Source: a bacterium (GTDB lineage: Bacteria > Patescibacteriota > Minisyncoccia > Phycocordibacterales > UBA9973). From it: a DNA stretch of 64,000 bases. Made by a program: the position numbers and the translations under genes. The first letter of the stretch is position 1. Every line of letters begins with the position of its first letter. Where the stretch lies: assembly GCA_037130655.1 (NCBI GenBank), contig JBAXSP010000002.1, positions 13,125 through 77,124 on the forward strand, in the 5' to 3' direction. The notes under the pieces are model-generated. The model did not search any database. It was not told the origin of the DNA and saw only the letters and a list, made by a program, of their open reading frames with translations. This document shows positions 1 to 64,000 of the stretch, one piece after another.

Positions 1-1153
1 AAATACTTGTGTCTTTGATCAATTCATACAAGACAGACAATGCTTCTGCAGTATTCAAATCATCTTCAACTGCTCTACCAAATGAGGTGATATATGAACT
101 ATCTATTTCACCAAGAACGTCACCAAGCCGTTTATATGCATCATAGATACGTCCCAGTGCCGTTTCTGCAGCAGTTACAGATTCCCAGGTGAAGTTCAAT
201 GGCTTGCGATAATGTGTTTGCGCAAAGAGCAACCGAAGTGCAAACGGATTGATATGGTGAGCACGAATATCATCAATGGTATAGAAATTATCTTTACTCT
301 TACTCATCTTTTCTCCATCAACATTGAGGAATGCATGGTGTACCCAAAATCGTGCAAATGGGCGACCGGTCGCACATTCACTCTGGGCAATTTCGTTTTC
401 ATGGTGAACTGGCACATGATCAATACCACCGGTGTGGATGTCGAGCATTTCACCCAATTCACTCATCGCAATTGCAGAACATTCGATGTGCCATCCAGGA
501 AAGCCGTCACCCCATGGACTCGGCCAGTGCATACTGTGGTGTTCAAATCGTCCAGTTCGTTTGAACCACAATACAAAGTCTTGTGGATTTCTTTTTTCAC
601 TATCTACGATCACGTCATCACGTACACCAGTTTGTTTGTCATCCAATGATTGTCCAGAGAGTGCACCATAGGTATGAAAAGAGCGAACATCGAAATAAAT
701 CGCTTGTGATGTTTCGTATGTTGCACCAATGTTTTCTAATTTGCGAATGAGTGCAATCATTTCTTCCACCTTGTCAGTCGCTTTGATTGTCTTGGTTGGA
801 GGAATGACACCAACAGCGTTCATTGTGTCTTCAAAATATTTTGTATAAAAATCCGCCAATTCCCAAACGGTCTTGCCGTATTTCTCGGCGCCACGCTCCA
901 TTTTATCACCACCTTCATCACCATCATCAGTCAAATGACCGACATCAGTAATATTCATAATATGCTTCACATTGTATCCAAGGAACAGCAATGTGCGTTT
1001 GAGCACATCATCACCAATATATTTGCGCATATGACCAATGTGCGTATAGTCGTACACTGTCGGACCACACGTATACATACGCACAAAATCATCCGATATC
1101 GGAGTAAATGTTTCAATTTCTTTAGAGAGGGTATTGTAGAGTTTTAGAGCCAT
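1..1153 (-). CDS. cysS: cysteinyl-tRNA synthetase (5' complete, 3' end beyond window)
   Basis: Translating the minus strand from the ATG at 1153 gives MALKLYNTLSKEIETF... It has the class I HIGH motif (THIGHMRKY) and KMSKS, and the CysRS-typical WPSPWG and GWHIECS. Not in the ORF track because it runs off the window edge; the start overlaps the corA stop by 10 nt. Confidence 0.85.
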   Translation of the reverse strand, partial: MALKLYNTLSKEIETFTPISDDFVRMYTCGPTVYDYTHIGHMRKYIGDDVLKRTLLFLGYNVKHIMNITDVGHLTDDGDEGGDKMERGAEKYGKTVWELADFYTKYFEDTMNAVGVIPPTKTIKATDKVEEMIALIRKLENIGATYETSQAIYFDVRSFHTYGALSGQSLDDKQTGVRDDVIVDSEKRNPQDFVLWFKRTGRFEHHSMHWPSPWGDGFPGWHIECSAIAMSELGEMLDIHTGGIDHVPVHHENEIAQSECATGRPFARFWVHHAFLNVDGEKMSKSKDNFYTIDDIRAHHINPFALRLLFAQTHYRKPLNFTWESVTAAETALGRIYDAYKRLGDVLGEIDSSYITSFGRAVEDDLNTAEALSVLYELIKDTSI

Positions 1154-2082
1154 TTTCGAAGTTTGAAGTAAAGGAACATTATCGCACCGGTGAGCGTCAT
1201 TGCTCCGATAACAATAATGAAATCTGGAATATCGTGAATAAAGACGAAGTCTGCATTCATTCCAAAAATACCAGATATGAGCGTCAACGGCAACATAATG
1301 AAAGACATAATGGTCAATGTTTTGACGGTTTCGTTGGTCTTGGCAGAAAGCAGTGATTCATTGGTCTCACGGAGATCATTCAAAATTTCTTTGTGTCCAT
1401 CGAGAATTGCCTGAACCTTGTTGTATTCACCAATAATAGCAGAGAGATAATAGTCGAAGTTTGAGCCGAAAAATTCCTTACCAGCATTTTCAAAAGAATG
1501 AAGTGTTTCGCGATGAAAACGAATTGCTTGTTTGAAATCGAGCAATTGACGATTCATATGAGAGATTTGCTGTACCATCTTTTCTTCTTCACGAGCAAAA
1601 ATATTCTTTTCAATTTCGCGCATTTGCACATTGAGTAATTCAAGTTGTTCTGTTGAATCATGATAGAGCTCCTTCAAAATAGAAAAGAATAGGAAACCAG
1701 CATGTTCGTCACGAATACCTTTTTTGAGTAATGCGTTCACTTCAAAAGCTTTTGAGAATTCATGGAGTGGATTTGAAAGCTCATAGTGGACCGTAATCAG
1801 GAAGTTTTTCCCTAGAATGAAGTCTATTTCTTGATCAATATCTTTGACATCTTTGTGGAGTGTACGAGGGAAGTGCAAAATCAGATAAATAAGGTTATCA
1901 TGCAAATCAACCTTCGAACGAAGGGTGCTGGTAAGCAATTCTTCAGAGACAGACTGGGGAATAGTGTACTCTTCAGACAAATGAAGAATCTCTTCTTTGG
2001 TTGGAGACTCGACGTCAATCCAGGTAAGCTTTTTATAGGTATATTTTGAAATCATTACATATAGTATACCGTATAGAAGCAA
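1144..2082 (-). CDS. corA: magnesium/cobalt transporter CorA
   Basis: 312 aa with the C-terminal GMN motif (GMNADF) and two C-terminal TM helices. The start lies 7 nt after a TATACT box. Confidence 0.9.
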   Translation of the reverse strand: MLLYGILYVMISKYTYKKLTWIDVESPTKEEILHLSEEYTIPQSVSEELLTSTLRSKVDLHDNLIYLILHFPRTLHKDVKDIDQEIDFILGKNFLITVHYELSNPLHEFSKAFEVNALLKKGIRDEHAGFLFFSILKELYHDSTEQLELLNVQMREIEKNIFAREEEKMVQQISHMNRQLLDFKQAIRFHRETLHSFENAGKEFFGSNFDYYLSAIIGEYNKVQAILDGHKEILNDLRETNESLLSAKTNETVKTLTIMSFIMLPLTLISGIFGMNADFVFIHDIPDFIIVIGAMTLTGAIMFLYFKLRKWL

Positions 2083-2294
2083 GTACTTTATAGTGGATAG
2101 CGTGTGGAGTACAACATGAAGACTAGGGAAGTTTCTAGTGACTAGTTTCTAGGTTCCAGGTTTCGAAATAAATCACAAGGCGAATTTTGGCGGAGCCAAA
2201 ATTCGCCAGACTAGCAACTAATCACTAGAAACTAGAACCTAGGCAAATAACACTTGCAAAAAAAGTGAAATAGTATATAATCTTCTTATAAATT

Positions 2295-2648
2295 ATGGCA
2301 ATCAAAAAAACCACAAAAACTGAAGAAGTCAAGGAGTTTGCAGTCATCGCAACAGGTGGCAAACAATACCAAGTCTCTGTAGGCGAAATCATCCAAATCG
2401 AGAAGCTCGATGGTGAATTCAAATTGGGTGACAAAATCGTTTTTGACAAAGTACTCCTCGTAGACAATGGCAAAGATACAACTATCGGCGCTCCATACAT
2501 CAAAGGCGCAAAGGTAGAAGCATTGTTCCAAAAAGCTGACCGTTACAAGACAATTGATGTTATCAAATACAAGTCAAAGTCTCGTTACTTCAAGAAAAAT
2601 GGTCACCGACAACCATACATCGAAGTAAAGATCTCAGCAATTGCGTAA
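2295..2648 (+). CDS. rplU: 50S ribosomal protein L21
   Basis: 117 aa; FAVIATGGKQYQV is the L21 signature. TATAAT sits about 12 nt upstream of the ATG. Confidence 0.9.
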   Translation: MAIKKTTKTEEVKEFAVIATGGKQYQVSVGEIIQIEKLDGEFKLGDKIVFDKVLLVDNGKDTTIGAPYIKGAKVEALFQKADRYKTIDVIKYKSKSRYFKKNGHRQPYIEVKISAIA

Positions 2649-2672
2649 GCAAAAGCACCTAGCTACTAGCCA

Positions 2673-2716
2673 AAACAAAAGAGCGACAACCCTAGGATTG
2701 TCGCTCTTTTGTTTAT
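2673..2716. terminator. bidirectional rho-independent terminator (15-bp stem, CCCTAGG loop)
   Basis: acaaaagagcgacaa-ccctagg-attgtcgctcttttgt between the convergent rplU and recR, with A/T tracts on both sides. Confidence 0.7.
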
Positions 2717-2739
2717 TAGTCATTGGTCATTAGTAATTA

Positions 2740-3345
2740 TTATTGTCTATTTCTGAGCGCATATTTGATCGTATCTGCATCAGAGTATTCGAGCTCCGTA
2801 CCAGTTGAAAGTCCTCGTCCAAGACTGACCAATTTGATGTCAGTACCTTCCAAATAATTTTTCAATGTATTTCTAATATATTCATCGGTATGTGTGCCTG
2901 ATGGAGTCAAAGAAAAAGCCAGAACAATTTCTTTCAATCCGTCTTTTTTCAAATCAACTACACGTTTGACCATTTCTCGTAGACGCAAAAATTCACTCGG
3001 ATTCTTTTCCAAAATCGGCACCAATCCACCGAGCACAAAATAAAAGCCGTTATATGTTTTGCTTTTTCGAAAGGCTTCGAGGTCTGCATCTTTTTCGACA
3101 ATCAATAGGGAAGTTGTATCTTCAGCCGTAGTACAAAACAGACAAATCTCTTGAGGACCAGAGAAAAATCGCTGACACAACGGACAAATTCGCACCCCGT
3201 CTTTCACATGAGTAATTGCATCAGAAAGTGAGTCCAAATACTGTTTGTCTTTGGTCAGCAAGAAATAAACAAAGCGTTTTGATTGACGTTCACCAATTCC
3301 AGGAAATTGTTTGAAATATTCAGCTAGTTTGTCGATAGGGTTCAT
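2740..3345 (-). CDS. recR: recombination protein RecR
   Basis: 201 aa with a C4 zinc finger (CPLCQRF...CLFC) and Toprim-like core typical of RecR. The start is preceded by tctGaTATACT and then 9 nt. Confidence 0.9.
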   Translation of the reverse strand: MNPIDKLAEYFKQFPGIGERQSKRFVYFLLTKDKQYLDSLSDAITHVKDGVRICPLCQRFFSGPQEICLFCTTAEDTTSLLIVEKDADLEAFRKSKTYNGFYFVLGGLVPILEKNPSEFLRLREMVKRVVDLKKDGLKEIVLAFSLTPSGTHTDEYIRNTLKNYLEGTDIKLVSLGRGLSTGTELEYSDADTIKYALRNRQ

Positions 3346-3460
3346 TGAAACTACAGTATATCAGATGATGTTATTTCAGAATATAGAAGCGCGCGACCCA
3401 AGGGTCGCGCGCTTTTACTTGGTCTATATTCTGATATACCAATTACTGAAATACCTTATA

Positions 3461-4876
3461 TTAAAAGTCCGACAAATCGTATTTGTTCGTAGCTGCTGGC
3501 CCTTGTGGAGCAGTAACGCCGGCATATTCATTGGCAACTTCAAGGAAGCTGGTAGTATTTCCATCAATCATCATAGACACTGCTCCAATCGGACCATTTC
3601 GGTGTTTTCCGATAATTACTTTGATTTCTCGAGAGCTATTGTTACCACCTGTTTCAAATTTGTCATCAACACGGTGCAAGAACATCACCACGTCAGCATC
3701 TTGCTCAATAGATCCAGAGTCACGAAGGTCAGAAAGCTTTGGTTCACCACCACGAGATTCAACGGCACGAGAAAGCTGTGACAATGCAATAACTGGCACA
3801 TCGAATTCTTTTGCAAGTGCTTTGAGTCCGCGAGAAATTTCGGTCACCTGGTTGACCATGTTGTCATAGGTTTTGACTGGAGTCATCAATTGCAAGTAGT
3901 CGATTACAATCAATCCGAGTCCGTGTTCTTTTTTGATACGTCGAGCAGTATTGCGAAGACGGATGATGTTACTTCCGGCTTGGTCATCGATGAAAATCGG
4001 CGCTTGTGCCAATTCTCCAACCGCTTGTTGCAACTTTTCATATTCTTCTTCTTTTTTAAAACCAATTCCAGTGCGAAGTTTCCACGCATCAACTTGTGAA
4101 TGAGAAGCGACCATTCTATCGATCAATTGATGAGAACTCATTTCGAGTGAGAAAATAATAGTCGGTTGACCGTGTTTGACCGCAGCATTTTTGGCAACAT
4201 CAAGTGCAAATGTTGTCTTACCGACAGATGGACGAGCGGCGAGAATAATCAAATCAGATTTTTGAAAACCAGAAAGCATGTCATCCAATTTTTTGAAACC
4301 ACTTGGTACTCCACGAAGTCCACCAGGATTTTGATGCAAACTTTCAAAACGTTCCATTGCTCCGGTCAACACTTCTTTGATTGGTACGGCACGAGTCGCG
4401 TTCGGACGCCCCTTCATATCAAGTAAGTGCTTTTCGGCTTGATCAACAATAGAATCTGCGTCTTCATCTGATTCTGCAAAACCAAGCTCGGCAATGTGAT
4501 CAGCTGCACGAATCAATTCACGAAGAATGTGTTTCTTCTGCACGATGTCTGCATAATATTTTGCATTCGTTGAAGAGGGAACAGAACTAGTCAATTCTGC
4601 CAAATAGGCATTTCCCCCAACACTATCAAACTGCTTTTTATCTTTGAGCTTCGTTGCAACAGAAAGCATGTCGATTGGTTCATTCTTCATCGACAAATCT
4701 CTCATTGCTTCAAAAATGATTCCATTTTTATCAGAATAAAATGTTTTCGGATCAAGAATGTCCGTAACTTCGTGAATTGCTCCAGAACGGACCATAATAG
4801 AACCGAGCACTGCGCGTTCTGCGTCAGCATCTTGTGGCGGTATTCGGATTTGCGGATTTCCTTTGTGTTGTGACAT
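3461..4876 (-). CDS. dnaB: replicative DNA helicase DnaB
   Basis: 471 aa; Walker A (ARPSVGKTTFALDVAKNAA), IIDYLQLM and the RecA-like C-terminal domain. No intein. Confidence 0.9.
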   Translation of the reverse strand: MSQHKGNPQIRIPPQDADAERAVLGSIMVRSGAIHEVTDILDPKTFYSDKNGIIFEAMRDLSMKNEPIDMLSVATKLKDKKQFDSVGGNAYLAELTSSVPSSTNAKYYADIVQKKHILRELIRAADHIAELGFAESDEDADSIVDQAEKHLLDMKGRPNATRAVPIKEVLTGAMERFESLHQNPGGLRGVPSGFKKLDDMLSGFQKSDLIILAARPSVGKTTFALDVAKNAAVKHGQPTIIFSLEMSSHQLIDRMVASHSQVDAWKLRTGIGFKKEEEYEKLQQAVGELAQAPIFIDDQAGSNIIRLRNTARRIKKEHGLGLIVIDYLQLMTPVKTYDNMVNQVTEISRGLKALAKEFDVPVIALSQLSRAVESRGGEPKLSDLRDSGSIEQDADVVMFLHRVDDKFETGGNNSSREIKVIIGKHRNGPIGAVSMMIDGNTTSFLEVANEYAGVTAPQGPAATNKYDLSDF

Positions 4877-4992
4877 CGTGAACTCATTGTAACAGTAGGA
4901 AAAGTAGCTGGGAAATCAGACCCCCCTGTGCACACTGTGAAAAACTCTTTTCACCTTTGTATTTTAAGCTTTGTTCAACTATAATGGGGGAT

Positions 4993-5958
4993 ATGCAAAA
5001 GAAAATTCTCCTATCAGGAATCCAACCATCAGGTACGCTTCATATTGGTAATTATTTTGGCGCCATCAAGCAATTTGTCGAATTACAAAAAGACTACGAT
5101 ACTCGTATTTTTATCGCTGATCTTCACGCTATCAATTCAACGCAAGACGCACTGCAACTATCAAAAAACATTTTTGATATTGCGGTAGATTATCTCGCAC
5201 TCGGACTTGATCCAGAGAATGTTATTTTATTCAAACAATCAGATGTACCAGACGTTGCAGAGCTCTGCTGGTATTTCAACTGTATTACAACCGTTCCATA
5301 TCTCGAACGCGCACACGCATACAAAGATAAGGTCGCAAACGGTAAAGAAGCCAATGTTGGATTGTTTGACTATCCGATATTGATGGCCGCAGATATTTTA
5401 GTGCAAGATGCACAAGTGGTTCCAGTCGGTGCCGATCAACGACAGCATGTAGAATTCGCTCGTGACATTGCGGAGAAATTCAATCGAATCTACGGAGAGA
5501 CATTTGTATTACCGGAAGCAATGATTTTGGACAATGTTGCAACGGTTCCAGGAATCGATGGACGAAAAATGAGTAAGAGTTATAACAACACAATTCCACT
5601 GTTTGCAGAACGAGACGAAATCAAAGCATTGGTCATGCGTATTGCAACTGATTCAAAAGCACCAGATGAAGTCAAAAATCCTGATGATATGGTGTTGTAT
5701 CAAATTCACAAACTCTTCAATCAAAGCGAAGACTTGAAACATGCATACACACAAGGTATGTCATACAAAGAAGCCAAAGAGCGTTTGGTTGACGATATCG
5801 ACACATTCATCGAACCATTCCGCAAACGTCGCAGTGAAATTGCTTCACGTCGCGAATATGTACTCGAAGTACTTCGCCAAGGTGCCGAAAAAGCTCGCCC
5901 GATCATCCAAAAGAAAATGAATCTTATTCGCAAGAGAGTAGGGGTGCATTTGGAATAA
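4993..5958 (+). CDS. trpS: tryptophanyl-tRNA synthetase
   Basis: SGIQPSGTLHIGNY (HIGH) and KMSKS. The start is set at MQKK (ATG 4993), 6 nt after a TATAAT box; the ORF-track start at 4957 is likely too far upstream. Confidence 0.88.
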   Translation: MQKKILLSGIQPSGTLHIGNYFGAIKQFVELQKDYDTRIFIADLHAINSTQDALQLSKNIFDIAVDYLALGLDPENVILFKQSDVPDVAELCWYFNCITTVPYLERAHAYKDKVANGKEANVGLFDYPILMAADILVQDAQVVPVGADQRQHVEFARDIAEKFNRIYGETFVLPEAMILDNVATVPGIDGRKMSKSYNNTIPLFAERDEIKALVMRIATDSKAPDEVKNPDDMVLYQIHKLFNQSEDLKHAYTQGMSYKEAKERLVDDIDTFIEPFRKRRSEIASRREYVLEVLRQGAEKARPIIQKKMNLIRKRVGVHLE

Positions 5959-5968
5959 TCTCTTAATC

Positions 5969-7774
5969 ATGGAAACAGAAAACAAAGCACAAAAAATTAC
6001 CATTAAAGACTTGTGGATGACTATAAAGAAAGTTTTACAACTTTCTTTTAAAGTTGACCGTAAAAGATTTTGGATTATCCTACTAACAAACATCTTTTTA
6101 GCAATATTTGCAACCATTTCTGCGTGGTATTTTTCTCGTTTCTTAAACATTGCAATATACAACAACGGAGAAAGATTTTTCAGCAACACCGTAATCTTTA
6201 CCTTACTGATTATAATTTCTGCAAGAATATTAAATTCGATACTGTCTACATGGAACTGGAGAGTCTATAGCTTTTTCTCAAGAAAATTTTTTACCGAAAC
6301 TTTCTTATTAAGTGCACAAGCATCAGAACGAATCGATATCCAAACATATGAAAGTCCTGGTTTTTCTCTATTACGCACAAGAGTTTCGATGTATTTCGGC
6401 AAACTACAAAACTACGGAGACGTTTTGACTGATTGTATTAATTCATTGATACCAATGCTTATTAGTACTGTCATTATTCTTTCTATTGGAAAATGGTGGC
6501 TATTACTCCTTGTTATTATTCCTGCCATCTTAAATTTCTGGACCGAATTACTTGATGGAAAAACAATGTGGGACTGTGAAAATCAAGCAGGCGAGGAACG
6601 TAAAAAATTCTCAGCTTTTTATAATTTCTTCGGATCAAAAAACTATGTTGAAGAAATTAAGATCAACGGACTAAAACCATTCTTTCTGAAAGGAATTATT
6701 GAAACACGAGAAACAATCAATGCTATTTTTCTAAAACGCGATAATGCGTACATGAAGAAAAAACTTATAGTAAATATTATTACAAACATAATGGAACTTG
6801 TTGTGCCTATCGTTCTTATTCATCAGATATTCACTAAACAATTATTGATCGGTGCTTTCTATTTCATCAATGGGCGCTTCGATACATTCACCAACAACTT
6901 ACGTCAAATGCTTCGCACACTCGGACGCATGTACAAAGACGCACCATATGTATCAGATATATTCAAATTCATTGAAATGCAACCGGTACTTCCAAACGGC
7001 AAAAGCACTCTTTCAACATTCGAATCACTGCAAATCAAAAATGTAGATTTTACGTATCCAGAATCTGACAGAGTGATCTTGGAAGGATTAAATTTTGAAA
7101 TCAAGCGTGGAGAAAAAGTCGCGATGATCGGTCTCAATGGAGCAGGGAAGACAACAATTACAAAATTACTGTTACGATTTTATTTTTCAACAAAAGGAGA
7201 CGTGTTGTACAATGGAAATAAAATCGAGGATTTAGACAAATACAATCTCTATCAAAAAATCGGATTCCTTCCGCAAGATTTCGCTAAATTTGATTTAACG
7301 TTCGAAGAAAGTATTGCCCTTGGAAACATGTCGAAGGATTTCAATAGCGACAAAGTGATTGAGTCTGCTAAAAAAGCTCACATTCATGAATTTATTATGT
7401 CCCATCCAAATGGTTACCAAACACAGATTGGTAAGAAATACAAAGATGGAGTAGAACTTTCTGGTGGACAGTGGCAAAAATTAGCTATTGCAAGTATGTT
7501 TTATCGTAATGCAGAATTCTGGATTCTCGATGAACCAACAAGTGCAATAGATGCAGAAGCTGAGGCAAACATTTTTGAAGAACTCGAAAAACTACCTGAT
7601 GATATTACAGTACTGATGATCTCACACCGATTCTCAACAGTTCGAAACGCAGATAGAATTATTGTTGTTGGAGAAGGAAAAGTACATGAGCAAGGTACAC
7701 ACGAAGAACTACTCAAACTCAAAAAAGGTGAGTATGCTCGATTGTTCAAATTACAAGCTGAAGGGTATAAATAA
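5969..7774 (+). CDS. ABC transporter, fused permease/ATP-binding protein (exporter type)
   Basis: N-terminal 6-TM domain, Walker A (GLNGAGKTT), signature (LSGGQWQKL) and Walker B (ILDEPTSAID). Confidence 0.85.
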   Translation: METENKAQKITIKDLWMTIKKVLQLSFKVDRKRFWIILLTNIFLAIFATISAWYFSRFLNIAIYNNGERFFSNTVIFTLLIIISARILNSILSTWNWRVYSFFSRKFFTETFLLSAQASERIDIQTYESPGFSLLRTRVSMYFGKLQNYGDVLTDCINSLIPMLISTVIILSIGKWWLLLLVIIPAILNFWTELLDGKTMWDCENQAGEERKKFSAFYNFFGSKNYVEEIKINGLKPFFLKGIIETRETINAIFLKRDNAYMKKKLIVNIITNIMELVVPIVLIHQIFTKQLLIGAFYFINGRFDTFTNNLRQMLRTLGRMYKDAPYVSDIFKFIEMQPVLPNGKSTLSTFESLQIKNVDFTYPESDRVILEGLNFEIKRGEKVAMIGLNGAGKTTITKLLLRFYFSTKGDVLYNGNKIEDLDKYNLYQKIGFLPQDFAKFDLTFEESIALGNMSKDFNSDKVIESAKKAHIHEFIMSHPNGYQTQIGKKYKDGVELSGGQWQKLAIASMFYRNAEFWILDEPTSAIDAEAEANIFEELEKLPDDITVLMISHRFSTVRNADRIIVVGEGKVHEQGTHEELLKLKKGEYARLFKLQAEGYK

Positions 7775-7775
7775 T

Positions 7776-7806
7776 AAAAAAGCCTCGCACTGCGAGGCTT
7801 TTTGTT
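7776..7806. terminator. bidirectional terminator (gcctcgcactgcgaggc hairpin)
   Basis: aaaaaagcctcgcactgcgaggcttttt between the convergent ABC gene and the 195-aa gene. The identical hairpin recurs at 8474-8505. Confidence 0.75.
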
Positions 7807-8393
7807 TAGAAGAACTCATCTTCACTAATACCCCAATCATGGATTCTATCAGTATTTAGAATAAATCCAGTACAAGACAAAACTTTTTCAGGAGGAACAT
7901 TATGTGTTGATAAGAAATCAAAAATATCTTTTTGCATTTTTTCTGATATCTCAAAAGTCAATAAATTAATTTCATTAAAGAATGCTTCTTTTTCGTTTTC
8001 ATCAAGTATTGGTTTTTTGTTACGATTACAAGGCATTACACCTTTAAAAAAGATATTTTCACCAATTGACAGTAATTCAGGAAAAACAAAGAGTGGTATG
8101 TTTGAAGTCTGAAATGCTCTTTTGTGAAAAAGCTTACCTTTTGAATCGACTAAACTTTCGACTATCTTGCTGTGTTTTTCAAAAGTAAAGTTTTGAGAAA
8201 GCCCACCCATGAAATGTTTTGAAATATCGATATTTAGCTTATAAAATGCAATCCAAAAATTTCTAATATCAATACTATTTACTGTTTCTTTTCTTTTAAA
8301 AGATAGAAACACTCCTTGCTCTTCAAACTCATAAGATTCCGGAAATTGAGACGCAATATCTTTCAGATGAATTTTTAATATTTCACTATCCAT
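7806..8393 (-). CDS. hypothetical protein, paralog 1 of a tandem family
   Basis: 195 aa, very AT-rich, with an acidic C-terminus (ISEDEFF). The segment GVFLSFKRKETVNSIDIRNFWIAFYKLNID aligns with the next gene, so the two look like paralogs. Confidence 0.55.
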   Translation of the reverse strand: MDSEILKIHLKDIASQFPESYEFEEQGVFLSFKRKETVNSIDIRNFWIAFYKLNIDISKHFMGGLSQNFTFEKHSKIVESLVDSKGKLFHKRAFQTSNIPLFVFPELLSIGENIFFKGVMPCNRNKKPILDENEKEAFFNEINLLTFEISEKMQKDIFDFLSTHNVPPEKVLSCTGFILNTDRIHDWGISEDEFF

Positions 8394-8473
8394 TTTTATA
8401 AAGAATATAAACCAAAAATATTTTATTACATAAAAGATGTTTTGTCAAATATATCATTTACAGAAAAACGTAA

Positions 8474-8505
8474 ATAAAAAAACCTCGCACTGCGAGGCTT
8501 TTTTG
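8474..8505 (-). terminator. terminator, duplicate of the 7776-7806 hairpin
   Basis: aaaaaaacctcgcactgcgaggctttttt immediately 3' of the 177-aa gene. Confidence 0.7.
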
Positions 8506-8510
8506 ATTCC

Positions 8511-9044
8511 TTAATAATCTTCTTCTGGTGTTTCGTCTTCGTGCATTCTTATTCTGTAAATATTTTTAAATTTTACAGAAAGCCAAATATCGAAATACTC
8601 GAAATTTGATTGATCGATACGCTTAAGTTGATCTAGCTCGTTGTTTACGATATTCATGTACTTATCAATCGGTGGAATTAGTTTGAAATTTTCTGAACAA
8701 AAATTAAACATATTTTCATAACTATGTGCATCAATCGGCAATACAAACATCAATTCATCTGAAGATTCTAAGGGAAGGCAAATAACATTTAGGGCAAAAC
8801 TTTTATTAATCCAAACAGTTAAATAAAAAGGGTCTTTATTTAAAGAAAAAATACAATTCCAAAATTCATACACAGACTCCTCAGTACTTTCTTTGTTTAG
8901 AAAGAGACTAAATCCATCTGAGTGTTGAACGAACCTATAAGAACCGCAGTTCTCCGCATAGATTCTAGTGATTATTGCTTCCATGTTTTCGTTTTTAAAT
9001 TCCGAAATTATTCTATTATATATAATGATATTTGTCAAATTCAT
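8511..9044 (-). CDS. hypothetical protein, paralog 2 of a tandem family
   Basis: 177 aa. DGFSLFLNKESTEESVYEFWNCIFSLNKD aligns with paralog 1. Acidic tail HEDETPEEDY. Confidence 0.55.
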   Translation of the reverse strand: MNLTNIIIYNRIISEFKNENMEAIITRIYAENCGSYRFVQHSDGFSLFLNKESTEESVYEFWNCIFSLNKDPFYLTVWINKSFALNVICLPLESSDELMFVLPIDAHSYENMFNFCSENFKLIPPIDKYMNIVNNELDQLKRIDQSNFEYFDIWLSVKFKNIYRIRMHEDETPEEDY

Positions 9045-9065
9045 TATTTAGAAACACTCACCTAG

Positions 9066-9096
9066 AAAAAGAAAAGCCCTGCAATGCAGGGCTTTG
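9066..9096 (-). terminator. rho-independent terminator
   Basis: agccctgcaatgcagggct hairpin followed by a T-tract, in minus orientation after the 169-aa gene. Confidence 0.65.
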
Positions 9097-9099
9097 GTC

Positions 9100-9609
9100 T
9101 TAGCAATCAAGAAAGGTAACTGTTTTGATATGTTTGACAGGGATAAGTAATTTTATCGGCAGAGAGTCAGGATCTACTGGTTTAAAATCAGCATTCTCAA
9201 TTTCGATACTGCAACTTTTACATTTCTCAAGCAATTCCTCAAAATTATCACCAGTAGGTAACGCAACTAAAGCAACAACATATTTCTTTTCAGAAATCAT
9301 ATTAAGTGGAGAATGTAGGTATACATTGGTAAAAGTAAAATACTCATTTGCAACTACCATAAAACGCTTTTTATTAGAAGATTCATTCATCTGCTCTACA
9401 ACAGCAAAACCTTTTGCAAGTGTTACAGAAACATTTGCTCTGTCATTATTACACAATGGCGGATCGAGTGCGATTTTTTCCCAAAAATCAATTTGATTTG
9501 ATGTTTCAAATCGGGGTTCGATTTCAACGGTAATTTGATTGTCGATTTCCTGTGTAACGTAACAATGCTCAGTCATACTGATTGCCGCTTTTAAAAGTAT
9601 AGGGTCCAT
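9100..9609 (-). CDS. hypothetical protein, possible third paralog
   Basis: 169 aa; ETSNQIDFWEKIAL weakly resembles the FW motif of the two downstream genes. TTGACA-N17-TATATA promoter upstream. Confidence 0.5.
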   Translation of the reverse strand: MDPILLKAAISMTEHCYVTQEIDNQITVEIEPRFETSNQIDFWEKIALDPPLCNNDRANVSVTLAKGFAVVEQMNESSNKKRFMVVANEYFTFTNVYLHSPLNMISEKKYVVALVALPTGDNFEELLEKCKSCSIEIENADFKPVDPDSLPIKLLIPVKHIKTVTFLDC

Positions 9610-9713
9610 ATTTTTTTGTTATTTATTCGAATTTACTATATATTAAATATATACACTTGTCAATATTTATTTAATTTAGAAAAATCAGTATTTTTTGGTA
9701 TAATCAAAAAATT

Positions 9714-11003
9714 ATGGAACGAACATATATCAAAGATATTGGTAATAAAAAAGGGGAGGAGGTTAGTATTTCGGGCTTTGTTCAGACACTTCGAGTGCAA
9801 AGTAAAATCATCTTCATGGTGGTTCGCGATATTACCGGTACAACTCAAGCAATTATTGAAATCTCAAATGAGACAACTTTTGATATTGCAAAAGAATTAT
9901 CACACGAATCAGTCGTCCGAGTGACAGGGCTTGTCAAAGACGGACCAAAAGACACATTTGAAATTGGAGTGAATAATCTCGAAGTACTTTCTGTAGCAAA
10001 CCCAGAACTTCCAATTCCAGTGGTTATCAAAGGGAGCGATGAAGAAACAGAGGCACCAACTCGTTTTGATTACCGATGGATTGATATTCGCAAACCAGAA
10101 AAAACACAAATTTTCAAAGTTTGGACTTCACTTGAAAAAGGATTCCGCAACTATTGGAATGACAACAACTATCTCCAAATCTATACACCGTCATTTATGT
10201 CGACACCAAGTGAAACTGGCGCAGAAGTGTTTGCGGTAGATTATTTTGATCGCAAAGCGTATCTCGCACAATCTCCACAATTCTACAAACAAATGGCACA
10301 GGCTTCAGGTCTTGAACGTGTCTTTATGGTTGGTCCAGTATTTCGTGCAGAAGAATCTTTCACCAGTCGTCACTTGACCGAATTTACTGGTTGGGACTTC
10401 GAACTTTCATATATCAATTCTCACCACGACATCATGGACCAAGAAGAAGGAATGATTGTTGCAGGATTTGAACAATTACAAAAAGATCTTCCGGATCTGA
10501 ACATTACGATTCCGTCTCGTCCATTTCCACGAATGCAGATTGTTGAAGTCAAAAAAATTCTTGCAACGCTCGGTGTGCCAAGTTCTGAAGACCACGATCT
10601 TTCTCCAGAAGAAGAACGAGCAATTTCTGACTACGTACAAAAAGAAATGAACCACGAATTTGTATTCATTACTGATTACCATGTTTCAAAAAGTGCGTTC
10701 TATCATATGCGACATGATGATGACAATACTCGTTCGAAGCGCGCAGACTTACTATTCCGTGGAATTGAAGTAACAACACTTGCTCAACGTGAACACCGTG
10801 TAGAAATCCTAGAGAAACAAGCGATTGAAAAAGGAATGAGTCTTGAACCACTCAAAGACTATATCAACTTCTTCCGTTACGGATGTCCTCCACACGGAGG
10901 AGCAGGAATTGGTCCAGGACGTTTGATTATGAAATTACTCGACCTACCAAACGTTCGCGAAGCAACATATCTCCCACGCGACGTAAAACGATTGAATCCA
11001 TAA
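9714..11003 (+). CDS. aspS: aspartyl-tRNA synthetase, archaeal/eukaryal-type class IIb (asparaginyl not excluded)
   Basis: 429 aa; OB-fold N-terminus, QSPQFYKQM, motif 2 FRAEESFTSRHLTEFTGWDFE and motif 3 GGAGIGPGRL. TGgTATAAT box 9 nt upstream. Confidence 0.8.
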   Translation: MERTYIKDIGNKKGEEVSISGFVQTLRVQSKIIFMVVRDITGTTQAIIEISNETTFDIAKELSHESVVRVTGLVKDGPKDTFEIGVNNLEVLSVANPELPIPVVIKGSDEETEAPTRFDYRWIDIRKPEKTQIFKVWTSLEKGFRNYWNDNNYLQIYTPSFMSTPSETGAEVFAVDYFDRKAYLAQSPQFYKQMAQASGLERVFMVGPVFRAEESFTSRHLTEFTGWDFELSYINSHHDIMDQEEGMIVAGFEQLQKDLPDLNITIPSRPFPRMQIVEVKKILATLGVPSSEDHDLSPEEERAISDYVQKEMNHEFVFITDYHVSKSAFYHMRHDDDNTRSKRADLLFRGIEVTTLAQREHRVEILEKQAIEKGMSLEPLKDYINFFRYGCPPHGGAGIGPGRLIMKLLDLPNVREATYLPRDVKRLNP

Positions 11004-11036
11004 AAAAATCCCGCATTGATTAGGTGCGGGATTTTA
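11003..11036. terminator. bidirectional terminator
   Basis: aaaaaaatcccgca-ttgattaggt-gcgggatttt. Confidence 0.6.
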
Positions 11037-11053
11037 TATGAACAAAGGAGCTA

Positions 11054-11233
11054 TTATGTCAGTTCTTTTTTTCTTTTATCTATTCGTTCAAAAATCTCAA
11101 AAACAAATTCGGCACTTAAACCTAACCCTTGGCCATCATCGTTGTTTTCCTCACTGAGCGATTCCGAAAGATTTTTTTCTAACTCTGTCAGTTCTTCCAT
11201 GTTCATTTCTTCTATGTCTTTGTTATTTTCCAT
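11054..11233 (-). CDS. small acidic protein (59 aa), not in ORF track
   Basis: Manual translation: MENNKDIEEMNMEELTELEKNLSESLSEENNDDGQGLGLSAEFVFEIFERIDKRKKELT. Codon usage looks genome-like, and it sits between a terminator and the scpA promoter. Confidence 0.3.
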   Translation of the reverse strand: MENNKDIEEMNMEELTELEKNLSESLSEENNDDGQGLGLSAEFVFEIFERIDKRKKELT

Positions 11234-11338
11234 TTATTATTTTATTTTAGGTTTAATAAATGATATCACATATAATATATATGTCAATATATCAAAACTA
11301 ACTTTCACATTGTGCCATAGTCACGGTATAATAACGAC

Positions 11339-12088
11339 ATGTCATTTCTAATCAAAACAGAGCAATTTGAAGGACCATTGGACCTCTTATTGACCTTAAT
11401 TGAAAAACGAAAACTCTTTATCAACGATATTTCTATTGCAGGAGTTACCGAAGAATATCTCGGATATATCAACGAATTACGAGATATTAATCTCGAAGAA
11501 AAAACAGGTTTCTTGGTCATTGCGGCGACTTTGATCTTAATAAAATCTCGCTCATTATTGCCAAACCTGACGCTGACTGTCGAAGAAGATGAACAAGTTA
11601 CTTCACTTGAAGATCGCCTCAAGCGATACCAAGCAGCGAAACGCGGCAGTGAATGGATTATCAAACGACTCGGTAATCGATTTATTTTCTTAGCACCAGA
11701 ACGTAAAAATGACGCACCAGTATTTGCGCCAGATGAAAAAGTAAATCTCGCTGTTCTTCGTGATGCTATCAACAAAGTAATGAAAGAACTTCCAACTATC
11801 GAAGAGGTCCTTCCTGAAGTATCAGTTGGCAAAGCAATTTCAATCGAAGAAATGATCGGCAATCTCGAAGAGCGTATGCAAAACGCGATGTCGATGAAGT
11901 TGTCTGATTTCGGTGGAACACGTACACCAAAAACAAAAGAAGAAAAGGTGTATATGATTGTCTCGTTTTTGGCAATGCTTGAATTGGTCCGCCAAGGGAT
12001 TTTTGAAGTCATGCAAAATGATACCGATGGAGAAATCACCATTTCTAAACAAGAGACATTACCAGAAGTTAGTGTTGCAACAAATTAA
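11339..12088 (+). CDS. scpA: segregation and condensation protein A
   Basis: N-terminus FEGPLDLLLTLIEKRKLFINDISIAGVTEEYL is typical of ScpA. Confidence 0.85.
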   Translation: MSFLIKTEQFEGPLDLLLTLIEKRKLFINDISIAGVTEEYLGYINELRDINLEEKTGFLVIAATLILIKSRSLLPNLTLTVEEDEQVTSLEDRLKRYQAAKRGSEWIIKRLGNRFIFLAPERKNDAPVFAPDEKVNLAVLRDAINKVMKELPTIEEVLPEVSVGKAISIEEMIGNLEERMQNAMSMKLSDFGGTRTPKTKEEKVYMIVSFLAMLELVRQGIFEVMQNDTDGEITISKQETLPEVSVATN

Positions 12089-12091
12089 TAT

Positions 12092-12640
12092 ATGCAAAAC
12101 GAATTATTACTTGAAGCAATCTTATTTGGAGAATCAGAACCATTGTCAGTAGAAAAATTGGCAACTATTATGAGTGTTAGTACTGATGAAGTTGTTCGAG
12201 TAATCACCATACTCAAAGAGTCATTGGAAGGAAGGGGCATCGTATTGATTGAATCTCCACAAGGTTTTGCACTCGGCACTCATCCTGAAGCAAGTAAGGT
12301 ACTTGATCAAATTCGCAAAGATGATTTGACTCGAGAACTTTCAAAATCAGCTGTTGAAACATTGGCTATTATTTTGTACGGCGAAAATATTTCAAAAGGG
12401 GACATTGATTTTATTCGAGGAGTTAATTCGGGTTTTATCTTACGAAACTTATCGATCAGAGGACTCATCGAGAAACTAGTGGATGAAAACGATGGACGAA
12501 AATATATCTACCAACCAACACTCCAATTGATGCAATCGCTCGGCATTACGAGTCCGACAGATTTGGAAAATCGAGAAGAAATCAAAAACATCTTACTTGG
12601 CAGAGTGGTCGAACACAACAAACAAACTGAAGAACAATAA
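12092..12640 (+). CDS. scpB: segregation and condensation protein B
   Basis: 182 aa winged-helix protein immediately after scpA; LEAILFGESEPLSVEKLA. Confidence 0.8.
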   Translation: MQNELLLEAILFGESEPLSVEKLATIMSVSTDEVVRVITILKESLEGRGIVLIESPQGFALGTHPEASKVLDQIRKDDLTRELSKSAVETLAIILYGENISKGDIDFIRGVNSGFILRNLSIRGLIEKLVDENDGRKYIYQPTLQLMQSLGITSPTDLENREEIKNILLGRVVEHNKQTEEQ

Positions 12641-12648
12641 TCATTTAT

Positions 12649-13707
12649 ATGAACAACGCAATCAAAATTTTATTACCAGTTATCATTTCCTTCATTGTAG
12701 GATTTCTTATTACTGGACCATTGTCAAAATTTTTTATCAAATACAAACTCTGGAAAAAACACGCCCGTACTGATAGTGAAATGGTTTCAGAAGAATTTAA
12801 AAAAGTTCACAACACCGAAGCAGAGCTCGGTACACCACGTGTTGGAGGAATTATCATTTGGGCATCAGTCTCAATCACGATTGCATTGTTTTATATTTTT
12901 TCAATACTTTCTCACTCACCACTTGCAATCAAGCTCAATTTCCTGAGTAAGAGTCAGACAGTCGTGCCCCTTGCAGCATTTTTGCTTTCTGCAGGACTTG
13001 GATTGATTGATGATCTTGCGCAAGTGTTTGGTAAAGGATCTTATGCTCGTGATTCTATTTCAAATCGCAAAACAAAAGTTGGACTCATTATCTTCATCAG
13101 TCTTCTTATTTCACTTTGGTTTGTATTCAAACTCGGAAGAACATATATCGGCGTTCCATTTCTGGGGCCGATTGAACTCGGCGGAATTGGGTTCACGCTT
13201 TTCTTCATCATTACTACACTCGCAGTTTTTTCATCAAGTGTTATTGATGGCATCGATGGACTCGCCGCTGGAGTTCTCACACCAATTTTTGGTGCATACA
13301 CCGTCATTGCGTATAGTAACAACCAGATTAACCTCGCAGCTTTTTGTGCGGTGATCACTGGAGCAATTTTGGTATTTCTCTGGTTTAATGTTCCACCTGC
13401 ACGATTCTACATGGGAGAGACAGGAATGCTCGCATTGACGGTAGTCCTTTCTGTTATTGCATTTCTTACTGACACCGTACTTGTATTGCCATTGATTGCA
13501 TTTCCACTTGTCATGACTTCATTCTCTGTTGTTGTCCAAGTGCTTTCATACAAATACCGAAACAAAAAGCGAGTGTTTCTTGTGACACCGCTTCATCATC
13601 ACTTCGAAGCAAAAGGTTGGACTCGTCCATGCATCACGATGCGTTATTGGATTATTAGTATTGTCTGCAGTGTTCTTGGAACAATCATTGTAATCATTAG
13701 TCGTTAG
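12649..13707 (+). CDS. mraY: phospho-N-acetylmuramoyl-pentapeptide transferase MraY
   Basis: 10-TM protein with DGIDGLAAG and TPLHHHFE motifs. Confidence 0.9.
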   Translation: MNNAIKILLPVIISFIVGFLITGPLSKFFIKYKLWKKHARTDSEMVSEEFKKVHNTEAELGTPRVGGIIIWASVSITIALFYIFSILSHSPLAIKLNFLSKSQTVVPLAAFLLSAGLGLIDDLAQVFGKGSYARDSISNRKTKVGLIIFISLLISLWFVFKLGRTYIGVPFLGPIELGGIGFTLFFIITTLAVFSSSVIDGIDGLAAGVLTPIFGAYTVIAYSNNQINLAAFCAVITGAILVFLWFNVPPARFYMGETGMLALTVVLSVIAFLTDTVLVLPLIAFPLVMTSFSVVVQVLSYKYRNKKRVFLVTPLHHHFEAKGWTRPCITMRYWIISIVCSVLGTIIVIISR

Positions 13708-13810
13708 GCGCTAGCTTGTAGGCTCTAGCAGATTATTTTGCGGAGCAAAATAATCTTAGTGTATTTTTTCCTAGAGCCTAGCGTCTGTCACCTAGAGCCT
13801 TTCAAAAACT
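13708..13810. repeat. CTAG-rich nested palindromic intergenic element (GCGGAGC-core family)
   Basis: gctctagc-agattattttgc-ggag-caaaataatct...cctagagcctagc. It shares the core TTTTG(G)CGGAGC(C)AAAA with the element at 2101-2250. Confidence 0.5.
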
Positions 13811-13853
13811 CTCTATTGTATAAAAGAAAATTCAAGTATAATAATCATTACTA

Positions 13854-14981
13854 ATGCCTGCACAAGATATTAAAAATAAACCATTCGACAAAATATTTTT
13901 TGGAATTGTCATCACACTACTAGTGATTGGTGTTTTTTCTTTTGTGTCAGCATCATTTGGTATTCTAGCCAAAAATACGGCGAAATTTTATAGTGTTGTA
14001 CTCAATCATATTTTACTTGGTTTAGTTGGTGGCTTGATAGCTTTGTATATCACATCTCGTATTCCATACACCTTTTGGAAAAAACGAGCATTTTATCTTT
14101 TCTTGGGAGCTGTCGGCGCAACTTGTTTAGTTTTCGTACCAGCACTTGCACTCAAACACGGCGGAGCACAACGTTGGATCTCTATTGGCCCAGTATCATT
14201 TCAACCAGCTGAATTATTGAAAATCGCATTCGTGATTTATTTTGCAGGCTGGTTATCATGGGCAAAAGGCAGAGTCAAAGATTTCAAATTTAGTATCTTG
14301 CCACTGATTATCCTCCTCGGTATTGTTTCTGTGGTACTCCTCAAACAACCTGACACAAAGAGTCTTATTTTGATGATTGTATCAGCACTCGGTATGCTCA
14401 TTGTTTCTGGTGTTCGTTGGAAACACATTCTACTCACTGGCGGGGTAGCAGTACTGGCGCTATTGATACTACTTACCTTCAAACCATACCTCAAAGACCG
14501 TTTAATGACCTTTATGGACCCTTCTCGAGACCCATCTGGCTCTTCATATCAATTACAACAATCACTTATTGCTATCGGCTCAGGAGGTATTACTGGACGG
14601 GGATATGGCCAAAGTATTCAGAAATTCAGCTATCTTCCAGAACCACAAGGTGACTCAATTTTTGCCGTCATGGGGGAGGAATACGGCTTTATTGGAGGAA
14701 TACTCATCATTGCACTCTATGTGGCTTTTGCGTTGCGTGGACTAAAGATTGCCAATAATACCAATGATCAATTTGGTAAATTACTTGTCACCGGACTTGT
14801 TATTTTAATCACTGCTCAATCATTCTTGAACATTGCTTCGATTGTCGGACTCTTCCCGTTGACCGGCGTTCCACTTGTCTTTATGAGTCACGGAGGAACC
14901 GCATTACTCTTTTCACTCGCAGCAGTTGGAATCATTTTGAATGTGTCGAGAAGCAACAAATATAATACTGTGGTAAAATAA
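13854..14981 (+). CDS. ftsW: cell division protein FtsW (SEDS family)
   Basis: 375 aa, 10 TM, SEDS motifs (GQS...PEPQGD, MSHGGTALL), between mraY and murG. Confidence 0.85.
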   Translation: MPAQDIKNKPFDKIFFGIVITLLVIGVFSFVSASFGILAKNTAKFYSVVLNHILLGLVGGLIALYITSRIPYTFWKKRAFYLFLGAVGATCLVFVPALALKHGGAQRWISIGPVSFQPAELLKIAFVIYFAGWLSWAKGRVKDFKFSILPLIILLGIVSVVLLKQPDTKSLILMIVSALGMLIVSGVRWKHILLTGGVAVLALLILLTFKPYLKDRLMTFMDPSRDPSGSSYQLQQSLIAIGSGGITGRGYGQSIQKFSYLPEPQGDSIFAVMGEEYGFIGGILIIALYVAFALRGLKIANNTNDQFGKLLVTGLVILITAQSFLNIASIVGLFPLTGVPLVFMSHGGTALLFSLAAVGIILNVSRSNKYNTVVK

Positions 14982-14988
14982 TACAACT

Positions 14989-16113
14989 ATGAAGATACTA
15001 TTTACAGGCGGAGGAACAGGAGGACATTTTTATCCAATCATTGCAGTTGCAGAACGTGTAAATGAATTGGCAGACAGAGAAAAACTCTCTGGTGTCAAAC
15101 TCTATTACATGTCGAATGAGGAATACGACAAGAAAGCCTTGTTTGAAAACGGCATTACATTTGTCATGGTCCCAGCCGGCAAACTTCGCATCTATCCGTC
15201 TATCAAAAACTTTTTTGATATGTTCAAAACAGCAGGTGGGGTACTCACTGCTATTATCAAAATGTTTGTGATTTATCCTGATGTTGTTTTTTCAAAAGGT
15301 GCGTATGCGAGTTTCCCTGCACTAATGGCAGCGCGAATTCTTCGAATTCCAGTAGTCATACACGAATCAGATTCTGCTCCAGGACGAGTAAATAAATGGG
15401 CAGGAAAATTTGCAAAACGAATCGCTATTTCATTCCCTGAAGCTATCGAATTTTTTCCAAAAGAACGCACTGCGTGGACCGGGCAACCAATCCGCAAAGA
15501 ATTATTGCAACCCGCAAAAGAAGGTCCGTACGAATTTTTCAAATTACAAAAAGGTATTCCTACCATTTTTATATTAGGAGGGTCACAAGGCTCTACTATT
15601 ATCAATGACGCAGTTCTTGAAGCACTACCAGTATTGCTCCCAAATTACCAAATCATCCATCAAGTAGGAAAAGCAAACAAAGATGACGTACTCAAACGCA
15701 CCAGTGTCATTCTTGATGATTATGAATACAAAGACCGCTATCATCCAATAGACCTCCTCAATCCAGTTCAAATGAAAATGGCCGCAGGTGCTGCTTCTGT
15801 CGTTATTTCTCGTGCAGGTTCAACAATCTTTGAAATCGCTTGTTGGGGAATTCCATCAATCCTTATTCCATTCAATCAATCAAACGGTGATCACGCCAAG
15901 AAAAATGCTTTTGCATATGCACGTGCAGGTGCGTGTACAGTACTTGAAGAAGACAACATCTCTCCAAACATTCTCGCTAATGCAATCAACGATATTATCT
16001 CAAACGAAAGCACTCATGAAGCAATGCGCACTGCCGCAAAGAAATGGAGTCGCCCTGACGCAGCAGAAACAATTGCTACTGAAATTTTGGATATCGCAAA
16101 ATCACACGATTAA
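14989..16113 (+). CDS. murG: undecaprenyldiphospho-muramoylpentapeptide beta-N-acetylglucosaminyltransferase MurG
   Basis: GGGTGGHFYPIIAVAE N-terminal G-loop; GT28 fold. Confidence 0.9.
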   Translation: MKILFTGGGTGGHFYPIIAVAERVNELADREKLSGVKLYYMSNEEYDKKALFENGITFVMVPAGKLRIYPSIKNFFDMFKTAGGVLTAIIKMFVIYPDVVFSKGAYASFPALMAARILRIPVVIHESDSAPGRVNKWAGKFAKRIAISFPEAIEFFPKERTAWTGQPIRKELLQPAKEGPYEFFKLQKGIPTIFILGGSQGSTIINDAVLEALPVLLPNYQIIHQVGKANKDDVLKRTSVILDDYEYKDRYHPIDLLNPVQMKMAAGAASVVISRAGSTIFEIACWGIPSILIPFNQSNGDHAKKNAFAYARAGACTVLEEDNISPNILANAINDIISNESTHEAMRTAAKKWSRPDAAETIATEILDIAKSHD

Positions 16114-16168
16114 TTAATTTTGTCAAACAGGGGACAAAAGTCTTATAAAATGGTATATTGTCGATATT

Positions 16169-17533
16169 ATGACAGATAAAAAAGTCGTTACTCGTTTTGC
16201 CCCAAGTCCGACAGGACACCTACATATTGGTGGAGTTAGATCTGCGCTTTTTAATTATTTGTGGGCACGCAAACACGGTGGAGAATTTTTGCTTCGCATC
16301 GAAGACACTGACAAAGAACGTTCAAAAAAAGAATTCGAGGATAGTATCTTGGAGTCTTTCAAATGGCTCGGACTTTCATATGATGCAATGTATCGTCAAT
16401 CAGAAAACACCGAGGTTTATAAAAAATACCTTGAGCAATTGATTGCTGACGACAAAGCATATATCTCAAAAGAAGAACCGAAAGAACCTGGTGATCGTGA
16501 CTCAGTGATTCGTTTTCGTAACCCAAACAAAGTAGTCACGTTTGATGACAAAATCATGGGAACCATCTCAATCGATACAACTGATCTTGGTGACTTTGTC
16601 ATTGCTAAAGATTTCGAAACACCGGTCTTTCATTTTGCCAATGTTGTTGATGACTTTGAAATGGGTATTACACTCGTTATGCGTGGACAAGAACATGCAC
16701 CAAATACTCCTCGCCAAATTCTTATTTGGGAAGCATTTGGATGGGAACTTCCTGAATATGCACACATTCCACTAATTCTTGCCCCAGACAAAACAAAACT
16801 CTCAAAACGTCATGGCGCACTTGATACACGTGAATATCGTAACCTTGGATATCTTCCAGAAGCGATTACAAACTTTATGGCACTCATTGGATGGAACCCT
16901 GGAACTGAACAAGAAATTTTTTCACTCACAGAACTGATTGAACAATTTGATTTAGCTCGTGTACAGAAAAGTGCAGGAGTATTTAATATTGAAAAACTTG
17001 ATTGGATGAATCGTGAATACATCAAACTTCTTGGTCCTGATGCAACACAATCTGCAATGCTTATGTACATTCCAAATATAATCAGAAATCTTACTGGATA
17101 TTCAAATGAAATGACTGCACGTATTGCGCCAATCATCATGGAACGAATTTCAAAATGGAGTGACATTACAACATTAGCTGAAGCTGGCGAACTTACGTAT
17201 TACTTCGAACAACCAGTTTATGAAAAAGATGCACTCTTTTTTGCAAAAACAAAATTAACTACCGATACTAAATATACTGAGTTAATCGCAATAATTGAAG
17301 GTCTTAAAATGCGATTAGAGGCCCTCGAAAATACTGACTGGAATACTGAGTCAATTAAAAAATCTATTTGGGACTACACAGAATCAGTTGGTCGCGGTGA
17401 TGCGCTTTGGCCAATGCGATATGCGTTATCTGGCAAAGATAAGTCTCCGGATCCATTTATATTGAGTGAAGTACTTGGAAAAGAAGAGACCTTAAAGCGA
17501 CTTGATATAGCTATCCAAAAATTACAAAATTAG
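16169..17533 (+). CDS. gltX: glutamyl-tRNA synthetase
   Basis: TRFAPSPTGHLHIGGVRSALFNY and KLSKRHG. TGgTATATT box 9 nt upstream. Confidence 0.9.
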   Translation: MTDKKVVTRFAPSPTGHLHIGGVRSALFNYLWARKHGGEFLLRIEDTDKERSKKEFEDSILESFKWLGLSYDAMYRQSENTEVYKKYLEQLIADDKAYISKEEPKEPGDRDSVIRFRNPNKVVTFDDKIMGTISIDTTDLGDFVIAKDFETPVFHFANVVDDFEMGITLVMRGQEHAPNTPRQILIWEAFGWELPEYAHIPLILAPDKTKLSKRHGALDTREYRNLGYLPEAITNFMALIGWNPGTEQEIFSLTELIEQFDLARVQKSAGVFNIEKLDWMNREYIKLLGPDATQSAMLMYIPNIIRNLTGYSNEMTARIAPIIMERISKWSDITTLAEAGELTYYFEQPVYEKDALFFAKTKLTTDTKYTELIAIIEGLKMRLEALENTDWNTESIKKSIWDYTESVGRGDALWPMRYALSGKDKSPDPFILSEVLGKEETLKRLDIAIQKLQN

Positions 17534-17552
17534 ACAGGGAAGTCAAAAAGAA

Positions 17553-17590
17553 AATAAAAATCTCCAACATATTGGAGATTTTTATTTTTC
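17553..17590 (+). terminator. rho-independent terminator of gltX
   Basis: aaaatctccaa-catat-tggagatttttattttt. Confidence 0.7.
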
Positions 17591-17660
17591 AAAAATTTTT
17601 AAAAAAGTGACAAAATCCTTGGGGAATTAAGGTGATTAGAAATCTGACCATGCCGCAAAA

Positions 17661-17758
17661 GCCCTTGTCCGACACGTAGCAAAACCACGTGTCGGACAAG
17701 GGCGTCAATCTTATTGCGACATTAATCCTTATATAATATATAAGGATTAATGTCGCAA
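17661..17758. repeat. two adjacent long perfect hairpins (17-bp and 21-bp stems)
   Basis: GCCCTTGTCCGACACGT-agcaaaacc-ACGTGTCGGACAAGGGC (17661-17703) and TTGCGACATTAATCCTTATAT-aat-ATATAAGGATTAATGTCGCAA (17714-17758). A third partial tgcgacat copy follows. Confidence 0.6.
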
Positions 17759-17795
17759 AAGATATATTGTGCGACATATATATAGTTTTCCACAC

Positions 17796-18725
17796 CTAGT
17801 TCCCTGAAGCAGCACAGTTGTTGAATGACTTGACCTCGTCATTATATTCTTGCACTAATTTTCTTGTATCCGAAACAAGTTTATTATATTCATCGACAAG
17901 TTTGTTATAAGATTTAATTTTGTCAGCGTATCCAAGGAGACTGCTCGCTGAAGGTGCTGTTACCTCCCCCTTCATGGTGGTCAAAGTTTTTTCAAGTGTC
18001 GCTAAATGTATTTGATTATTTTCAACTTGGTTTTTTATTGTCTCACTGACAAATGGACAAGCATTTCGTGGTAAACCAAAATGTTGAACAGCGAACCATA
18101 CCTCATTACCGTGATAATTTCCTTTCACAATTCCGACACCAATTTCGGTATATCTAAAATTCAAAATATTTGCTCGGTGTCCAGGACTATTCATCCACGC
18201 AGTGACAACAGCATCACTGTTTTCAAAATTACCTAATGCCAAATTTTCACCAATCATAATATATTCATACCCTTGATTTTCAACTAAATCAGAAACACCT
18301 TTTCCGTCGGGTGATTGGTGTTCAAAATATTGTCGAACCAACATATCATTGGCTTTGAATTCTGCAGAATTATCCAAATTCAAACTTTCTTTCAAAGGTG
18401 AGAGTCCGTGAGAAACACGCTCTCTGTTTGTTGCGCTGATAATTCCTGCCAATGTTAGTGGGTCGTTTTTTGTTGATATCTTGTCTTTGAAATTTTTAAT
18501 AACAGAAAAAGCGCCTGCGTTATTTACTGTCTTATCTTTGACTTGTTCAGTGTCATTTGTATTTTCAACAGAACTTGTAGAACTAGCATGATTAAAATCA
18601 TTCAAGAAAGTACTAATCTTTACATAAGCAATTTTAAGATCATCACGCATCGTATAGATGGAGAAAATGACAAACAATATGAGAAGTATTCTAAAAAATT
18701 TCATTGTATATAAATTATATGACAA
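17796..18725 (-). CDS. CAP/SCP/PR-1 domain secreted protein (YkwD-like) with C-terminal coiled coil
   Basis: N-terminal TM anchor, CAP core (HQSPDGKG...NSPGHRANILNFRYTEIGVGIV) and a coiled-coil tail. Confidence 0.75.
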   Translation of the reverse strand: MSYNLYTMKFFRILLILFVIFSIYTMRDDLKIAYVKISTFLNDFNHASSTSSVENTNDTEQVKDKTVNNAGAFSVIKNFKDKISTKNDPLTLAGIISATNRERVSHGLSPLKESLNLDNSAEFKANDMLVRQYFEHQSPDGKGVSDLVENQGYEYIMIGENLALGNFENSDAVVTAWMNSPGHRANILNFRYTEIGVGIVKGNYHGNEVWFAVQHFGLPRNACPFVSETIKNQVENNQIHLATLEKTLTTMKGEVTAPSASSLLGYADKIKSYNKLVDEYNKLVSDTRKLVQEYNDEVKSFNNCAASGN

Positions 18726-18731
18726 AAAGAC

Positions 18732-19097
18732 CTAGCAACCATCAGAAGATGACAGTCCTTTTGCCTCTGCCTGCTCAGCACTTTCAAAGTATACCCTATT
18801 TTCAACCTTTAGTTTTGAACTAGAAAGACAGTTTATCGGGTAATATTTCTTCCCTCTTTTTGAGGCGAAATAGCTAGCAGTTGATTGTATTGAACTCATT
18901 TGAGTCTTGTTAATCGGCTTATTTTGGACTGACAAAGCGCTTTTTTGTGTATTATAGGTATTTACGCCATAAATAAGCACCGGGTCTTCTGCTGGTCTTT
19001 CCTGACTTCCCTTCCCAATCAAAAAACCACCAATAAAACTACATATTGATATGATTGTCAATACTGCCACAGTGACCCAAAACTCCTTTGTAATCAC
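18732..19097 (-). CDS. hypothetical membrane-anchored protein (start uncertain, possibly GTG)
   Basis: The ORF-track ATG at 19184 lies 2 nt from the divergent rpmA start, where the rpmA promoter must be. A GTG at 19097 precedes the TM segment (VITKEFWVTVAVLTIISICSF). C-terminal Cys-containing tail. Confidence 0.45.
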   Translation of the reverse strand: MITKEFWVTVAVLTIISICSFIGGFLIGKGSQERPAEDPVLIYGVNTYNTQKSALSVQNKPINKTQMSSIQSTASYFASKRGKKYYPINCLSSSKLKVENRVYFESAEQAEAKGLSSSDGC

Positions 19098-19186
19098 CGC
19101 TTTTATAGCCTTGATTTTATTAGACAAAAGATGTATACTGTCCACACAACTAATTATAAAGCATTTTAGATTTTTAATCATCATTT

Positions 19187-19459
19187 ATGGCACATAGAAA
19201 AGCCGGTGGTTCCGCTAAGAACCTTACCGATTCAAATGCACAATACCTTGGTACAAAAAAGTACGCCGGCGAAAAAGCAATCGCGGGTAACATTATTATT
19301 CGCCAACGCGGATCTCGAATCATTGCAGGTGCTAATGTTGGAACAGGAAAAGACTACACTCTTTATGCTCTAGCAGATGGAACAGTTTCTTACGGAACAA
19401 AAAGAAAGAAGCATTTCGATGGTAGTACTCAAGTCAAAAAAGTAGTGCACGTAAAATAA
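19187..19459 (+). CDS. rpmA: 50S ribosomal protein L27
   Basis: MAHRKAGGSAKNLTDSNAQYLG...IIIRQRGSR is the L27 signature. Confidence 0.9.
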   Translation: MAHRKAGGSAKNLTDSNAQYLGTKKYAGEKAIAGNIIIRQRGSRIIAGANVGTGKDYTLYALADGTVSYGTKRKKHFDGSTQVKKVVHVK

Positions 19460-19494
19460 TAAAAATCCCGACACTGTCGGGATTTTTATTTTGA
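19460..19494. terminator. bidirectional terminator
   Basis: aaaaatcccgacactgtcgggatttttatttt between the convergent rpmA and rplI. Confidence 0.7.
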
Positions 19495-19510
19495 TAAAAA
19501 AGAATCTGTC

Positions 19511-19948
19511 TTATTTTTTCTTAGAAACCAAAATAAGCGTTAGTTCTTTGTGATCAATTTTTATTTTATGTTCACCTACCTCCTTTAGTACACCATCTAG
19601 ATGAATAAGCTCTTCTGGAATCGCAATCTTCTTTGTCTCCTTAATAATCTTTGCGATATCTGCTTTATGAAGACCGCTCCACATATGACCTTTTTCATTT
19701 GTCAGTACTTCATGAACGATAGGCTCAGCCACAACAGCGTCAATCGTTTCAGCAAGCAATGCTTGTTTGACTTGTTTTCCTGATTGAATAGCTTTTTGTT
19801 TTGCAAGATGTTGTTCCAATACTTTAGGTGTCGCTTCTACGCCGTAGCCATTCTTAATGACAAAATTTCTTCCGTATCCTTCCGCAACCTCCTTAACGTC
19901 ACCCATTTGAGCGACACCTTTCAGTGATTTTGTAAAAATTACTTTCAT
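19511..19948 (-). CDS. rplI: 50S ribosomal protein L9
   Basis: MKVIFTKSLKGVAQMGDVKEVAEGYGRNFVI is the L9 N-terminal domain. Confidence 0.85.
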   Translation of the reverse strand: MKVIFTKSLKGVAQMGDVKEVAEGYGRNFVIKNGYGVEATPKVLEQHLAKQKAIQSGKQVKQALLAETIDAVVAEPIVHEVLTNEKGHMWSGLHKADIAKIIKETKKIAIPEELIHLDGVLKEVGEHKIKIDHKELTLILVSKKK

Positions 19949-19951
19949 ATA

Positions 19952-21154
19952 TTATTTCATTAACTCTAATGCTTTTTCCATTTGCAAATCCTTCTTTGGA
20001 TCACTGCCCGATTTTATAACATAATCGGGTTGTAGTCCATTTTCAGATATAGACACTCCGTTTGGTGTAAGCCATTTGGCAATAGTAACTTTCAAGGCAG
20101 TATCTTTTGTAATATCAACAACTTCTTGAACAGAACCTTTACCGAATGTTTTTGTTCCAACAAGCTTTGCTTTACCTTGTTCTTTGAGGGCACCTGCCAA
20201 TATTTCTGACGCAGAAGCTGATCCTCCATCCACCAAAATAATCATTTTCAAATTTTCATTGAAGATGTTATATCCACTACTGTGATAAATAACGGGGTCT
20301 TTCTTTGTACCAAAATCCTCACTCACCACAACAGCTTCTTTTGGAAGAAACCATGATGCAATATCCACCGCTGATTCAAGGTATCCACCAGGATTGCCAC
20401 GCAAATCAATAATCAATTTTGATTTACCTGAAAGAACAAATGTCTTCAATGCATCTCTAAATGCATTACTTGATTGTTCACCGAAGTTGTAGAGACGAAT
20501 CACATACACATCACCTTTTGTTTCAGTATCAATAATCGGCGGAACAATTGTTGCTCGAGTGAGCGATATTACACGTGTGTCTTTTTCTCCATCTCGGTAA
20601 ATAGTAATATCAACGGCAGTTCCAGCTTCACCTCGTATTAATGCGATAGCATCTTCAATGGTCATATTGTTTGTTGATTTAGTTCCTATCTTCAACACCT
20701 TATCACCACTTTTGATACCAGCTTTTTCTGCTGGAGTACCTTTGAGCGGAGCAACGACGGTAATAACTCCGTCTTTCATTGCAACTTCCATACCGACTCC
20801 ACCAAAGTGACCCTCTATTTGAGACTTAAACATTTTGTTTTCTTCTGGATTAAAGAACACGGTGTATGGATCTTTGAGTGACTGAGCTAATCCTTGTGCT
20901 GCACCATAAACTCTTGCTTGTGCATCTGCCTTATCTTTATAAACAGATTTTTCATCCAGTGTTTTCCAGACTTTCCAAAAAACACTCATATCAACACCAC
21001 TCATTGATTCACCACCAATAGTTTGCGCTTCAACGTTGTGTGTTTTTGTTCCCGCAAAAAAACCACCGCAAAACAAAAGAGCTCCGACTATTACAAGCGT
21101 TACTCCTTTTGATATTTGTAGTTGTTTTTTATTACTGCCTGTTTCCATACACAC
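19952..21154 (-). CDS. ctpA: carboxyl-terminal processing protease (S41 family)
   Basis: Signal anchor, PDZ domain and S41 catalytic region (GNPGGYL, VDGGSASASEILAGALKE). Confidence 0.85.
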   Translation of the reverse strand: MCMETGSNKKQLQISKGVTLVIVGALLFCGGFFAGTKTHNVEAQTIGGESMSGVDMSVFWKVWKTLDEKSVYKDKADAQARVYGAAQGLAQSLKDPYTVFFNPEENKMFKSQIEGHFGGVGMEVAMKDGVITVVAPLKGTPAEKAGIKSGDKVLKIGTKSTNNMTIEDAIALIRGEAGTAVDITIYRDGEKDTRVISLTRATIVPPIIDTETKGDVYVIRLYNFGEQSSNAFRDALKTFVLSGKSKLIIDLRGNPGGYLESAVDIASWFLPKEAVVVSEDFGTKKDPVIYHSSGYNIFNENLKMIILVDGGSASASEILAGALKEQGKAKLVGTKTFGKGSVQEVVDITKDTALKVTIAKWLTPNGVSISENGLQPDYVIKSGSDPKKDLQMEKALELMK

Positions 21155-21399
21155 TAGATAGTTTCTTCAATTATTTCTTCATGATATTCCTCTGTTGTCA
21201 CTTCTGGTACTATTGCTGCTAGTTCATTTTTGATTCGATTATTTCTTATTGAATATGCAATAAAGCCAACACAGAGGCCGGTAATCAATAACAATATCTT
21301 TCTCCAACTTGGAGGAAAACCGAGGTTTGGAAAAACAATAATCCAAACAGCAAGTATCATCAATAATTTTTCTTTTTTCATACAACAAGTATATCGCAC
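21154..21399 (-). CDS. small membrane protein (2 TM), hypothetical
   Basis: 81 aa, tightly packed between rsmI and ctpA with overlapping stop and start. Confidence 0.4.
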   Translation of the reverse strand: MRYTCCMKKEKLLMILAVWIIVFPNLGFPPSWRKILLLITGLCVGFIAYSIRNNRIKNELAAIVPEVTTEEYHEEIIEETI

Positions 21400-22080
21400 T
21401 TACTCTGGGGCAACAATGAGAACAAACTCCCCTTTTTCTGTTTTAGGATTATTATCCAAATAGTCAATAATCTCTCCTGCACTACCATTGATAAACGATT
21501 CGTGCATTTTTGTTAATTCTTTGGCGAGAACAATATGACGCTCGGGCATTATTTCAGAGAGCGAAATAAGGGTCTTTTTGAGACGATGGGTAGATTCATA
21601 AAAAACAATAACTTTATCACTTTGTTTTATTTGTTCAAAAATACTTTGTCGCCCTTTCTTGTGTGGAAGAAAACCAAGAAAAGTGAATTCACTACACGGA
21701 ATCCCACAAGCACACAGTGCAGTAATCACCGCTGACGCACCAGGTATTGGCACAATCGTTTCTGGTCCACATACGGCGATTATTTCTTTAATCAAAAAGA
21801 CTCCTGGATCAGAAATACATGGTGTTCCTGCATCGCTTACCAATGCTAGATTCTTACCTTCTTGCAACAGTTGGATTGCCTTGGTAATAGTGGTTTGTGT
21901 TGTGTGAGCATCTGCCCGAATCAATGGTTTTTTGATTTCATAATGATTGAGTAGCTTGCCAGTCATTCTTGTATCCTCACACAAAACAGCATCCACTAAT
22001 TTGAGTGTATCAATTGCTCGAAACGTAATGTCTCCGAGGTTTCCTATTGGGGTGGCGACAATATAGATTTTACCGGTCAT
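21400..22080 (-). CDS. rsmI: 16S rRNA (cytidine1402-2'-O)-methyltransferase RsmI
   Basis: MTGKIYIVATPIGNLGDITFRAI...VLCEDTR, tetrapyrrole-methylase fold. The start is set at the internal Met (22080), 7 nt after TATACT; the longer ORF would overlap the next gene. Confidence 0.85.
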   Translation of the reverse strand: MTGKIYIVATPIGNLGDITFRAIDTLKLVDAVLCEDTRMTGKLLNHYEIKKPLIRADAHTTQTTITKAIQLLQEGKNLALVSDAGTPCISDPGVFLIKEIIAVCGPETIVPIPGASAVITALCACGIPCSEFTFLGFLPHKKGRQSIFEQIKQSDKVIVFYESTHRLKKTLISLSEIMPERHIVLAKELTKMHESFINGSAGEIIDYLDNNPKTEKGEFVLIVAPE

Positions 22081-22135
22081 AATTCTCAGTATACAGGAAG
22101 GTAATAAAAAAGGCACCCAAATTGGGTGCCTTGTG

Positions 22136-22777
22136 TTAAAAGTGTTTAATGATATCTTTCTCATATGAAAGACAGATGTCTATCAACTGATCTTCCAACT
22201 TGATGGGACAGTGTGTTTTTCCAAGGAAAACAAGGGATGGTATTTTGGGAAACTTGTTTTTGTGAGCAACTTGATTAACAGTAGAACTTTTTATTTGCAA
22301 TGGAACAACCCATTCAGCACCTTTATGGTCTCTACAAGTAACACGAACATCTATTCCCTTTAAATCCTGTTTTCTTTTAACAAAGCGTACTGATTTTAAA
22401 ACTGATACATCTTTCTTGATTATTTCCTCTATATTCTCAAAAACAGACATTTCGTGAGAATATCCGAGCTGATAATCATTGATTAATTTTTTAAAAAATG
22501 AATAGAGTTGATGCACAGAAATAGTAGTTACCACTTTTATCAAAAAACGATCCTGTTCACAAGTATCAATATCTCTGCCAAGAAGTTCTTTTTCAAACAT
22601 AATTTCTCTACTGATAGTTATTTTTGTTGTTCCGGTTTTGAATATTTTAAACTTAAAACTAAACGTTTTTTTACTTGTTTCTGTAACAGAATAACTGAGT
22701 ATCTTCTTTCTTTTAATCAACAGATCTCCGACAGCAATAATAACACCTTTTAAAACATCTTTATTTTTTACTTTCAT
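22136..22777 (-). CDS. hypothetical protein (AT-rich, adjacent to tRNA-Ile)
   Basis: 213 aa; no motif I recognise. Confidence 0.5.
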   Translation of the reverse strand: MKVKNKDVLKGVIIAVGDLLIKRKKILSYSVTETSKKTFSFKFKIFKTGTTKITISREIMFEKELLGRDIDTCEQDRFLIKVVTTISVHQLYSFFKKLINDYQLGYSHEMSVFENIEEIIKKDVSVLKSVRFVKRKQDLKGIDVRVTCRDHKGAEWVVPLQIKSSTVNQVAHKNKFPKIPSLVFLGKTHCPIKLEDQLIDICLSYEKDIIKHF

Positions 22778-22909
22778 TAATTAAGTACTTTTTACCGTTG
22801 TAACTATAGTACACAAAAAGTAAAATAGCAATAGACATCGAGTGACACTTTATTGAACTTACTCATTGCTAAAATAGTCTTTTTTTGGTATATTTTGGCA
22901 ATAAACCAC

Positions 22910-22981
22910 GCGTGTATAGTTCAGTGGTAGAACGCTGTCCTGATAAGACAGAGGTCCTTGGTCCGATTCCAAGTACACGCA
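22910..22981 (+). tRNA. tRNA-Ile (anticodon GAT)
   Basis: Cloverleaf: acceptor GCGTGTA/TACACGC, D-arm GTTC-AGTGGTA-GAAC, anticodon stem CTGTC/GACAG with loop CTGATAA, T-arm CTTGG-TCCGATT-CCAAG. CCA not encoded. TGgTATATT promoter at about 22886. Confidence 0.9.
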
Positions 22982-23051
22982 CAATAAAAATTGGAACTTT
23001 TTAGGTTCCAATTTTTGATTTCATTCCTAATTCTTAATTCGTAATTCCTAA

Positions 23052-24020
23052 TTATTCCCCTTCTTCCTCGCCCACCTCGCCAGCTTGCAATGCATCAATA
23101 ATTTTACCGATATTTCCAGCCATAATACCTGGAAGGTTTGACCAGGACTGTCTGATTCGGTGATCTGTTACACGGTCTTGTGGGAAGTTGTAGGTACGAA
23201 TTTTTTCACTTCGATCCCCTGTTCCAATCTGATTTTTTCGTTCACCTGCATATTTTTTTGCTTCTTCTTCATCTTTCAGTGTTTGCAATTTGTTCATCAA
23301 AATAGCCATGGCTGTTTCTCTGTTTGCTAATTGACTTCGCTCTGAGGTAGAACGAACATCGAGACCTGTTGGCTTGTGAATGATACGCACCGCTGTTTCA
23401 ACTTTGTTCACATTCTGTCCTCCTGCACCACCTGAACGAGAATATTCCATTTCAAAATCAGCAGGATTAACCTCTATGGTTGTCTTCTTGCGAAGTGGAA
23501 GCACTGCCACTGTTGCTGTAGATGTGTGTATACGGCCATTTTTTTCAGTATCAGGTACACGTTGTACTCGGTGTGTCCCTGTTTCAAACTGAAGCATTTT
23601 ATAAATATCTTTTCCATGAGCCTCAGCTACTACTTCTTTGAATCCACCAACATCACTATTTGAGCGGTCGATAATCTTGAAATTCCAACCTTTTGATTCT
23701 CCGTATTTTTGATACATTTCATACAACTCAAAAGCAAAGAGCGATGACTCGTCCCCTCCTGCACCTGCACGGATTTCCAAAATAACTTCATTAGGAAATT
23801 CTATTTCTTCTTTTTCTGTATCGAGTATTGCTTTTATTTGAACAAGCACACCTTCTTTTGTCGTTTTCAATGTATCCAAATCACTTTTAGCTAATTCTGC
23901 CATTTCAGGATCTTGTGACATCAACAACAAATCGGCTTCCTCTTTTTCTAGGCGCTCCAAATATTCTGCCAAATAAGCAGTTTTGTGATCTTGTTTGAGT
24001 TGTTGTATATCGTATTCCAT
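23052..24020 (-). CDS. prfA: peptide chain release factor 1
   Basis: GGQ motif ([11 protein letters not shown]) and the RF1-type recognition loop [17 protein letters not shown] (PxT type, not SPF). Confidence 0.85.
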
Positions 24021-24083
24021 AGTGTGTATTTTATTATAGCAAACAAAAAAGCCACATGGTGAGGCTTTTTTGTTTGTAAGAAT

Positions 24084-24338
24084 TTATTTTTTGACAGCTG
24101 CTGCGCGCTTTTTGAAACGATCCACACGTCCTGCAGTATCAAGTACCTTTTCATTTCCAGTGAAGAATGGGTGTGAAGCACTTGAGATTTCAACACGGAA
24201 AAGCGGGTATTCTTTACCATCAGTCCATTGTGCAGTTTCTTTACTTGCTACAGTTGACATAACCAAAAAGCGTGCTCCATTTGAGTTATCTTCAAATATC
24301 ACGTATCGGTTATTTTCTGGGTGGATTTCCTTTTTCAT
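24084..24338 (-). CDS. rpmE: 50S ribosomal protein L31
   Basis: [17 protein letters not shown]...HPFFTG is the L31 signature. Confidence 0.85.
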
Positions 24339-24360
24339 AATAAAGCTATTCTAGCATATT

Positions 24361-25743
24361 TTACAGGTTCTGCAACGGGTCAATCATTGTTTCTTGAATC
24401 TTCTTGGCAATTGCCGTCACACTGTTTCCATAGAACGAATTTGGTGGTTTACGTCCATCTTTACAAGCCGCCCCTGAATAATACCGACAAGCGGCATTAC
24501 GCTCTGCGGTGTATCCACCAGCCGCTGCCCCACGATCAGCCAAATAAAGTGCGGTAGCCATAATTGCATCTTCCGGATTCCATGGATTTGCATGAGCCTT
24601 ACCGACAGCTGTAGCTACGCGATTACGGATAGATATCCAAGTAGATGGAATAAACTGTGATGGCCCCATGGCGCCTCCCCAACCTCCTCCTGATGGACAA
24701 GAAAGCGGTGTGGTGTCTGGATCAAGCCCAAGTTCGTTCACAATTTGCAAGAAGAGTGATTGATCATCGCGCCCAGATTTTCCAGAAGCAACCTGCGCTG
24801 GACCCGGCATAATATTTCGATAACTCTTTGACGCAGGATCCCCTGCACGATTACAAGTACCAACATTTTTTCCCATATTTGACTCTTGGGTCAAAATTGC
24901 CAAAATCATTGCAGGACGAACACCGGTCTTTGCGGATGCTTCTTTGGCATACTCATACGCATCTTTGAATTGAATTGAACCAGTGTCACGCAACTTGAAC
25001 AAACTAGTCAAAATTGCATTCTTTCTTCTTTGTCTATCAGCGAGTTCTCCTTCATAAGAAGATTTTTGTTTTTCATTCAAACTCAACAATTTTTGTTGTT
25101 CTTCTTGGGTTAATTTCAATTTTTTATTTTGACTTTCAAGCTCAACTTTCGCATCCAACTGCTGATTCTTATTTGTTTCCAATTGTTTCTTTTCTGTCTC
25201 AGTATCTTGTTTTACTACCTTGATCGTATCAACAGCACTTTTTACAGAACGTTTCAATGATGCAAACGAATCTAAATCTCGATAAAAATCAGAAACTGTT
25301 TTTCCAGACAACAATACGTGCATAATATTATTCTGATCTATTTCATTGGTTTTTTTGATTAGCTGTGCCAACGAGTCGCGAGATAAATCAATCTTGTCAT
25401 CAAGCACATTAATCTTCTCAACGTGTTTTGTAATCTCTTTTGAAAGCTTTGTGATGATTGCGGTTTTTTGACTAATCAATGCTTTCAATTTTGTAATCTG
25501 AGCATTGAGTAAATCAATATCTTTTTTCAAAGAACTACTTTTACCTTTCAAATTATCAATAACCACCTGAATACTAGCAATTTCTGCATCACACACAGGA
25601 AGACGTAGACGAAGATCATCCTCACTCAAGTTTTTAATTTCAGCAGGTGTTGGACAAGTCAAAGTTTCAGCTGAAGCAATATGCGCAACAGGTGAAAAAA
25701 CAAGTATTCCAATAACAAAAATGAATAAGATTTTATTTTTCAT
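24361..25743 (-). CDS. secreted coiled-coil protein with C-terminal lytic transglycosylase (SLT/lysozyme-like) domain
   Basis: Signal peptide from MKNKILFIFVIGILVF, with the start 9 nt after TGaTATAAT. About 250 aa of coiled coil, then GVRPAMILAILTQESNMG (SLT catalytic Glu motif). Confidence 0.7.
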   Translation of the reverse strand: MKNKILFIFVIGILVFSPVAHIASAETLTCPTPAEIKNLSEDDLRLRLPVCDAEIASIQVVIDNLKGKSSSLKKDIDLLNAQITKLKALISQKTAIITKLSKEITKHVEKINVLDDKIDLSRDSLAQLIKKTNEIDQNNIMHVLLSGKTVSDFYRDLDSFASLKRSVKSAVDTIKVVKQDTETEKKQLETNKNQQLDAKVELESQNKKLKLTQEEQQKLLSLNEKQKSSYEGELADRQRRKNAILTSLFKLRDTGSIQFKDAYEYAKEASAKTGVRPAMILAILTQESNMGKNVGTCNRAGDPASKSYRNIMPGPAQVASGKSGRDDQSLFLQIVNELGLDPDTTPLSCPSGGGWGGAMGPSQFIPSTWISIRNRVATAVGKAHANPWNPEDAIMATALYLADRGAAAGGYTAERNAACRYYSGAACKDGRKPPNSFYGNSVTAIAKKIQETMIDPLQNL

Positions 25744-25801
25744 GTATCCGTGTATTATATCATAAAAAATAATGACCAATTACTAATGACCAGTGACTAA
25801 T

Positions 25802-25838
25802 AAAAAAATGGAACCCGCTGGGTTCCATTTTTTTATTT
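25802..25838. terminator. bidirectional terminator flanked by TAGTCA-type inverted repeats
   Basis: aaaaaaatggaaccc-gctg-ggttccattttttt. The flanks taatgaccaattactaatgaccagtgactaat and ggtaactagtcattagtcactagtcatta are CTAG/TAG-rich. Confidence 0.7.
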
Positions 25839-25870
25839 TGTATTTATTATTGGTAACTAGTCATTAGTCA

Positions 25871-26503
25871 CTAGTCATTACTCTCTGCTTCTTCTTTCTT
25901 CCCTTTCTTTTCTACTTCAATAGCAGAGAGATCGAGCGGAGCAGATTCTTCTGATTCTTCTTTTTGAGCTGCTACAAGCGCAACAACTTCTTCACCATCA
26001 GTGATCATTGTCACACCAGCTGGAAGTTTGATGTCTGCAACAGTGATTTGAGTATCCAAATCAACCAAAGTTGAAATGTCTACTTCAAGTGTGTGTGGCA
26101 AATCTTTTGGAAGCGCCTCAACTTCAACTTCGTGAAGCACTTTAACCAAAGTTCCTAGGTTGTTCTTTTCAGCAGGTGCTACACCAACGAATTCAAGTTG
26201 GATTGCTACTTCTACTGGTTTGTTCATATCAACAGCAAGGAAATCAACATGCATAATATGCCCTTTTACTGGGTGAAATTGCACGTCTTGGAAAAGAACG
26301 TTTTTCTTTTCTGAATCATATGAAAGTGCTACTGGAGTACTTTCACCTGCTTCTTTCCATGCTTTTACAAGGATACGAGACTCGATAGCGAGACTAGTAA
26401 CTTCTGTGTTAGCGCCATAGACAACAGCTGGTACCATGCCGTTAATTCGCAATTGGTCCAACTTGTCTGCCTTACTTCGCTTTGTTGCTGTAATACTTAT
26501 CAT
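25871..26503 (-). CDS. rplY: 50S ribosomal protein L25 / general stress protein Ctc
   Basis: Two-domain L25/Ctc form; RINGMVPAVVYG. Acidic C-terminal tail. Confidence 0.85.
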   Translation of the reverse strand: MISITATKRSKADKLDQLRINGMVPAVVYGANTEVTSLAIESRILVKAWKEAGESTPVALSYDSEKKNVLFQDVQFHPVKGHIMHVDFLAVDMNKPVEVAIQLEFVGVAPAEKNNLGTLVKVLHEVEVEALPKDLPHTLEVDISTLVDLDTQITVADIKLPAGVTMITDGEEVVALVAAQKEESEESAPLDLSAIEVEKKGKKEEAESND

Positions 26504-26617
26504 GGCAATATCTTAACATTAAAACGTCTTTGTATCAAGAGGTTTCTTATACTCATTGACAATACGCCTTGTGAGTGATATTTTGAATAAGGAACCTTCA
26601 AAATTACATACACATAC

Positions 26618-28351
26618 ATGCAACACATTACCCACTTCCGCCAAGGTCTATTGTTGACCTTATTATTTGTATTTCTTTTCGGAAACGAAAAGATCTTAGC
26701 CCAACAAAAGCATTATCCACTCACCGTGGTTGATACTTTTGATTTGTACAAAAAGTACATCAAAAATGACTCTTTCGCCTCTTTTAGTGCTAATGCACTG
26801 ATAGAACAGAGTACGTATTCTCATTTAGTTTTTTATGGTAAAAACCGTGATTTATATTTTTATAAATACGGACCAACACTTACTACTATTGATTCAATAG
26901 CATTTGAATCACCAACCAATCAATCGACACAAAACACTTTTATTTCAAACAACACTGGTTGTATTGTAATGAATTACCGTGGTGTTTATCAGTATGCAAA
27001 GGATGGAAAAGTGACGTGGAAAATTGAAACGGTTGGTGAAAGTTTTTTTCAATCAATCGTACAAGTAACTAATGGGTACATTCTCTGTGGAGGTATTGTA
27101 CAAAATGATAGTTTGTTTAACACACTTTCTTTTATCAATATCGATGGAAGCATCAAATGGCAACGGAATTTTTATAGCTTGCAAAATAGCTATGTATCAA
27201 TTTGCCAGGCATTAGCATATTGCAATAAGCACATATACTTCATGTATGCTGATTCAAATCAAATACGTGCAGATATTAGTGGTAACGGATTAGTCCCTTC
27301 TGCCAAAGTTGTAAAAATTGATTTAGATGGAAACAGTATTACCGAAACAACAGTAGCTGTATCGCCGAGAAGTTTTGTTATCAAAAACAATCAGCCGTTT
27401 TTATTTGGAGATGTTGTTGATGGAACAGGTCAATCACTCTATCGAGTGTATAAAATCGACACCACAACACTTACTGCAACACTGTATTTCAACAATGCAA
27501 CAAATGGATTATTACCTTATGGTGATAAATGGCTTTCGGTCAGCAGTAAAAATGTTCGAAGTGCTGACAAATTGCACAAAGAATTTATTACTTCCATTAG
27601 TGTGTTTGATATCATCGACACAGAAAGCATCAAAACTTCGTATGTTCAGCATTACACCAATGTATTCGATACACTGACTCAAGTAAGTTCAGATATAAAC
27701 AATCTGCAACTAGATGGAGATAACAATATCTTACTTACTTTTACCGTGAATCGAAAGTTTACCAACGGATCAGGATTGTTGTTATACAAAATTGTTTTAA
27801 GAAAAGATACGTTGCCAAATGTTGACTCTCTTTGGGCAACACAAACAACGGTAGCAAAACAAGAAGTAACGATTAGTTGTCAAACACTATTCAAACGAAC
27901 ACTACTTGTTACTGTTTGGAAAAAAGACAATTCTTCAACAATCAAAACATATGTTGATACGAACATTGCAACCAATCATGCTATCAGAAGTTTTTTCTCA
28001 GAACCAGGTGAATATGTATATACTGCGTATGCTATAGGCGGTCCGTACAAAGACACGATTACTTCAAATGAACATTCATTCACTGTTGATGCAGGAACCA
28101 ACGGAATCACACAAACAAACAACGATCAATTGATCAGTGTGTTTCCGAATCCATCGAATGGTAGTGTTGTTTTTGAAATAACTATTCCAGGAAATCTGAC
28201 GGTGTACACACTGGAAGGCAAAATGGTTTTGAATAAAAATATTCAAACCACTACCCCATTGGATATTTCAGTATTCGGTACTGGCATGTATGTATATAAG
28301 TTCTCGACAGATAAAAGCACTCTGACTGGAAAAATCATTGTTCAGCAATAA
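26618..28351 (+). CDS. secreted repeat protein with T9SS-type C-terminal sorting domain (Por_Secre_tail-like)
   Basis: Signal peptide. The last ~70 aa, VFPNPSNGSVVFEITIPGNLTVYTLEGKMVLNKNI...ISVFGTGMYVYKFSTDK...GKIIVQQ, match the PNP...G-l-vyd..G+.v...GvY.v+ pattern of the TIGR04183 CTD. Confidence 0.6.
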   Translation: MQHITHFRQGLLLTLLFVFLFGNEKILAQQKHYPLTVVDTFDLYKKYIKNDSFASFSANALIEQSTYSHLVFYGKNRDLYFYKYGPTLTTIDSIAFESPTNQSTQNTFISNNTGCIVMNYRGVYQYAKDGKVTWKIETVGESFFQSIVQVTNGYILCGGIVQNDSLFNTLSFINIDGSIKWQRNFYSLQNSYVSICQALAYCNKHIYFMYADSNQIRADISGNGLVPSAKVVKIDLDGNSITETTVAVSPRSFVIKNNQPFLFGDVVDGTGQSLYRVYKIDTTTLTATLYFNNATNGLLPYGDKWLSVSSKNVRSADKLHKEFITSISVFDIIDTESIKTSYVQHYTNVFDTLTQVSSDINNLQLDGDNNILLTFTVNRKFTNGSGLLLYKIVLRKDTLPNVDSLWATQTTVAKQEVTISCQTLFKRTLLVTVWKKDNSSTIKTYVDTNIATNHAIRSFFSEPGEYVYTAYAIGGPYKDTITSNEHSFTVDAGTNGITQTNNDQLISVFPNPSNGSVVFEITIPGNLTVYTLEGKMVLNKNIQTTTPLDISVFGTGMYVYKFSTDKSTLTGKIIVQQ

Positions 28352-28453
28352 TTTTTCCAACATCCAGTCACAAAGCCTCGTATAATGCGAGGCTTTTTTC
28401 TATGGTAATAAAATATGATACAAAACGTCTTATTTATGGAAGGAATAATATAT

Positions 28454-28481
28454 TGACATTATATTAATAATATGATATAAT
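28454..28481 (+). promoter_or_regulatory. sigma70-type promoter: TTGACA, 17-nt spacer, TGaTATAAT
   Basis: tatTTGACAttatattaataatatgaTATAATaca. A rare full -35/-10 pair here; it drives the conserved leader. Confidence 0.65.
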
Positions 28482-28488
28482 ACAATTA

Positions 28489-28556
28489 GTAAAGTTCTTT
28501 GATTTAGTTAGGTGTACAGAGCGGATCTTGGTCCTTTGTGTCCACCTAATTAAATA
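28489..28556 (+). ncRNA. conserved 5' leader element, copy 1 (candidate cis-regulatory RNA)
   Basis: agttctttgatttagttaggtgtacagagcggatcttggtcctttgtgtccacctaatt, about 80% identical to the leader at 33293-33385 (minus). Outer stem aggtg/cacct versus atgtg/cacat shows a compensatory change. Confidence 0.5.
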
Positions 28557-28559
28557 CAA

Positions 28560-28886
28560 ATGAAAAAAATATATTCAATCCTTATCTGTCTTGTTGCTTT
28601 GTCGAGTCAATCTTGTAAAAAAGAAATTTCTCAAAGCTATAAAGATAGTTTACCGAAAATAATATCTATAGAAAAACCTGAAGGACATTTTACTTATAGA
28701 TATAAGATGAAAGGTCAAGATACAAATTCGAAAGATCCTAAAACAGGAACTGTCTATAGAAGTTACGGAATTGCATTAGTTTTTTCCAACAATGTTTACA
28801 AAGTTGGAAGAATTATATCTGACGAACCCCTGGATCGATCAGATAGTACCAGCGTTATCGACTTTGTAACAGAAGTTGATAAATAA
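28560..28886 (+). CDS. lipoprotein, hypothetical
   Basis: MKKIYSILICLVALSSQSC lipobox; 108 aa. Confidence 0.6.
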   Translation: MKKIYSILICLVALSSQSCKKEISQSYKDSLPKIISIEKPEGHFTYRYKMKGQDTNSKDPKTGTVYRSYGIALVFSNNVYKVGRIISDEPLDRSDSTSVIDFVTEVDK

Positions 28887-28892
28887 AAAAAT

Positions 28893-28927
28893 AAAAGCTC
28901 TGCATTTTTGCAGAGCTTTCTTTTTTA
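28893..28927. terminator. bidirectional terminator
   Basis: aaaagctctgca-tttt-tgcagagctttcttttt. Confidence 0.7.
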
Positions 28928-30622
28928 AGACCCATGAACCATATCGTGTTTTTCTAACACAATGTGCGATGACATATATTCTTTCGTCGTACCAACTTTC
29001 TTGTTCGGATTGAAAATGTTTTCCGGATCAAACAATTCTTTTGTTTGCTTGAACAGATTCAAAATCTCAGGAGAAAAGATCTTTCCAAGATACGGCGTAC
29101 GAACAAGTCCGTCATTGTGTTCGGCGGTAATTGTTCCATTGAACTCTCGGACCAAATCATAGACTTTTTCAGATAACTCCATAATCACCTCTTTAGTGTG
29201 GGTATCAGTGAAATCCATCAGTGGAATGATATGGAAGTTGCCATTACCTGCGTGTCCGGCAATCGTGTAGACCAACTTGTATTCTGCAAGTAACGCATTG
29301 AGTCTTGGCAAAAATACAGGAAGAAATTCTGGCTTGATACACACATCATCAATAAATGGCGCCGTGTGCTTGCCTTTGACATGTTTACGGAGCATATTGA
29401 AACTTTCTCGTCGCATCCGCCAATACTTTTCTCCATCAGCTTTTGATTTGGTCACCCGTGTTTTGAAACCAAATGATGCAATTTGCTTTTGTGCATTTCT
29501 TGTTGCTCGCTCAACTTCATCTAGATTATTACCAGTAAATTCTGCAATCATGACGAGTTTTGGTACACCGCCAGTTGCCATCATAAACACTTCAGGAATG
29601 AACGAAATTCCCATTTTGATAAATTGCCACAAACTCATTCGCTTCAAGAAATCAGGCATGAACTTCACTGCCAATTTCAAACTATAATCATCGTAACTTT
29701 CGATACTTTCTGGACCAAGCGGAAGAATCGTATCAACCAAATGTCCCAATCGAGAAAGGTCATTCATAAACACAACAAGAAGTCGTGATTCTTTGGTCAC
29801 ATCAGTCAGGTTGAATGTAATCTCTGTAACAATTCCGAGTGTCCCTTGTGAGCCCACAATCAATCTACACAAATCAAAACTTTCGGTTTCTTTATCATAA
29901 ATATTCCACAAATAATAACCGGCAGAATTTTTTGATACTTGCGGTTTTGCAGAAGTTATCAACATGTCGTTATCATTAATCAGTTGCAACAGTTCTTTGT
30001 AGAGTTCTGCTTCGACACTAACCTCTGCGACTTTTTGATAGAGTTCTTTCTTCGTCATTCGTTTGACGGTGTATTCATAGCCATCACGAAAGACGACTTT
30101 CAATTCACGAATCCAGTCTTCAGTCTTGCCAAATTTGATAGACTTTTCTCCACCACTATTGTTCCCTACCATTCCACCAACCGCGCACAATTCCTTTGAT
30201 GCGGTATATGATGGCAAGATCAAATTTTCAGCCAATGTAACTTTTTCAAAATCTCGGTAGAATGTTCCCGGAAGTACAGTCGCATAACCTGTCACTTTGT
30301 GACCATACGACATTTCATCAGTCTTTGTAATCTTCCCAATACCGTTCATATAACGAGACATATCAAGAATGATTGATTCATTGATCGAACCACCTGACAT
30401 ACAAGTTCCTGCACAACGTGGAGTGATTGAGAGAGTCGGATCTTCTTTCTTGTGTTCATTGACCCATTTGACCAACAAACAAACATCAGTGGAATCTTTT
30501 GGAAATACAATCACCTTTGGACGAACTACGAATATACTCGCATCACGAGAATATTTCTCCAATGCTTCGTCACTCATTTCTACATCCCCTCTTATTATGT
30601 TCTTTAAATCGTCGAAATTCAT
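28925..30622 (-). CDS. FAD-linked oxidoreductase (GlcD / D-lactate dehydrogenase family)
   Basis: FAD-binding PCMH domain (CAGTCMSGGS, GGNNSGGEKS) and a FAD-oxidase C-terminal domain. Leaderless: TATACT-ttatat-ATG. Confidence 0.8.
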   Translation of the reverse strand: MNFDDLKNIIRGDVEMSDEALEKYSRDASIFVVRPKVIVFPKDSTDVCLLVKWVNEHKKEDPTLSITPRCAGTCMSGGSINESIILDMSRYMNGIGKITKTDEMSYGHKVTGYATVLPGTFYRDFEKVTLAENLILPSYTASKELCAVGGMVGNNSGGEKSIKFGKTEDWIRELKVVFRDGYEYTVKRMTKKELYQKVAEVSVEAELYKELLQLINDNDMLITSAKPQVSKNSAGYYLWNIYDKETESFDLCRLIVGSQGTLGIVTEITFNLTDVTKESRLLVVFMNDLSRLGHLVDTILPLGPESIESYDDYSLKLAVKFMPDFLKRMSLWQFIKMGISFIPEVFMMATGGVPKLVMIAEFTGNNLDEVERATRNAQKQIASFGFKTRVTKSKADGEKYWRMRRESFNMLRKHVKGKHTAPFIDDVCIKPEFLPVFLPRLNALLAEYKLVYTIAGHAGNGNFHIIPLMDFTDTHTKEVIMELSEKVYDLVREFNGTITAEHNDGLVRTPYLGKIFSPEILNLFKQTKELFDPENIFNPNKKVGTTKEYMSSHIVLEKHDMVHGS

Positions 30623-30750
30623 ATATAAAGTATATCAGAGTATAGATATTCAGAGTATAGACAAAACTATTCGCATATTCGCGCGAATTAGGAAATAAAA
30701 AAAACACAAAAAAAACCCGCACAATGTACGGATTTTCCGTTAGTCGTGCG
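30623..30750 (-). promoter_or_regulatory. upstream module copy A: terminator, ATTCGC-ATTCGCGCGAAT operator-like palindrome, tandem TATACT boxes
   Basis: About 110 nt shared with 32797-32962. Palindrome at 30669-30688; two ctatactctga repeats immediately before the ATG. Confidence 0.55.
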
Positions 30751-30759
30751 GGCTATAAT

Positions 30760-31116
30760 TTATTTCTCTTGTTTTGTATTATTTAAATCTTCTGCGCTAC
30801 AGTCAGCATTCAAGAAAAAGTTATCTCCTTTTTGTAAACAGTTATATTGCTTAGAGGTTACATATACATCTTCAGTACGATTTTTGCCTCCAAATAAGCC
30901 TTCTATGGTTATTACCCAATCTTCATTGTCGGTAACAATATAAGGTTTTAATACCATTGATTTACCACAAGGGATTGTCATAAACATGATGTAATTTCTT
31001 GTTGGTTCATAATGTTTTGAAACTACTTTTCCTTCTTTAAGTTGATTACAACCTGTTGATATAAAAAGTACTAACAAAACAAACAGAGAAATAGCAAAGT
31101 TAATTATTTTTTTCAT
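30760..31116 (-). CDS. lipoprotein, hypothetical
   Basis: MKKIINFAISLFVLLVLFISTGC lipobox. Start set at the internal Met. Preceded by a TTGACA-N17-TATAAT promoter and a 14-bp 5'UTR hairpin. Confidence 0.55.
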   Translation of the reverse strand: MKKIINFAISLFVLLVLFISTGCNQLKEGKVVSKHYEPTRNYIMFMTIPCGKSMVLKPYIVTDNEDWVITIEGLFGGKNRTEDVYVTSKQYNCLQKGDNFFLNADCSAEDLNNTKQEK

Positions 31117-31327
31117 TTTTAGAGTTGGTTTAAGAGAAAAGACCTTATCTACTCTCTTAAACCAACTAGTCAAAATGAATCCTGAAAAGAACTATTATAG
31201 TTATATTATAGCATATAATATAAGTATTTGTCAATAGATATAAAAAGAGGCGGAAAAGCTTTGCTTTTCCGCCTCTTTTTATGTTCTAGCTAGAGCCTAG
31301 ATGCCTAGCACCTATTAGTCTAATTAA

Positions 31328-31834
31328 TTACAGCATTGTCGCTTCTGACATACTGTTTGGAGCTGTCTCCTCCTTCCCTGTTCCTCCGCAAGCTTTGATA
31401 TCAGTCTTGAACGTATCCCAAGCTGATTTACGAACTGATTTGAGTGTTGTACGAGCAGATTTTGAAGCAGTTTCAAAAACTTGTCTTCCAGTCTTACGGG
31501 CCATGTTTCGTTCGTTTGGAGTTGTCTTTGTCCAAGCATCTTTCAAAGATGTAGCACGGGCAGTCAAAGCAGTTTTCATTGAAGCGTTGAATGTATCGAG
31601 TCCGGCAATCAAAGCATTTTCACGCTTTTCAACTGCAGTTCCAGCACAAATTGGATCTGCTGAACTTTTCTTACTAGACATTTTTTCTTTCAAATCACGT
31701 ATGAGTCCCCCTTTGTCTGAATGTTCAACTTCACCTGTTGATGAGGCCGATGTTGTTGTGATCATTTCTTCTGCAAAAGCAACGTTTCCAAGAATCAAAG
31801 AAAGTGCGAGTGTCGATACAAGAAATTTTTTCAT
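31328..31834 (-). CDS. secreted alpha-helical protein, hypothetical
   Basis: Signal peptide MKKFLVSTLALSLILGNVAFA. Start 7 nt after TATAAT. Confidence 0.5.
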   Translation of the reverse strand: MKKFLVSTLALSLILGNVAFAEEMITTTSASSTGEVEHSDKGGLIRDLKEKMSSKKSSADPICAGTAVEKRENALIAGLDTFNASMKTALTARATSLKDAWTKTTPNERNMARKTGRQVFETASKSARTTLKSVRKSAWDTFKTDIKACGGTGKEETAPNSMSEATML

Positions 31835-31932
31835 AATTATGATTATATAGTTATACGAGTAATACATTGATTGTACCATTTAGGCACACTACTTATGACG
31901 AATGACTTTGTGGAAAATTTCTTAGTATAATC

Positions 31933-32796
31933 TTAGAGATTATTGAATAGTTTCAATCGTGCTTCAACTACTTTCTCTATAGCATCAACGGCTGGTTGCA
32001 GAATTTTTGCAGGAGTGATTTCTTCCGGATTTTCTTCCATGAATTTGTCTGTAGCTTCTTTGAAAGCTAAACGGATTTCACTATTGATATGAACAATAGA
32101 AATTCCTGCTTGTATTGCATTAGTAAAATCTTCATCACGAAGCCCTGAACCTCCGTGCAGTACGAGTGGTACACCGGTCACACTCTTAATCTCTGCAACA
32201 AGTTCCGCATCAATATGCGGTTTACCAGACTTGATGAGCCCGTGAATACTACCGACAGATGGAGCGAATAAATCGATACCAGTCATATCAACAAAGTTTT
32301 TTGCATCTTCAGGTTTTGTCAGTACTCCAGCGCCTTCAGGGATACTATCTCGAACAATTGAACCTGAACCGATAAAACCAAGTTCTGCTTCAACCAAAAT
32401 ATCTCTACCGGTTTGACTAGAAACTTCACGTGCATAATCGACACATTGTTTGGTAAGTGCAACATTTTCTTCAAACGGCAATTTTGCAACATCAATAATG
32501 ACCATATCAAATCCTGCATCAATACATTTTTTGACTGATTCGAAACTACCATGATGATCAGCATTTAAGAATATTGGATAATTATCACGGTCACGTATTG
32601 CGTGTACCAATGCAACAACTTCTTCAAGCCCAGCAAATTTTTCTTCACCTTCTGAAACTCCAATAATAACTGGTAAATTGAGCTTCTTTGCTGCGTTGTA
32701 AATACCATGCAATGCTTCTAAATTTGAAATATTAAAATGCCCAATGGCAACCTTGTTTTCCTCTGCTTCTTTGATGTATGTGCGTAGTGTCTTCAT
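31933..32796 (-). CDS. fba: fructose-bisphosphate aldolase, class II
   Basis: HFNISNLEALHGIYNAAKKLNLPVIIGVSEGE, DHHGSFE and LHGGSG motifs of the class II FBA/TBP aldolase family. Start at MKTLRTY (32796), 8 nt after TATACT. Confidence 0.85.
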   Translation of the reverse strand: MKTLRTYIKEAEENKVAIGHFNISNLEALHGIYNAAKKLNLPVIIGVSEGEEKFAGLEEVVALVHAIRDRDNYPIFLNADHHGSFESVKKCIDAGFDMVIIDVAKLPFEENVALTKQCVDYAREVSSQTGRDILVEAELGFIGSGSIVRDSIPEGAGVLTKPEDAKNFVDMTGIDLFAPSVGSIHGLIKSGKPHIDAELVAEIKSVTGVPLVLHGGSGLRDEDFTNAIQAGISIVHINSEIRLAFKEATDKFMEENPEEITPAKILQPAVDAIEKVVEARLKLFNNL

Positions 32797-32962
32797 ATAA
32801 GATAAGTATATCAGAGTATAGATATTCAGAATATAGAAAAACAGGACAGCTTTTACTTGTCCCATTTAAAACTATTCGCCTATTCGCGCGAATTAGGCAA
32901 TAGCGAAATCAAAAAGAAAAAAACCCGCACACTGTGTACGGGGTTTTTTCCGTGCACATTGT
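32797..32962 (-). promoter_or_regulatory. upstream module copy B (terminator, ATTCGCGCGAAT palindrome, tandem -10 boxes)
   Basis: Palindrome at 32874-32893, ctatactctga/ctatattctga repeats, and a terminator hairpin cccgcacactgtgtacgggg serving the upstream gene. Confidence 0.55.
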
Positions 32963-32971
32963 GCGAGTTTG

Positions 32972-33292
32972 TTATTTTATAAGACCACAATTGTAATCAA
33001 TATAAAATTTTGCTCCTCTTCTGTAAAAGATTTTAAACAGACTGTCTTGGAGATCCATTGACCAAGGCACCAGTTTTTTCATATTGAGGAATACATACAA
33101 AATAGTAGCACCTACAGTAATGAGAAAACCGGCAAGATTTACGTATGGATTATCGGAATCTCGCATCATGTCAATTCCTATTATTAAAAATGGAAAGTCC
33201 ATTAATATAATAAGAAGTTTGGCAATGACGCATCCGAGACCTCCCATAGTCTGTTTTTTGGAGTAGAGTTTGTTGAATAATCTTCTTTTCAT
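32972..33292 (-). CDS. small membrane protein, hypothetical
   Basis: 106 aa, 2-3 TM. Preceded by copy 2 of the conserved leader. Confidence 0.5.
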   Translation of the reverse strand: MKRRLFNKLYSKKQTMGGLGCVIAKLLIILMDFPFLIIGIDMMRDSDNPYVNLAGFLITVGATILYVFLNMKKLVPWSMDLQDSLFKIFYRRGAKFYIDYNCGLIK

Positions 33293-33385
33293 TTTGGTAT
33301 TTAATTAATTAATTATGTGGACACAAAGGACATAATCCACTCTGTTCACATAACTAAATAACAATGTATTAATGAACTCTACCTA
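33293..33385 (-). ncRNA. conserved 5' leader element, copy 2
   Basis: Minus-strand leader gtagagttcattaatacattgttatttagttatgtgaacagagtggattatgtcctttgtgtccacataattaattaattaa-ATG, with a TTGACA-N18-TGgTATACT promoter upstream. Confidence 0.5.
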
Positions 33386-33481
33386 TATAAGTATACCATA
33401 CTATATGAATATTTGTCAATAGACTGAATTTTTATCACTTTCCCCTACATTATAAGAATAGTACTCTGATATACTTATTTC

Positions 33482-34486
33482 ATGAACTTATTTGGAAATA
33501 AATCCTATGACATTGTATGTATCGGAGACATTGTGACCGATGCTTTTATTAGACTTAAAGATGCGAATGTGCACTGCAAGATTGATCAAACTGCTTGTGA
33601 GCTTTGTGTACGTTTTGGTGACAAAGTACCATTCGAGTCTTCGACTATCGTGCGAGCTGTCGGTAACAGCGCAAATGCTGCCGTCTCAGCTTCACGACTT
33701 GGACTTTCTACTGGATTGATGAGCGTTGTTGGAAATGATGAGGAAGGGAAAAAATGCCTAGAAACATTGAAAGAAAATAATGTTGGAACAGCGTATATGG
33801 AAACTGATCCAAAACTACCGACCAATTATCACTATGTACTTTGGTACGATGTTGAACGAACAATCTTAGTTAATCACTCGCCTTTTGAACGACATATTCC
33901 AAAAAACTTCAAAGCACCAAAATGGATTTATCTGACATCACTCGGAGAAAACACTGAGGCATTTCATCACGAAATAACTGCCTGGCTCAAAGCACATCCA
34001 GAAACAAAATTGGTTTTCCAGCCTGGAACATTCCAAATGAAATTAGGAAAAGAACATTTGGCTGATATATATAAAATGAGCGAACTATTCTTTTGTAATG
34101 TCGAAGAAGCACAAAGAATTCTTGGTACACAAGAGGCTGATAAAAAAACGTTGATGAATATGTTGGCAGGACTTGGACCAAAGATTGTCGTGATGACTGA
34201 TGGGATCAATGGTGCGTACGCACGAGACACAGACGGAACATGTTACTTTATGCCGGTGTATCCACATGATCCATACGAACGTACTGGCGCAGGAGACGCA
34301 TTTGCTTCAACTGTCGTGTCAGCACTCGCACTTGGGAAAGATTTGAAAACTGCGCTCACTTGGGGCCCAATCAATTCAATGTCAGTCGTACAAAAAATTG
34401 GCGCACAAGCCGGATTGCTCCCAAGAAAAGAACTTGAAGATTACTTGAGCAAAGCTCCAGAAGATTACAAATTGAAAACTATATAA
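33482..34486 (+). CDS. carbohydrate kinase, PfkB/ribokinase family
   Basis: N-terminal IVCIGDIVTDAF and C-terminal ERTGAGDAFAST (anion hole). Leaderless: TGaTATACT-tatttc-ATG. Confidence 0.8.
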   Translation: MNLFGNKSYDIVCIGDIVTDAFIRLKDANVHCKIDQTACELCVRFGDKVPFESSTIVRAVGNSANAAVSASRLGLSTGLMSVVGNDEEGKKCLETLKENNVGTAYMETDPKLPTNYHYVLWYDVERTILVNHSPFERHIPKNFKAPKWIYLTSLGENTEAFHHEITAWLKAHPETKLVFQPGTFQMKLGKEHLADIYKMSELFFCNVEEAQRILGTQEADKKTLMNMLAGLGPKIVVMTDGINGAYARDTDGTCYFMPVYPHDPYERTGAGDAFASTVVSALALGKDLKTALTWGPINSMSVVQKIGAQAGLLPRKELEDYLSKAPEDYKLKTI

Positions 34487-34517
34487 AATAAAAAAAATCC
34501 GCTTAAAGCGGATTTTT

Positions 34518-35546
34518 TTATTTTATTTTTCTTAATAAAACTGTCTTTACAGCATTTGTAATATCAGACACATCCATTCCATAATGAGCAATCAGTTCAG
34601 CAGGTGTACCAGATTGACCAAACATATCTTTGACACCAATAAATTCTATCGGCACTGGATGATATTTTGCGAGACATTCTGCTACAGCAGAACCCATACC
34701 ACCGGCAATTTGATGTTCTTCGACGGTGACAATCGCTCCGCATTCTTTTGCAAGTAGAATTATTGCTTGTTCATCAAGTGGTTTGATTGTTGCAAGATTA
34801 AGGACTTTGACACGAGCACCATCACCAGTGATTGCATTGTCAGTCAGTTCTTTTGCGGCAAGCAGTGCTTTGTGAAGCAATGCACCGGTTGCAATGATTC
34901 CAACATCGGCATTCCCTGCCCTGAGCGTAGTCGAAGGGTCGTACATAACTTGGGCTTTGCCGATTTCAAATGAAGTATCGTTTGTAGTAATGACAGGAGT
35001 TTTTTCACGAGCAAGACGAAGATATGCCGGCTTGCCGAGTTTCGCAAGCGCAAGTATGGCTTTTTTGGCTTCGATACTGTCACACGGAGAAATGACAATC
35101 ATATTTGGAATCACCCGAGTAATGGCGATGTCTTCGATTGCTTGATGTGTACCACCGTCTGGACCAACAGAGATTCCTGCATGAGAACCTGCAATAATAA
35201 CTCCACGATCATTGTATGCAATCGTTGTACGAATTTGTTCCCAGTTTCTTCCCGGAGAAAACATTGCATATGAAGAAATGAATGGAATCTTACCCATTGC
35301 TGACATACCAGATGCAACAGATGCGAGATTTTGCTCTGCAACACCAACTTGCACGAAGCGATGTGGAAATGCATCTTTGAATAAATTCATTTTGGTACTT
35401 TCGGTAAGGTCTGCACAAAGTCCGACAATTCGTTCGTCCAACTTCCCTGCTTCAAGAAGCCCTTCACCAAAACCTTGGCGAATTGGAACTTGCTCAACAT
35501 CTGTATCAAACAGTTTTGTATTTAATTTTGCATTTGGATTAAGCAT
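34518..35546 (-). CDS. transketolase, C-terminal subunit (pyrimidine-binding and C-terminal domains)
   Basis: 342 aa matching the C-terminal half of Tkt; pairs with the N-terminal subunit at 35809-36705. Confidence 0.85.
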   Translation of the reverse strand: MLNPNAKLNTKLFDTDVEQVPIRQGFGEGLLEAGKLDERIVGLCADLTESTKMNLFKDAFPHRFVQVGVAEQNLASVASGMSAMGKIPFISSYAMFSPGRNWEQIRTTIAYNDRGVIIAGSHAGISVGPDGGTHQAIEDIAITRVIPNMIVISPCDSIEAKKAILALAKLGKPAYLRLAREKTPVITTNDTSFEIGKAQVMYDPSTTLRAGNADVGIIATGALLHKALLAAKELTDNAITGDGARVKVLNLATIKPLDEQAIILLAKECGAIVTVEEHQIAGGMGSAVAECLAKYHPVPIEFIGVKDMFGQSGTPAELIAHYGMDVSDITNAVKTVLLRKIK

Positions 35547-35572
35547 GTATATTAAAAGTATATCATAGTGAA

Positions 35573-35803
35573 TTATTCACTAACTAAGGTAAAACGTATT
35601 ACACTTTTTCCTTCCCATTCAACTTCATTAAAAAATAAATCTACTGGGCGAAAATAAACATTACCATCTTCTTGTCTTTGATATGCGACTAACTCTTCTC
35701 CTGTTTCAGAATGTTTACCTAAGACAATAATTTTATAATGATTACCTTTGTAATGACGATAAATTTGTCCTGGTTTAATTGTTTCGTGAATTACTTGTGA
35801 CAT
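35573..35803 (-). CDS. DUF1653 domain protein
   Basis: 76 aa; IYRHYKGNHYKII...RPVDLFF resembles DUF1653. Sits between the two transketolase halves. Confidence 0.6.
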   Translation of the reverse strand: MSQVIHETIKPGQIYRHYKGNHYKIIVLGKHSETGEELVAYQRQEDGNVYFRPVDLFFNEVEWEGKSVIRFTLVSE

Positions 35804-35808
35804 ACTAC

Positions 35809-36705
35809 TTATTCGTGTTCACTTATAATTTTACCTCCTAATGTTCGAAGTTCCGCAAGTGCAACTTCACCTTGTTTGTCTTTTGGAATTTTATCTGTGG
35901 GACCAAGTCCTGGTGGATTACCGTGCCAACGAAAATCTCGTTCAAACTCCTTGACACCTTTTCCTGGAATTGTTTTAGCAATGATCACTGACGGTTTATC
36001 AAACGTTGCTTTTGCTTTGCCGATTGCATCATTAATCATTTCAAAATTATGCCCGTCGATTTCCTGAACGTGCCAATTGAATGCTTCCCATTTTTTGTTG
36101 ATATCGTTCAAAGGCATGATGTCTTCAGTGAAGCCATCGATCTGGATATTGTTGCGATCAACAATTGCAATCAATTTGTGCAATTTTTCTTTGCCGGCAA
36201 GCATGACTGCTTCCCAGTTCTGACCTTCATCGAGTTCACCGTCACCGAGCAGACAGTAGAAAAATTTGTCACCACTGACACCATTGTCTATGCGGTCAGC
36301 AAGTGCCATACCTACAGACTGAGAAAGACCGGAACCAAGTGGTCCAGATGAATTCTCAAGCCATGGCATAAATTCGCGATGTGGGTGACCTTGGAGACGA
36401 GAACCAAACTTGCGGAGGGTCAAAAGCTCAGAGACTGGCATATAGCCACTGTGGGCCATTGTAGCGTAGAGAACTGGATTAATGTGGCCATTTGAAAGGA
36501 CTAATCTATCGCGGTCTTCCCAAGCAGGATTCTTCGGATCATGGCGAAGTTCATGGAAATATAAATAGGTGAAAATATCAGCCATACCAAGTGGTCCAGC
36601 TGTGTGTCCGCTTCCCGCAACAATCAACATTTCGATAATTGAAATACGAATGTCGTTAGCTTTAATTTCCAATTCTTTAATTTTTTCATCGGTGAGATTG
36701 CTCAT
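35809..36705 (-). CDS. transketolase, N-terminal subunit (TPP-binding)
   Basis: GHTAGPLGMADI and LGDGELDEGQNWEA TPP-binding motifs. Confidence 0.85.
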   Translation of the reverse strand: MSNLTDEKIKELEIKANDIRISIIEMLIVAGSGHTAGPLGMADIFTYLYFHELRHDPKNPAWEDRDRLVLSNGHINPVLYATMAHSGYMPVSELLTLRKFGSRLQGHPHREFMPWLENSSGPLGSGLSQSVGMALADRIDNGVSGDKFFYCLLGDGELDEGQNWEAVMLAGKEKLHKLIAIVDRNNIQIDGFTEDIMPLNDINKKWEAFNWHVQEIDGHNFEMINDAIGKAKATFDKPSVIIAKTIPGKGVKEFERDFRWHGNPPGLGPTDKIPKDKQGEVALAELRTLGGKIISEHE

Positions 36706-36751
36706 AATATAATTTCAGTATAACAAGTATCAGACAAACAAAAAAGGAAGT

Positions 36752-37102
36752 TTATTCACCTCCTTTTAATTTTGGGATAGATTCTATTTTATTCTTTAAA
36801 ATTTCTTTTATCCTAACTTCAGCTTCATCTGTTAAAACATATACCTCTGTTTCCTGTCCCTTTTCATCACTACCAGAATCAAATTCAATTATTCCACTAT
36901 CTCTAAGAAATAAAACTTCTACATAATACACCTTCAACTGTTTTTCCTTCCATCCTAAAAATATGTAACATTCTTTCAAACCCCAATCAACAACACACTC
37001 AAACTTTCTACCATAAAAACCAGCCATAACCGCAATTATTTCATGGATTCTATTTGGGTCTAATTCTATGTATTCGTCATCACCGCTATCATAGTCCTCC
37101 AT
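36752..37102 (-). CDS. hypothetical protein
   Basis: 116 aa, acidic N- and C-termini. Confidence 0.45.
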   Translation of the reverse strand: MEDYDSGDDEYIELDPNRIHEIIAVMAGFYGRKFECVVDWGLKECYIFLGWKEKQLKVYYVEVLFLRDSGIIEFDSGSDEKGQETEVYVLTDEAEVRIKEILKNKIESIPKLKGGE

Positions 37103-37231
37103 GTATGTAATTTTTAATTCCTTTTTATGTATAACACATTAAATAACAGAAAACAAAAATTTTATATATTCACCCAAAGATTACATTTATTCTCACGTGT
37201 GGGAATAAGACAGAGACTTGTGTACAATAGC

Positions 37232-38041
37232 TTATTTTATCTGTAACCGAATTTTATATTCTTGATACAACTCTTGGACACCAAGTCGTCGTAGCCAATT
37301 TTCAAAATATTCGACAAGTGCATCACTTCTTTCATGTGTATTCAAATGATAGAGTTCGAAATCTTTGTAGTTTTGAATTTTATCAGCAATCAACATGTCA
37401 TTCACGTCTTTGAGTGGCGATAATCGTATTTCATCAATCGATTGGATTTTTCTTTTGCTTAGATATTCATTTGCTACCGATCGATATTCCATTGTGGCAA
37501 TCAAAACAGCAGGATCAATATTTTCGTAATTTGTCATATAGTTTTCTATCAAAGCTTCGTCTGACTGTAATAATGGATGCAAACAGTATGCACGTTGTGC
37601 AATAGTAGTTGCTCCTATCCAATGCAAAATAGCCAAACCTTCATCGATGTGATTGATCAAATACACTCCGCTTCTTTTGGCTTTCTGATTGCCATAGTAT
37701 TGGGCAATCAATTTATATTCAACAGAATCTTCAAGCTCAAATTCGATATACGGAATTTGTTTCTTTTCTAAATAATCTGCAACCAAACATTCTTTTGAAG
37801 TCAGCACTGGAAGATTTAATTCTTGTTGGATCTTTGGATACAGGCCTTTATTTCGATAATCAAACAGTAAATAGATCGCTTGATATTCTTTTCCATCGTA
37901 TTCAAAAATAGCAATGACACATTCATCTTTCACAATAATCTCTTTCAATGACACATCGAATTTGAGCAATTGCAAAGCTCTGTGATGTAAATATGAAACT
38001 GCTTCATCTTTTGTATTGGCATCAAAATTAAATCTTTCCAT
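37232..38041 (-). CDS. hypothetical protein
   Basis: 269 aa; no domain I recognise. Confidence 0.45.
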   Translation of the reverse strand: MERFNFDANTKDEAVSYLHHRALQLLKFDVSLKEIIVKDECVIAIFEYDGKEYQAIYLLFDYRNKGLYPKIQQELNLPVLTSKECLVADYLEKKQIPYIEFELEDSVEYKLIAQYYGNQKAKRSGVYLINHIDEGLAILHWIGATTIAQRAYCLHPLLQSDEALIENYMTNYENIDPAVLIATMEYRSVANEYLSKRKIQSIDEIRLSPLKDVNDMLIADKIQNYKDFELYHLNTHERSDALVEYFENWLRRLGVQELYQEYKIRLQIK

Positions 38042-38050
38042 ACAATAAAA

Positions 38051-38734
38051 CTACTTTATCTTATTAAATGTTCTTATTGTTTGTGAAATATCCCCACTAC
38101 TGAAAACTCCTGTCCCTGAGACAAGTCGAGTTGCACCGGCATCAAAAAGGTTCTGTGCATTTTGCAGGCTCACTCCACCATCAACACTGATTTCTTTGTT
38201 TGGAAATAATGTTCGAACAGCTGAAATTGTTTCGTATGTAGTTTCGAGTAAATGAGATCCTTGTACACCAATAGTATCCATACCCATTACTTGTACGAAA
38301 TCATATTGCTCTATTGCGTCTTTGTAGGTATCGACATTCTCTTTGTGCGGAAGAATCGCAATTCCCCACTCAATATTTTCCCGTGTGTATGAATCGAGTT
38401 TTTCAAGAATTACAATCGGGTCTGGCACACTACTTGCGTGAATAATAATTCGCTTGGCGCCGATACGAATAAGATTATCAATAATATCTTGCGGTTCTTT
38501 CATCATCAAATCCCATTCGATATCGAGTGTGTCCCAAAATGGCATCGCAATTTCTTCATTGGCGAGCTTTTCAAATTGTCGTTCATTGCCCTGCCAAAAC
38601 GGCCAGGTAATTGTGTGAACAAATCGTCCGTCACACAAATCTATTTGCACGACATCAATAAGCCCATTTACTTGGGCCATTTTTTCTTTGATTTCTTCGA
38701 ATTTTTTAGGCAATATAGCCGGTATGATTTGCAT
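38051..38734 (-). CDS. rpe: ribulose-phosphate 3-epimerase-like (ribulose-phosphate-binding barrel)
   Basis: IIPAILPKKFEEI...VVQIDLCDGRFV matches the Rpe N-terminal pattern (iDvMDGhFV). C-terminal VDGGVS. Divergent from canonical Rpe. Confidence 0.65.
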   Translation of the reverse strand: MQIIPAILPKKFEEIKEKMAQVNGLIDVVQIDLCDGRFVHTITWPFWQGNERQFEKLANEEIAMPFWDTLDIEWDLMMKEPQDIIDNLIRIGAKRIIIHASSVPDPIVILEKLDSYTRENIEWGIAILPHKENVDTYKDAIEQYDFVQVMGMDTIGVQGSHLLETTYETISAVRTLFPNKEISVDGGVSLQNAQNLFDAGATRLVSGTGVFSSGDISQTIRTFNKIK

Positions 38735-38735
38735 G

Positions 38736-39221
38736 TTATTTGTCTATTTCTTTTATTCTTCGAACATGTCGAACATCTTCTGAAAAAGGAGTTTCGAGGA
38801 AATATTTTACTGCTTGTTTGGCCTCATCAACTGAGATAAATCTCGCGCCGAGTGATAGCACGTTTGCATCATTGTGTTCGCGACCGAGCACCACAATCTC
38901 CAAATCACCACCATAGTATTCGATAGCCCGTACACCCTCGTGACGATTCGCAACGATGGCTTCACCTTGTCCTGAACCGCCGATAATAATTCCACAAACG
39001 TCTGTCTGATGAGCTATTTTTTCTTGTCCTTCGATAGACTCAGGACCTTCGCTATTTGCAATAGCTACGGCAAGCGGTTCGATTGTTATCGGGTAATCAT
39101 CATTTGCATCATAAGTATGTGGACCCAAGTCTTCTACTTCATAACCTAAAGAACGCACATATTCGATAAGTGCGTTCTTTAGTTCGTATCCAGCATGGTC
39201 TGAGGCAAAATAAACTTTCAT
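38736..39221 (-). CDS. rpiB: ribose-5-phosphate isomerase B
   Basis: MKVYFASDHAGYELKNALIEYV, RpiB/LacAB family. Confidence 0.85.
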   Translation of the reverse strand: MKVYFASDHAGYELKNALIEYVRSLGYEVEDLGPHTYDANDDYPITIEPLAVAIANSEGPESIEGQEKIAHQTDVCGIIIGGSGQGEAIVANRHEGVRAIEYYGGDLEIVVLGREHNDANVLSLGARFISVDEAKQAVKYFLETPFSEDVRHVRRIKEIDK

Positions 39222-39227
39222 TTTTAT

Positions 39228-39449
39228 TTACGCAGCTAGTTGATGTTCAGCTTCTAAACCAAGTTTATCTTCGAGTTCTTTGGCTTGTGCTTCAAGTTCC
39301 GCTTTTTTGACTGGATCTATTTCTGAAACTAACTGCAGATTGATGTCGTCCAATTGTTGCTTATCTAACATTTCTTGTGAAAGAGATACTACTGCCCCAT
39401 CTTCTCCAACTGCAGTTATTGTAGGTGTCTTGTATTCATTGTTTTCCAT
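39228..39449 (-). CDS. small acidic protein, hypothetical
   Basis: 73 aa, sits between gap and rpiB. Confidence 0.45.
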   Translation of the reverse strand: MENNEYKTPTITAVGEDGAVVSLSQEMLDKQQLDDINLQLVSEIDPVKKAELEAQAKELEDKLGLEAEHQLAA

Positions 39450-39461
39450 ATATTTTATAAA

Positions 39462-40517
39462 TTATTTAGTAATGCTGTTTCCTGTCTTAATCACATGATC
39501 GACAAGTGTATAGGTGTACCCCATCTCATTATCATACCACGCGAGGACTTTGACAAGGTTTCCTCCTACTACACGAGTCATTTCCAAATCCGCAATAGAT
39601 GCGTGACTATTTCCTAAAATATCACTTGAGACCAATGGCTCTTCGGTGACCGCAAAAATTCCTTTCCATTTGTTGTCCATAGAAGCTTTTTTCAATACAG
39701 CGTTTATTTCTTCGGCGGTCGTGTTTTTCTTTGAGATGAATGTCACGTCAACGATTGAACCTGCTGGTACTGGCACACGGAGTGAAATGCCGTCGAAAAG
39801 TCCTTCGAGTTTTGGATATGCTTTGGTCACGGCGATTGCAGCACCTGTTGAAGATGGGACGATGTTTTGCGCAGCGGCACGACCTTCACGAAGATCCTTT
39901 TTACTTGGACCATCGACAAGTGCTTGAGTGCCAGTATATGCGTGCGTTGTTGAAAGTACTGCTTTTTCGACACCAAAAGCTTCATCGAGAATTCCAATCA
40001 GTGGTGATGCACAGTTGGTTGTACAAGAAGCGTTTGAAGTGATATCACATGTACCGAACTTTTCTTCATTGACCCCCAGAAGGATCGTTTCCCCGCTAAC
40101 AGAACCGTCTCCCTTACTTGGTGCAGAAATCACAACTTTCTTTGCACCTTGATCAATGTGGAATTTTGCTTTTTCAAATGCAGTGAACAGACCCGTTGAT
40201 TCAACAACAACATCAATATCCAACTCTTTCCATGGAAGCTTGGTAGTGTCTTTTTCTCCGATAAACTTCACTACTTTTCCATCGATACTAATTCCTCCTT
40301 CTACCACCTTGACTTCATGAGGAAATTGTTTGTACACCGTGTCGTATTTCAACAGATATGCGAGTGATTCGAGTGTTCCCAAATCATTCACTGCAACAAT
40401 TTCAATTTCTGGTCTATTCCAGGCAATCTTCAAAAATGCACGACCAATACGACCAAATCCATTAATAGCTACGCGAACCTTTTTATCTTTTGATCCAAAT
40501 AATTTCATATAGATCAA
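39462..40517 (-). CDS. gap: glyceraldehyde-3-phosphate dehydrogenase
   Basis: VAINGFGRIGR Rossmann motif and the catalytic SCTTNC. Start 8 nt after TGaTATAAT. Confidence 0.9.
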   Translation of the reverse strand: MIYMKLFGSKDKKVRVAINGFGRIGRAFLKIAWNRPEIEIVAVNDLGTLESLAYLLKYDTVYKQFPHEVKVVEGGISIDGKVVKFIGEKDTTKLPWKELDIDVVVESTGLFTAFEKAKFHIDQGAKKVVISAPSKGDGSVSGETILLGVNEEKFGTCDITSNASCTTNCASPLIGILDEAFGVEKAVLSTTHAYTGTQALVDGPSKKDLREGRAAAQNIVPSSTGAAIAVTKAYPKLEGLFDGISLRVPVPAGSIVDVTFISKKNTTAEEINAVLKKASMDNKWKGIFAVTEEPLVSSDILGNSHASIADLEMTRVVGGNLVKVLAWYDNEMGYTYTLVDHVIKTGNSITK

Positions 40518-40545
40518 TTATATCACTCACAAACGCTGACACAAA

Positions 40546-40585
40546 CGAAAAACCACCCGAACATAAGTCCGGGTGGCAAAAAGTT
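40546..40585 (-). terminator. rho-independent terminator in minus orientation, not attached to any CDS
   Basis: ccacccgaacataagtccgggtgg followed on the minus strand by a U-tract. It lies inside a divergent intergenic region, which implies a transcript on the minus strand. Confidence 0.55.
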
Positions 40586-40845
40586 ACTCTCTTTTTACCT
40601 TGTGATTTATTAGATTATTCCCTAAAAACTCTATAATCTAATGGATTCCATTGAAATCGACTGATTCCAAATCACTTCAATACTGTGAGTTTAGTATCTG
40701 TAATACAAGAAACACATTTTGTATACACACGTGCCATTTAATCATCTAATCTATCATATGGCCCGGACATTTAGAATCATCTCCTTTTCGCTCTCCACTA
40801 CTTGGGACGACAGTAAAAGAACTTTTTATTAAATGCATTATATAC
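40586..40845 (-). ncRNA. putative ~260-290 nt non-coding RNA (identity unknown)
   Basis: Bounded by a minus-strand TGTATATAAT-like box near 40850 and the terminator at 40546-40585. No ORF longer than 21 codons. Internal 10-bp perfect stem attagattat/ataatctaat and an outer gtgattt/aaatcac pairing. Confidence 0.3.
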
Positions 40846-40868
40846 AAAAGTGCTATAATAGCAACAAT

Positions 40869-41918
40869 ATGAACACAATATTTTTCATCGTAATTATTGC
40901 ATTACTGGCCGGAGTTCTGTTTTTTTTGTTAAAAAAACAACATGCCGCCCCTGCCCCAGCTGACCAAAGTGGGCTCAATCTCCTGCTCCAACAAATCAAC
41001 GAACTTTCTCGTACCGTTGATGAAAAGCTTTCTCATTCACAAAAAGAAGTCGCAGAAAATATGCGCTTCCAAAGCACACAATCTCAAACACTGATTCGTG
41101 ACATTACCGAAAAACTAACTCGTCTTGATGAGACCAACAAACAAGTTATTTCATTTACCGACCAATTGCAAAGTCTGCAAGACATTTTGAAAAACCCAAA
41201 ACAGCGTGGAACTATTTTGGGAGAATATTATTTAGAAACAATTTTATCAAAAGTATTACCACCGAAGACATTTCAAGTACAATATAAATTTAAAAACGGA
41301 GACACTGTAGATGCTGTTGTTTTTGTTGGAGATAAAATCATTCCGATTGATTCAAAATTTTCTTTAGAAAATTATAATAGAATTATTGAAGCAAATAGTA
41401 CAGGAAACAATCCTGAACCATTTGTTCAAGAATTTAAAAAAGATATCAAAAAAAGAATCGATGAAACATCAAAATATATAAAAACTGAAGAAAATACTTT
41501 GGAATTTGCTTTTATGTTTATTCCTCACGAATCTATATATTATGATCTATTGGTTGCGGAAGTTGGTGCTGTAAAAATAAATACGCAAGATCTTATAGAA
41601 TATGCATTTTCTAAAAAAGTTATCATAGTATCACCCACTTCATTTCTTGCTTATTTACAAACAGTATTACAAGGAATGCGAGCTTTAAAAATAGAAGCGT
41701 CTGCTAAGGATATTATCGAAAGAGTAAAGCAACTTGGAAATCATTTACAAAAATATGATACCCACCATCAAAGTCTAGGAAAAGCACTTGCTACAGCAAC
41801 TAATCAGTTCGAACTTTCTCAAAAAGAATTTAATAAAATAGACAAAGATGTTATTAAAATAACCAGTAATACAATCAATCCAGACACATTGATAATTGAA
41901 GGATCCCCAGAAGAATAA
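40869..41918 (+). CDS. rmuC: DNA recombination protein RmuC
   Basis: N-terminal TM, coiled coil, and the RmuC C-terminal domain. Start at MNTIFF (40869), 9 nt after TGcTATAAT. Confidence 0.8.
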   Translation: MNTIFFIVIIALLAGVLFFLLKKQHAAPAPADQSGLNLLLQQINELSRTVDEKLSHSQKEVAENMRFQSTQSQTLIRDITEKLTRLDETNKQVISFTDQLQSLQDILKNPKQRGTILGEYYLETILSKVLPPKTFQVQYKFKNGDTVDAVVFVGDKIIPIDSKFSLENYNRIIEANSTGNNPEPFVQEFKKDIKKRIDETSKYIKTEENTLEFAFMFIPHESIYYDLLVAEVGAVKINTQDLIEYAFSKKVIIVSPTSFLAYLQTVLQGMRALKIEASAKDIIERVKQLGNHLQKYDTHHQSLGKALATATNQFELSQKEFNKIDKDVIKITSNTINPDTLIIEGSPEE

Positions 41919-41955
41919 AATATCAATCACCTCTTCGGAGGTGATTTTTTATAGA

Positions 41956-42531
41956 TTATTCATTAAAATGTTTTTCCCAAGGTAGCTCAAAATCTTTTAC
42001 ATAACTAGCATATTCTTCTCTTCTGGGGTATTTTGAGATCATTGTATTAATGGTTTTTTCTAAAACTTTCTCGGATGTAATTTTTGTTTTTTCATTAAAA
42101 ACAGCGTATTCATTTACCTCTTCTTTTATTTTCCAATCATGGCCTTGTATGTGAATACGATTTCTTTTTCTTCTAAGACTATGCATTGCTTCGTAAAAAT
42201 TAGTATCTTTTGCATCAAATAAATCATACTTTTCTGCTTGTGTTATATAATGTTCAAATTTATCAAGTTTTTTACTTAATAAAGTATCTAATATATCCTC
42301 CAGTATTTTTTCTGTTCTATTTGCTTTTCTTATTCTATTTTCTATGAAATCATACAAAATTGCTTCTGTTATAGATATGTTTATGATAACTATTGGTTTA
42401 ACAAGAAGCCTACTTTCTTCTGGTGAGTTATTGTAAGCTTTATACAAAACCTTTAAAATACTTAAACTATAATTAATGTTATCTCCTATCTTATAAATAT
42501 CTATAAAATTAGCTGATTTAAAAAAACTCAT
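41956..42531 (-). CDS. hypothetical alpha-helical protein immediately downstream of tRNA-Glu (possible HEPN-like Rx4-6H motif)
   Basis: 191 aa; LRRKRNRIHIQGH contains an Rx5-6H spacing. Very AT-rich. Confidence 0.45.
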   Translation of the reverse strand: MSFFKSANFIDIYKIGDNINYSLSILKVLYKAYNNSPEESRLLVKPIVIINISITEAILYDFIENRIRKANRTEKILEDILDTLLSKKLDKFEHYITQAEKYDLFDAKDTNFYEAMHSLRRKRNRIHIQGHDWKIKEEVNEYAVFNEKTKITSEKVLEKTINTMISKYPRREEYASYVKDFELPWEKHFNE

Positions 42532-42538
42532 ATCATTG

Positions 42539-42610
42539 TGACTCTACAGGGAATCGAACCCTGCTTCCATCCTTGAGAAGGATGTGTCCTAACCGATAGA
42601 CGATAGAGCC
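42539..42610 (-). tRNA. tRNA-Glu (anticodon CTC)
   Basis: Minus-strand cloverleaf: acceptor GGCTCTA/TAGAGTC with one G-U pair, D-stem GTCT/GGAC, anticodon stem CATCC/GGATG with loop TTCTCAA, T-arm CAGGG-TTCGATT-CCCTG. Confidence 0.85.
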
Positions 42611-42737
42611 TTATTTATAAAGTGATAATAACATAAGTTTTTAAAATAGAAAATGAGCGCGAACGGAGGTCGCGCTCATTTCCTGTTTATGTTTTTTATT
42701 TACTAGAACCTAGTCACTAGCAACTAGTCACTCAGTT

Positions 42738-44465
42738 CTATCGATCCGGTGGAATTTGATAATAGTTGATCAAATATTTTGAAATTTCACCAAATTGTGG
42801 AAGTAGTGTTTGGGCGGCATATTGCACACCTTTTGGATCGCGAATATACATATAGACAATAAAACGAGGTTTACTTGCTGGGAAATACCCGAAGAATGAG
42901 TGCATATGTTTGTCATCATAATAGCCACCACCATTTGGCAAGGCAATCTGAGCAGTACCAGTCTTACCAGCGATACTGTAGTGAGGTAAACTATATTTTC
43001 CTTCGAGATACGCTTTGTCGATAATGTGCACCAACATTTCGGTAATCTTTGGTGTTGTTTCTGGTTTTAGTGCATTTCGAGCAGTAGGATATTCCAATAC
43101 TTTTGAACCAGTGTCTGCGTATAAAATCTCTTTGGCAATATGTGGGGTCACCAAGATGCCACCGTTTGCAATTGAAGCGAATGCACGAATCGCACCAACC
43201 GGCGTCAAAGCAATACCTTGCCCGAAAGAAGCATTGGCAAGTTCAACTTCATTGTTTCTTTTCAGATTACTCACCAGACCACCGATTTCAGAAGGTAGAT
43301 CAATACCGGTCTTTTCGCCAATCTTATAGGCCAACATATAGTCGCGCATTTTTTCTTTACCCAATTGTTGTTCAGTAAACACCATTCCAGTATTGAGAGA
43401 CTGATCAAGTACCGTTTGCATCGTTGCTTTTCCTCGTCCTTTTTTATCAAAGTTATTGATCGTTCTATCACCGACTTGCACGAAACCTTTGTCCATATAC
43501 GTAGTGTCCTTGGTAACCACACCAGCATCAAGTGCCGCAGCCATTACGAGTGGTTTGATAACAGAACCCATTTCATAGACTTTTTCAGTCATTGGATTGG
43601 TAAAGTTCCCGACAGATGAAGTACCGTATTCGTTTGGATTAAATGATGGCAATGAACCAATGGCTACAATCTCACCATTGTTTGGATCCATCACAATGAT
43701 ACCCGTTGATTCCGGTTGCCACTTGGTATTCAAGTCAATCAACATTTTTTCAACGTACAACTGCACTTGCGGTTCGATCGTTGTAATAATATCTCCTTCT
43801 CTGTTTGTATTTTTGAAAAAGGTCTTACTGATATTGGTAAAAATTTCAGCAAATGGATTGGTATACGCATCATCTTTACTACGAGAAAGCGTGTTGTCAT
43901 ATGAACGTTCAAGTCCATATCTACCGGTCAGTAAATCACCATCAAAACCAACGAAACCGAGTGTCTGAGCAGACATCGTACCTCCTGGATAAAAACGCCA
44001 TTTTTCTTTGTACAAAGAAACACCGGTCAAATGCAGTCCTTCAACTTGATCTGCTTGTTCTTTGGAAATACGGTTTGCAATTTCTTCATAGGGATCATTT
44101 TTACGAGCAACACTTTTGTCGAATGAAATGCGATCAAGCGGAACGATGGCATTTATTTTTTGAAATATTTCTTCAGGATTTACAATCTTTTTAGGATTGA
44201 TAGCAATACGAAAACCAGTCATCACGGTTGCAGCAGATACGGTGGTGCCGTCTTTTTTTGAAAAATAAATAGTACCCCGTTCAAAAATTGAACCAGCTGG
44301 TGTTGAGTATTGACGATCAGCTTTGTCGCTATAACTTCTCCCATGAACTACCTGCAAAAAAAATAAGCGTACCACAATAAGCACACCAGCAAAGATGATT
44401 AGTATCGAGATCCAACCGATACGATTAAGACTTGTATATTTTTTTTTGAGATTAGTGATCTGCAT
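42738..44465 (-). CDS. ftsI: penicillin-binding protein, class B transpeptidase (FtsI)
   Basis: SVIKP (SxxK), SLN and KTGTAQ motifs; N-terminal TM. Sits in the mraZ-rsmH-ftsL cluster. Confidence 0.85.
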   Translation of the reverse strand: MQITNLKKKYTSLNRIGWISILIIFAGVLIVVRLFFLQVVHGRSYSDKADRQYSTPAGSIFERGTIYFSKKDGTTVSAATVMTGFRIAINPKKIVNPEEIFQKINAIVPLDRISFDKSVARKNDPYEEIANRISKEQADQVEGLHLTGVSLYKEKWRFYPGGTMSAQTLGFVGFDGDLLTGRYGLERSYDNTLSRSKDDAYTNPFAEIFTNISKTFFKNTNREGDIITTIEPQVQLYVEKMLIDLNTKWQPESTGIIVMDPNNGEIVAIGSLPSFNPNEYGTSSVGNFTNPMTEKVYEMGSVIKPLVMAAALDAGVVTKDTTYMDKGFVQVGDRTINNFDKKGRGKATMQTVLDQSLNTGMVFTEQQLGKEKMRDYMLAYKIGEKTGIDLPSEIGGLVSNLKRNNEVELANASFGQGIALTPVGAIRAFASIANGGILVTPHIAKEILYADTGSKVLEYPTARNALKPETTPKITEMLVHIIDKAYLEGKYSLPHYSIAGKTGTAQIALPNGGGYYDDKHMHSFFGYFPASKPRFIVYMYIRDPKGVQYAAQTLLPQFGEISKYLINYYQIPPDR

Positions 44466-44796
44466 TGGTTCTCATTGAAAGAAAAGCTACTCCTGCACTC
44501 TTCGAAGCAAATACAGGGTTAGCGGAAACAAAACCATGAGCATATGCGTACGAGGTATCGATATTATTTGTCGCTTGTAGATATTGTAATTCAAGATCAC
44601 CGACCGCAGTACGAACAATTTTGATTTGATTATCAACGGTTTTTTTAGCAACCACAGAAAATGTAATAAATCCGATAGCTACACAGTATGTCGCAATAAG
44701 TGAGAAAAACGTATATTTTGTTATAGTAAAAACCGCCCGTTTGTTTTGTAAAAAGGTGTCAGTGGCAGAAGAAAATTTTATGGTAACGTAATTCAT
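44452..44796 (-). CDS. ftsL: cell division protein FtsL-like (single TM)
   Basis: 114 aa bitopic protein between rsmH and ftsI; start overlaps the ftsI stop. Confidence 0.5.
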   Translation of the reverse strand: MNYVTIKFSSATDTFLQNKRAVFTITKYTFFSLIATYCVAIGFITFSVVAKKTVDNQIKIVRTAVGDLELQYLQATNNIDTSYAYAHGFVSANPVFASKSAGVAFLSMRTNADH

Positions 44797-44809
44797 ACTG
44801 TGTTTGAAA

Positions 44810-45700
44810 TTATATTTTTTCTATAATGCGCAACTTTGAACTTCGAGCTCGAGGATTCTTGTGTGACTCTTCCTCAGTTGAAACAATTGGTTTTTTGGTT
44901 ATGGATACTCCCCTTCCTTCAGCGACTTTTTCACGAAAGAAATTTTTGATAATACGATCTTCAAGTGAGTGAAAACTGATCACCAGCAATCGGCCATGTG
45001 GAGCAAGCAACTCGAATGCTTTTGCTACGCCTTCTTCAATGTTGCCGAGTTCGTTGTTGACCGCAATACGAATCGCTTGAAAGGTTCGTGTTGCTGGATG
45101 AATTCGTCCTCGTCGATAGATAGATGGCACTGCTTGTTCAATAATATGTACCAGCTCAAATGTTGTCTTGATTGGAGTGATTTCACGCTTCTCGCAAATC
45201 GCCTTGGCAATCCTTCGAGAATATCGCTCTTCACCGAAACCATAAATGATATCAGCAAGTGATGTTTCGCTCCAATAATTGACGACATCATAGGCAGTCA
45301 CTGTACTTCCTGCTCCATCTTTCTCCATTGTCATCAGAAGTGGTTCATCTTTTCTAAAAGAAAAACCTCTGCCTGAATCATCAATTTGTGGAGAGGAAAG
45401 ACCGAGGTCCATCAATACTGTATTGACTGAAGCTATACCGAGCTCATTGATCACAACATCAAGATTACGAAACTCTGACAAAACAAAAGATTTTTTGTTT
45501 TTGAGTGTTTTGCATATTTGCGTTGCGCGCTCAATTGCATCAGCATCTCGGTCAATACCAATCAAATGAATTGATGGGCCGAATTTTTCTGCGATTGCTT
45601 TGGTGTGACCTCCACTACCAAGTGTGCAATCAAGAAAAACATCATTTTCTTTGAGCTTTGTATTATCAATAATTTCTTGTAAAAGAACGGGAATATGCAT
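44810..45700 (-). CDS. rsmH: 16S rRNA (cytosine1402-N4)-methyltransferase RsmH
   Basis: FLDCTLGSGGHTKAI SAM-binding motif; MraW family. Confidence 0.9.
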   Translation of the reverse strand: MHIPVLLQEIIDNTKLKENDVFLDCTLGSGGHTKAIAEKFGPSIHLIGIDRDADAIERATQICKTLKNKKSFVLSEFRNLDVVINELGIASVNTVLMDLGLSSPQIDDSGRGFSFRKDEPLLMTMEKDGAGSTVTAYDVVNYWSETSLADIIYGFGEERYSRRIAKAICEKREITPIKTTFELVHIIEQAVPSIYRRGRIHPATRTFQAIRIAVNNELGNIEEGVAKAFELLAPHGRLLVISFHSLEDRIIKNFFREKVAEGRGVSITKKPIVSTEEESHKNPRARSSKLRIIEKI

Positions 45701-45881
45701 AAGAGAATGAATAATTAGTAATGCATAATTAATGATGAATAATCACAAAATTACGAGAACACTCATAAATGAATGTAGTTCGAGGCGAGATGGCTAAACT
45801 GTGAGGAAATGTACTTGGTTTGTACATTGACGAATAGTTTAGTCATTTCAACGAAGAAATACGTCATTTATGTGGGTTCTT

Positions 45882-46316
45882 TTACAAAGCACCCACGGCG
45901 CCCAGCTTTTCGGCCAAAGTATCGGCTTCTTTTTCTATATTTTGCTTGTATGACAACCAAGCACTTTCGTCCCAAATTTCGACACGGTCTTGAACACCGA
46001 CAAAGACTGCTTTAGCACTGATACCAGCCTTCTCTCGAAGCGTATCTGGAATCAATACTCTACCGGAAGCATCAATGTCGACGACTCCTGCCTGTCCAAA
46101 AAGGAAACGATTAAATCCACGATTGTCAGACTGCAAAAAAGATAACGAAGAAAGCTTGTTTGAAATTTCTTTCCATGAACTCATGGTGAAAATAAACAAA
46201 CAATTGTCCAACCCTGGAGTGATTACGATTTGCTTGCCAAGTTCCTTGCGGAATTTACTCGGCAATGAAACGCGTTTTTTATCATCTAGGGTGTGTGTGT
46301 ATTCTCCGATCAACAT
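45882..46316 (-). CDS. mraZ: transcriptional regulator MraZ
   Basis: MLIGEYTHTLDDKKRVSLPSKFRKEL with duplicated DxxxR MraZ domains. Confidence 0.9.
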   Translation of the reverse strand: MLIGEYTHTLDDKKRVSLPSKFRKELGKQIVITPGLDNCLFIFTMSSWKEISNKLSSLSFLQSDNRGFNRFLFGQAGVVDIDASGRVLIPDTLREKAGISAKAVFVGVQDRVEIWDESAWLSYKQNIEKEADTLAEKLGAVGAL

Positions 46317-46338
46317 ATTCTCGTGAAATAAAGTCTAA

Positions 46339-46363
46339 CCCACTTTATCCCACTTGTTCCCAT
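46339..46363 (-). promoter_or_regulatory. MraZ operator: three GTGGG/ATGGG direct repeats at 10-bp spacing
   Basis: Minus strand reads aaTGGGaacaaGTGGGataaaGTGGG upstream of mraZ; this matches the (TGGGN-N5)x3 architecture known for MraZ binding. Confidence 0.55.
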
Positions 46364-46474
46364 TGTACTCCCTTTTGCACCAGTATGCATATGATTGTTT
46401 GTGGAAAAGTATCGTCAGGTGGACAAAAATATCTGTAGTGGTATGATAAACAAGGATTATATTCATCAAACAAC

Positions 46475-46789
46475 ATGGAATATGTTTACTCAAAAACTAC
46501 ACTCGGTCAGATACTTTCAAATGTTGATTTTTATGAAAAAACAAACAAAAAAGTAACTGACAAATTCATCGTCAAACATTATAGAGAGATTGTTATTTCT
46601 TCAATAAAACGTAAATTTCAGCAAATGGTATTAGGTGGATTGGAGATGACCAAAAAACATCGCACCCAAATCCAAACTGCCTGGAAAAAAATAACAGAAA
46701 AAGAAATACGAATTCTTGAAGAAGAAGCAGAGCTTCACCCAGAAACAATGCTCGACATGGATGACGAAGCAGAAACATTCGTGCATTAA
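46475..46789 (+). CDS. hypothetical protein
   Basis: 104 aa, basic and helical with an acidic tail. Confidence 0.45.
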   Translation: MEYVYSKTTLGQILSNVDFYEKTNKKVTDKFIVKHYREIVISSIKRKFQQMVLGGLEMTKKHRTQIQTAWKKITEKEIRILEEEAELHPETMLDMDDEAETFVH

Positions 46790-46828
46790 GCACAAAAAAA
46801 ATCAGCCCTTATCAGGCTGATTTTATTT

Positions 46829-48307
46829 TTATTCTTCACGCTTCATTATTGGGAAGAAGATTACGTCTCGGAGATTTTTTTGTTCAGTGAATAGCGCAAC
46901 CAGTCGATCAATCCCCATTCCGAATCCAGTCATTGGTGGCATACCATGCTCCATTGCGGTTAAGAACCGTTCATCAATTTCCATTGCTTCATCATCTCCT
47001 CCTTCTTTGGCTTTGGCTTGAGCTTCGAGCAATGCACGCTGGATAGTTGGATCAACAAGCTCTGCGTATTGATTAGTGATTTCTGCTCCAGCAATAATTA
47101 ATTGAGCAACACGGGCTGTTCCATCAGTATTTTGAATTGCCAACGGTTTCAAATCACTTGGATAATCAAGCACAAATGTTGGTTGAATCAAATTGAGACG
47201 AACTGACTTTTTGAAAATATGGTCGAGAAGATTTCCTTTGCCAGTTTTTTCTGCCTCAGTTTTATCCATACCGTATTCAATTGCCTTAGCCTTAATATCT
47301 TCGATCGATGCAGTGACTTCGATACCAGAACTTTGTTTGAGTAATTGATTGAATGGAATTCGTGGCCATTCTGCAGTGAAATCAATTTCGTGAGCGACAT
47401 CTTCTTTGTCATAAACAGTGAAAGTAGTTTTGCCGACAACATCAGTTGCTAGTTTCTTGAGCAGTGTTTCAGTCCAGTGCATATTCTCTTCGAGTGATGC
47501 ATAAGCCGCATACCATTCGATCATCGTAAACTCTTGGATGTGTGTCGGATCACTGCCTTCGTTTCGGAAATTTTTACCGATTTCATAGACTCGGTTGAAT
47601 CCTGCAGTAGTCAGAATCTTGTGATCAAGTTCAAGTGCAATACGAAGTACCATCGGCATCGCATAGTCATTGTGATAGGTTTCAAATACTTTTGCCATAG
47701 CCCCTCCTGCTTGGTTTTGGAGAATCGGTGTTTCAATTTCCATAAACTCTTTTTCATCAAAAAATGCACGAATTGCAGTGATGATCTTTGAACGAAGCAC
47801 AAAACGTTCTTTGACTTCTTTGTCCATCAAAATATCCAAATAGCGTTTGCGATATGATTCTTCGATATCTTTGATGCCGTGATATTTGTCTGGCAACTGA
47901 CGAAGTGCTTTGGTCAACATTTTCCAATCAGTTACGAGTAAACTTTGTGCACCACGTTCTGTAGTAAAAATAGTTCCAGTCACAGAAATAAAATCTGCAC
48001 CATCAACAGTGTCGACAAACAAATTCATCTTATCTTCTGCTAATGTATCTTTTTTGATGACCGCTTGAAATTCTCCAGTACCATCATTGAGCGGGACAAA
48101 CAAAATAGCACCTTGTCCGCGAACACCCATCACACGCCCAACAAGCGTCACTACTTCGGCACTATTTACCAATTCATCAAATTGCTCAAGTACTTGTGCA
48201 ATCGTATGTGTATACGAAACAGAAGAAGCATAAGCTTCCATTCCTGCTTCATTCAGCTTTTGTATTTTTGAGAGACGAACGTCTCGTAATTCTTCGATTG
48301 ATGCCAT
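46829..48307 (-). CDS. lysS: lysyl-tRNA synthetase, class II
   Basis: OB-fold N-domain plus class II motifs (FRNEGSDPTHIQEFTMIEWY; GFGMGIDRLVALFT). Confidence 0.9.
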   Translation of the reverse strand: MASIEELRDVRLSKIQKLNEAGMEAYASSVSYTHTIAQVLEQFDELVNSAEVVTLVGRVMGVRGQGAILFVPLNDGTGEFQAVIKKDTLAEDKMNLFVDTVDGADFISVTGTIFTTERGAQSLLVTDWKMLTKALRQLPDKYHGIKDIEESYRKRYLDILMDKEVKERFVLRSKIITAIRAFFDEKEFMEIETPILQNQAGGAMAKVFETYHNDYAMPMVLRIALELDHKILTTAGFNRVYEIGKNFRNEGSDPTHIQEFTMIEWYAAYASLEENMHWTETLLKKLATDVVGKTTFTVYDKEDVAHEIDFTAEWPRIPFNQLLKQSSGIEVTASIEDIKAKAIEYGMDKTEAEKTGKGNLLDHIFKKSVRLNLIQPTFVLDYPSDLKPLAIQNTDGTARVAQLIIAGAEITNQYAELVDPTIQRALLEAQAKAKEGGDDEAMEIDERFLTAMEHGMPPMTGFGMGIDRLVALFTEQKNLRDVIFFPIMKREE

Positions 48308-48308
48308 A

Positions 48309-48776
48309 TTAGTGTATAGATACTATTGTATACGACACATCACCTTTTGGTGTTGTGAGTACTGCAGTGTCGCCCACTTTTTTGCCGAACAAAATTGCAC
48401 CAAGTGGTGAATGGTGAGAAATTTTTCCATTCAAAATATCTGTTTCTTCTGCACCAACAATAGAGAATGTTTTTTCTTCAATATTATCTTTCTTAACAAC
48501 AACAGTCGCACCAACGCAAACACTGTCGCGTTTTGCATCTTCATCAACAAGAATACTCGTTTTGAGTACGTGATTGATGTATTTGATACGATCTTCATTT
48601 CGGCCTTGTTGTTCACGAGCGTCGTGATATTCAGCGTTTTCAGACAAATCACCAAGCGCTTTGGCACTTTCAAGCGCAGTCAAAATCTCTCGACGGCGAG
48701 GCCCTTCGAGGTATTCGAGTTCTTTTTCAAACTCAGCCTTACGGCTCTTGGTAATGTATTCTTTATTGGAATCCAT
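48309..48776 (-). CDS. greA: transcription elongation factor GreA
   Basis: GDLSENAEYHDAREQQ signature. Start at MDSNKEY, 6 nt after TATGAT. Confidence 0.85.
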   Translation of the reverse strand: MDSNKEYITKSRKAEFEKELEYLEGPRRREILTALESAKALGDLSENAEYHDAREQQGRNEDRIKYINHVLKTSILVDEDAKRDSVCVGATVVVKKDNIEEKTFSIVGAEETDILNGKISHHSPLGAILFGKKVGDTAVLTTPKGDVSYTIVSIH

Positions 48777-48824
48777 AGGGCAATCATAGCGTAATTTGAC
48801 ACAAAAGGTCAAATTATAAAAAGC

Positions 48825-50516
48825 TTATTTCAAGTATTCTGGTGTATTCATATTCATCCACTCAAGCGTATATTTCATCGCATGAGAAGCTGAAGTGTGG
48901 TCATCTGCCCGTCCTCGTTCCATCAATATAACAAATGCATATTTTGGATTCTCATAAGGGAAAAATCCAGTAATCCACGAGTTGACCTGACTCTTTGAAA
49001 TACCAACTTGGGCAGTTCCTGATTTCGCAGCAACTTCAATAAAAGGCAACTTGAGCGCACCTCCAGTACCATCAGTCACCACCATTCGCATTCCTTCCCG
49101 AACCACCTTATAATCTTTTTCATCTTTGATGGTGATTGCTGTTGAATCTTTTGTTGTGGCCATTTCTTTCAATACATGCGGATTGACCAATGTACCACCA
49201 TTTGCAATAGCAGCAACTGCACGAACCATTTCAATCGGAGTCACTTGAAATCCGTACTGCCCGATTGCGGTGTGATACGTGTCTCCGACTCGCCATGGAT
49301 CATTGGGGAACACTTTTTTCTTCCAATCAATACTTGGAATATTTCCAGCAAGTTCATTTGGTAAATCGATACCGGTTTTCTTGTTCAATCCAAATTCTTT
49401 GGTGTATTTTTCTATATTATTGATTCCCAATCCTTTTTGATCTTTGAATCCCCCACCAATCTCATAGAAATACACGTTTGAAGAAACAGCTAGCGCATGA
49501 CGCATGTCAACATATCCATGAGCTTTGTTGTCTTTGAAGATAGTATCGTTTCCAGGTGAATATTTGTTTTCAAGAACCAATTGACCAGTACTCAAAATTG
49601 TCTTTAGTGGATCAATGACATTTTCATGAAGTGCAGCAAGTGCCATATAGGGCTTCACAATAGAACCTGGAGTATAGATACCTGACACTACTCGATTGAT
49701 AAACACTCGTCTACTGTCAGAAATATAGGCAGCGATTTTTTCTTGATCATTCCCCAAAGACAATATTTCTCCGTTGTATTCGGGATAACTCGTCAGTGCC
49801 AAAATTTCCCCGGTATCAATATTCATAATAACCCCTCCGCCACCACGATATCCTGAAGCTTGTGCCAGATCCGCAATTCCTTTTTGTAGTCCCTCTTGCA
49901 CTTTTGCGTCAACAGTGAGAATCAAATCTTTTCCTCGCTCTGGATTATTAATCATTTGTTCAGAATGAATATTTCCTTTGACATCTTTTTCATATAATCG
50001 TGCGCCGTTTTTACCTTCGAGTAATTTGCCGTATGTTTTTTCTACCCCATCTTTTCCGATAAAGTTTTGTTGCCAAAAATTTCCAGCATCATCTTTTTGT
50101 GGATAGGCAACATATCCAAGTAAATGAGCAAATCCTGGTGTCTTAATATATTTACGAATAGCAAATGGATCGTCTTCTTTGAGTCGTTCGTTCCATGCAA
50201 GTTCTACCATGTTGCGATCATAAATAATTCCACGGTCGGCAAAAATAGCAGTTGATTGCAAACTATTTTTTTCACTCTTTGCAAAATATTCTTCACCTTT
50301 AATTATTTGCAAACTAAAAAGTTTTATACTAAAAATAACAACTACACAAGCAAAACAAACGAGTACTGCCATGATAGAAGTATAGTTAATTGGTTTTTCA
50401 AGACGTCCTTCAAATTGTTGTGTATTGAATTCTGGTAAATTTTTTGAATCCAAAAATATTTCATCCGGAGCAATTTCTTGATATGTTCTTTTTTTGAAAA
50501 ATGAAAAACGCATCAT
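48825..50516 (-). CDS. mrdA: penicillin-binding protein 2 (class B, elongasome-type)
   Basis: SIVKP, SSN and KSGTAQ motifs. The start overlaps (ATGA) the stop of an upstream small membrane-protein gene. Confidence 0.8.
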   Translation of the reverse strand: MMRFSFFKKRTYQEIAPDEIFLDSKNLPEFNTQQFEGRLEKPINYTSIMAVLVCFACVVVIFSIKLFSLQIIKGEEYFAKSEKNSLQSTAIFADRGIIYDRNMVELAWNERLKEDDPFAIRKYIKTPGFAHLLGYVAYPQKDDAGNFWQQNFIGKDGVEKTYGKLLEGKNGARLYEKDVKGNIHSEQMINNPERGKDLILTVDAKVQEGLQKGIADLAQASGYRGGGGVIMNIDTGEILALTSYPEYNGEILSLGNDQEKIAAYISDSRRVFINRVVSGIYTPGSIVKPYMALAALHENVIDPLKTILSTGQLVLENKYSPGNDTIFKDNKAHGYVDMRHALAVSSNVYFYEIGGGFKDQKGLGINNIEKYTKEFGLNKKTGIDLPNELAGNIPSIDWKKKVFPNDPWRVGDTYHTAIGQYGFQVTPIEMVRAVAAIANGGTLVNPHVLKEMATTKDSTAITIKDEKDYKVVREGMRMVVTDGTGGALKLPFIEVAAKSGTAQVGISKSQVNSWITGFFPYENPKYAFVILMERGRADDHTSASHAMKYTLEWMNMNTPEYLK

Positions 50517-50773
50517 AGAATTTTTGGAATACGAATTTGTGATCTAAAAAACAAAAAGAATAGAAAAAGGAATATACCAATAATTGAGTATTTCATAGAA
50601 ATCGCTGTATGAGCTCCCATGAGAATATCAGCCGAAAAACCGATACATAATCCGGCATACCACAACTCTTCCTGCAAAATAAATCCTGCTATATATAGCA
50701 GTCCAAAAATCCACCAAGGACCGGTAAATAGTGTCGCTATAAGAAGTATATAAAATATAACCTTTTTAAACAT
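50513..50773 (-). CDS. small membrane protein (MreD-like position), hypothetical
   Basis: 86 aa, 2-3 TM, translationally coupled to PBP2. Confidence 0.4.
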   Translation of the reverse strand: MFKKVIFYILLIATLFTGPWWIFGLLYIAGFILQEELWYAGLCIGFSADILMGAHTAISMKYSIIGIFLFLFFLFFRSQIRIPKIL

Positions 50774-50830
50774 TATGGAAAGATTATAACATGAATATAC
50801 CTGCTTGTTATTGATGAATAATTAGCAACA

Positions 50831-50866
50831 AAAAGCGGCGAAACCGAAGGTTTCGCCGCTTTTTGT
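50831..50866 (-). terminator. rho-independent terminator
   Basis: aaaagcggcgaaaccgaaggtttcgccgcttttt. Confidence 0.7.
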
Positions 50867-50872
50867 GTTCTA

Positions 50873-51745
50873 TTACTTTCTTCTACCTATAATAATTCTT
50901 AAAATGAGAATGATTATGAGACCTATCGCTCCGTAAAAAAAGAGTTTATTTGAAAACAAAAACAACAGTAAGCCGATACCATAATACTTCAAATATGCGA
51001 GTGGTTTTTTCAAACTATTTGAATCCTTAAGTTCTTGCACACTTGTTGCGTGTGAAAAATCTTTGAGCTTATTTTCATATACAGTCGCATCAGTCGAAGT
51101 TGCTCCGGTCATATCAACTGCATCCGGAATCGTATGCGCAACACTCCATAATTTTTTCATATCATCTGCAGTCAGCGGTACCCCCATATCAGCTTTTGCT
51201 TCAGCTTGTGCGCGCTCTAGTGAATCACTTGTTTTTGTTCGGAAAGAATCGAGTGAGTTGAGTGTATTTTCAAAAAGATTTTTTGCTGGATCATCAATTG
51301 ATGTACTTGATGCATTTACGGGAATGATTGGATTTTTGATAACAATCAAATCTTCACCGGTGGATGTGTCTTCAAGGACCGCTTGAATTTTCTTTCCAGT
51401 TGTGTCAGTCATTATGGAATTTGAAACTGATGCGGAAATTTTGTGAGTACCGCCGGTAACTTTCCAATCAACTGCAACATCTTTGGTTGTTTTTGCGTTA
51501 ACAGAAACTGAACGTTTTCCAATCAATACACCGCTATCAAAAAATGATACGGTTGTTGTGAGTGTGTTTACTGACCCATTCCAAAGCAATGTATAAATTT
51601 TGATTGTATCCCCTACCTGTGGCTCATCTTTGCTGTACCAAATATTTTTTTGAATAATCCCAACATTAGCAAAATCAACAGCTTGTGCAACTGAACATAG
51701 GAGCAAAAAACCAAATAATGAAATAAAAACTTTTTTACCTATCAT
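50873..51745 (-). CDS. secreted/membrane-anchored hypothetical protein
   Basis: Signal peptide, a beta-rich middle, a Thr/Ser-rich linker, and a C-terminal TM plus basic tail. Confidence 0.5.
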   Translation of the reverse strand: MIGKKVFISLFGFLLLCSVAQAVDFANVGIIQKNIWYSKDEPQVGDTIKIYTLLWNGSVNTLTTTVSFFDSGVLIGKRSVSVNAKTTKDVAVDWKVTGGTHKISASVSNSIMTDTTGKKIQAVLEDTSTGEDLIVIKNPIIPVNASSTSIDDPAKNLFENTLNSLDSFRTKTSDSLERAQAEAKADMGVPLTADDMKKLWSVAHTIPDAVDMTGATSTDATVYENKLKDFSHATSVQELKDSNSLKKPLAYLKYYGIGLLLFLFSNKLFFYGAIGLIIILILRIIIGRRK

Positions 51746-51760
51746 TACTTTAGTATATCA

Positions 51761-52405
51761 CTACGAAGCAAAAGTAAAGAAGCCCAAAAGCACTGCAACA
51801 AAATTGAGAATAATGTGTGTGATACTGATCAATATAATATTTGGACGATAGAGATACAGTGCAGCAAATCCAAGTCCTCCAGCAAATGCAAGTGGCAACA
51901 TAAGCGCAGGTTCTGGGTAGATAATATGAAGCAAAGTAAACAATGCTGCGTTTACCAAAACAACAGTCATTCTTGTCTCAAATAATTCTTTCAACTTTGG
52001 CATCAAAAACATTCGGTATAGAACCTCTTGTAATACAGACAATGGAATAAACAACAAAAGAAATTGTTCATTCTTCCACCAATTATCTTGTGGGCGAAAA
52101 CCAAATTCGCGAGCAAAATGAAGCAACCCCCATAAACCAATAGCCGTAAACATACAATACAAAATAATCGTACTTAAAGAATATCGCTTAAATAGGCCGA
52201 TCTTTGCACTATCCCATTTTTCACGAACCATAATAAAAACGGTAATGAGCGCAACAATGGCTAATAATTGTACGCGAAATTGTGCAGGAATAATATTTAG
52301 ATAAATCAACAACACCGGAAGTATGAATAAATAGACGATTTGCAAAAGTGCTTTGTCTTTTGTTTTTTGTTCGATTGGCATATGTTGTATGAGTATATCA
52401 TTCAA
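51761..52405 (-). CDS. CPBP family intramembrane metalloprotease (CAAX protease/Abi)
   Basis: Motifs LQEVLYRM (EExxxR), FTLLH (FxxxH) and HIILN (HxxxN) in TM helices. Confidence 0.7.
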   Translation of the reverse strand: MNDILIQHMPIEQKTKDKALLQIVYLFILPVLLIYLNIIPAQFRVQLLAIVALITVFIMVREKWDSAKIGLFKRYSLSTIILYCMFTAIGLWGLLHFAREFGFRPQDNWWKNEQFLLLFIPLSVLQEVLYRMFLMPKLKELFETRMTVVLVNAALFTLLHIIYPEPALMLPLAFAGGLGFAALYLYRPNIILISITHIILNFVAVLLGFFTFAS

Positions 52406-52469
52406 AAAGTATTTTTGACAAAAATATCAGCTATGCTACGATGAGCAAGGAATCAAGATATTTTAAATA

Positions 52470-52862
52470 ATGTTAGTAAAATCAATACACGAACCAGCAC
52501 TCGTAGGTGTTATTCTTTTTTTACTAGGGTTTCTTTTTTATAAGATATACCTAAAAATCAAAAATTTCAAAATTAATCGTATTGCAGAAAAAATTTGCAA
52601 TAAACTCAATGAAGGATTATCTGTTGAACTAGCGATTGCCGAAGTCACCAAAGATAGTAGAGCTTATTTTTATTGTGAAATAAAAACGAGCACAGAATAT
52701 GTAATTCATATTCATATTGATGGATTGGTAGAAGATACGAGTCATGATATTTATTTTGAAAAAGAAGAGTATCCGTTTGGAGAAAAAAAGGACAATGATT
52801 GGTTTTTCAAAAAACCAACAGTAACACTTCACAAAGAACATTATGACAAAATCACCACATAA
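52470..52862 (+). CDS. hypothetical membrane-anchored protein
   Basis: 130 aa with an N-terminal TM. Confidence 0.45.
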   Translation: MLVKSIHEPALVGVILFLLGFLFYKIYLKIKNFKINRIAEKICNKLNEGLSVELAIAEVTKDSRAYFYCEIKTSTEYVIHIHIDGLVEDTSHDIYFEKEEYPFGEKKDNDWFFKKPTVTLHKEHYDKITT

Positions 52863-52876
52863 CAGTGGTGATTTTT

Positions 52877-54544
52877 TTATAGACACAATCTCACTAAACG
52901 GATTGTTTCGTAATCATATTTGCCTTTCAATAATTCAAAGACTGGTTTGAGTGGACGTTGTCCACCATCTTGTGTACCGAGTTTATGAAAAGCCATTGCA
53001 ATCGTTTTGTATTTTGTCGCACCAAGATCTTTCATCAATCGTTTGAGGTAAAATGACGGATCTTCTTCTTTGAGTTTTTCCAAGTGATCAACAATCGTAC
53101 CGATAGTTACATCACGTTCTTTGGCGATTTCTTGTACCGTCATTCCCGCTTCAAATAATTCACGCGTAATTTGAGTGGTTGGTTTTTTGACGATTTTTTC
53201 TTTTTTGTTACTCGTGCGAGCAATGAAGTCGGTGTGGGCGCGCGAAATTTCGTCCTCTTTCAGAGACGAAATTTCGCGCGCCATATCCTCCGACTGTATC
53301 TTAAACTGCTCATCAAAATACACCACCTCATCGTGCATTATATATGCTTGCTCTGAAATACCAAGCAGGTGCACTCCATCTAATGTTCGAAGACGCGAAA
53401 GTGCCACATATCCCATCCCTGGTTCAAATACATCAGAGAGATCCATCACCGCTCGATCGAGTGACATCCCTTGACTTTTGTGTACCGTAATAGCCCATGC
53501 CAAACGAAGTGGATACTGCATAATTTCCGCTTTCTTTTTTCCGTCCTCATCAATAGACCAAGACTCTTGCGGAACAATCACAATGTCACCATTTCTTTTT
53601 TTGACATGAATTTCACTGGTCGACAAAAACACGACTTCTCCCTGAGTTCCATTGACGAATTCTTTGTCAAAATTATTTTTGACAAACATCACCTGTGCCC
53701 CAACCTTAAGCCGTAGAATTTCAGGAGCCAAACAACTTTTTTTCAACATCAAACAGAGATTCGGATTCCCCCGCTCCGTCATAATATATTCAACAAAATT
53801 AGTATCAATTTTGTTGAGCTCTCGTTCATTTTCTACATCAACATTGATATTTTTTGCGTACAATTTTGTTGTACCAACGACATCACTGTGTTCAACCATT
53901 CGCTCATGAAGCAATGCTTTAATGTCTCGGTCAACGCGACGATCACGCATTGCATTCAACACATCAAGCAACATATCATCAGCTTGTCGGTGTTGTTCGT
54001 GAATATAACAAATCGCCAAATCCAAATCTTTCCATGAACGACTATGGTACGCGAAACTTGTTTTCTCTTCTTCAAACAACTGAGAATCTGCATCATTGTT
54101 TCTCCGTGTAATCGGTGGTAATTGGAAAAAGTCTCCAGAAAAAATAACCTGCATTCCACCAAACGGCAAATCAACCCCTTTGACTCTTCGAACCACTCGA
54201 TCAATCAAATCAATTCGAAAATCATGCAACATTGAAATTTCATCAATGATCAACACTTGTGTTTCAAAAATTCGCTCTCGTAAATAGCGACGTTCGCACA
54301 ATGCATCGATATCATCTTCGTTCAAATAATCCTTGATACCGATACCACTCCACGCATGAATCGTAATTCCTCCCATATGAGTCGAGGCAATACCCGTTGA
54401 CGCAGTAATAGCAACTGGAATATGGTGCTCTTCCAGCCATTTGATATATTCGCGCAATACATACGTTTTACCAGCACCAGCGGCTCCGGTAATAAAAGCA
54501 CTTCTGCCGGTCTTCAAAATAGTGAGTGCTTCTGCTTGTGTCAT
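52877..54544 (-). CDS. Pif1/RecD-like SF1B DNA helicase with C-terminal HTH-like domain
   Basis: Walker A ITGAAGAGKTYVL, Walker B LIIDEISML, and SF1B motifs through ~aa 420. C-terminal ~100 aa are helix-turn-helix-like. Confidence 0.8.
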   Translation of the reverse strand: MTQAEALTILKTGRSAFITGAAGAGKTYVLREYIKWLEEHHIPVAITASTGIASTHMGGITIHAWSGIGIKDYLNEDDIDALCERRYLRERIFETQVLIIDEISMLHDFRIDLIDRVVRRVKGVDLPFGGMQVIFSGDFFQLPPITRRNNDADSQLFEEEKTSFAYHSRSWKDLDLAICYIHEQHRQADDMLLDVLNAMRDRRVDRDIKALLHERMVEHSDVVGTTKLYAKNINVDVENERELNKIDTNFVEYIMTERGNPNLCLMLKKSCLAPEILRLKVGAQVMFVKNNFDKEFVNGTQGEVVFLSTSEIHVKKRNGDIVIVPQESWSIDEDGKKKAEIMQYPLRLAWAITVHKSQGMSLDRAVMDLSDVFEPGMGYVALSRLRTLDGVHLLGISEQAYIMHDEVVYFDEQFKIQSEDMAREISSLKEDEISRAHTDFIARTSNKKEKIVKKPTTQITRELFEAGMTVQEIAKERDVTIGTIVDHLEKLKEEDPSFYLKRLMKDLGATKYKTIAMAFHKLGTQDGGQRPLKPVFELLKGKYDYETIRLVRLCL

Positions 54545-54564
54545 AGAGATATTGTAACAAACTG

Positions 54565-55749
54565 TTATGAATTAGCTGTATGATGCGAACTATGAATACT
54601 GCTGATTTTACTGATCAATGGAAAACATGCCAGCGTACAAAGTCCTGCAAGAATAAACGGCACATGGGCGTTTAGTGGATATACCACCGTCGCAATAAGT
54701 GGGCCTGCCACCATCGAAAGTGACATGATTGATGTCGCAATACCAATATACTCCCCTGTTTTTTCACGATTATAACTTGCAATCATATTCATAAACACAC
54801 TACGCAAGTTTCCTTGTCCAATAGTAGTGAAAATCAATCCAGCATAAAAGAATACTACTACCGGTGTTGCCGTGATAAAAATACCGAGTGAAAAAACAAT
54901 CAACATTATTTTTGCTAATTTTCGACTATTGTATTTGACCCAAACTTTTTTGAATAAAAAGATTTGATTGATAAGCAACACGATTCCAACAAATGCCATG
55001 ACGAGTCCGATTGTTTTTGGACTCATTGCAAAGACACGATACATATAGAGTGAGAACACTGATTGTTGCATTGCAATTGCAGTGCCGAACAAAAAGAAAA
55101 TTCCAAACAACATACGCATGTCTTTGTTTTTGAAACCATCAATAATCGGTTTGATTGGATTTGCGCTCACTTTACCAATACTACGTTTTTCTGTTTTGTG
55201 TGTTTCAGGCAAGAAGAAGTATGCAAGCACTGTGTTGATACTTGCAAGAATTCCAACGAACCAAAACGGTGCAGTGTGCCCAAGCGTTCCAATGAATCCA
55301 CCAAGCACCGGACCAATAATCAGACCAATACCGAACATCGCACCAATGTATCCCATATTTGTTGCGCGTTCTTTTTCATCTTTTGCAATATCAGCCAACG
55401 CACTTTGTGCAGAAGAAATATTTCCCGCAGCAAGCCCATCGATAATACGCCCGAGAAATAATGCAAAAATACTTTTTGCTCCAGCAAATACCAACCACCC
55501 AATCGCACTACTTGCAATACTCAAAATGAGCACTGGGCGTCGTCCATATTTGTCAGACAACGCACCAAGAAATGGCGCAGAGATAAATGAGAGTAGTGCA
55601 TACACAGTGAACAATATAGTAACCACTGCATCACTAACACCAAACGACTGCACATAAAATGGCAGTGTTGGAATAATTACTCCAATACCGATAATGTCGA
55701 TAAAGACGGTAAATAAGACGATCGCTTTGATTTTAGAAATTTTTTTCAT
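54565..55749 (-). CDS. MFS transporter
   Basis: 12 TM; MFS motif A GALSDKYGRRPVLILS. Confidence 0.8.
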   Translation of the reverse strand: MKKISKIKAIVLFTVFIDIIGIGVIIPTLPFYVQSFGVSDAVVTILFTVYALLSFISAPFLGALSDKYGRRPVLILSIASSAIGWLVFAGAKSIFALFLGRIIDGLAAGNISSAQSALADIAKDEKERATNMGYIGAMFGIGLIIGPVLGGFIGTLGHTAPFWFVGILASINTVLAYFFLPETHKTEKRSIGKVSANPIKPIIDGFKNKDMRMLFGIFFLFGTAIAMQQSVFSLYMYRVFAMSPKTIGLVMAFVGIVLLINQIFLFKKVWVKYNSRKLAKIMLIVFSLGIFITATPVVVFFYAGLIFTTIGQGNLRSVFMNMIASYNREKTGEYIGIATSIMSLSMVAGPLIATVVYPLNAHVPFILAGLCTLACFPLISKISSIHSSHHTANS

Positions 55750-55753
55750 AATT

Positions 55754-56857
55754 TTATTTTTTAACAAATGTTACAACAAGCACTTCACTTTGCGTACCGA
55801 TGCGTTGAGGCGGCCCCCAACTTCCAACACCACTCGTTGTATAAAACAATGTATCTTTTTCTTTTGAAGATCCATATGCATGTTTACCGTAGATCTTTTT
55901 GACTAGCAATGAGAACGGCCATGCTTGTCCATTGTGTGTGTGACCTGAGAATGCAAACGTACTTCCTGCATCAACAATACTAGCTATACCAATCGGAATA
56001 TGTTTGAGTACGATACTAGGCTTATTTTGTGAAAGTCCTGCGAGTCGTGATTGCGTCATCTTGGTATCGGTATCACTGCCAGTGTTGGTAGTATACGGGA
56101 CACCAACGATTTGCATTCCAGCAACTTGCATAATCCCTTCATTGTCCAAAATAGTGAATGATCCTTTTTGAAGTGCCGTGATACTTTTGAGTAAATCAGC
56201 ATATGTCTCATGATTTCCACTGACAAAATATTTTCCAAGCGGAGGAACGACAGTGTTGTATGGAGTAACAAATTGATCCATATTATCAATCGGCCCATCA
56301 AAGAAATCACCTGCCATAAAGATAGCGTCTGGAGCAAGTGACGCAATCAACCGTGCATCTTTCTCTGCTTTGTTTTTTGTATGAATGAATCCATAGTGTG
56401 TATCAGCAAAAAAGATTGCACGCTTTCCTTCCCATTGTGCCGGCAAATGTGCAACAGGTATTGTCTGATAGACGACTTTAGTATCGAGTCCATGATAGAC
56501 ACCGTACACATTGATGCAGACAGCGACGAACAACACAGCAACAGACCACCAAAGATTCCAAAACGGAATAATTTTCAAACACACCACACAAAGCACGGTT
56601 GCAAAAAATAACCACAAAATCATTCCGAGCCAAATCGCAGAAACAGTATAGATTGATGCAGTAATTTTGTTTTGAGCAACACGCAACAGTACCATGCTCA
56701 CCGTAAATGAAATTGAGAGCACAAAAAGCATCGCACCAAAGAAAACTTTGTGTCGTGCCAAAAAAGATACTTGCTCAGCCCAAAAACGAAACAAGACATA
56801 GTGAACAAACAGCAATACTGCTTGACTAATAGTTGCAACAATAACAAATCCTGCCAT
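55754..56857 (-). CDS. membrane-anchored metallophosphoesterase (calcineurin-like)
   Basis: 4 N-terminal TM, then the GDFFDGP, GNHE and GHTH phosphoesterase motifs. Confidence 0.75.
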   Translation of the reverse strand: MAGFVIVATISQAVLLFVHYVLFRFWAEQVSFLARHKVFFGAMLFVLSISFTVSMVLLRVAQNKITASIYTVSAIWLGMILWLFFATVLCVVCLKIIPFWNLWWSVAVLFVAVCINVYGVYHGLDTKVVYQTIPVAHLPAQWEGKRAIFFADTHYGFIHTKNKAEKDARLIASLAPDAIFMAGDFFDGPIDNMDQFVTPYNTVVPPLGKYFVSGNHETYADLLKSITALQKGSFTILDNEGIMQVAGMQIVGVPYTTNTGSDTDTKMTQSRLAGLSQNKPSIVLKHIPIGIASIVDAGSTFAFSGHTHNGQAWPFSLLVKKIYGKHAYGSSKEKDTLFYTTSGVGSWGPPQRIGTQSEVLVVTFVKK

Positions 56858-56862
56858 AGAAC

Positions 56863-57228
56863 TTAGAGAACGAGGAACAACATAATAATTGCTCCAAGTA
56901 GTGCAAGGTTCTTTTGGAATCCAATTGATTCGTTCATCTTGCGCATTGGATCAGTTGCCTTCCAAAATTGGTGCATCATAAATGTTGTTGGAATCAAAAA
57001 GAGTGCGAGTAACAACAATGCAATTTTCACATACACGAAGAATACTACCCCAAGACCTCCAAGCAACAACATGATTCCAGAAAGAACCACCATGAGCTTT
57101 GGGGACGGGATTCCTTTTGACTGTGCGTAACCAGCCATTCCTGCAAGATTCTTGAAATGTTTGTATCCTGACAAAACAAAAAATCCACCGAACAATACGC
57201 GCCCAATAATAAATAGTGTCATCATCAT
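56863..57228 (-). CDS. DoxX family membrane protein
   Basis: DoxX-like 4-TM protein. Start trimmed to MMMTLF to avoid overlapping the upstream gene. Confidence 0.65.
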   Translation of the reverse strand: MMMTLFIIGRVLFGGFFVLSGYKHFKNLAGMAGYAQSKGIPSPKLMVVLSGIMLLLGGLGVVFFVYVKIALLLLALFLIPTTFMMHQFWKATDPMRKMNESIGFQKNLALLGAIIMLFLVL

Positions 57229-57256
57229 AAAATAAATTGAATAAACTTGTATGGCT

Positions 57257-57532
57257 TTAGTATAGCACAGTCGTGCCATTGAATTTCACCCCTTCTTTTT
57301 TCAAAAGCGCAATTTTGGCCGATTCTCCACCTCGATTGTATTCACCAACATGCCTATCGCTTCTGATTACCCGATGACACGGGACAGTCAAATCATAATT
57401 ATTTTTCATCACTGTGCCGACAGCACGAGGTGCATTTGGACTATCGGCTTTTTCAGCAACCTCCTTGTAGGTAAGCACGTTGCCTTGTGGGATCTTGCGA
57501 ACAATAGCAAGTACTTTTTCTTTAAAATTCAT
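57257..57532 (-). CDS. methylated-DNA-protein-cysteine methyltransferase, stand-alone C-terminal domain
   Basis: 91 aa with the active-site PCHRV(I) motif; matches only the MGMT C-terminal (DNA-binding) domain. Confidence 0.7.
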   Translation of the reverse strand: MNFKEKVLAIVRKIPQGNVLTYKEVAEKADSPNAPRAVGTVMKNNYDLTVPCHRVIRSDRHVGEYNRGGESAKIALLKKEGVKFNGTTVLY

Positions 57533-57581
57533 AGGTCGATTATATAATAAAAATCCCCTTTCGGGGATTTTTATTGAAATA

Positions 57582-58175
57582 TTATTTCTTCTTTTTCGCT
57601 ACAACTTTCTTTGTTGCAACTTTTTTAGCTGGAGCCTTTACTTCTTTCTTAGCTGGAGCTTTTGCTACAACTTTCGCAACTGTCTTAGATTCCACAACTT
57701 TTGCCACTGGAGCTTTTGTTGCAACTGTAACAGGTTTTGGTTGAGACATTTTTTCAATTGCACTGATCAAACGATCAAGCTTTGTACTGATTTCTGACAA
57801 TGCTTTTTTTGTATCACCGTTATCTGATGCAGGTTTTGCAAAAGATGGTCGTTGTTCGAAATTTGTATTTGATGTACGTTTTTCAAATTTGTTACCAAAA
57901 TCTCTTTTTGGTCCACGGTCACCACCTTGTCCTCCTTCTCTTTTTGCACCGAAACAATCGTTACAAAAAACTGGTTTGTCGCCATTTGGACGAAATGGAA
58001 CTTCACAAGTTTTACCACATTCACTACAAGTAGCTTTGTGCATCATTGTGTCTCGATCACCTCCGCGATCTCCACCGCGATTTCCTCCGAAACCTTTATT
58101 TCCAAAACTTGGACGACCACCACGGTCACCACCTCTAAATCCTCCTTCTCTTTTACCTCCTTGGAAATTTCCCAT
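57582..58175 (-). CDS. nucleic-acid-binding protein: RGG/RGD-rich N-terminus, CxxC...CxxC zinc ribbon, histone-H1-like Lys/Ala-rich tail
   Basis: GGFRGGDRGGRP repeats; CSECGKTCEVPFRPNGDKPVFCNDCF; C-terminal KAPAKKEVKAPAKKVATKKVVAKKKK. Confidence 0.6.
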   Translation of the reverse strand: MGNFQGGKREGGFRGGDRGGRPSFGNKGFGGNRGGDRGGDRDTMMHKATCSECGKTCEVPFRPNGDKPVFCNDCFGAKREGGQGGDRGPKRDFGNKFEKRTSNTNFEQRPSFAKPASDNGDTKKALSEISTKLDRLISAIEKMSQPKPVTVATKAPVAKVVESKTVAKVVAKAPAKKEVKAPAKKVATKKVVAKKKK

Positions 58176-58267
58176 ATATATTAGTTAACTTTTTTATAAA
58201 ATAGAAATTACTCAAATGCGTAAGTTCTATAAATTAAACCGCTTCGCTAGCGGTTTAATTGAGCCTA

Positions 58268-58531
58268 TTATGAAAGGTGTTTTGAAACGAGCTTTGTCAT
58301 TTCAAACATACTTACTTCAGCTTTTCCACCAAACACTTTTTTCAAATTTTCATCAGCAAGAATGTTACGCTTGTTTGTTGGGTTTTGTAAATCGTGCTTT
58401 TTAATGTACACCCAGATTGCTTTGACTACTTCTGAACGAGGCATTGGACCTTTTCCAACAACTGCCGCCAATTCATCACTGATAGTCATAGGTTTCATAA
58501 ATGCAGAGTTAACCTTTTTTTCTATTGCCAT
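58268..58531 (-). CDS. SWIB/MDM2 domain protein
   Basis: 87 aa; ISDELAAVVGKGPMPRSEVVKAIWVYIKKHDLQNPTNKRNILADENLKKVFG matches the SWIB/MDM2 fold consensus. Confidence 0.8.
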   Translation of the reverse strand: MAIEKKVNSAFMKPMTISDELAAVVGKGPMPRSEVVKAIWVYIKKHDLQNPTNKRNILADENLKKVFGGKAEVSMFEMTKLVSKHLS

Positions 58532-58684
58532 AATTTTTTTTAAATATATCTCTTTCCCCTTTAGAAAGAGGTTCTAGATACGATTACATTATAATAGCAT
58601 TGATTATACCACAGATAGACACATAATGACTAGTCTTTCTATCGAGGATTATATAAAAAGATACTTTTGCGATATACTACAGAA

Positions 58685-58924
58685 ATGGAAGATGAAGACG
58701 AAATAATCATAACAAAAGATGCGCACGGCACTATTTTGGCCGATGGTGACAGTGTGACCATTATCAAAGACCTCAAAGTCAAAGGAAGTTCTCTTGTTCT
58801 CAAACAAGGAACCAAGATCAAAAACATCAAATTGACCGATGATGAAGCATTGATCGAGTGTAATGCAGATGGCATCAAAGGACTTGTCCTTCGAACTGAA
58901 TTTTTGAAAAAATTAAACCAATAA
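58685..58924 (+). CDS. PhnA-like C-terminal domain protein
   Basis: DGDSVTIIKDLKVKGSSLVLKQGTKIKNIKL resembles the PhnA/YjdC C-terminal domain. Start at MEDEDE, 6 nt after TATACT. Confidence 0.55.
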   Translation: MEDEDEIIITKDAHGTILADGDSVTIIKDLKVKGSSLVLKQGTKIKNIKLTDDEALIECNADGIKGLVLRTEFLKKLNQ

Positions 58925-58952
58925 AAAACCGCACATCGTGCGGTTTTTTATA

Positions 58953-59375
58953 TTAGTGAGCTCCTCCGTGACCAAAATCTTCATCTTCAGTATCCGCAAT
59001 TGCATCAGCTTTTGTTTGATGCAATCGTCCGTCGATATGGTTTGGTGGTGTGTATATAGTGTAGAGGCTCATTGGTACATCACCGGTATTTACGAGATTG
59101 TGTTCTACTCCAGCTGGCACTACTACTGAAATACCATCTGCAAGTTCGTATTCTTTGCCGTCGATATGAGCAGTACCTGTTCCTGATTCAATACGGAAAA
59201 ATTGATCAACGTTTGGATGCACTTCAACGCCGATATCTTCCCCTGGAAGCAATGTCATCAAAACTACTTGTAAAAATTGACTGGTGTATACCACTTTTCT
59301 AAAAGCAGTATTTTCCAATGTGTCATGTTCAATATTTGCGTGATATGGTGTTTTCATAGGTATAGTATATAGCAA
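58953..59375 (-). CDS. cupin domain protein
   Basis: Cupin 2 motifs G(X)5HXH-like (PGEDIGVEVH) and a second motif (PAGVEHN). Confidence 0.7.
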   Translation of the reverse strand: MLYTIPMKTPYHANIEHDTLENTAFRKVVYTSQFLQVVLMTLLPGEDIGVEVHPNVDQFFRIESGTGTAHIDGKEYELADGISVVVPAGVEHNLVNTGDVPMSLYTIYTPPNHIDGRLHQTKADAIADTEDEDFGHGGAH

Positions 59376-59381
59376 AAATGA

Positions 59382-59846
59382 TTACTTATCCAATTGAGCA
59401 ATATACTCAAAATGTGTTTTTGATACAGGGCCAACAGAAAGTCTACTACCAGTTTGGGTGACAAAAATTCCTGCAAGCTTCGGATCAATTTTGATATCAG
59501 TCAGCGTTACCGGCGCTTTGAATTTTTTGACAAATGCCATGTCCACACAATACCAGATTGGTTTTTCTTTGGTGGCTTTGGGTTCATAGTGCTGGTCTTT
59601 TTTGTCGAACTGACTTTCATCAGGATGTGCCTTACTTGCAACTTTTGCAATACCATACACACCAGTCGGATGTACTTTGTCACCGTTTGAATGATAGAAC
59701 AACACCAAATCTCCGACACTCATACCATTTGTCATAAAATTGCGCGCTTGATAATTGCGTACACCAACCCAAGCAGTCTTTTTGTCTTGTTTCAGATCGT
59801 CAATCGAATAACAACTCGCTTCTGATTTTATCAGCCAATAGTTCAT
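59382..59846 (-). CDS. EVE (PUA-like) domain protein
   Basis: MNYWLIKSE...WVGVRNYQARNFM...GDLVLFYHS is typical of the EVE domain. Confidence 0.75.
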   Translation of the reverse strand: MNYWLIKSEASCYSIDDLKQDKKTAWVGVRNYQARNFMTNGMSVGDLVLFYHSNGDKVHPTGVYGIAKVASKAHPDESQFDKKDQHYEPKATKEKPIWYCVDMAFVKKFKAPVTLTDIKIDPKLAGIFVTQTGSRLSVGPVSKTHFEYIAQLDK

Positions 59847-59859
59847 ATGCTGTATGATA

Positions 59860-59929
59860 GCGCAAAAATATAAAGAGCGGAAATTCCCTAGGGAATTTCC
59901 GCTCTTTATATTTTTGCGCTTACGCGCGT
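59860..59929. terminator. 70-nt perfect palindrome centred on CCCTAGGG (bidirectional terminator-like)
   Basis: gcgcaaaaatataaagagcggaaattcc-ctag-ggaatttccgctctttatatttttgcgc between csp and the EVE gene. Confidence 0.7.
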
Positions 59930-60117
59930 GCTACGTTTACAGCAGATGGGCCTTTGTCGCCTTGTACTACTTCAAAAGTAACTTCATCTCCTTCACGCAA
60001 ATCTTCGAATGTTACTCCACTCAATTCTTTTGAGTGAAAAAACAAATCTTTTGTTTCGCCTTCACGAGTGATGAATCCGAATCCTTGCTCTTTAAGAGTT
60101 TTGATTGTTCCTTTCAT
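59920..60117 (-). CDS. cspA: cold-shock protein (CspA family)
   Basis: 65 aa; KGFGFI RNP1 and FFHS RNP2 motifs. Confidence 0.9.
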   Translation of the reverse strand: MKGTIKTLKEQGFGFITREGETKDLFFHSKELSGVTFEDLREGDEVTFEVVQGDKGPSAVNVARA

Positions 60118-60216
60118 ATACTATGATTTTGACTATTCTTCTTCTAGAGCTTCGACGTTCCCTTGTATCCTACATACCCAAGAACCATAGCACACTACCG
60201 GGTATTGTCCTATTTT

Positions 60217-60783
60217 CTATGCGAACAATTCATCAATCAATTCAGGTAGGTGCTTTTTCTGTGTTGTTGAAAACGGAATCACGCGATGTTCTCGAGTAAT
60301 CTTTTTGATTGCATTCATACTCTTTTGATATTGTGATTGGTTCATCTTGTCTATCTTATTGGCGACGATTACGAAGTTTTTGCCGTGATGTTGTAATTCT
60401 TCAAACATCCCAATATCTTTGGCAGTCATACCAACTTCGGCATCTATCACAAGCACCACTCTTTTTTGATTACTCCACGGAGAAAACAAAACGGTTTCGA
60501 TTAATTCTTCAATCAATGCACGCCCTCGTCCCGAAGCGCGCGCAAATCCATACCCCGGAAGGTCAATCAAATAAAATTCATTATTCACCAAAAAAATATT
60601 GGCTTCTTGTGTACGTCCAGGAAATGAACTCGTGCGAGAAATTTTGGTATTGGTCAGCGTGTTGATGAGACTTGATTTACCCACATTCGAACGCCCAATA
60701 AAGGCAATTTGGTCTTTGCCGTCCATGAGCACCTCGTCTTGCCCCACCGCGCCTTTGATGAATTTGACTGACTTTATAATCAT
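60217..60783 (-). CDS. engB: ribosome biogenesis GTPase EngB (YsxC/YihA)
   Basis: G1 [13 protein letters not shown]3 DLPGYG and G4 NKID. Confidence 0.85.
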
Positions 60784-60880
60784 ATGTACCTATACTAGCA
60801 GAAAATCACTTTTTCTGCGATTATCGAACACAAAGCAAAACACTCCTTTCGGAGTGTTTTCGGCTTACGCGATTGTGTGC

Positions 60881-61042
60881 TTATGCAGCAATTTCTTCAG
60901 TTGCTGTTTCTTCTACAGTTTCTGTAGCTTCTGCATCAACTGGAGTTGCTTCTTCTTCAGCAACAGGAGCCATAGTAGCTGCTGTTGTTTCTTCTGTAGT
61001 TACTACTTCTTCTGCAGTAACATCTTTGATTTCGTCTGACAT
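60881..61042 (-). CDS. small, highly acidic low-complexity protein (53 aa), not in ORF track
   Basis: Manual translation: MSDEIKDVTAEEVVTTEETTAATMAPVAEEEATPVDAEATETVEETATEEIAA. Followed by the hairpin cactcctttcggagtg. Confidence 0.3.
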   Translation of the reverse strand: MSDEIKDVTAEEVVTTEETTAATMAPVAEEEATPVDAEATETVEETATEEIAA

Positions 61043-61111
61043 ATATTTTTTCTTTTAGAGATGATAAAAACGACTAAAGCGAGTATATACTATCTGACTG
61101 ACAATCCCTAA

Positions 61112-61609
61112 TTAATTCGCTGACACGATTGCATCTGCAATTTGATCTGGATTAAAAGCAACGCGTTCTGCTTTACAAGCTGATTGCTGTGGCTCATCAT
61201 AGTTTGCACATTGTGTTGCACGAAGAATAAAAGAAAGTTTTTTTACACCTGCTTCAAATTTCGTTGTGTAAGTATATGTCGTATAGACACTACCTGCAGC
61301 ACCTTCGCTTTCAATCGTGACACAGTAGATTTTTCCATTAATCTCTTTTTGTTCGGTCATTCCATTAACCTTGATTTCACTTCCTCCTATTGGACAAGTA
61401 AATGGTGTGGCACTAGTTGTTACTTTTGGTGGCCATACATCAGGACTACTGATATATATGGTAGAAAGTTTGTCTGTATTTGAAACAACAGGTGCAACAG
61501 GAACAACGGTAGTATCTATTTCTTTTCTATTGCTTGGAAAAAAATATATTCCAAGTATCACCACAAGCACCGCCAATCCGACTATTATCATCGATTTTTT
61601 ATTATTCAT
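61112..61609 (-). CDS. membrane-anchored secreted hypothetical protein
   Basis: N-terminal TM, then a beta-rich domain with Cys residues. Confidence 0.5.
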   Translation of the reverse strand: MNNKKSMIIVGLAVLVVILGIYFFPSNRKEIDTTVVPVAPVVSNTDKLSTIYISSPDVWPPKVTTSATPFTCPIGGSEIKVNGMTEQKEINGKIYCVTIESEGAAGSVYTTYTYTTKFEAGVKKLSFILRATQCANYDEPQQSACKAERVAFNPDQIADAIVSAN

Positions 61610-61633
61610 ATATTGCTGTTTATTTGCTGATAA

Positions 61634-62362
61634 TTATTTTGAAAGCTTTACGATATTTGATATCACTACTTCTTGTTCATTTCTTTCGTACATAAAACGA
61701 GCACTGCTTTGAATATGCCCATCTTCGTATGTCATAGTTCCGGTTTTTGTTTGTGGATCAATGTGTACATTTGTCACATACCAATTGCCACCAAGCACCG
61801 CTTTTCCAACTGCAAGTGTTTTGATGTTTGTACGAATATATTGCTCGACAATCAATCGATCATCCACATCAGCACAAGCAACATCACTCATCGGTACTCC
61901 ATATGTTGCTTTGGTTGCGTCTTTGTAGACATACGCACCGGTTGCATCAGGAATCATTTCTCCGAACAATGCTTGTGCTGTTCCCTCACCAAAGACAATC
62001 TTTAATTGCTCTTTTGATTGCATTCCCTCTGCCATTACGTTCCACCACACATCTGCGGTACGAGCCATAGCAACTTGATCTACTGTGCCGACCGTCCCTT
62101 CAAACTCACCAGTCTTACGGTCTTTTTCTGCTGGTACATAACGAAATTCTCCAGTCACTTTTCCTTTCAATAAACTCATCTTGAGCAGCGAAACATCATA
62201 CAATCCGCGACTTGTTTTTGTTTCCGAATAGAAACACAAATCAATCGGTGTTTCTGGTACTACTACGACCGGTTGTTCAACAACGACTTCTTTTTTATTA
62301 GCAAATCGAATAATAATTATAATAATGAGAATCCCAAAAATAACCCATAGTGCTTTTTTCAT
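61634..62362 (-). CDS. membrane-anchored secreted hypothetical protein
   Basis: N-terminal TM; 242 aa. Confidence 0.5.
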   Translation of the reverse strand: MKKALWVIFGILIIIIIIRFANKKEVVVEQPVVVVPETPIDLCFYSETKTSRGLYDVSLLKMSLLKGKVTGEFRYVPAEKDRKTGEFEGTVGTVDQVAMARTADVWWNVMAEGMQSKEQLKIVFGEGTAQALFGEMIPDATGAYVYKDATKATYGVPMSDVACADVDDRLIVEQYIRTNIKTLAVGKAVLGGNWYVTNVHIDPQTKTGTMTYEDGHIQSSARFMYERNEQEVVISNIVKLSK

Positions 62363-62442
62363 ACACTTATACTATAGCATTAATCGATACACTATATTTT
62401 CAAATTAAAAAACACTTCATCTCGAAGTGTTTTTTTGTTTGA

Positions 62443-63102
62443 TTAGTTGAGTGTAATACTTTCGATAATCACCGGATCAAGTGGTTTGTCACTACTATCA
62501 GTTTTTGTGTTATTGATTGCAGTTACCACGTCCATTCCTTTTGTTACTTTCCCAAACACGGTATGTTTTGTATCTAGGAAATTGTTTGGTGCAACGTTGA
62601 TGAAAAACTGACTACCGTTTGTATTTGGCCCAGCGTTTGCCATCGCGATTGTGCCGACATCATTATGATTTGTACTAGTTATCTCATCAGCGAATTCATA
62701 TCCCGGACCACCAGTTCCCCACATCATTTTCTTTGAATCATCTTTTGAAAGCGGGTCGCCACCTTGATTCATGAAGCCCTTGATCACACGATGAAATTTT
62801 GTTTCATTATAAAATCCTGCTTGTGCGAGCTTGGTGAAATTTTCTACCGTCTTTGGTGTTGCAGTAGAAAATTCGATCGTGATATCTCCTTTGTTTGTAT
62901 GTAATGTTGCGTGTGTCATCTTTTTTGTATTATTAGTGCTTGGTAAAGTTGTTGTTGCTGTAGATATATTAGTGTCAGTTGATGTGGCTGTTTGATTGTA
63001 ATAATCAGTATTTTTTGTTTCCTCATGATTACCTGCAATCAATGCGTATCCACCAACAATAACTACGATAATAATTCCTATTGCTATCAATATATTCTTC
63101 AT
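62443..63102 (-). CDS. ppiB: peptidyl-prolyl cis-trans isomerase, cyclophilin type, membrane-anchored
   Basis: HRVIKGFMNQGGDP and MANAGPNTNGSQFFI cyclophilin signatures after an N-terminal TM and a Thr/Ser-rich linker. Confidence 0.85.
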   Translation of the reverse strand: MKNILIAIGIIIVVIVGGYALIAGNHEETKNTDYYNQTATSTDTNISTATTTLPSTNNTKKMTHATLHTNKGDITIEFSTATPKTVENFTKLAQAGFYNETKFHRVIKGFMNQGGDPLSKDDSKKMMWGTGGPGYEFADEITSTNHNDVGTIAMANAGPNTNGSQFFINVAPNNFLDTKHTVFGKVTKGMDVVTAINNTKTDSSDKPLDPVIIESITLN

Positions 63103-63126
63103 GCAGATAGTATAGCAAATCGGTAG

Positions 63127-63357
63127 TTATTTTTTCAAACGTTGTACCGTATAAACATACAAACCTTCGACTTTCTCTCGTGCCCACGGCGTTTTGCGCA
63201 AGAAGACGAGAGATGACTTGATACTTGGATCACTAACAAAACAATTGATACGAATTCGTCTACCCAACTCTTCCCATCCATAATGCTCCACCAAAAAGGT
63301 CAAAATCGCCTCGAGTGTTTTATTGTGCAATATATTATTTTCATTACCAGTATTCAT
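63127..63357 (-). CDS. small conserved hypothetical protein (DUF2132/VF530-like?)
   Basis: 76 aa; [19 protein letters not shown]...[12 protein letters not shown] pattern. Confidence 0.45.
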
Positions 63358-63429
63358 TCCGACTATTCTAACATTTTTCCAGAAAATAATTACAAATAAA
63401 AAAGCCTCCGTATTCTCGGAGGCTTTGAG

Positions 63430-63744
63430 CTAAAATTCCACTATAGGCAGTCTAAAATATGTTCTATTTGTTTTTTGATATAAAAAACGAAAAATACTGA
63501 TTGTCACCATCAAAACGACAGTGAGCTTGATTGCAAACAAAGAGTACCCGTTTTCTTTCGAATAAACATCGAACATGTTCATAATTCTTGTATTCATAAA
63601 AGCAAGAATCGATACGGTCAACAGCAATGAACTAAGGAGAATAGCGAAACCTGTCAAAAAAATCCTTACTCGTTTTTCAGGTGAATCAACTATTACGGCA
63701 AACATGCCAAATAGTAGACCAAAGAACAAAAGTACATATTCCAT
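63430..63744 (-). CDS. small membrane protein, hypothetical
   Basis: 104 aa, 3 TM. Confidence 0.45.
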   Translation of the reverse strand: MEYVLLFFGLLFGMFAVIVDSPEKRVRIFLTGFAILLSSLLLTVSILAFMNTRIMNMFDVYSKENGYSLFAIKLTVVLMVTISIFRFLYQKTNRTYFRLPIVEF

Positions 63745-63811
63745 CTATATATTTTTTAATAAACCGTTTATACTATACAGTATTATATAAAATATGTCAA
63801 AGTACTGCCGT

Positions 63812-64000
63812 TTAATACAAACAGAGCTGTTTCCTTCGCTCTTTGTAGTCTGGAATCTGCTCCGCTACCAATGCCCAAAACTTCGGCCCGTGATTCATCT
63901 GTGCCAAATGACAAAGTTCATGGACGATCAGATAGTCCGCAAGCTCACTCGGCAAAAAGACGATTTTGTAATTGAAATTCAGGTTCTTCTTTCCTGAGCA
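63812..64000 (-). CDS. YgjP-like metal-dependent hydrolase (DUF45/M48-like HExxH), C-terminal part only
   Basis: Minus-strand translation ...LADYLIVHELCHLAQMNHGPKFWALVAEQIPDYKERRKQLCLY*. The N-terminus lies beyond the window. Confidence 0.65.
   Translation of the reverse strand, partial: CSGKKNLNFNYKIVFLPSELADYLIVHELCHLAQMNHGPKFWALVAEQIPDYKERRKQLCLY

What the first reader, a model, noticed from the sequence alone, without database searches (positions are those of the whole stretch)
2101..2250. Family of CTAG-rich nested palindromic intergenic elements with a shared TTTTG(G)CGGAGC(C)AAAA core
The element between corA and rplU has the form ctagtgactagtttctaggttcc...ggcgaattttgg-cggag-ccaaaattcgcc...actaatcactagaaactagaacctagg: ~23-bp inverted arms around a 12-bp inner hairpin. 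The element at 13708-13810 shares the central tattttgcggagcaaaata and CTAG-rich arms (gctctagc/ctagagcc). Related CTAG/TAGTCA-rich arms flank hairpins at 2717-2740, 25781-25885, 31270-31320, 42695-42740 and 58230-58260, and the 70-nt perfect palindrome at 59860 is centred on CCCTAGGG. CTAG is usually rare in bacterial genomes, and these sequences put stop codons in all six frames. They look like a genome-specific REP/MITE-like family, or a protein-binding or termination signal.
Basis: seen in the sequence. Interest (0 to 1): 0.55.

Follow-up and report, generated by a model that had tools for sequence, protein, structure and literature searches.

The report
Seven-base stop-codon repeats flanking terminators
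In this tiny-genome (Patescibacteria/CPR) bacterium about a fifth of the transcription-terminator hairpins are flanked by short inverted arrays of a 7-base CTAG repeat that closes every reading frame; this resembles the long-known but unexplained heptanucleotide repeats of cyanobacteria, and one copy is conserved far better than neutral sites.

Summary
CTAG/TAG occurs in arrays with a strict 7-nt period (YTAG-NNN, often TAG-TGA-C). Eight arrays are seen against 0.07 expected, and none at other periods.

The arrays abut ordinary intrinsic terminator hairpins, usually on both sides in inverted orientation. Elements 1 and 4 therefore fold into long composite hairpins. About 7 of 34 terminators in the window carry arrays.

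The "GCGGAGC core" is shared by only two hairpins and is not a family signature. The hairpins at 58236 and 59859 are plain terminators.

The genome is a Paceibacteria MAG. Arrays are roughly 10 times denser here than in 1.2 Mb from 80 relatives, vary in presence and copy number between congeners, and recur at gene junctions in other low-GC metagenome contigs.

Element 1 differs at 6.5% of sites from a congener whose synonymous sites differ at 25-48%, so it is constrained. I found no target-site duplications, no near-identical copies and no transposase, so it is not MITE- or REP-like.

Best reading: STRR-like heptad arrays co-opted into ribosome-proof, stem-extended terminators. A protein-binding role (HutP-like UAG-N4 logic) is not excluded.

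The parts
2123..2159 (.). Element 1, left heptad array: CTAGGGAAGTTT CTAGTGA CTAGTTT CTAGGTT CCAG. It reads toward the hairpin on the + strand.
   Evidence: Pairs with 2211-2245 in the fold. 34/37 identical to congener L002.
2179..2207 (-). Element 1, inner hairpin GGCGAATTTTGGC-GGA-GCCAAAATTCGCC. Terminator-like on the minus strand, with tail TTGTGATTTATTT. It lies between the divergent corA and rplU promoters.
   Evidence: 29/29 identical in L002.
2211..2245 (.). Element 1, right heptad array: CTAGCAA CTAATCA CTAGAAA CTAGAAC CTAGGCA. It ends 9 nt before the rplU -35 box (TTGCAA at 2254).
2659..2672 (.). Element 2, left array after the rplU stop: CTAGCTA CTAGCCA. There are 2 heptads here and 4 in congeners L002, L004, L009 and L010.
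2673..2714 (.). Element 2, bidirectional terminator between the convergent rplU and recR genes, with a CCCTAGGA apex.
   Evidence: (I10, 21+21 nt, 95%). Compensatory stem variants in congeners.
2717..2745 (.). Element 2, right array: TTAGTCA TTGGTCA TTAGTAA TTATTAT. On the recR sense strand it reads TAATGAC-type double-stop heptads.
13697..13731 (.). Element 3, left array: TTAGTCG TTAGGCG CTAGCTT GTAGGCT CTAGCAG. It starts inside the last codons of mraY, and the mraY TAG stop at 13705 is in register.
13730..13769 (+). Element 3, terminator hairpin AGATTATTTTGC-GGA-GCAAAATAATCT plus a T-rich tail.
13770..13799 (.). Element 3, right array: CCTAGAG CCTAGCG TCTGTCA CCTAGAGCC. It lies upstream of the ftsW promoter.
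22985..23054 (.). Terminator hairpin 22985-23017 plus array 23020-23054. On the prfA sense (minus) strand the array reads TAATTAG GAATTAC GAATTAA GAATTAG GAATGAA, and it includes the prfA stop codon.
25770..25804 (.). Element 4, left array: TAATGAC CAATTAC TAATGAC CAGTGAC TAATAAA.
   Evidence: (I1, I3).
25799..25837 (.). Element 4, bidirectional terminator AAAAAAATGGAACCC-GCT-GGGTTCCATTTTTTT, downstream of rplY (L25).
25850..25884 (.). Element 4, right array: TTGGTAA CTAGTCA TTAGTCA CTAGTCA TTACTCT. The rplY TAG stop (25871-25873) is in register.
   Evidence: With the left array it folds into a 121-nt hairpin, z = -11.2.
31240..31327 (-). Element 5: terminator 31240-31282 preceded, on the sense (minus) strand, by the array 31286-31327: TAA TTAATTAG AC TAA TAG GTGC TAG GCATC TAG GCTC TAG C TAG. 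The period is less regular (7, 8, 7, 4).
   Evidence: (I12).
42644..42740 (-). Element 6: terminator 42651-42681 preceded, on the sense (minus) strand, by the array 42703-42740. On the + strand the array reads CTAGAAC CTAGTCA CTAGCAA CTAGTCA CTCAGTT CTA. The ftsI TAG stop is in register, and the array forms its own small hairpin.
45711..45747 (.). Possible relative: TAATTAG TAATGCA TAATTAA TGATGAA TAATCAC heptads directly upstream of the rsmH start codon. No hairpin, and the stops are on the antisense strand.
   Evidence: Membership is uncertain.

Best explanation
The elements are ordinary intrinsic terminator hairpins, several of them bidirectional. They are flanked by short degenerate arrays of a heptanucleotide repeat (YTAG-NNN; on the strand read toward the hairpin often TAR-TGA-C, that is stop-stop-N).

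Because 7 = 2x3+1, each successive unit shifts the reading frame, so three units close all three frames. CTAG is a palindrome, so the other strand is closed too.

The two arrays of a module are inverted copies of one another. The transcript can therefore extend the terminator stem into a long composite hairpin.

Shown: the periodicity, the position next to terminators, the inverted orientation, the predicted folding, the lineage specificity, and purifying selection on element 1.

Inferred origin: the arrays arise as heptanucleotide simple repeats by slippage. This is the class known as STRR in cyanobacteria and as LSSR in other bacteria. They are symmetrised around hairpins and shuffled between loci by recombination. 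In a 92%-coding genome, only stop-rich units survive next to gene ends.

Inferred function: some copies have been co-opted. They release any ribosome (read-through or frameshifted, arriving from either side) before it can melt the terminator or run to the transcript's 3' end. They also lengthen the 3' hairpin, giving termination and insulation between tightly packed transcription units, and possibly 3'-end stability.
For: Periodicity and clustering:
- TAG or CTA in runs of at least 3 occurs only at period 7. There are 8 arrays against 0.065 in 1000 dinucleotide shuffles, and 0 at periods 4-6 and 8-10.
- CTAG-CTAG distances peak at 7, 14 and 21.
- 32 of 79 CTAG are intergenic, p=5e-15.

Position:
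- Every array but one lies 0-23 nt from a terminator-like hairpin.
- The stop codons of mraY, rplY, ftsI and prfA are in register with their arrays.

Orientation:
- The strand read toward the hairpin carries more stops, 66 against 44. It closes all three frames in 9 of 11 arrays.

Folding:
- Elements 1 and 4 fold into long hairpins, z = -8.3 and -11.2.

Constraint:
- Against congener L002, synonymous sites differ by 25-48%. Element 1 differs at 8 of 123 sites, its arrays at 6 of 75, its hairpin at 0 of 29, and its spacer triplets not at all. P<1e-5 at a neutral rate of 0.3.

Turnover:
- The rplU 3' array has 2 or 4 heptads in different congeners.
- The same 26-nt array lies upstream of rplU in the window but downstream of it in L008.
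- Arrays are absent from the orthologous mraY-ftsW and rplY-SLT spacers of congeners.

The same architecture elsewhere:
- L173 and L344 show stop, then array, then terminator.
- L164, L267, L278 and L337 show a G/T-rich array, an A-rich spacer, an A/C-rich array and then ATG.

Literature:
- 7-bp STRR repeats form intergenic hairpins in cyanobacteria; a role in transcript stability or translational coupling has been proposed (PMC2670836).
- TAACTGA repeats close all three frames and are therefore confined to ORF ends (PMC4679880).
Against: - Only about 7 of 34 terminators carry arrays, so they are not a general requirement for termination.
- Stop codons alone would not demand period 7 (4, 5 or 8 would also rotate frames) or CTAG rather than the genome's preferred TAA.
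- Between the window and L002, the changes in element 1 fall in the CTAG cores (CTAG to CTGG or CCAG) while the spacers are invariant. This is the opposite of what pure selection for stops predicts, and it fits structure or sequence-specific binding better.
- Element 1 lies between divergent promoters, where no annotated ORF reads into it.
- The downstream arms of unidirectional terminators (13770-13799, 25770-25804) have no ribosome to stop.
- The constraint was measured at one locus and in one lineage pair only.
- There are no transcript or ribosome data.
Confidence: 0.5

Rival explanations
1. The heptad arrays are binding sites for an oligomeric nucleic-acid-binding protein. This could act on RNA, recognising UAG triplets spaced by four bases on both sides of a terminator stem, as HutP does. 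It could act on DNA, as ribbon-helix-helix proteins such as omega of pSM19035 bind 7-bp heptads. Either way the protein would tune termination, read-through or the adjacent promoters.
For: - HutP binds two clusters of three XAG motifs with 4-nt spacers (period 7) that flank the G+C stem of the hut terminator (PMC2425495). The modules here have 3-5 UAG at period 7 on each side of a terminator, on both strands.
- An exact period 7 is more natural for protein geometry than for stop codons.
- Element 1 is constrained in its spacers as well, and lies directly upstream of two promoters.
- In L002 the core changes UAG to UGG or CAG, and CAG to UAG, still leave three consecutive XAG.
- The same spacer set (AAC, AAA, CAA, TCA) recurs in another species, L164.
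Against: - No HutP, TRAP or ribbon-helix-helix family hit was found among the proteins of the 64-kb window.
- The arrays are 39-55 nt apart, against 12-17 nt in hut.
- The arrays sit at 3' ends of unrelated housekeeping genes, not in leaders of a regulon.
- Heptad sequences differ widely between loci (TCA-type, GGC-type, GAA-type).
- TTGG and CTGG units break the XAG pattern.
Confidence: 0.2
2. They are neutral by-products. Heptanucleotide simple-sequence repeats are generated by replication slippage and palindrome extension at hairpins, and are merely tolerated where they do no harm.
For: - Heptanucleotide repeats are the commonest long simple repeats in many bacteria (Mrazek 2007, as summarised in PMC4679880).
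- Perfect (CTAGTCA)n, (CCAGTCA)n and (TTGGTCA)n arrays abound in metagenome and viral contigs.
- Copy number varies by whole heptads.
- Arrays are absent at orthologous sites of congeners.
- Only a minority of terminators carry them.
Against: - Element 1 evolves 4-7 times more slowly than synonymous sites.
- The arrays are degenerate in the spacer but keep the core, which is unlike fresh slippage products.
- The orientation relative to the hairpin is consistent across loci.
Confidence: 0.15
3. They are non-autonomous mobile elements (MITE, REPIN or Correia-like), mobilised in trans by a transposase such as a RAYT or an IS5-type enzyme whose target is YTAR.
For: - Inverted arms, 95-125 nt in size, and intergenic location.
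- Presence/absence differences between congeners.
- An identical 26-nt block at two different positions in two lineages.
- Core variants CTAG, TTAG and CTAA equal the IS5 target YTAR (my own knowledge; untested).
Against: - No target-site duplication at either 'empty' site. The flanks are simply diverged, and the lineages are only 82-88% identical.
- The copies are not near-identical, and their central hairpins are unrelated.
- There is no transposase gene in the window.
- Element 1 is under purifying selection at a fixed locus.
Confidence: 0.1
4. Element 1 is a small RNA gene on the minus strand. It would have a 5' single-stranded UAG-heptad region followed by the 2207-2179 terminator, and would pair with CUAG arrays in other transcripts.
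For: - It is a conserved intergenic element ending in a minus-strand terminator with a U-rich tail.
- A promoter-like match on the minus strand lies at 2301-2272.
- The arrays are mutually complementary by construction.
Against: - Promoter-like matches are no more frequent than in shuffles.
- There is no Rfam match.
- The left arm would lie outside the transcript yet is equally conserved.
- There are no expression data.
Confidence: 0.05

Closest known systems
STRR (short tandemly repeated repetitive) heptanucleotide sequences of heterocystous cyanobacteria (units recalled from memory: CCCCAGT, TTGGTCA, CAACAGT; Mazel et al. 1990)
   Same: - 7-bp unit, intergenic location, and inverted arrays able to form hairpins between genes.
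- Function unknown; transcript stability or translational coupling has been proposed (PMC2670836).
- Units TTAGTCA, TTGGTCA and CTGGTCA of elements 2 and 4 match the STRR2-type unit.
- Perfect (CTAGTCA)n and (TTGGTCA)n arrays are common in metagenome contigs.
   Different: - The arrays here are short (2-5 units) and degenerate in the 3-nt spacer, with a conserved CTAG core.
- They are systematically paired around intrinsic terminators.
- The host is a Patescibacteria genome of 37.5% G+C.
TAACTGA heptamer direct repeats of marine Beggiatoaceae, some Cyanobacteria and Bacteroidetes (MacGregor 2015, PMC4679880)
   Same: - Heptamer built from two stop codons plus one base (TGA-TAA-C there, TAG-TGA-C here).
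- 2-6 copies per set, intergenic, closing all three frames and so confined to ORF ends.
- Patchy phylogenetic distribution and unknown function.
   Different: - The Beggiatoa repeats are direct, one-stranded and mostly lie immediately upstream of start codons.
- Here they are palindromic (CTAG), in inverted pairs, and mostly lie next to terminators.
- Only 45711-45747, and the relatives L164, L278, L337, L307 and L328, resemble the upstream-of-ATG arrangement.
REP / BIME / REPIN elements of Proteobacteria
   Same: - Extragenic palindromic repeats at 3' ends and between convergent genes.
- Inverted doublets forming long hairpins.
- They can stabilise upstream mRNA and vary between strains.
   Different: - REPs are conserved 20-40-nt units with a 5' GTAG/GTGG tetranucleotide, in tens to hundreds of near-identical copies tied to a RAYT transposase.
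- Here there is no conserved unit beyond a 7-nt period, and no RAYT in view.
HutP recognition sites in the Bacillus hut terminator
   Same: - Two clusters of three (U/X)AG triplets with 4-nt spacers, that is period 7.
- The clusters flank the G+C stem of an intrinsic terminator (PMC2425495).
   Different: - The linker is 12-17 nt there and 39-55 nt here.
- hut is a single regulated leader, whereas there are many 3' ends here.
- No HutP homologue was seen in the window.
Bidirectional intrinsic terminators
   Same: The central hairpins, with an A tract, a G+C stem and a T tract, lie between convergent or tandem genes.
   Different: The flanking heptad arrays are not part of the canonical terminator.
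Omega (ribbon-helix-helix) operator heptads WATCACW of plasmid pSM19035 (from memory)
   Same: - 7-bp units in direct and inverted arrays upstream of promoters.
- AATCACT at 2219-2225 fits the consensus.
   Different: - That is a plasmid partition and copy-control system.
- Most units here do not fit WATCACW.
- No ribbon-helix-helix gene was seen.

Membership tests
Intrinsic (Rho-independent) terminator (central hairpins) | G+C-containing stem-loop followed by a T/U tract | tested here: met
   Hairpins at 2207-2179(-), 13730-13756(+), 22985-23017, 25799-25837 and 42651-42681 are listed by the scan. 2673-2714 and 31240-31282 are perfect or near-perfect A-tract/stem/T-tract palindromes.
Intrinsic (Rho-independent) terminator (central hairpins) | Located at the 3' end of a transcription unit | tested here: met
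   They lie after rplU/recR, mraY, prfA, rplY, a 168-aa gene and ftsI. Element 1 lies upstream of corA on the minus strand, after antisense rplU.
Intrinsic (Rho-independent) terminator (central hairpins) | Transcripts actually end there | not testable with these tools
   No RNA data are available.
STRR / heptanucleotide simple-repeat arrays | Tandem units of exactly 7 nt | tested here: met
   Period 7 only.
STRR / heptanucleotide simple-repeat arrays | Intergenic location; inverted arrays able to form hairpins | tested here: met
STRR / heptanucleotide simple-repeat arrays | Near-identical units in long arrays, about 100 copies per genome, in heterocystous cyanobacteria | tested here: not met
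   There are 2-5 degenerate units per array and the host is Paceibacteria. The genome-wide copy number is not testable.
MITE | Terminal inverted repeats, size 50-500 bp | tested here: met
   Arms are 23-38 nt and 82-91% complementary; modules are 95-125 nt.
MITE | Target-site duplication flanking the insertion | tested here: not met
   None is visible when compared with congeners lacking the element at corA-rplU and mraY-ftsW. The test is weak because those lineages are only about 87% identical.
MITE | Multiple near-identical full-length copies | tested here: not met
   Modules share only 11-15-nt words, and the central hairpins are unrelated except for a 15-17-nt apex in two of them.
REP/REPIN | Conserved 20-40-nt imperfect palindrome with a 5' GTAG/GTGG, in many copies | tested here: not met
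   There is no conserved unit beyond CTAG at period 7.
REP/REPIN | Cognate RAYT (Y1 transposase) in the genome | not testable with these tools
   None is among the Pfam hits for genes of the 64-kb window. The rest of the genome was not available.
HutP-type antiterminator site | Two clusters of three XAG triplets with 4-nt spacers | tested here: met
   Elements 1 and 3 have at least 3 UAG at period 7 on each side on the same strand. Elements 2 and 4 meet this only partly.
HutP-type antiterminator site | 12-17-nt linker; the sites overlap or flank the 5' half of a terminator in a regulated leader | tested here: not met
   Separation is 39-55 nt, and the sites are at 3' ends or between operons.
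HutP-type antiterminator site | HutP protein encoded by the genome | not testable with these tools
   No PF09021 hit in the window. The whole genome was not available.
Known RNA families (Rfam 15), including the L21 leader | Score at or above the gathering threshold | tested here: not met
   Only two tRNAs pass in the window. In 2040-2760 every match is far below its gathering score.

The most novel reading that the evidence does not exclude
The UAG-N4 heptad arrays on both sides of terminator stems are cis-elements of a genome-wide, protein-controlled termination or read-through system in a CPR bacterium. An oligomeric RNA-binding protein would work by HutP/TRAP-like triplet-repeat recognition but clamp or open many terminators. 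This would also give the first functional handle on the unexplained stop-rich heptanucleotide repeats (STRR, TAACTGA) seen in other phyla.
Probability: 0.12. Interest if true: 0.8.

Novelty: new variant of a known kind. Interest (0 to 1): 0.5.

Why it matters
Heptanucleotide intergenic repeats (cyanobacterial STRR, Beggiatoa TAACTGA) have been known for decades without an accepted function.

This case has three useful properties:
- It comes from a very compact Patescibacteria genome.
- The repeats take a simple, recurrent architecture: inverted stop-stop-N heptads bracketing intrinsic terminators.
- At least one copy is clearly under purifying selection.

That makes specific hypotheses testable with small synthetic constructs: fail-safe ribosome release ahead of the transcript's 3' end, stem-extended insulating terminators, or a triplet-repeat RNA-binding protein.

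The natural design also mirrors the 'six-frame stop plus bidirectional terminator' insulators used in synthetic biology.

If the arrays are only tolerated slippage products, the finding is a lineage-specific curiosity. It would still be useful for annotation, because the arrays mark gene ends and break assemblies.

Tried and rejected
- Ribosomal-protein (L21) leader upstream of rplU. Rejected: there is no Rfam match, and the element lies upstream of a fully conserved TTGCAA-16-TATAAT promoter that leaves a leader of about 7 nt. Relatives do have a different conserved 5'UTR hairpin.
- GCGGAGC core as a family signature. Rejected: it occurs in only two hairpins, which terminate on opposite strands.
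- Clade-wide feature. Rejected: 80 related genomes (1.22 Mb) show no period-7 excess for CTAG or for stop codons in general; only L164, L173 and a few others have similar arrays.
- 'Recent insertion in a strain'. I first read the presence/absence at corA-rplU, mraY-ftsW and rplY-SLT as strain polymorphism. BLAST showed those contigs are only 82-88% identical, so they are congeneric species. The synonymous recoding of the last six MraY codons is then ordinary divergence.
- Target-site duplications. None found.
- Candidate binding protein or transposase in the window. None among the precomputed Pfam hits or in a Pfam scan of ten unannotated proteins.
- Stop-codon context. TAG read toward the hairpin is followed by G or T in 26 of 34 cases. 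This reflects a general G/T-rich versus A/C-rich strand asymmetry, and genuine stops in this genome do not show the same bias, so it does not discriminate.
- Collection scans with CTAG-heptad patterns.
Full report
**What is in the sequence**

The region 2101-2250 reads as follows:
- CTAGGGAAGTTT CTAGTGA CTAGTTT CTAGGTT CCAG;
- then a 19-nt spacer;
- then GGCGAATTTTGGC-GGA-GCCAAAATTCGCC;
- then AGA;
- then CTAGCAA CTAATCA CTAGAAA CTAGAAC CTAGGCA.

The outer arms (2130-2152 / 2211-2233) are 23 nt long and 91% complementary (I8). As RNA, the whole 131 nt folds into one long hairpin, -54 kcal/mol, z = -8.3.

CTAG-rich arms flanking a hairpin are present at 2659-2745, 13697-13799, 25770-25884, 31240-31327 and 42644-42740. 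By contrast, 58236-58258 and 59859-59920 are simple palindromic terminators with CTAG only at the apex.

- Runs of at least three TAG (or CTA) occur only at period 7, with none at periods 5, 6, 8 or 9.
- CTAG-CTAG distances of 7, 14 and 21 occur 10, 8 and 3 times. Every other distance up to 30 occurs at most twice.
- In intergenic sequence there are 8 arrays, against a mean of 0.065 (maximum 3) in 1000 dinucleotide-preserving shuffles. There are none at periods 4, 5, 6, 8, 9 or 10.
- CTAGN3CTAGN3CTAG occurs 4 times against 0.00 in shuffles.
- An unbiased lag-autocorrelation scan finds four strong period-7 segments, all intergenic, against 0-1 at other lags. It adds an array at 23019-23057.
- A stop-codon-based scan adds 45712-45742.

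CTAG is not depleted overall (observed/expected 1.02). However, 32 of its 79 occurrences lie in the 8.2% of the window that is intergenic (p=5e-15). That is the highest intergenic share of any tetranucleotide.

**Anatomy**

The units are YTAG-NNN. On the strand read toward the neighbouring hairpin they are often TAR-TGA-C, that is two stop codons plus one base. Because 7 = 2x3+1, successive units rotate the frame.
- 9 of 11 arrays close all three frames when read toward the hairpin, and 6 of 11 when read away from it.
- The inward strand carries 66 stops against 44 on the outward strand.

All arrays except 45711-45747 lie 0-23 nt from a hairpin that the terminator scan or the repeat finder identifies as terminator-like.

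The inner hairpin of element 1 is terminator-like on the minus strand, with tail TTGTGATTTATTT. It lies between the corA promoter and a TTGCAA-16-TATAAT promoter for rplU.

The stop codons of mraY, rplY, ftsI (all TAG) and prfA (TAA) are in register with their arrays. Only 14 of 82 genes in the window use TAG.

I count roughly 34 strong terminator hairpins in the window, and 7 carry arrays. The arrays are therefore an optional addition, not part of the terminator.

**The proposed GCGGAGC core**

The heptamer occurs 7 times against 1.9 expected, but 5 of these are in coding sequence. Only the hairpins at 2179-2207 and 13730-13756 share ATTTTG(G)C-GGA-GC(C)AAAAT.

Their lower stems differ, and they terminate on opposite strands. 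No other hairpin copy exists in 1.2 Mb of relatives, apart from orthologues of element 1. It is not a family signature.

**Organism and gene context**

RplU retrieves Patescibacteria MAGs of the Paceibacteria/Parcubacteria group.

The precomputed Pfam hits give the local gene order:
- cysS-corA | rplU | recR-dnaB;
- scpAB-mraY | ftsW-murG;
- prfA-rpmE-SLT-rplY;
- mraZ-rsmH-ftsL-ftsI-tRNA-Glu.

No transposase, RAYT, HutP or ribbon-helix-helix family appears. A Pfam scan of ten unannotated proteins adds nothing. Rfam finds only two tRNAs.

**Comparison with relatives**

Contigs carrying identical RplU, L27 or L31 fall into two groups:
- the same genome as the window (L001, L211, L212, L214, L224, L233, L234);
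- congeners only 82-88% identical in nucleotide sequence.

Among the congeners:
- (a) The corA-rplU spacer is 239 nt with element 1 in the L002 group. It is 104 nt without element 1 in L006-L008, where a short stop-rich remnant remains.
- (b) The rplU 3' array has 2 heptads in the window and 4 in L002, L004, L009 and L010. L003 and L007 carry ATAG/TTAG variants, and L005 and L006 carry unrelated stop-rich sequences.
- (c) L008 carries TCTAGTGACTAGTTTCTAGGTTCTAG..ATCACAA downstream of rplU. This is the same block as window 2134-2178, which lies upstream of rplU.
- (d) mraY and ftsW are 1 nt apart in L213, L215 and L216, but are separated by the 146-nt element 3 plus a promoter in the window.
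- (e) The rplY-SLT spacer has three different terminator alleles, with heptads only in the window.

No target-site duplication is visible at either 'empty' site.

In 80 more distant relatives (1.22 Mb) there is no period-7 excess for CTAG or for stop codons in general. Exceptions are isolated arrays:
- L173 has a stop, five heptads and then a terminator.
- L164 has seven heptads at the scpA-scpB junction, using the same spacers AAC, AAA, CAA and TCA as element 1.

**Constraint**

Between the window and L002, synonymous sites differ by 0.25 (rplU), 0.44 (corA), 0.48 (recR) and 0.42 (dnaB).

Element 1 is much better conserved:
- 8 of 123 sites differ overall;
- 6 of 75 sites differ in the arrays;
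- 0 of 29 sites differ in the inner hairpin;
- no spacer triplet differs.

P(at most 8 of 123) is 1e-10 at a neutral rate of 0.3, and 3e-5 at 0.2. Element 1 is therefore under purifying selection.

The array changes in the left arm all fall in the CTAG cores (CTAG to CTGG, CTAG to CCAG, CCAG to CTAG), and one more falls in a core of the right arm. Eight of nine spacer positions in the paired arms are complementary. Together these point to selection on the stem, or on a sequence-specific site, rather than on stop codons alone.

**Wider occurrence**

Most metagenome hits are perfect (CTAGTCA)n, (CCAGTCA)n or (TTGGTCA)n arrays in contigs of 45-69% G+C. These are the classical heptanucleotide simple repeats.

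About 17 low-G+C contigs carry short degenerate arrays like those here, at gene junctions:
- stop, array, then terminator (L344, L326);
- upstream of a tRNA (L299);
- between an upstream ORF and a gene resembling ribosomal protein L14 (L307);
- in the 5'UTR of a gene resembling rpmB (L328);
- a recurrent module of TAA, then (TTAGGTT CTAGTTT CTAGGTT), then an A-rich spacer, then (CTAGCAA CTAGTCA CTAGCAC .. CTAATCA), then ATG (L267, L278, L337).

**Literature**

- Cyanobacterial STRR sequences are 7-bp repeats that form intergenic hairpins. Their function is unknown; transcript stability or translational coupling has been proposed (PMC2670836).
- TAACTGA repeats of Beggiatoaceae, some cyanobacteria and Bacteroidetes occur in sets of 2-6. 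They close all three frames and so are confined to ORF ends, and their distribution is patchy (PMC4679880).
- That paper also summarises Mrazek's observation that heptanucleotides are the commonest long simple repeats.
- HutP binds two clusters of three XAG triplets with 4-nt spacers that flank the G+C stem of the hut terminator (PMC2425495).

**Interpretation**

The best-supported reading is as follows.
- The central hairpins are ordinary intrinsic terminators.
- The arms are STRR-like heptad arrays that arise by slippage. They are made symmetrical around hairpins and exchanged between loci by recombination.
- In a 92%-coding genome, only stop-rich units survive next to gene ends.
- At least some copies are functional. 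The most economical function is a ribosome-proof, stem-extended terminator or insulator that stops ribosomes approaching from either side in any frame, before the hairpin and before the transcript's 3' end.

I give this reading 0.5, high for the description and moderate for the function. Three observations keep a protein-binding explanation alive at about 0.2: the exclusive period 7, the choice of CTAG over the preferred TAA, and the conservation of spacers rather than cores. The remaining alternatives are:
- neutral slippage, 0.15, contradicted by element 1;
- a MITE/REPIN-type mobile element, 0.1, with no target-site duplications, no near-identical copies and no transposase;
- a minus-strand small RNA for element 1, 0.05.

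**Verdict**

The shared-core idea and two of the listed loci drop out.

This is a new variant (new phylum, new palindromic architecture, evidence of constraint) of a known but unexplained kind of repeat. Interest is moderate, 0.5.

Noticed in passing
window 59859-59920: A perfect 62-nt palindrome (31+31, CCCTAGGG apex) acts as a bidirectional terminator next to a small gene at 59920-60117 (-). The Logan contig of the same genome (SRR12676975_35918) ends at about 59888, at its centre. The other contig breaks fall in tRNA-Ile (about 22.9 kb) and tRNA-Glu (about 42.6 kb).
   Followed up: partly
window 17661-17703 and 17714-17780: Two perfect palindromes lie upstream of the CAP-domain gene 17796-18725 (-). 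One is 17+17 nt (GCCCTTGTCCGACACGT...). The other is 22+22 nt (TTGCGACATTAATCCTTATATA...), with a third TGCGACAT half-site at about 17770. They look like operators or regulatory sites and are unrelated to the CTAG arrays.
   Followed up: no
window 53237-53282: A perfect 18-nt inverted repeat, GGCGCGCGAAATTTCGTC / GACGAAATTTCGCGCGCC, lies inside the Pif1-like helicase gene (52877-54544, -).
   Followed up: no
window 2276-2297, 13837-13856, 25741-25760: The -10 boxes of rplU, ftsW and the SLT gene lie only 11-13 nt before the ATG, with no Shine-Dalgarno sequence. First genes of operons appear to be leaderless or nearly so.
   Followed up: no
L135, L136, L139, L142, L144, L145, L147, L151, L153, L161 (about 20-70 nt upstream of rplU): Related Paceibacteria have a conserved 5'UTR hairpin (cctgtGGAAAcctat...ataGGtTTTCc) between a conserved promoter and rplU. 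This is a candidate ribosomal-protein L21 leader that is not in Rfam, and it is absent from the window lineage.
   Followed up: no
L003/L007 4200-4700, L005 520-980, L006 2970-3410 (the rplU-recR spacer of congeners): The convergent rplU-recR spacer holds different accessory genes in congeners: a NUDIX hydrolase, a 117-aa ORF and a 144-aa ORF. Each is inserted after the rplU terminator with its own promoter and terminator, so this spacer is an insertion hot spot.
   Followed up: partly
window 13708-13853 compared with L213 4467-4469, L215 and L216: The dcw genes mraY and ftsW are 1 nt apart in congeners. In the window genome they are split by a terminator plus a new promoter, and the N-terminus of FtsW differs (MPAQDIKN against MHNKTES).
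   Followed up: partly
window 45711-45747: There are five TAATNNN heptads directly upstream of the rsmH start codon, with no Shine-Dalgarno sequence, and the stops are on the antisense strand. This resembles the upstream-of-ATG arrangement of Beggiatoa TAACTGA repeats more than the terminator-flanking arrays.
   Followed up: partly
L183 4887-4920 and 6087-6120: Another Parcubacteria genome (GW2011_GWA1_40_21) carries CTATAAC CTAACAC CTACAAM CTAAAACCTTCCG at two loci. This is a different heptad repeat family.
   Followed up: no
window, all gene ends: Stop-codon usage is TAA 64, TAG 14 and TGA 4 of 82 ORFs. TGA is unusually rare as a gene stop yet common inside the heptads (TAG-TGA-C).
   Followed up: no
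window 2142-2160 compared with L002 9848-9866: The array differences between congeners are CTAG to CTGG or CCAG, and CCAGG to CTAGG. This is the same class of change associated with Dcm/very-short-patch repair in enterobacteria, so a methylation-linked mutational bias at these sites is conceivable.
   Followed up: no

Follow-up and report, generated by a model that had tools for sequence, protein, structure and literature searches.

Between trpS and aspS, one lineage of Patescibacteria has a hypervariable islet of the replacement type, an islet of ORFan modules restricted to that lineage. Judged from sequence, it is a slot in which close strains carry different, apparently self-contained genes for small acidic proteins that were found nowhere else. 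Patescibacteria, obligate epibionts with tiny genomes, account for a substantial part of bacterial diversity, and annotation is lacking for most of the genes that vary among their strains. We analysed a stretch of 64,000 nucleotides (the window), in which three such genes, A, B and C, lie beside aspS, and compared it with the corresponding loci of its relatives. The explanation that we favour, to which we give a probability of roughly one in three as a whole, combines the islet with exchange of modules at their flanks, conflict-type selection and protein products that would act as neutralising binders.

The layout of the locus agrees with a previous, sequence-only reading of the window, which had described three minus-strand genes of 195, 177 and 169 aa between an ABC exporter gene and aspS (Table 1). 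The middle reading frame is open as far as that reading supposed (8511–9044), but gene B is most likely 157 aa long, because a promoter-like site (9038–9010) lies inside the 177 aa frame, its orthologues are closed in the upstream extension and measure 156 aa, and 157 aa is the length given by the NCBI record. All three genes run in the same direction and have a GC content of 0.29–0.345 each; the block is AT-rich relative to its flanks, as had been noted, with a GC content of 0.306 over 7806–9609 against 0.375 for the whole window and approximately 0.40–0.42 for aspS and trpS. In the gap between aspS and scpA there is a fourth stand-alone module, whose reading frame encodes a very acidic protein of 59 aa (pI 4.2) and which is missing in the relative L089.

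Table 1. Positions of features in and around the slot, numbered from the first nucleotide of the window.
Feature	Position	Strand	Description
ABCx exporter	5969–7774	+	601 aa, fused transmembrane and ATPase domains; convergent to gene A
Terminator hairpin of gene A	7777–7803	-	12-bp stem, 6 GC pairs, T-run
Gene A	7806–8393	-	195 aa, pI 5.4, soluble
Promoter-like site of A	8420–8448	-	TTGACA-17-TAAAAT
Terminator hairpin of gene B	8476–8504	-	near-duplicate of the A/ABC terminator
Gene B	8511–8984	-	157 aa from the ATG at 8984; frame open to 9044; pI 4.5
Promoter-like site of B	9010–9038	-	TTGACA-17-TAGAAT, then leader AATAATTTCGGAA
Terminator hairpin of gene C	9073–9095	-	GCCCTGCAttGCAGGGC
Gene C	9100–9609	-	169 aa, pI 4.8, C-terminus ...TFLDC
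Promoter-like site of C	9635–9663	-	TTGACA-17-TATAGT
aspS	9714–11003		
Fourth module, aspS/scpA gap	11008–11287	-	promoter-like site 11287–11260, ORF 11054–11233, hairpin 11008–11032

Genes A, B and C each have their own near-consensus, sigma-70-like promoter, a feature absent from the earlier reading. Nine sites in the 64-kb window match at least 11 of the 12 promoter positions, four of which drive C, B, A and the gene of the fourth module. A GC-rich hairpin with a T-run was located 3' of every one of the three genes, in keeping with the earlier claim that each has its own terminator. Two of these terminators had been called identical; those of A and B do have 16 nt in common (GCCTCGCAGTGCGAGG, at 7783–7798 and 8483–8498), but they diverge at the 17th base (C against T) and are thus near-identical. 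Dinucleotide shuffles of the window yielded no repeat like this one. Because of this near-duplication, a direct repeat of about 20 nt flanks the A module on both sides, and the terminator of A, being palindromic, could also serve the convergent ABCx gene.

We located the trpS–aspS slot in the window and in the relatives L001, L003, L089 and L170. The haplotypes, four full and three partial (L005, L006 and L008), all derive from metagenome assemblies, so that any single contig might conceivably be a chimera of co-existing strains. Four module families (A, B, D and C) are present, and their combination and order vary among close relatives: C-B-A and then ABCx in the window, C'-D and then ABCx and ABCy in L001, A'-B' and then ABCz and ABCy' in L003, and A''-D and then ABCy in L089. 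The same close relatives share 96–97% protein identity in AspRS, TrpRS and ScpA, and 88–97% identity in flanking DNA. Distant relatives (AspRS identity 66–77%) have none of these small genes and in many of them trpS is directly adjacent to aspS; L009 to L026 likewise gave no homologues, trpS abutting aspS in several. The suggestion that these are accessory cassettes, and not housekeeping genes, is borne out. Another variable single-gene insert of the lineage is an ORF resembling the C-terminal domain of the RNA-polymerase alpha subunit (alpha-CTD).

Beyond these members the families are exceedingly restricted, with no homologues outside the narrow clade in the searches made. Family HMMs compared with 9,122 ORFs of 170 loci returned only members already known, and a weak match in the equivalent gap of L024 was set aside, the protein being SAM-methyltransferase-like. 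Family A comprises three members worldwide, namely the window protein, P0009 (46% identity) and P0010 (36%), these being its three representatives among 1.84 billion sequences in an exhaustive HMMER search; this search covered family A only, so remote relatives of B/D (four clusters in family B) and of C (three clusters) may be missed. A scan of JGI metagenomes with AspRS gave identities of at most 79%, that is, no close relatives, and hence no additional haplotypes.

Junctions between modules fall at conserved non-coding elements and at the 3' end of the ABC gene, which is itself conserved. On the aspS side, the spacer is conserved as far as the -35 box (ATTGACAA), with either C or A next. 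The A alleles of L003 and L089 retain the promoter of A, while the promoter and leader of B also drive the D gene in L001 and L089 and are shared in part by C modules. B and D modules have 95% identity over a 60-nt blastn match of promoter and leader, and the same terminator, for proteins that are only 21% identical. Across the window as a whole the leader motif AATTTCGGA is not widespread, with 15 near-matches where chance would give 31. As for the hairpins, the A-type terminator is also found after D in L001 and L089, beside the ABC gene, and the hairpin of C is conserved behind C in L001, L006 and L008.

The strains are far younger than the allele families found in them, and at least one module has moved between strains recently. 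The A alleles of L003 and L089 differ by a dS of 1.75 where aspS of the same pair differs by 0.048; the D genes of L001 and L089, conversely, differ at one of 471 nucleotides (99.8% DNA identity) where the flanks (aspS and the upstream spacer) differ by approximately 4%. Within module families dN/dS is 0.14–0.44, compared with 0.03 in the flanks, a 5- to 14-fold excess, and such values indicate that the modules are real genes. The genes had been described as fast-diverging; instead, the pattern is one of exchange of old, deeply diverged alleles (dS saturated in A, 0.05 in its flanks), with purifying selection within families.

The raised dN/dS could also be expected of ordinary accessory ORFans, that is, lineage-specific genes with roles outside conflict (small regulators or chaperones) or weakly selected passengers, in which case the slot would be a permissive recombination hot spot. 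Comparable single-gene, opposite-strand, low-GC inserts at gltX/murG, murG/ftsW and aspS/scpA differ between the window and L089, and inserts at several unrelated junctions suggest a general mode of genome flux. We nevertheless regard this as rather unlikely, given that dN/dS is clearly below 1 in all families and that promoters and terminators are strong and conserved; moreover, the co-occurrence of several deeply diverged allele families with recent transfer exceeds what one would expect from neutral drift in a reduced genome.

The small proteins are soluble and acidic (pI 4.2–5.5), with no 19-residue Kyte-Doolittle window above 1.6; neither a signal peptide nor a transmembrane segment was found in the gene A protein, and the others similarly lack N-terminal signals. 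An FW dipeptide occurs near residue 42–47 in A, B and C. The acidic tails reported earlier for the two longer products are present at the C-termini of A and B (...EDETPEEDY in B), and each family keeps its own C-terminus (...WGIS-DEF(F/L), ...EE-x-EDY/F and ...TFLDC). Between B and D proteins, an acidic C-terminal tail with an aromatic last residue is the only feature kept, and its retention suggests that it is probably part of an interaction surface.

Paralogy of A, B and C, which the sequence-only reading had proposed, is not established by these comparisons. BLASTP among the three gave E-values of 0.34 (A/B), 0.70 (A/C) and 0.82 (B/C). By profile–profile alignment (hhalign), family A matches B/D with E=0.022 over 46 N-terminal columns, and C matches either profile with E of about 0.35; column-shuffled controls reached the observed score in 4 of 200 cases for A against B/D, 134 of 200 for A against C and 104 of 200 for B/D against C. 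Global-mode alignment does not support full-length homology of A and B. What is left is a marginal N-terminal resemblance (p about 0.02) of A and B; none of the tests relates C to either. That resemblance, with the superficially SUKH-like motif FPESYEF...G, is what speaks for a tandem array of SUKH/SMI1-type immunity paralogs produced by local duplication and rapid divergence. Such an array is very improbable. No SUKH, SMI1_KNR4 or Imm family was matched in Pfam-A by hmmscan, even at permissive thresholds (E≤10 for A, B and C; E≤0.1 for D, P0010 and P0008), the sYxF segment is placed in a beta-strand by low-confidence models, and the variation of module order and content by strain fits exchange of whole modules better than duplication in place.

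Searches for function were similarly sparing. Scans of all family members against Pfam, PADLOC, PHROGs and NCBIfam assigned no family; PADLOC yielded no family for any of A, B and C at E≤10, and nothing in PADLOC or PHROGs scored below E=0.009. Profiles of the three families found no PDB sequence with an E-value under 0.27. AlphaFold2 models reached a pLDDT of 41.7 for family B (4 sequences) and 45.1 for family A (3 sequences), and the best Foldseek E-values against the PDB, 0.44 and 1.2, are uninformative at such low confidence. A possible PD-(D/E)xK nuclease motif in A (PEL...DENEK) was rejected, its spacing being unfit for (D/E)xK and the segment being predicted as helical.

The genes around the slot are trpS, the ABC exporter, aspS, scpA/B, mraY, ftsW and murG. 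Those nearer to it were identified through precomputed Pfam hits on homologous contigs, which include no toxin, secretion-system or recombinase gene; the 20 ORFs of at least 290 aa scanned beyond 17.8 kb have housekeeping-type Pfam domains and likewise comprise none of these. No linked polymorphic toxin gene was found in either set, and no recombinase within about 7 kb on either side of the slot in the window, L001 or L089. These results bear on the proposal that the modules are genes of conflict with phages or mobile elements, either single-gene anti-phage defences or acidic, DNA-mimicking anti-restriction or anti-defence proteins. Their small size, acidity, low GC, strain-variable presence and independent transcription units would suit such a role, and the lineage has other variable single-gene inserts, for example the alpha-CTD-like ORF. 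This is improbable, however, since the defence and phage collections gave no match, IMG/VR scans with three family alignments found no relatives, the flanks were found to hold no integrase or other mobile-element gene, and the slot is fixed between core genes and not at a tRNA or att-like site.

The exporters beside the slot are themselves variable and mosaic, and are part of the same low-GC trpS–aspS islet. ABCx (GC 0.32–0.35) matches Pfam ABC_tran at 2e-26 and, far below the cut-offs, NCBIfam models for type I secretion, bacteriocin exporters and MsbA/HlyB-like proteins. ABC content at this position in relatives is x and y, y only, z and y', or w; between ABCy and ABCy', identity is 40% for the transmembrane domain and 95% for the ATPase domain. 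Hypervariability confined to the transmembrane half, the sub-threshold matches to type I secretion, bacteriocin-exporter and MsbA-type models, and small proteins that lack N-terminal signals and keep family-specific C-termini might together mean that the small proteins are exported cargo, host- or competitor-directed effectors with the C-terminal tail as an uncleaved secretion signal. Several observations make this as improbable as a role against phages. The small genes face the ABC genes in convergent orientation and have a promoter and terminator each; no one-to-one pairing is seen, D standing beside ABCx or ABCy and B beside ABCz or ABCw, with A separating B from ABCx in the window; and more distant relatives have trpS and an ABC gene without the small genes. 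Finally, a Pfam scan found no C39 peptidase or C39-like domain in the exporters. A bacteriocin locus was rejected as the primary model, there being no room for a precursor peptide, no C39 in the exporters, and soluble proteins of 157–195 aa.

In the explanation we prefer, the islet of this lineage (Paceibacteria/Nomurabacteria-like) would hold self-contained modules, each with a single ORF (soluble acidic protein, 157–195 aa) that is preceded by a sigma-70-like promoter and a short leader and followed by a GC-rich hairpin terminator, with mosaic, variable ABC exporter genes beside them. From the position of the breakpoints, modules would be swapped by homologous recombination at short conserved flanks, without a dedicated recombinase, and their variety may be maintained by frequency-dependent, conflict-type selection. 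As the likeliest function, though we put it only as a guess, the proteins may be constitutively made cytoplasmic binders neutralising variable incoming antagonists, which could be toxins or effectors of host bacteria or competitors. Binders of host or competitor effectors would be immunity-like or counter-defence factors, and such a role is plausible. Actinomycetota hosts restrict Saccharibacteria, another class of Patescibacteria, through an Esx-secreted effector, and epibiont counter-measures are expected by the authors of that study (PMC13622651). A more specific version of our reading is doubtful: the locus would be a recombinase-free 'plug-in' site where modules and mosaic exporters form a strain-specific counter-defence or immunity repertoire against effectors of hosts or rival epibionts, with promoter-to-terminator modules, coding for hitherto unseen families of acidic cytoplasmic proteins, passing from strain to strain through recombination at terminator hairpins and -35 boxes. 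Were it true, the locus would be the epibiont side of an arms race shown from the host side (PMC13622651).

Whatever the function, the locus is a small, clean example of the flexible gene pool of reduced genomes, in which a single junction between essential genes serves for the exchange of whole, seemingly expression-ready modules. If an immunity or counter-defence role is true, these genes would be the first candidates for an epibiont answer to host-delivered effectors, and the number of new protein families so defined would be three or four; otherwise, the locus keeps its use as a marker of strain identity and recombination in the lineage.

Among known systems, SUKH/SMI1-KNR4 immunity proteins of polymorphic toxin systems (Zhang et al. 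2012, PMC3482391) resemble the small proteins in length (about 150–200 aa), in being cytoplasmic and acidic and often in tandem arrays, and in the loose N-terminal 'P-x-x-Y-x-F ... G' motif of family A; they differ in that neither a Pfam match nor a linked toxin was found here. Orphan immunity gene arrays of Bacteroidales, the AID and recombinase-associated rAID-1 clusters (Ross et al., bioRxiv 10.1101/471110, later Nature 2019), contain recognisable immunity families and are usually found on mobile elements or beside a recombinase. The islet shares with them at least two co-directional small genes of skewed, low GC, strain-variable content, repetitive intergenic sequences (here the terminator hairpin, and the promoter and leader) and the lack of an adjacent toxin gene. 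It differs from rAID-1 clusters in that a XerD-like tyrosine recombinase gene at the 5' end, a mobile-element context and homology to known immunity genes were not found; in its two or three genes per array, against up to 31, each with its own promoter and terminator; and in belonging to a Patescibacterium with no known T6SS exposure. Integron cassettes are also one-gene units bounded by hairpin-forming repeats, variable in order and content at a fixed site, but no integrase or attI was found here, the hairpins are ordinary intrinsic terminators with T-runs, and the modules have strong near-consensus promoters where cassettes are normally promoterless.

The closest parallel is with replacement-type islands. 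Classic cases are the hypervariable regions that streamlined marine bacteria carry, and the capsule (cps) and O-antigen loci, which are swapped at a site between conserved core genes. The trpS–aspS islet is like these in its fixed site between conserved core genes, its atypical GC, its contents, which are deeply diverged or not homologous among close relatives and absent from distant ones, its alleles older than, and decoupled in divergence from, the flanks, and in exchange attributable to flanking homology. The cargo is different, comprising independent, one-gene, soluble ORFan modules and not a biosynthetic pathway, and, with breakpoints that lie within the islet at terminator hairpins and promoter -35 boxes, single modules would be swappable as well as the islet as a whole.

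The junction between trpS and aspS, which in the window holds three minus-strand small-protein genes (A, B and C) beside an ABC exporter gene (ABCx), is a hypervariable islet of the replacement type: its contents are ORFan modules ready for expression, with old allele families and recent transfer between strains. AspRS places the window in the Patescibacteria (Paceibacteria/Nomurabacteria-like), and the nearest GTDB species representatives are at most 77% identical by this protein. In many of these distant relatives trpS directly abuts aspS, some have an ABC exporter or unrelated genes between the two, and homologues of A, B, C or a fourth family, D, are absent from them. On contigs of much closer relatives, where AspRS, TrpRS and ScpA are 96-97% identical in protein sequence and the flanking DNA shows 88% identity with the window and 94-97% from one relative to another, the same slot has different contents: C-B-A with ABCx in the window, C'-D with ABCx and ABCy in L001, A'-B' with ABCz and ABCy' in L003, A''-D with ABCy in L089, and C''-B'' and B''' with ABCw on partial contigs (primes denote alleles, final letters exporter types). 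The sequence-only reading had proposed an accessory cassette region rather than housekeeping genes, and this variability among close relatives, with the absence of homologues in distant ones, bears it out. In more distant relatives unrelated cargo occupies the space upstream of aspS (L024 has a SAM-methyltransferase-like ORF and a 511-aa ORF, L009 and L090 have small ORFans), so insertions have recurred at this junction in the wider clade.

Coordinates of the features discussed (positions without a contig name are those of the window)
Feature	Position	Strand	Remarks
ABCx	5969-7774	+	one flank of A/B/C block
Gene A	7806-8393	-	195 aa, pI 5.4
Gene B	8511-9044; start at 8984	-	157 aa from 8984, pI 4.5
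Gene C	9100-9609	-	169 aa, pI 4.8
aspS	9714-11003	+	other flank of A/B/C block
-35 box starts	A 8448; B 9038; C 9663	-	sigma-70-like, perfect TTGACA, 17-nt spacer
Terminators	A 7803-7777; B 8504-8476; C 9095-9073	-	GC-rich hairpin and T-run
GCCTCGCAGTGCGAGG copies	7783-7798; 8483-8498	-	in A and B terminators
Antisense ORF	9125-9496	+	123 aa, inside gene C
Fourth module	11008-11287	-	between aspS and scpA; near-consensus promoter TTGACA-16-TATCAT, extended TG
Fourth-module ORF; hairpin	11054-11233; 11008-11032	-	59 aa, very acidic, pI 4.2
Por_Secre_tail protein	26618-28351	+	577 aa, secreted-looking
Promoter; lipoprotein-like ORF	28453; 28560-28886	+	12/12 consensus; 108 aa
Leader motif	9000-9038; L001 1835-1894; L003 2117-2176; L006 upstream of 402; L089 upstream of 4272		AATTTCGGA(T/A)
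Exporter genes of relatives	L001 2400-6009; L003 2716-6439; L005 619-2421; L089 11201-13003		
L089 inserts	L089 2442-2987; 4272-4985		single-gene, opposite-strand, GC 0.31
Cargo upstream of aspS	L024 7422-9599; L009 9419-9694; L090 499-924		

Across the whole window only nine sites agree with the promoter consensus in at least 11 of its 12 positions, and C, B, A and the small gene of a fourth stand-alone module are each driven by one of them. The terminators of A and B share GCCTCGCAGTGCGAGG, a repeat with no counterpart in shuffles of the window; because the following base differs they are near-identical, not identical as first described. The B promoter lies within the first 20 codons of a 177-aa ORF, orthologues are 156 aa long with the upstream extension closed, and the NCBI record has 157 aa, so the downstream start is adopted. 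The three genes have a GC content of 0.306, and the stretch 5969-9713 one of 0.32; the window as a whole stands at 0.375 and the flanking synthetase genes at about 0.40-0.42. The acidic products are predicted to be soluble and to lack signal peptides, since none contains a 19-residue window with Kyte-Doolittle hydropathy above 1.6. All three C alleles keep the antisense frame within C open over 118-130 codons; with promoter, terminator and full-length ORF all on the minus strand, it is probably a shadow frame.

The three genes had been described as paralogs, with a segment loosely recalling SUKH/SMI1 immunity proteins, and comparison supported neither description. BLASTP among the three proteins was not significant (E = 0.34, 0.70 and 0.82). 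Profile comparison gave E=0.022 over 46 N-terminal columns for A against B/D, and about 0.35 for C against either; column-shuffled controls reached the observed score in 4/200 cases for A-B/D, 134/200 for A-C and 104/200 for B/D-C, and global alignment of the profiles added no support. A and B may thus share an N-terminal element, and C is not demonstrably related to either. D (157 aa) is 21% identical to B, a significant relation (phmmer E=1.7e-4, database of 2,958 ORFs), and both end in an acidic tail closing with F or Y. Pfam, PADLOC, PHROGs and NCBIfam contained no family, SMI1_KNR4, SUKH and the Imm families included, that matched any member; profile searches of PDB sequences with the families found nothing. 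AlphaFold2 models from shallow alignments had pLDDT of 41.7 (B) and 45.1 (A), and Foldseek matches of these low-confidence models were noise. The A, B and C families are extremely narrow: exhaustive HMMER against 1.84 billion representatives recovered two relatives of A only (46% and 36% identity), and a word-indexed search of 5.8 billion clusters three of B and two of C.

Nei-Gojobori estimates of dN/dS are 0.14-0.44 within the cassette families and about 0.03 for aspS, trpS and ABCx; the cassettes are real protein-coding genes, though less constrained. Between L003 and L089 the A alleles have a saturated dS of 1.75, against 0.048 for aspS on the same contigs, whereas a single nucleotide in 471 separates the D genes of L001 and L089, whose flanks have only about 96% identity. 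These values point to old lineages swapped among strains, and not to the fast divergence in place originally suggested.

The junctions offer a means of exchange. In promoter and leader, from -35 box to ATG, B of L003 and D of L001 and L089 are nearly identical (95%, 60-nt blastn match) and they have the same terminator hairpin, the coding sequence alone differing. On the aspS side the spacer is kept as far as ATTGACAA before C and A modules alike; at the opposite end ABCx, y and y' have in common the hairpin and the final 12 codons of the gene (ARLFKLQAEGYK), and in the window the duplicated terminator brackets the A module. Such conserved non-coding elements are the obvious places for homologous exchange to act, whether on one module or on the whole block, and we infer that modules move by homologous recombination at promoter and terminator flanks and that conflict-type selection maintains their variety. 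That they are conflict genes of phages or mobile elements is a rival explanation; IMG/VR contained no relatives of the families, and the flanks and the larger window ORFs yielded no gene for a recombinase, an integrase or any other mobile-element function. The modules B, D, C (in L001 and L006) and an alpha-CTD-like one of L089 have in common a leader motif, AATTTCGGA(T/A), immediately after the -10 box; it is uncommon elsewhere in the window (15 near-matches, 31 expected) and may be a shared regulatory or leader element of accessory modules.

Exporter genes of the slot are mosaic and variable in presence. Between ABCy and ABCy' identity is 95% for the ATPase half but only 40% for the transmembrane half, where ABCx, z and w are 11-21% identical to these two; the last 12 residues are the same in four or five types. 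Both the substrate-facing domain of the exporter and the small proteins thus vary within the islet. That the small proteins are exported cargo of these neighbours is another rival explanation; exporter type and small-protein family show no one-to-one co-variation.

A further alternative is a permissive hot spot filled with ordinary accessory genes specific to the lineage. It gains some weight from other single-gene inserts of low GC on the opposite strand, which distinguish the window from L089 at unrelated junctions. The fourth-module insert (about 320 bp) is wholly absent from L089, where the aspS-scpA gap is 88 bp. Two L089 inserts are absent at the homologous window junctions 16112/16113 and 14960/14989: the gltX-murG junction has a 181-aa ORFan, and the murG-ftsW junction a 237-aa protein with a C-terminal match to the RNA polymerase alpha-subunit C-terminal domain (NCBIfam rpoA models, E ~1e-10) and with a TTGACA...TTTCGGATAAAT promoter and leader in the style of the C module. 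Elsewhere in the window, a Por_Secre_tail domain (T9SS C-terminal sorting; E=1.7e-8), unexpected in a Patescibacterium, occurs in a 577-aa protein that is followed by a perfect consensus promoter and a lipoprotein-like ORF.

As to function, our guess, with a probability of roughly 0.3, is that the small proteins act in the cytoplasm to neutralise incoming antagonists, as immunity-like or counter-defence factors. Consistent with this are their size and charge, their variability, what looks like constitutive and independent expression, and the acidic-aromatic tail conserved in B and D. The guess also fits recent evidence that Actinomycetota hosts attack Saccharibacteria, epibionts of another patescibacterial class, by secreting an Esx effector, to which counter-measures are expected (PMC13622651). 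No homology, structure or linked toxin supports it. The locus differs from rAID-1 arrays in having neither their recombinase nor their immunity homology. It adds a new example from a little-studied phylum to a kind of flexible genomic islet already known.

What the first reader, a model, noticed from the sequence alone, without database searches (positions are those of the whole stretch)
28454..28559. Conserved ~70-nt 5' leader with a covarying stem, shared by two unrelated small envelope-protein genes
The leaders of the lipoprotein gene at 28560 and the membrane-protein gene at 33292 (minus strand) are about 80% identical from transcription start to ATG: agttc(t/a)tt...atttagtta(g/t)gtg(t/a)acagag(c/t)gga...tcctttgtgtccac(c/a)taatta. 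The outer stem changes from aggtg/cacct to atgtg/cacat, which is a compensatory base-pair change. Each copy is driven by one of the few full TTGACA-N17/18-TATAAT promoters in the window. The two downstream proteins are not homologous, so what is conserved is the RNA or DNA element itself. That fits a riboswitch, RNA thermometer or protein-binding leader, in a genome that otherwise has almost no 5' UTRs.
Basis: seen in the sequence. Interest (0 to 1): 0.7.

Follow-up and report, generated by a model that had tools for sequence, protein, structure and literature searches.

The report
Structured leader heading swappable envelope genes
A small uncultured (CPR/Patescibacteria) bacterium whose genes mostly lack 5' leaders puts the same strong promoter plus a hairpin-forming leader in front of several unrelated, fast-changing small envelope-protein genes; the element is real and previously undescribed, but it occurs in only one species-level group and its function is inferred, not shown.

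Summary
Leaders A (28488-28559, +) and B (33383-33293, -) are 81% identical from the -35 box to the ATG, and 91% identical in the core. Both fold into a 23-position imperfect hairpin.

A covariance model found a third, diverged copy C (hairpin 31167-31123, -) before another lipoprotein gene. It found four more copies in three close relatives. RNAalifold predicts the same helix independently: 6 of 23 pairs show compensatory changes, and no shuffle out of 500 reached that number.

Nothing in Rfam matches. There are no copies in GTDB representative genomes, JGI metagenomes, IMG/VR, phages or plasmids, nor in relatives with 80% or lower FAD-oxidase identity.

The genome is otherwise leaderless and lacks Shine-Dalgarno (SD) motifs. 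The open reading frames (ORFs) behind the leader are unrelated near-orphans. At one locus, three strains carry three different ORFs, with junctions 14 nt into the coding sequence and at a shared terminator.

Best reading: a portable promoter-plus-leader module whose RNA hairpin acts in cis on mRNA stability or translation. A riboswitch is unlikely. The mechanism is inferred. Interest is moderate.

The parts
28453..28481 (+). Promoter of unit A: TTGACA-17 nt-TATAAT with TG extended -10
   Evidence: 12 of 12 consensus positions; sequence
28493..28500 (+). Conserved 5' box AGTTCTTT of leader A, 11 nt after the -10 hexamer (about +5 to +12 of the predicted mRNA)
   Evidence: The spacing is 11 nt in A, B, C, D and E1 and 12 nt in E2. 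The transcription start is inferred, not mapped.
28504..28553 (+). Hairpin A: 23 stem positions (20 pairs plus three 1x1 mismatches), loop CUUG at 28527-28530
28560..28886 (+). Gene A: 108-aa lipoprotein-like ORF (NCBI WCO58_01180), a near-orphan
   Evidence: Its orthologue in L021 is only 51% identical.
28894..28919 (.). Bidirectional terminator that closes unit A
   Evidence: The stretch from after the 28372-28396 terminator through this terminator is absent in relative L013.
33390..33419 (-). Promoter of unit B: TTGACA-18 nt-TATACT
   Evidence: 11 of 12
33371..33378 (-). 5' box AGTTCATT of leader B, 11 nt after the -10 hexamer
33309..33357 (-). Hairpin B, loop UAU at 33334-33332
32972..33292 (-). 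Gene B: 106-aa ORF with two predicted membrane helices. NCBI annotates only the last 65 aa (WCO58_01205).
32924..32942 (-). Terminator of unit B, homologous to the terminators of units C and D
31205..31234 (-). Promoter of unit C: TTGACA-18 nt-TATAAT
   Evidence: 12 of 12
31186..31193 (-). 5' box AGTTCTTT of leader C, 11 nt after the -10 hexamer
31123..31167 (-). Hairpin C: a diverged copy in which 16 pairs, a U.U mismatch and 4 further pairs keep the helix through five compensatory changes
   Evidence: 28.8 bits, E 2e-4 with the two-sequence model; dG -24.8, z -6.6; 80.8 bits
30760..31116 (-). Gene C: 118-aa lipoprotein-like ORF (MKKIINF...STGC). It is replaced by unrelated ORFs at the same locus in relatives.
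30710..30738 (-). Terminator of unit C, homologous to that of unit B

Best explanation
This is a lineage-specific family of portable expression modules in a Patescibacteria (CPR) species group.

Each module has, in order:
- a near-consensus extended -10 sigma-70-type promoter;
- a conserved box AGUUC(U/A)UU near the mRNA 5' end;
- a 21-23-bp stem-loop;
- a short A-rich spacer;
- AUG-AAA.

The module heads small lipoprotein, membrane or secreted-protein genes. These genes are unrelated to each other and are gained, lost or replaced between strains. Nearly all other genes of the genome are transcribed without a leader.

Shown here:
- the family exists;
- the helix is maintained by compensatory substitutions and is better on the sense strand;
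- the stem is more conserved between strains than neutral sites;
- the ORFs behind it are swapped precisely.

Inferred: the hairpin works as RNA, in cis. It would be a 5'-UTR stability or processing and translation-setting element. One version is a roadblock to 5'-3' decay by RNase J. Another is a two-turn double-stranded substrate for RNase III. Either would give whatever ORF follows a defined, high expression level. It does not sense a metabolite.

A by-product is also inferred: the conserved leader and the conserved terminator serve as homology arms for ORF exchange.
For: Family and structure:
- Model R1, built from A and B only, finds C at 28.8 bits against a next-best 18 bits.
- It finds D in L013 at 70.5 bits.
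- Model R2 finds E1 and E2 in L021 (97.4 and 84.4 bits) and F in L022 (97 bits).
- On 7 sequences, 87% of cells pair, against 35-47% when the partners are slid.
- 6 of 23 pairs have changes on both sides (0 of 500 shuffles). Pair 39-74 occurs as A-U, G-C and U-A.
- RNAalifold predicts the same 20 pairs on its own.

RNA rather than a DNA operator:
- A, B and C coexist in one genome with different stem sequences but the same pairing.
- A U.G closing pair is kept in 6 of 7 copies, and G.U pairs are kept.
- The sense strand folds better than the antisense strand in 4 of 4 copies.
- The position between promoter and ATG is fixed.

Selection: the stems of A and its orthologue E2 are identical at 42 of 46 positions. 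The 4-fold degenerate sites of the adjacent FAD oxidase gene are 67% identical (P about 1e-4).

Context:
- The genome is leaderless and SD-less.
- CPR genomes retain RNase J, RNase III and PNPase (PMC12641178).

Module behaviour:
- Unit A is absent in L013 and L023.
- Three different ORFs (C, D, E1) sit at one locus.
- Homology between L013 and L021 ends 14 nt into the coding sequence and resumes at the terminator.
- Units B, C and D share a homologous terminator.
Against: - There is no transcript data. The start site, the existence of the leader RNA and any processing are all inferred.
- About 16-30 predicted unpaired nucleotides precede the hairpin. Classical 5' stabilisers sit within a few nucleotides of the 5' end (own knowledge).
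- Only 7 sequences are available, about 5 of them independent, all from one narrow clade. Most double changes come from copy C alone.
- Conversion between copies, or template-switch correction of a quasi-palindrome, could mimic both conservation and covariation.
- The RNase genes of this genome were not seen; none lies in the 64-kb window.
- The function of the AGUUCUUU box is unexplained.
Confidence: 0.5

Rival explanations
1. The element is mainly a DNA recombination device. The conserved leader, possibly extruded as a single-stranded or cruciform hairpin, together with the shared terminator, is the site at which a recombinase or the homologous-recombination machinery exchanges envelope-gene cassettes. 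This would resemble the 72-nt 5'-UTR recombination sites of the Mycoplasma vpma/vsp loci, or integron attC hairpins.
For: - ORF replacement is precise between the leader plus 5 codons and the terminator.
- Three unrelated ORFs occupy one locus.
- Unit A is present or absent between strains.
- Copies lie in inverted orientation 2.6-4.8 kb apart.
- In M. agalactiae, recombination sites lie at -1 to -72 of every vpma gene (PMC2268961).
Against: - No recombinase, integrase or transposase lies in the 64-kb window.
- No inversion between leader copies is seen in any relative; gene order and orientation are collinear.
- Every copy has its own promoter, so an exchange would not switch expression.
- The hairpin lies in the middle of the unit A insertion, not at its junction.
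- The D/E1 junction lies after the ATG, not in the hairpin.
- The order of GTTRRRY-like and RYYYAAC-like boxes is the reverse of attC, and these boxes are not kept in B or C.
Confidence: 0.15
2. The leader is a sensing element. It could be an RNA thermometer, or less likely a riboswitch. Its extended, mismatch-containing, AU-rich lower stem would occlude the SD-less initiation region and open on a signal.
For: - The hairpin is imperfect, with G.U pairs and 1x1 mismatches.
- Minimum-free-energy folds of all four full leaders place the AUG in a helix with an upstream U-rich segment.
- The hairpin ends only 7-17 nt before the AUG.
Against: - AUG pairing is no better than in composition-matched shuffles (p=0.33, 0.30, 0.03 and 0.74; combined 0.14).
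- Two of the three internal loops are closed in copy C, and the loop sequence is free, so no conserved ligand pocket exists.
- There are no Rfam hits, including ROSE, FourU and known riboswitches.
- The regulated genes share no pathway.
- The distribution is confined to one clade.
Confidence: 0.1
3. The hairpin has no function of its own. The promoter-leader region was recently copied with the units (promoter reuse), and the palindrome is kept by template-switch 'correction' or by gene conversion rather than by selection.
For: - This genome reuses other regulatory modules too: terminator-plus-promoter blocks before FAD oxidase and FBA, and a shared TACTCTGATATACTT promoter core.
- The A/B pair meets the definition of a putative mobile promoter (PMC3488235).
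- Copy C is a more perfect palindrome, as template switching would produce.
Against: - Compensatory changes occur at two adjacent outer-stem pairs in four different combinations even without copy C.
- G.U pairs and the Y.Y mismatch persist instead of being corrected.
- The loop diverges while the stems do not.
- Stem conservation exceeds that of 4-fold sites.
- The helix is kept in every one of the 7 copies.
Confidence: 0.12
4. The inverted repeat is a DNA operator for a dimeric repressor that blocks transcription downstream of the strong promoters.
For: The element is an imperfect palindrome with GTGNACA/TGTNCAC half-sites, placed just downstream of the promoters of a possibly co-regulated gene set.
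Against: - Copy C in the same genome has different half-site sequences but keeps the complementarity.
- Outer-stem positions covary among copies.
- As duplex DNA the palindrome is poorer because of the G.U positions.
- A 23-bp arm with a 3-4-nt spacer is unusual for an operator (own knowledge).
Confidence: 0.05

Closest known systems
Putative mobile promoters (promoter reuse; Matus-Garcia, Nijveen & van Passel 2012, PMC3488235)
   Same: Upstream regions of 50-100 nt and at least 80% identity sit before non-homologous genes in one genome. Most such families have no Rfam or IS match.
   Different: Here the reused piece includes a transcribed leader with a covarying hairpin. It comes with a matching terminator. 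The ORFs behind it are replaced between strains.
Conserved 5' UTRs of the Mycoplasma vpma/vsp variable surface lipoprotein genes (PMC2268961)
   Same: A conserved 5' UTR of about 70 nt is shared by different surface lipoprotein genes, in both orientations, in a reduced-genome bacterium with a host-associated lifestyle.
   Different: The Mycoplasma loci have one promoter, silent copies, a conserved signal peptide, an adjacent Xer-type recombinase and frequent inversions. Here every copy has its own promoter, similarity stops after about 5 codons, no recombinase lies in 64 kb and no inversions are seen.
5' UTR stabiliser or processing hairpins (E. coli ompA 5' UTR, B. subtilis aprE leader, phage SP82 RNase III-processed stabiliser; own knowledge)
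   Same: A stable stem-loop sits in the leader of highly expressed envelope or secreted-protein mRNAs. It is transferable to other ORFs. Its length, about two helical turns, suits RNase III.
   Different: The hairpin is not at the extreme predicted 5' end, there is no sequence similarity, and the function is untested.
RNA thermometers (ROSE RF00435, FourU RF01795)
   Same: An imperfect hairpin with mismatches and G.U pairs lies close to the start codon.
   Different: There is no SD sequence to sequester. Rfam gives no match. AUG occlusion is not significant. The downstream genes are not heat-shock or virulence genes.
Integron attC sites
   Same: An imperfect palindrome whose structure is conserved more than its sequence, associated with exchangeable ORFs.
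   Different: This element lies 5' of the ORF behind a promoter, the box order is wrong, no integrase is present and the insertion junctions are not in the hairpin.

Membership tests
Any Rfam 15 family | Covariance-model score at or above the family's gathering threshold | tested here: not met
   The whole window at gathering thresholds gives only two tRNAs. Permissive scans around A and B give only noise: at most 18 bits against thresholds of 47-89, and those hits are snoRNA or miRNA models.
Riboswitch (generic) | Conserved unpaired ligand-binding core (internal loops or junction invariant across members) | tested here: not met
   Two of the three 1x1 internal loops become A-U and G-C pairs in copy C. 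The loop is CUUG, UAU, GUU, GCU, UUAU or AAG in different copies.
Riboswitch (generic) | Expression platform (terminator or initiation-region sequestor that alternates with the aptamer) | tested here: inconclusive
   No U-tract terminator follows the hairpin. AUG pairing is predicted but is not above shuffles.
Riboswitch (generic) | Association with functionally coherent genes across a broad phylogenetic range | tested here: not met
   The downstream ORFs are unrelated near-orphans. There are no copies in GTDB representatives, JGI metagenomes or IMG/VR, nor in relatives at 62-80% FAD-oxidase identity.
RNA thermometer | Temperature-labile helix that occludes the ribosome-binding region | not testable with these tools
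   Only predictions are available. The hairpin ends 7-17 nt before the AUG, and sequestration by the 5' segment gives a combined p of 0.14.
Putative mobile promoter (PMC3488235) | A 50-100-nt upstream region, at least 80% identical, before non-homologous coding sequences in the same genome | tested here: met
   A and B are 81% identical from the -35 box to the ATG and 91% in the core. The proteins are unrelated.
Mycoplasma vpma/vsp-type phase-variable lipoprotein locus | Conserved 5' UTR shared by the variable genes | tested here: met
Mycoplasma vpma/vsp-type phase-variable lipoprotein locus | A single promoter with silent copies, and a conserved signal-peptide coding region | tested here: not met
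   Each copy has its own 11-12/12 promoter. Similarity ends about 14 nt into the coding sequence.
Mycoplasma vpma/vsp-type phase-variable lipoprotein locus | An adjacent tyrosine recombinase, and inversions between the 5' UTR sites | tested here: not met
   No recombinase was found among the Pfam-scanned ORFs of at least 100 aa in the window, plus the Logan gene calls for 23-39 kb. Gene order is collinear in all relatives. The rest of the genome was not available.
Integron attC | RYYYAAC ... GTTRRRY box order, location 3' of promoterless cassettes, crossover in the R' box, and an IntI nearby | tested here: not met
   The boxes read GTTAGGT ... ACCTAAT, which is the reverse order, and they are not kept in B or C. 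The element lies after a promoter and before the ORF. The junctions are outside the hairpin. No integrase is present.
RNase III substrate / 5' stabiliser hairpin | About 20 bp or more of double-stranded RNA in the 5' UTR | tested here: met
   The helices span 21-23 positions, with dG -18 to -25 kcal/mol.
RNase III substrate / 5' stabiliser hairpin | Cleavage by RNase III, or protection of the mRNA from 5' decay | not testable with these tools
   This needs transcript 5'-end mapping or an in vitro assay. That CPR retain rnc and rnj is taken from the literature only.
REP/BIME or MITE-type dispersed palindromes | Many copies scattered in intergenic regions irrespective of gene starts | tested here: not met
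   There are only three copies in 64 kb, all between a promoter and an ATG on the sense strand.

The most novel reading that the evidence does not exclude
The leader hairpin and the shared terminator would define a previously unknown, integrase-independent gene-cassette system for surface variation in CPR bacteria. The hairpin would serve twice. As RNA it would gate expression: in an organism whose ribosomes are tuned to leaderless mRNAs, processing at the hairpin would be needed to make these mRNAs translatable. As DNA it would be the hotspot at which envelope-protein ORFs are shuffled between loci and strains.
Probability: 0.1. Interest if true: 0.8.

Novelty: new variant of a known kind. 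Interest (0 to 1): 0.5.

Why it matters
Almost nothing is known about cis-regulatory RNA or gene-expression signals in CPR/Patescibacteria. No curated RNA family matches this element.

A structured leader is an outlier in a genome that otherwise dispenses with leaders and Shine-Dalgarno sites. It may show how such cells handle the few mRNAs that need special treatment.

The leader also marks loci where small envelope proteins are replaced between strains whose housekeeping proteins are 96-97% identical. Envelope proteins are the likely interface with the host cell. The covariance model could therefore serve as a probe for strain-variable surface genes in this lineage.

If the module confers context-independent expression, it would also be a natural 'insulated' expression part.

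Tried and rejected
- **Rfam.** Gathering and permissive scans gave nothing beyond tRNAs.
- **Exact-pattern scans.** ACAGAGNGGAN{4,6}TCCTTTGTGT gave 4 hits in GTDB species representatives and 6 in JGI metagenomes. All lack the flanking stem, so they are chance hits. A related pattern in IMG/VR gave 0 hits.
- **BLAST against phages and plasmids.** It matched only the AT-rich promoter part.
- **Homologues of proteins A and B for comparative leaders.** The word-indexed search returned only self hits. An exhaustive HMMER search found 9 weak relatives of A, whose loci could not be fetched.
- **Extending beyond the window.** Exact-protein look-ups gave only short Logan contigs. The other roughly 95 kb of the 158.9-kb source contig could not be searched.
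- **Start-codon sequestration by the conserved 5' box.** It was not significant.
- **A leader peptide.** A GTG-initiated 13-codon frame in A is destroyed by the 1-nt loop difference in B (read directly).
- **Intrinsic terminator or attenuator.** There is no U-tract, and the scan does not call one.
- **Rejected for the reasons given in the membership table:** attC, REP/MITE, a dimeric-repressor operator, and CsrA-type GGA-in-loop sites (the GGA is in the stem, is AGA in copy C, and the loops vary).
- **A pyrimidine-motif triplex** between the 5' box and the purine-rich arm: the polarity and sequence do not fit.

Full report

Yes. The sequence before ATG 28560 (+ strand) and the sequence before ATG 33292 (- strand) align from just upstream of the -35 box to the start codon. 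Column identity is 81%. In the 58-column core it is 91%.

Each leader folds into one long imperfect hairpin:
- dG is -20.0 and -18.1 kcal/mol for 51 nt, with z-scores of -4.8 and -4.5.
- There are three 1x1 mismatches and several G.U pairs.
- The loop is 3-4 nt.

The difference AGGUG/CACCU versus AUGUG/CACAU is a genuine G-C to U-A exchange.

The promoter scan lists three best matches in the 24-38 kb stretch scanned: TTGACA-17-TATAAT for A, TTGACA-18-TATACT for B, and a third at 31234-31205. The core pattern is not expected by chance (0.00 in shuffles).

**2. More members**

A covariance model built from A and B alone (R1) was run over the window with filters off. It found a third copy C at 31172-31116 (-), scoring 28.8 bits with E 2e-4. 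The next unrelated hit scored 18 bits and is a terminator.

C lies behind the third consensus promoter and before a 118-aa lipoprotein-like ORF. Its stem sequence differs at many positions but pairs even better (dG -24.8, z -6.6).

I fetched relatives through homologues of the neighbouring FAD oxidase and through 90%-identity clusters of L25 and transketolase. This gave four more copies:
- D, in L013;
- E1 and E2, in L021;
- F, in L022.

All four come from strains whose FAD oxidase is 95.6-97.3% identical to the window's.

Relatives at 62-80% FAD-oxidase identity keep the same gene backbone. They have neither the leaders nor the small genes (about 85 kb searched).

Exact-pattern scans of the GTDB representatives, the JGI metagenomes and IMG/VR gave only chance matches or none. 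Rfam 15 has nothing.

**3. Structure**

On the MAFFT alignment of seven leaders (A6):
- 87% of cells in the 23-position helix form standard pairs, against 35-47% when the 3' partners are slid by 1-3 columns.
- Six pairs have changes on both sides (0 of 500 shuffles).
- One pair occurs as A-U, G-C and U-A.
- The U.G pair closing the loop is kept in 6 of 7 copies.
- A pyrimidine-pyrimidine mismatch below the apical 4-bp stem is kept in 7 of 7 copies.

RNAalifold predicts the same 20 pairs without being told the structure.

Two observations matter for interpretation. First, two of the three 1x1 mismatches of A, B and D are closed to A-U and G-C in C, and the loop sequence is free. This argues against a ligand pocket or loop-specific recognition. 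Second, copies with different stem sequences coexist in one genome. This argues against a sequence-specific dimeric DNA-binding protein and for a nucleic-acid fold.

The sense strand folds better than the antisense strand in all four copies tested. This is weak support for RNA.

**4. Conservation beyond neutrality**

A and E2 are positional orthologues. Their genes encode 51%-identical proteins. Their stems are identical at 42 of 46 positions. The 4-fold degenerate sites of the adjacent FAD oxidase gene are 67% identical between the same two genomes, and the range is 53-82% for two other genes (binomial P about 1e-4). Conversion between leader copies cannot be excluded as a contributor.

**5. 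Context**

The organism is an uncultured Patescibacteria/CPR bacterium. Its NCBI record is a MAG labelled 'bacterium', with locus tags WCO58_ and a 158.9-kb contig.

Only 1 of 67 ORFs has an SD-like motif. Most first genes have a TATAAT- or TATACT-type box ending 6-9 nt before the ATG, so transcripts are mostly leaderless. Leaders of 72-91 nt are therefore exceptional here.

A further conserved feature is the box AGTTC(T/A)TT. It lies 11 nt after the -10 hexamer (12 nt in E2), at about +5 to +12 of the predicted RNA. Its role is unexplained.

**6. The units are cassettes**

Each unit consists of promoter, leader, small ORF and terminator.

- Unit A is missing in L013 and L023. There the terminator of the Por_Secre_tail gene directly abuts the FAD oxidase stop codon. 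L021 has unit A's orthologue but lacks the Por_Secre_tail gene.
- At the locus between a conserved 168-172-aa secreted protein and FAD oxidase, three unrelated ORFs follow the leader:
  - a 118-aa lipoprotein (window);
  - a 231-aa secreted protein (L013, L022);
  - a 185-aa polytopic membrane protein (L021).
- Between L013 and L021, 96% nucleotide identity runs through the leader to 14 nt past the ATG. It then stops and resumes at the terminator.
- The terminators of units B, C and D are homologous. So are the downstream promoters of FBA and FAD oxidase, which include a perfect ATTCGCGCGAAT palindrome.
- Proteins A, B and C have no Pfam match and no mutual similarity.
- Protein A has only nine weak relatives among 1.84 billion representatives.
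- No recombinase, integrase or transposase is encoded among the Pfam-scanned ORFs of at least 100 aa, plus the Logan gene calls for 23-39 kb.
- No inversion between the oppositely oriented copies is seen in any relative.

**7. Mechanism**

What is shown is a family of promoter-plus-structured-leader modules. The helix is under constraint, and the modules head exchangeable envelope-protein genes.

What I infer is that the hairpin acts as RNA, in cis, on mRNA fate. A helix of about two turns behind a very strong promoter fits two roles:
- a decay roadblock or processing site, since CPR genomes generally retain RNase J, RNase III and PNPase (PMC12641178);
- an insulator that keeps the A-rich, SD-less initiation region free whatever ORF follows.

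I put about 0.5 on this class of explanation.

Start-codon sequestration, which would point to a thermometer-like gate, is predicted in every minimum-free-energy fold. It is not better than in composition-matched shuffles.

Rivals:
- a recombination site or homology arm, like the Mycoplasma vpma sites (PMC2268961): 0.15;
- a sensing element (thermometer or riboswitch): 0.1;
- neutral promoter reuse plus templated palindrome correction: 0.12;
- a DNA operator: 0.05.

**8. Comparison with known systems and novelty**

The A/B pair meets the published operational definition of a putative mobile promoter (PMC3488235).

The closest biological parallel is the conserved 5' UTR of Mycoplasma variable lipoprotein genes. 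That system's defining features are a single promoter, silent copies, a conserved signal peptide, an adjacent recombinase and inversions. None of them is met here.

The element is not a member of any Rfam family. I rate it a new variant of a known kind: a structured leader on a reused promoter module. It is restricted to one species-level clade. Interest is moderate at 0.5. The structure is solid and the cassette behaviour is intriguing for CPR surface biology. The function is unproven and the distribution is narrow.

Noticed in passing
whole window (for example 33462-33481 before pfkB, 30623-30642 before FAD oxidase): The genome is essentially leaderless and SD-less. Most first genes have a TATAAT- or TATACT-type box ending 6-9 nt before the ATG. 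Only 1 of 67 ORFs has an SD-like motif.
   Followed up: partly
window 30610-30775 and 32785-32990 (- strand); L013 1415-1580: Homologous blocks of about 130 nt, made of terminator plus promoter, precede FAD oxidase and FBA. Each contains the perfect 12-bp palindrome ATTCGCGCGAAT (30677-30688, 32882-32893) followed by GGCGAATAG. This may be a transcription-factor site shared by the two genes.
   Followed up: partly
window 30629-30662, 32805-32838, 33462-33489, 3345-3465: The promoter core TCTATAYTCTGAATATCTATACTCTGATATACTT recurs before FAD oxidase and FBA. Its last part also lies before pfkB, and the core recurs in a divergent promoter pair near 3.4 kb. Regulatory modules are reused widely in this genome (D3, D6, I3, I11).
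   Followed up: no
window 32972-33292 (-): NCBI annotates gene B as 65 aa (WCO58_01205). The ATG that aligns with the start codons behind the other leaders gives a 106-aa protein with an extra N-terminal membrane helix.
   Followed up: partly
window 26618-28351 (+); L013 3305-5059: The Por_Secre_tail (T9SS-type sorting domain) protein is only 35.6% identical to its positional counterpart in a strain whose neighbouring FAD oxidase is 95.6% identical. It is absent from L021. This is another fast-evolving surface gene at the same hotspot.
   Followed up: partly
window 59859-59920: A perfect 31+31-nt palindrome lies between the GTPase gene and the EVE-domain gene. It overlaps the latter's promoter and is probably a bidirectional terminator (I2).
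   Followed up: no
window 25770-25866 and 2708-2738: Repeats of the type TAATGACCA/TGGTCATTA lie upstream of the SLT-domain gene and near recR. The two sites are 94% complementary to each other, which suggests a shared binding site (I1, I4).
   Followed up: no
L022 219-1355 and 3235-3597: A close relative carries a Phage_integrase gene with several small ORFs, and a bAvd/23S_rRNA_IVP-type gene, next to rpiB and rpe. Neither gene has a counterpart in the window (one search compared).
   Followed up: no
window 28493-28500, 33371-33378, 31186-31193: The conserved box AGTTC(T/A)TT resembles the 3' arm of the hairpin (GUCCUUU). In folds of partial transcripts it pairs with the 5' arm, so a transient alternative helix is possible.
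   Followed up: partly
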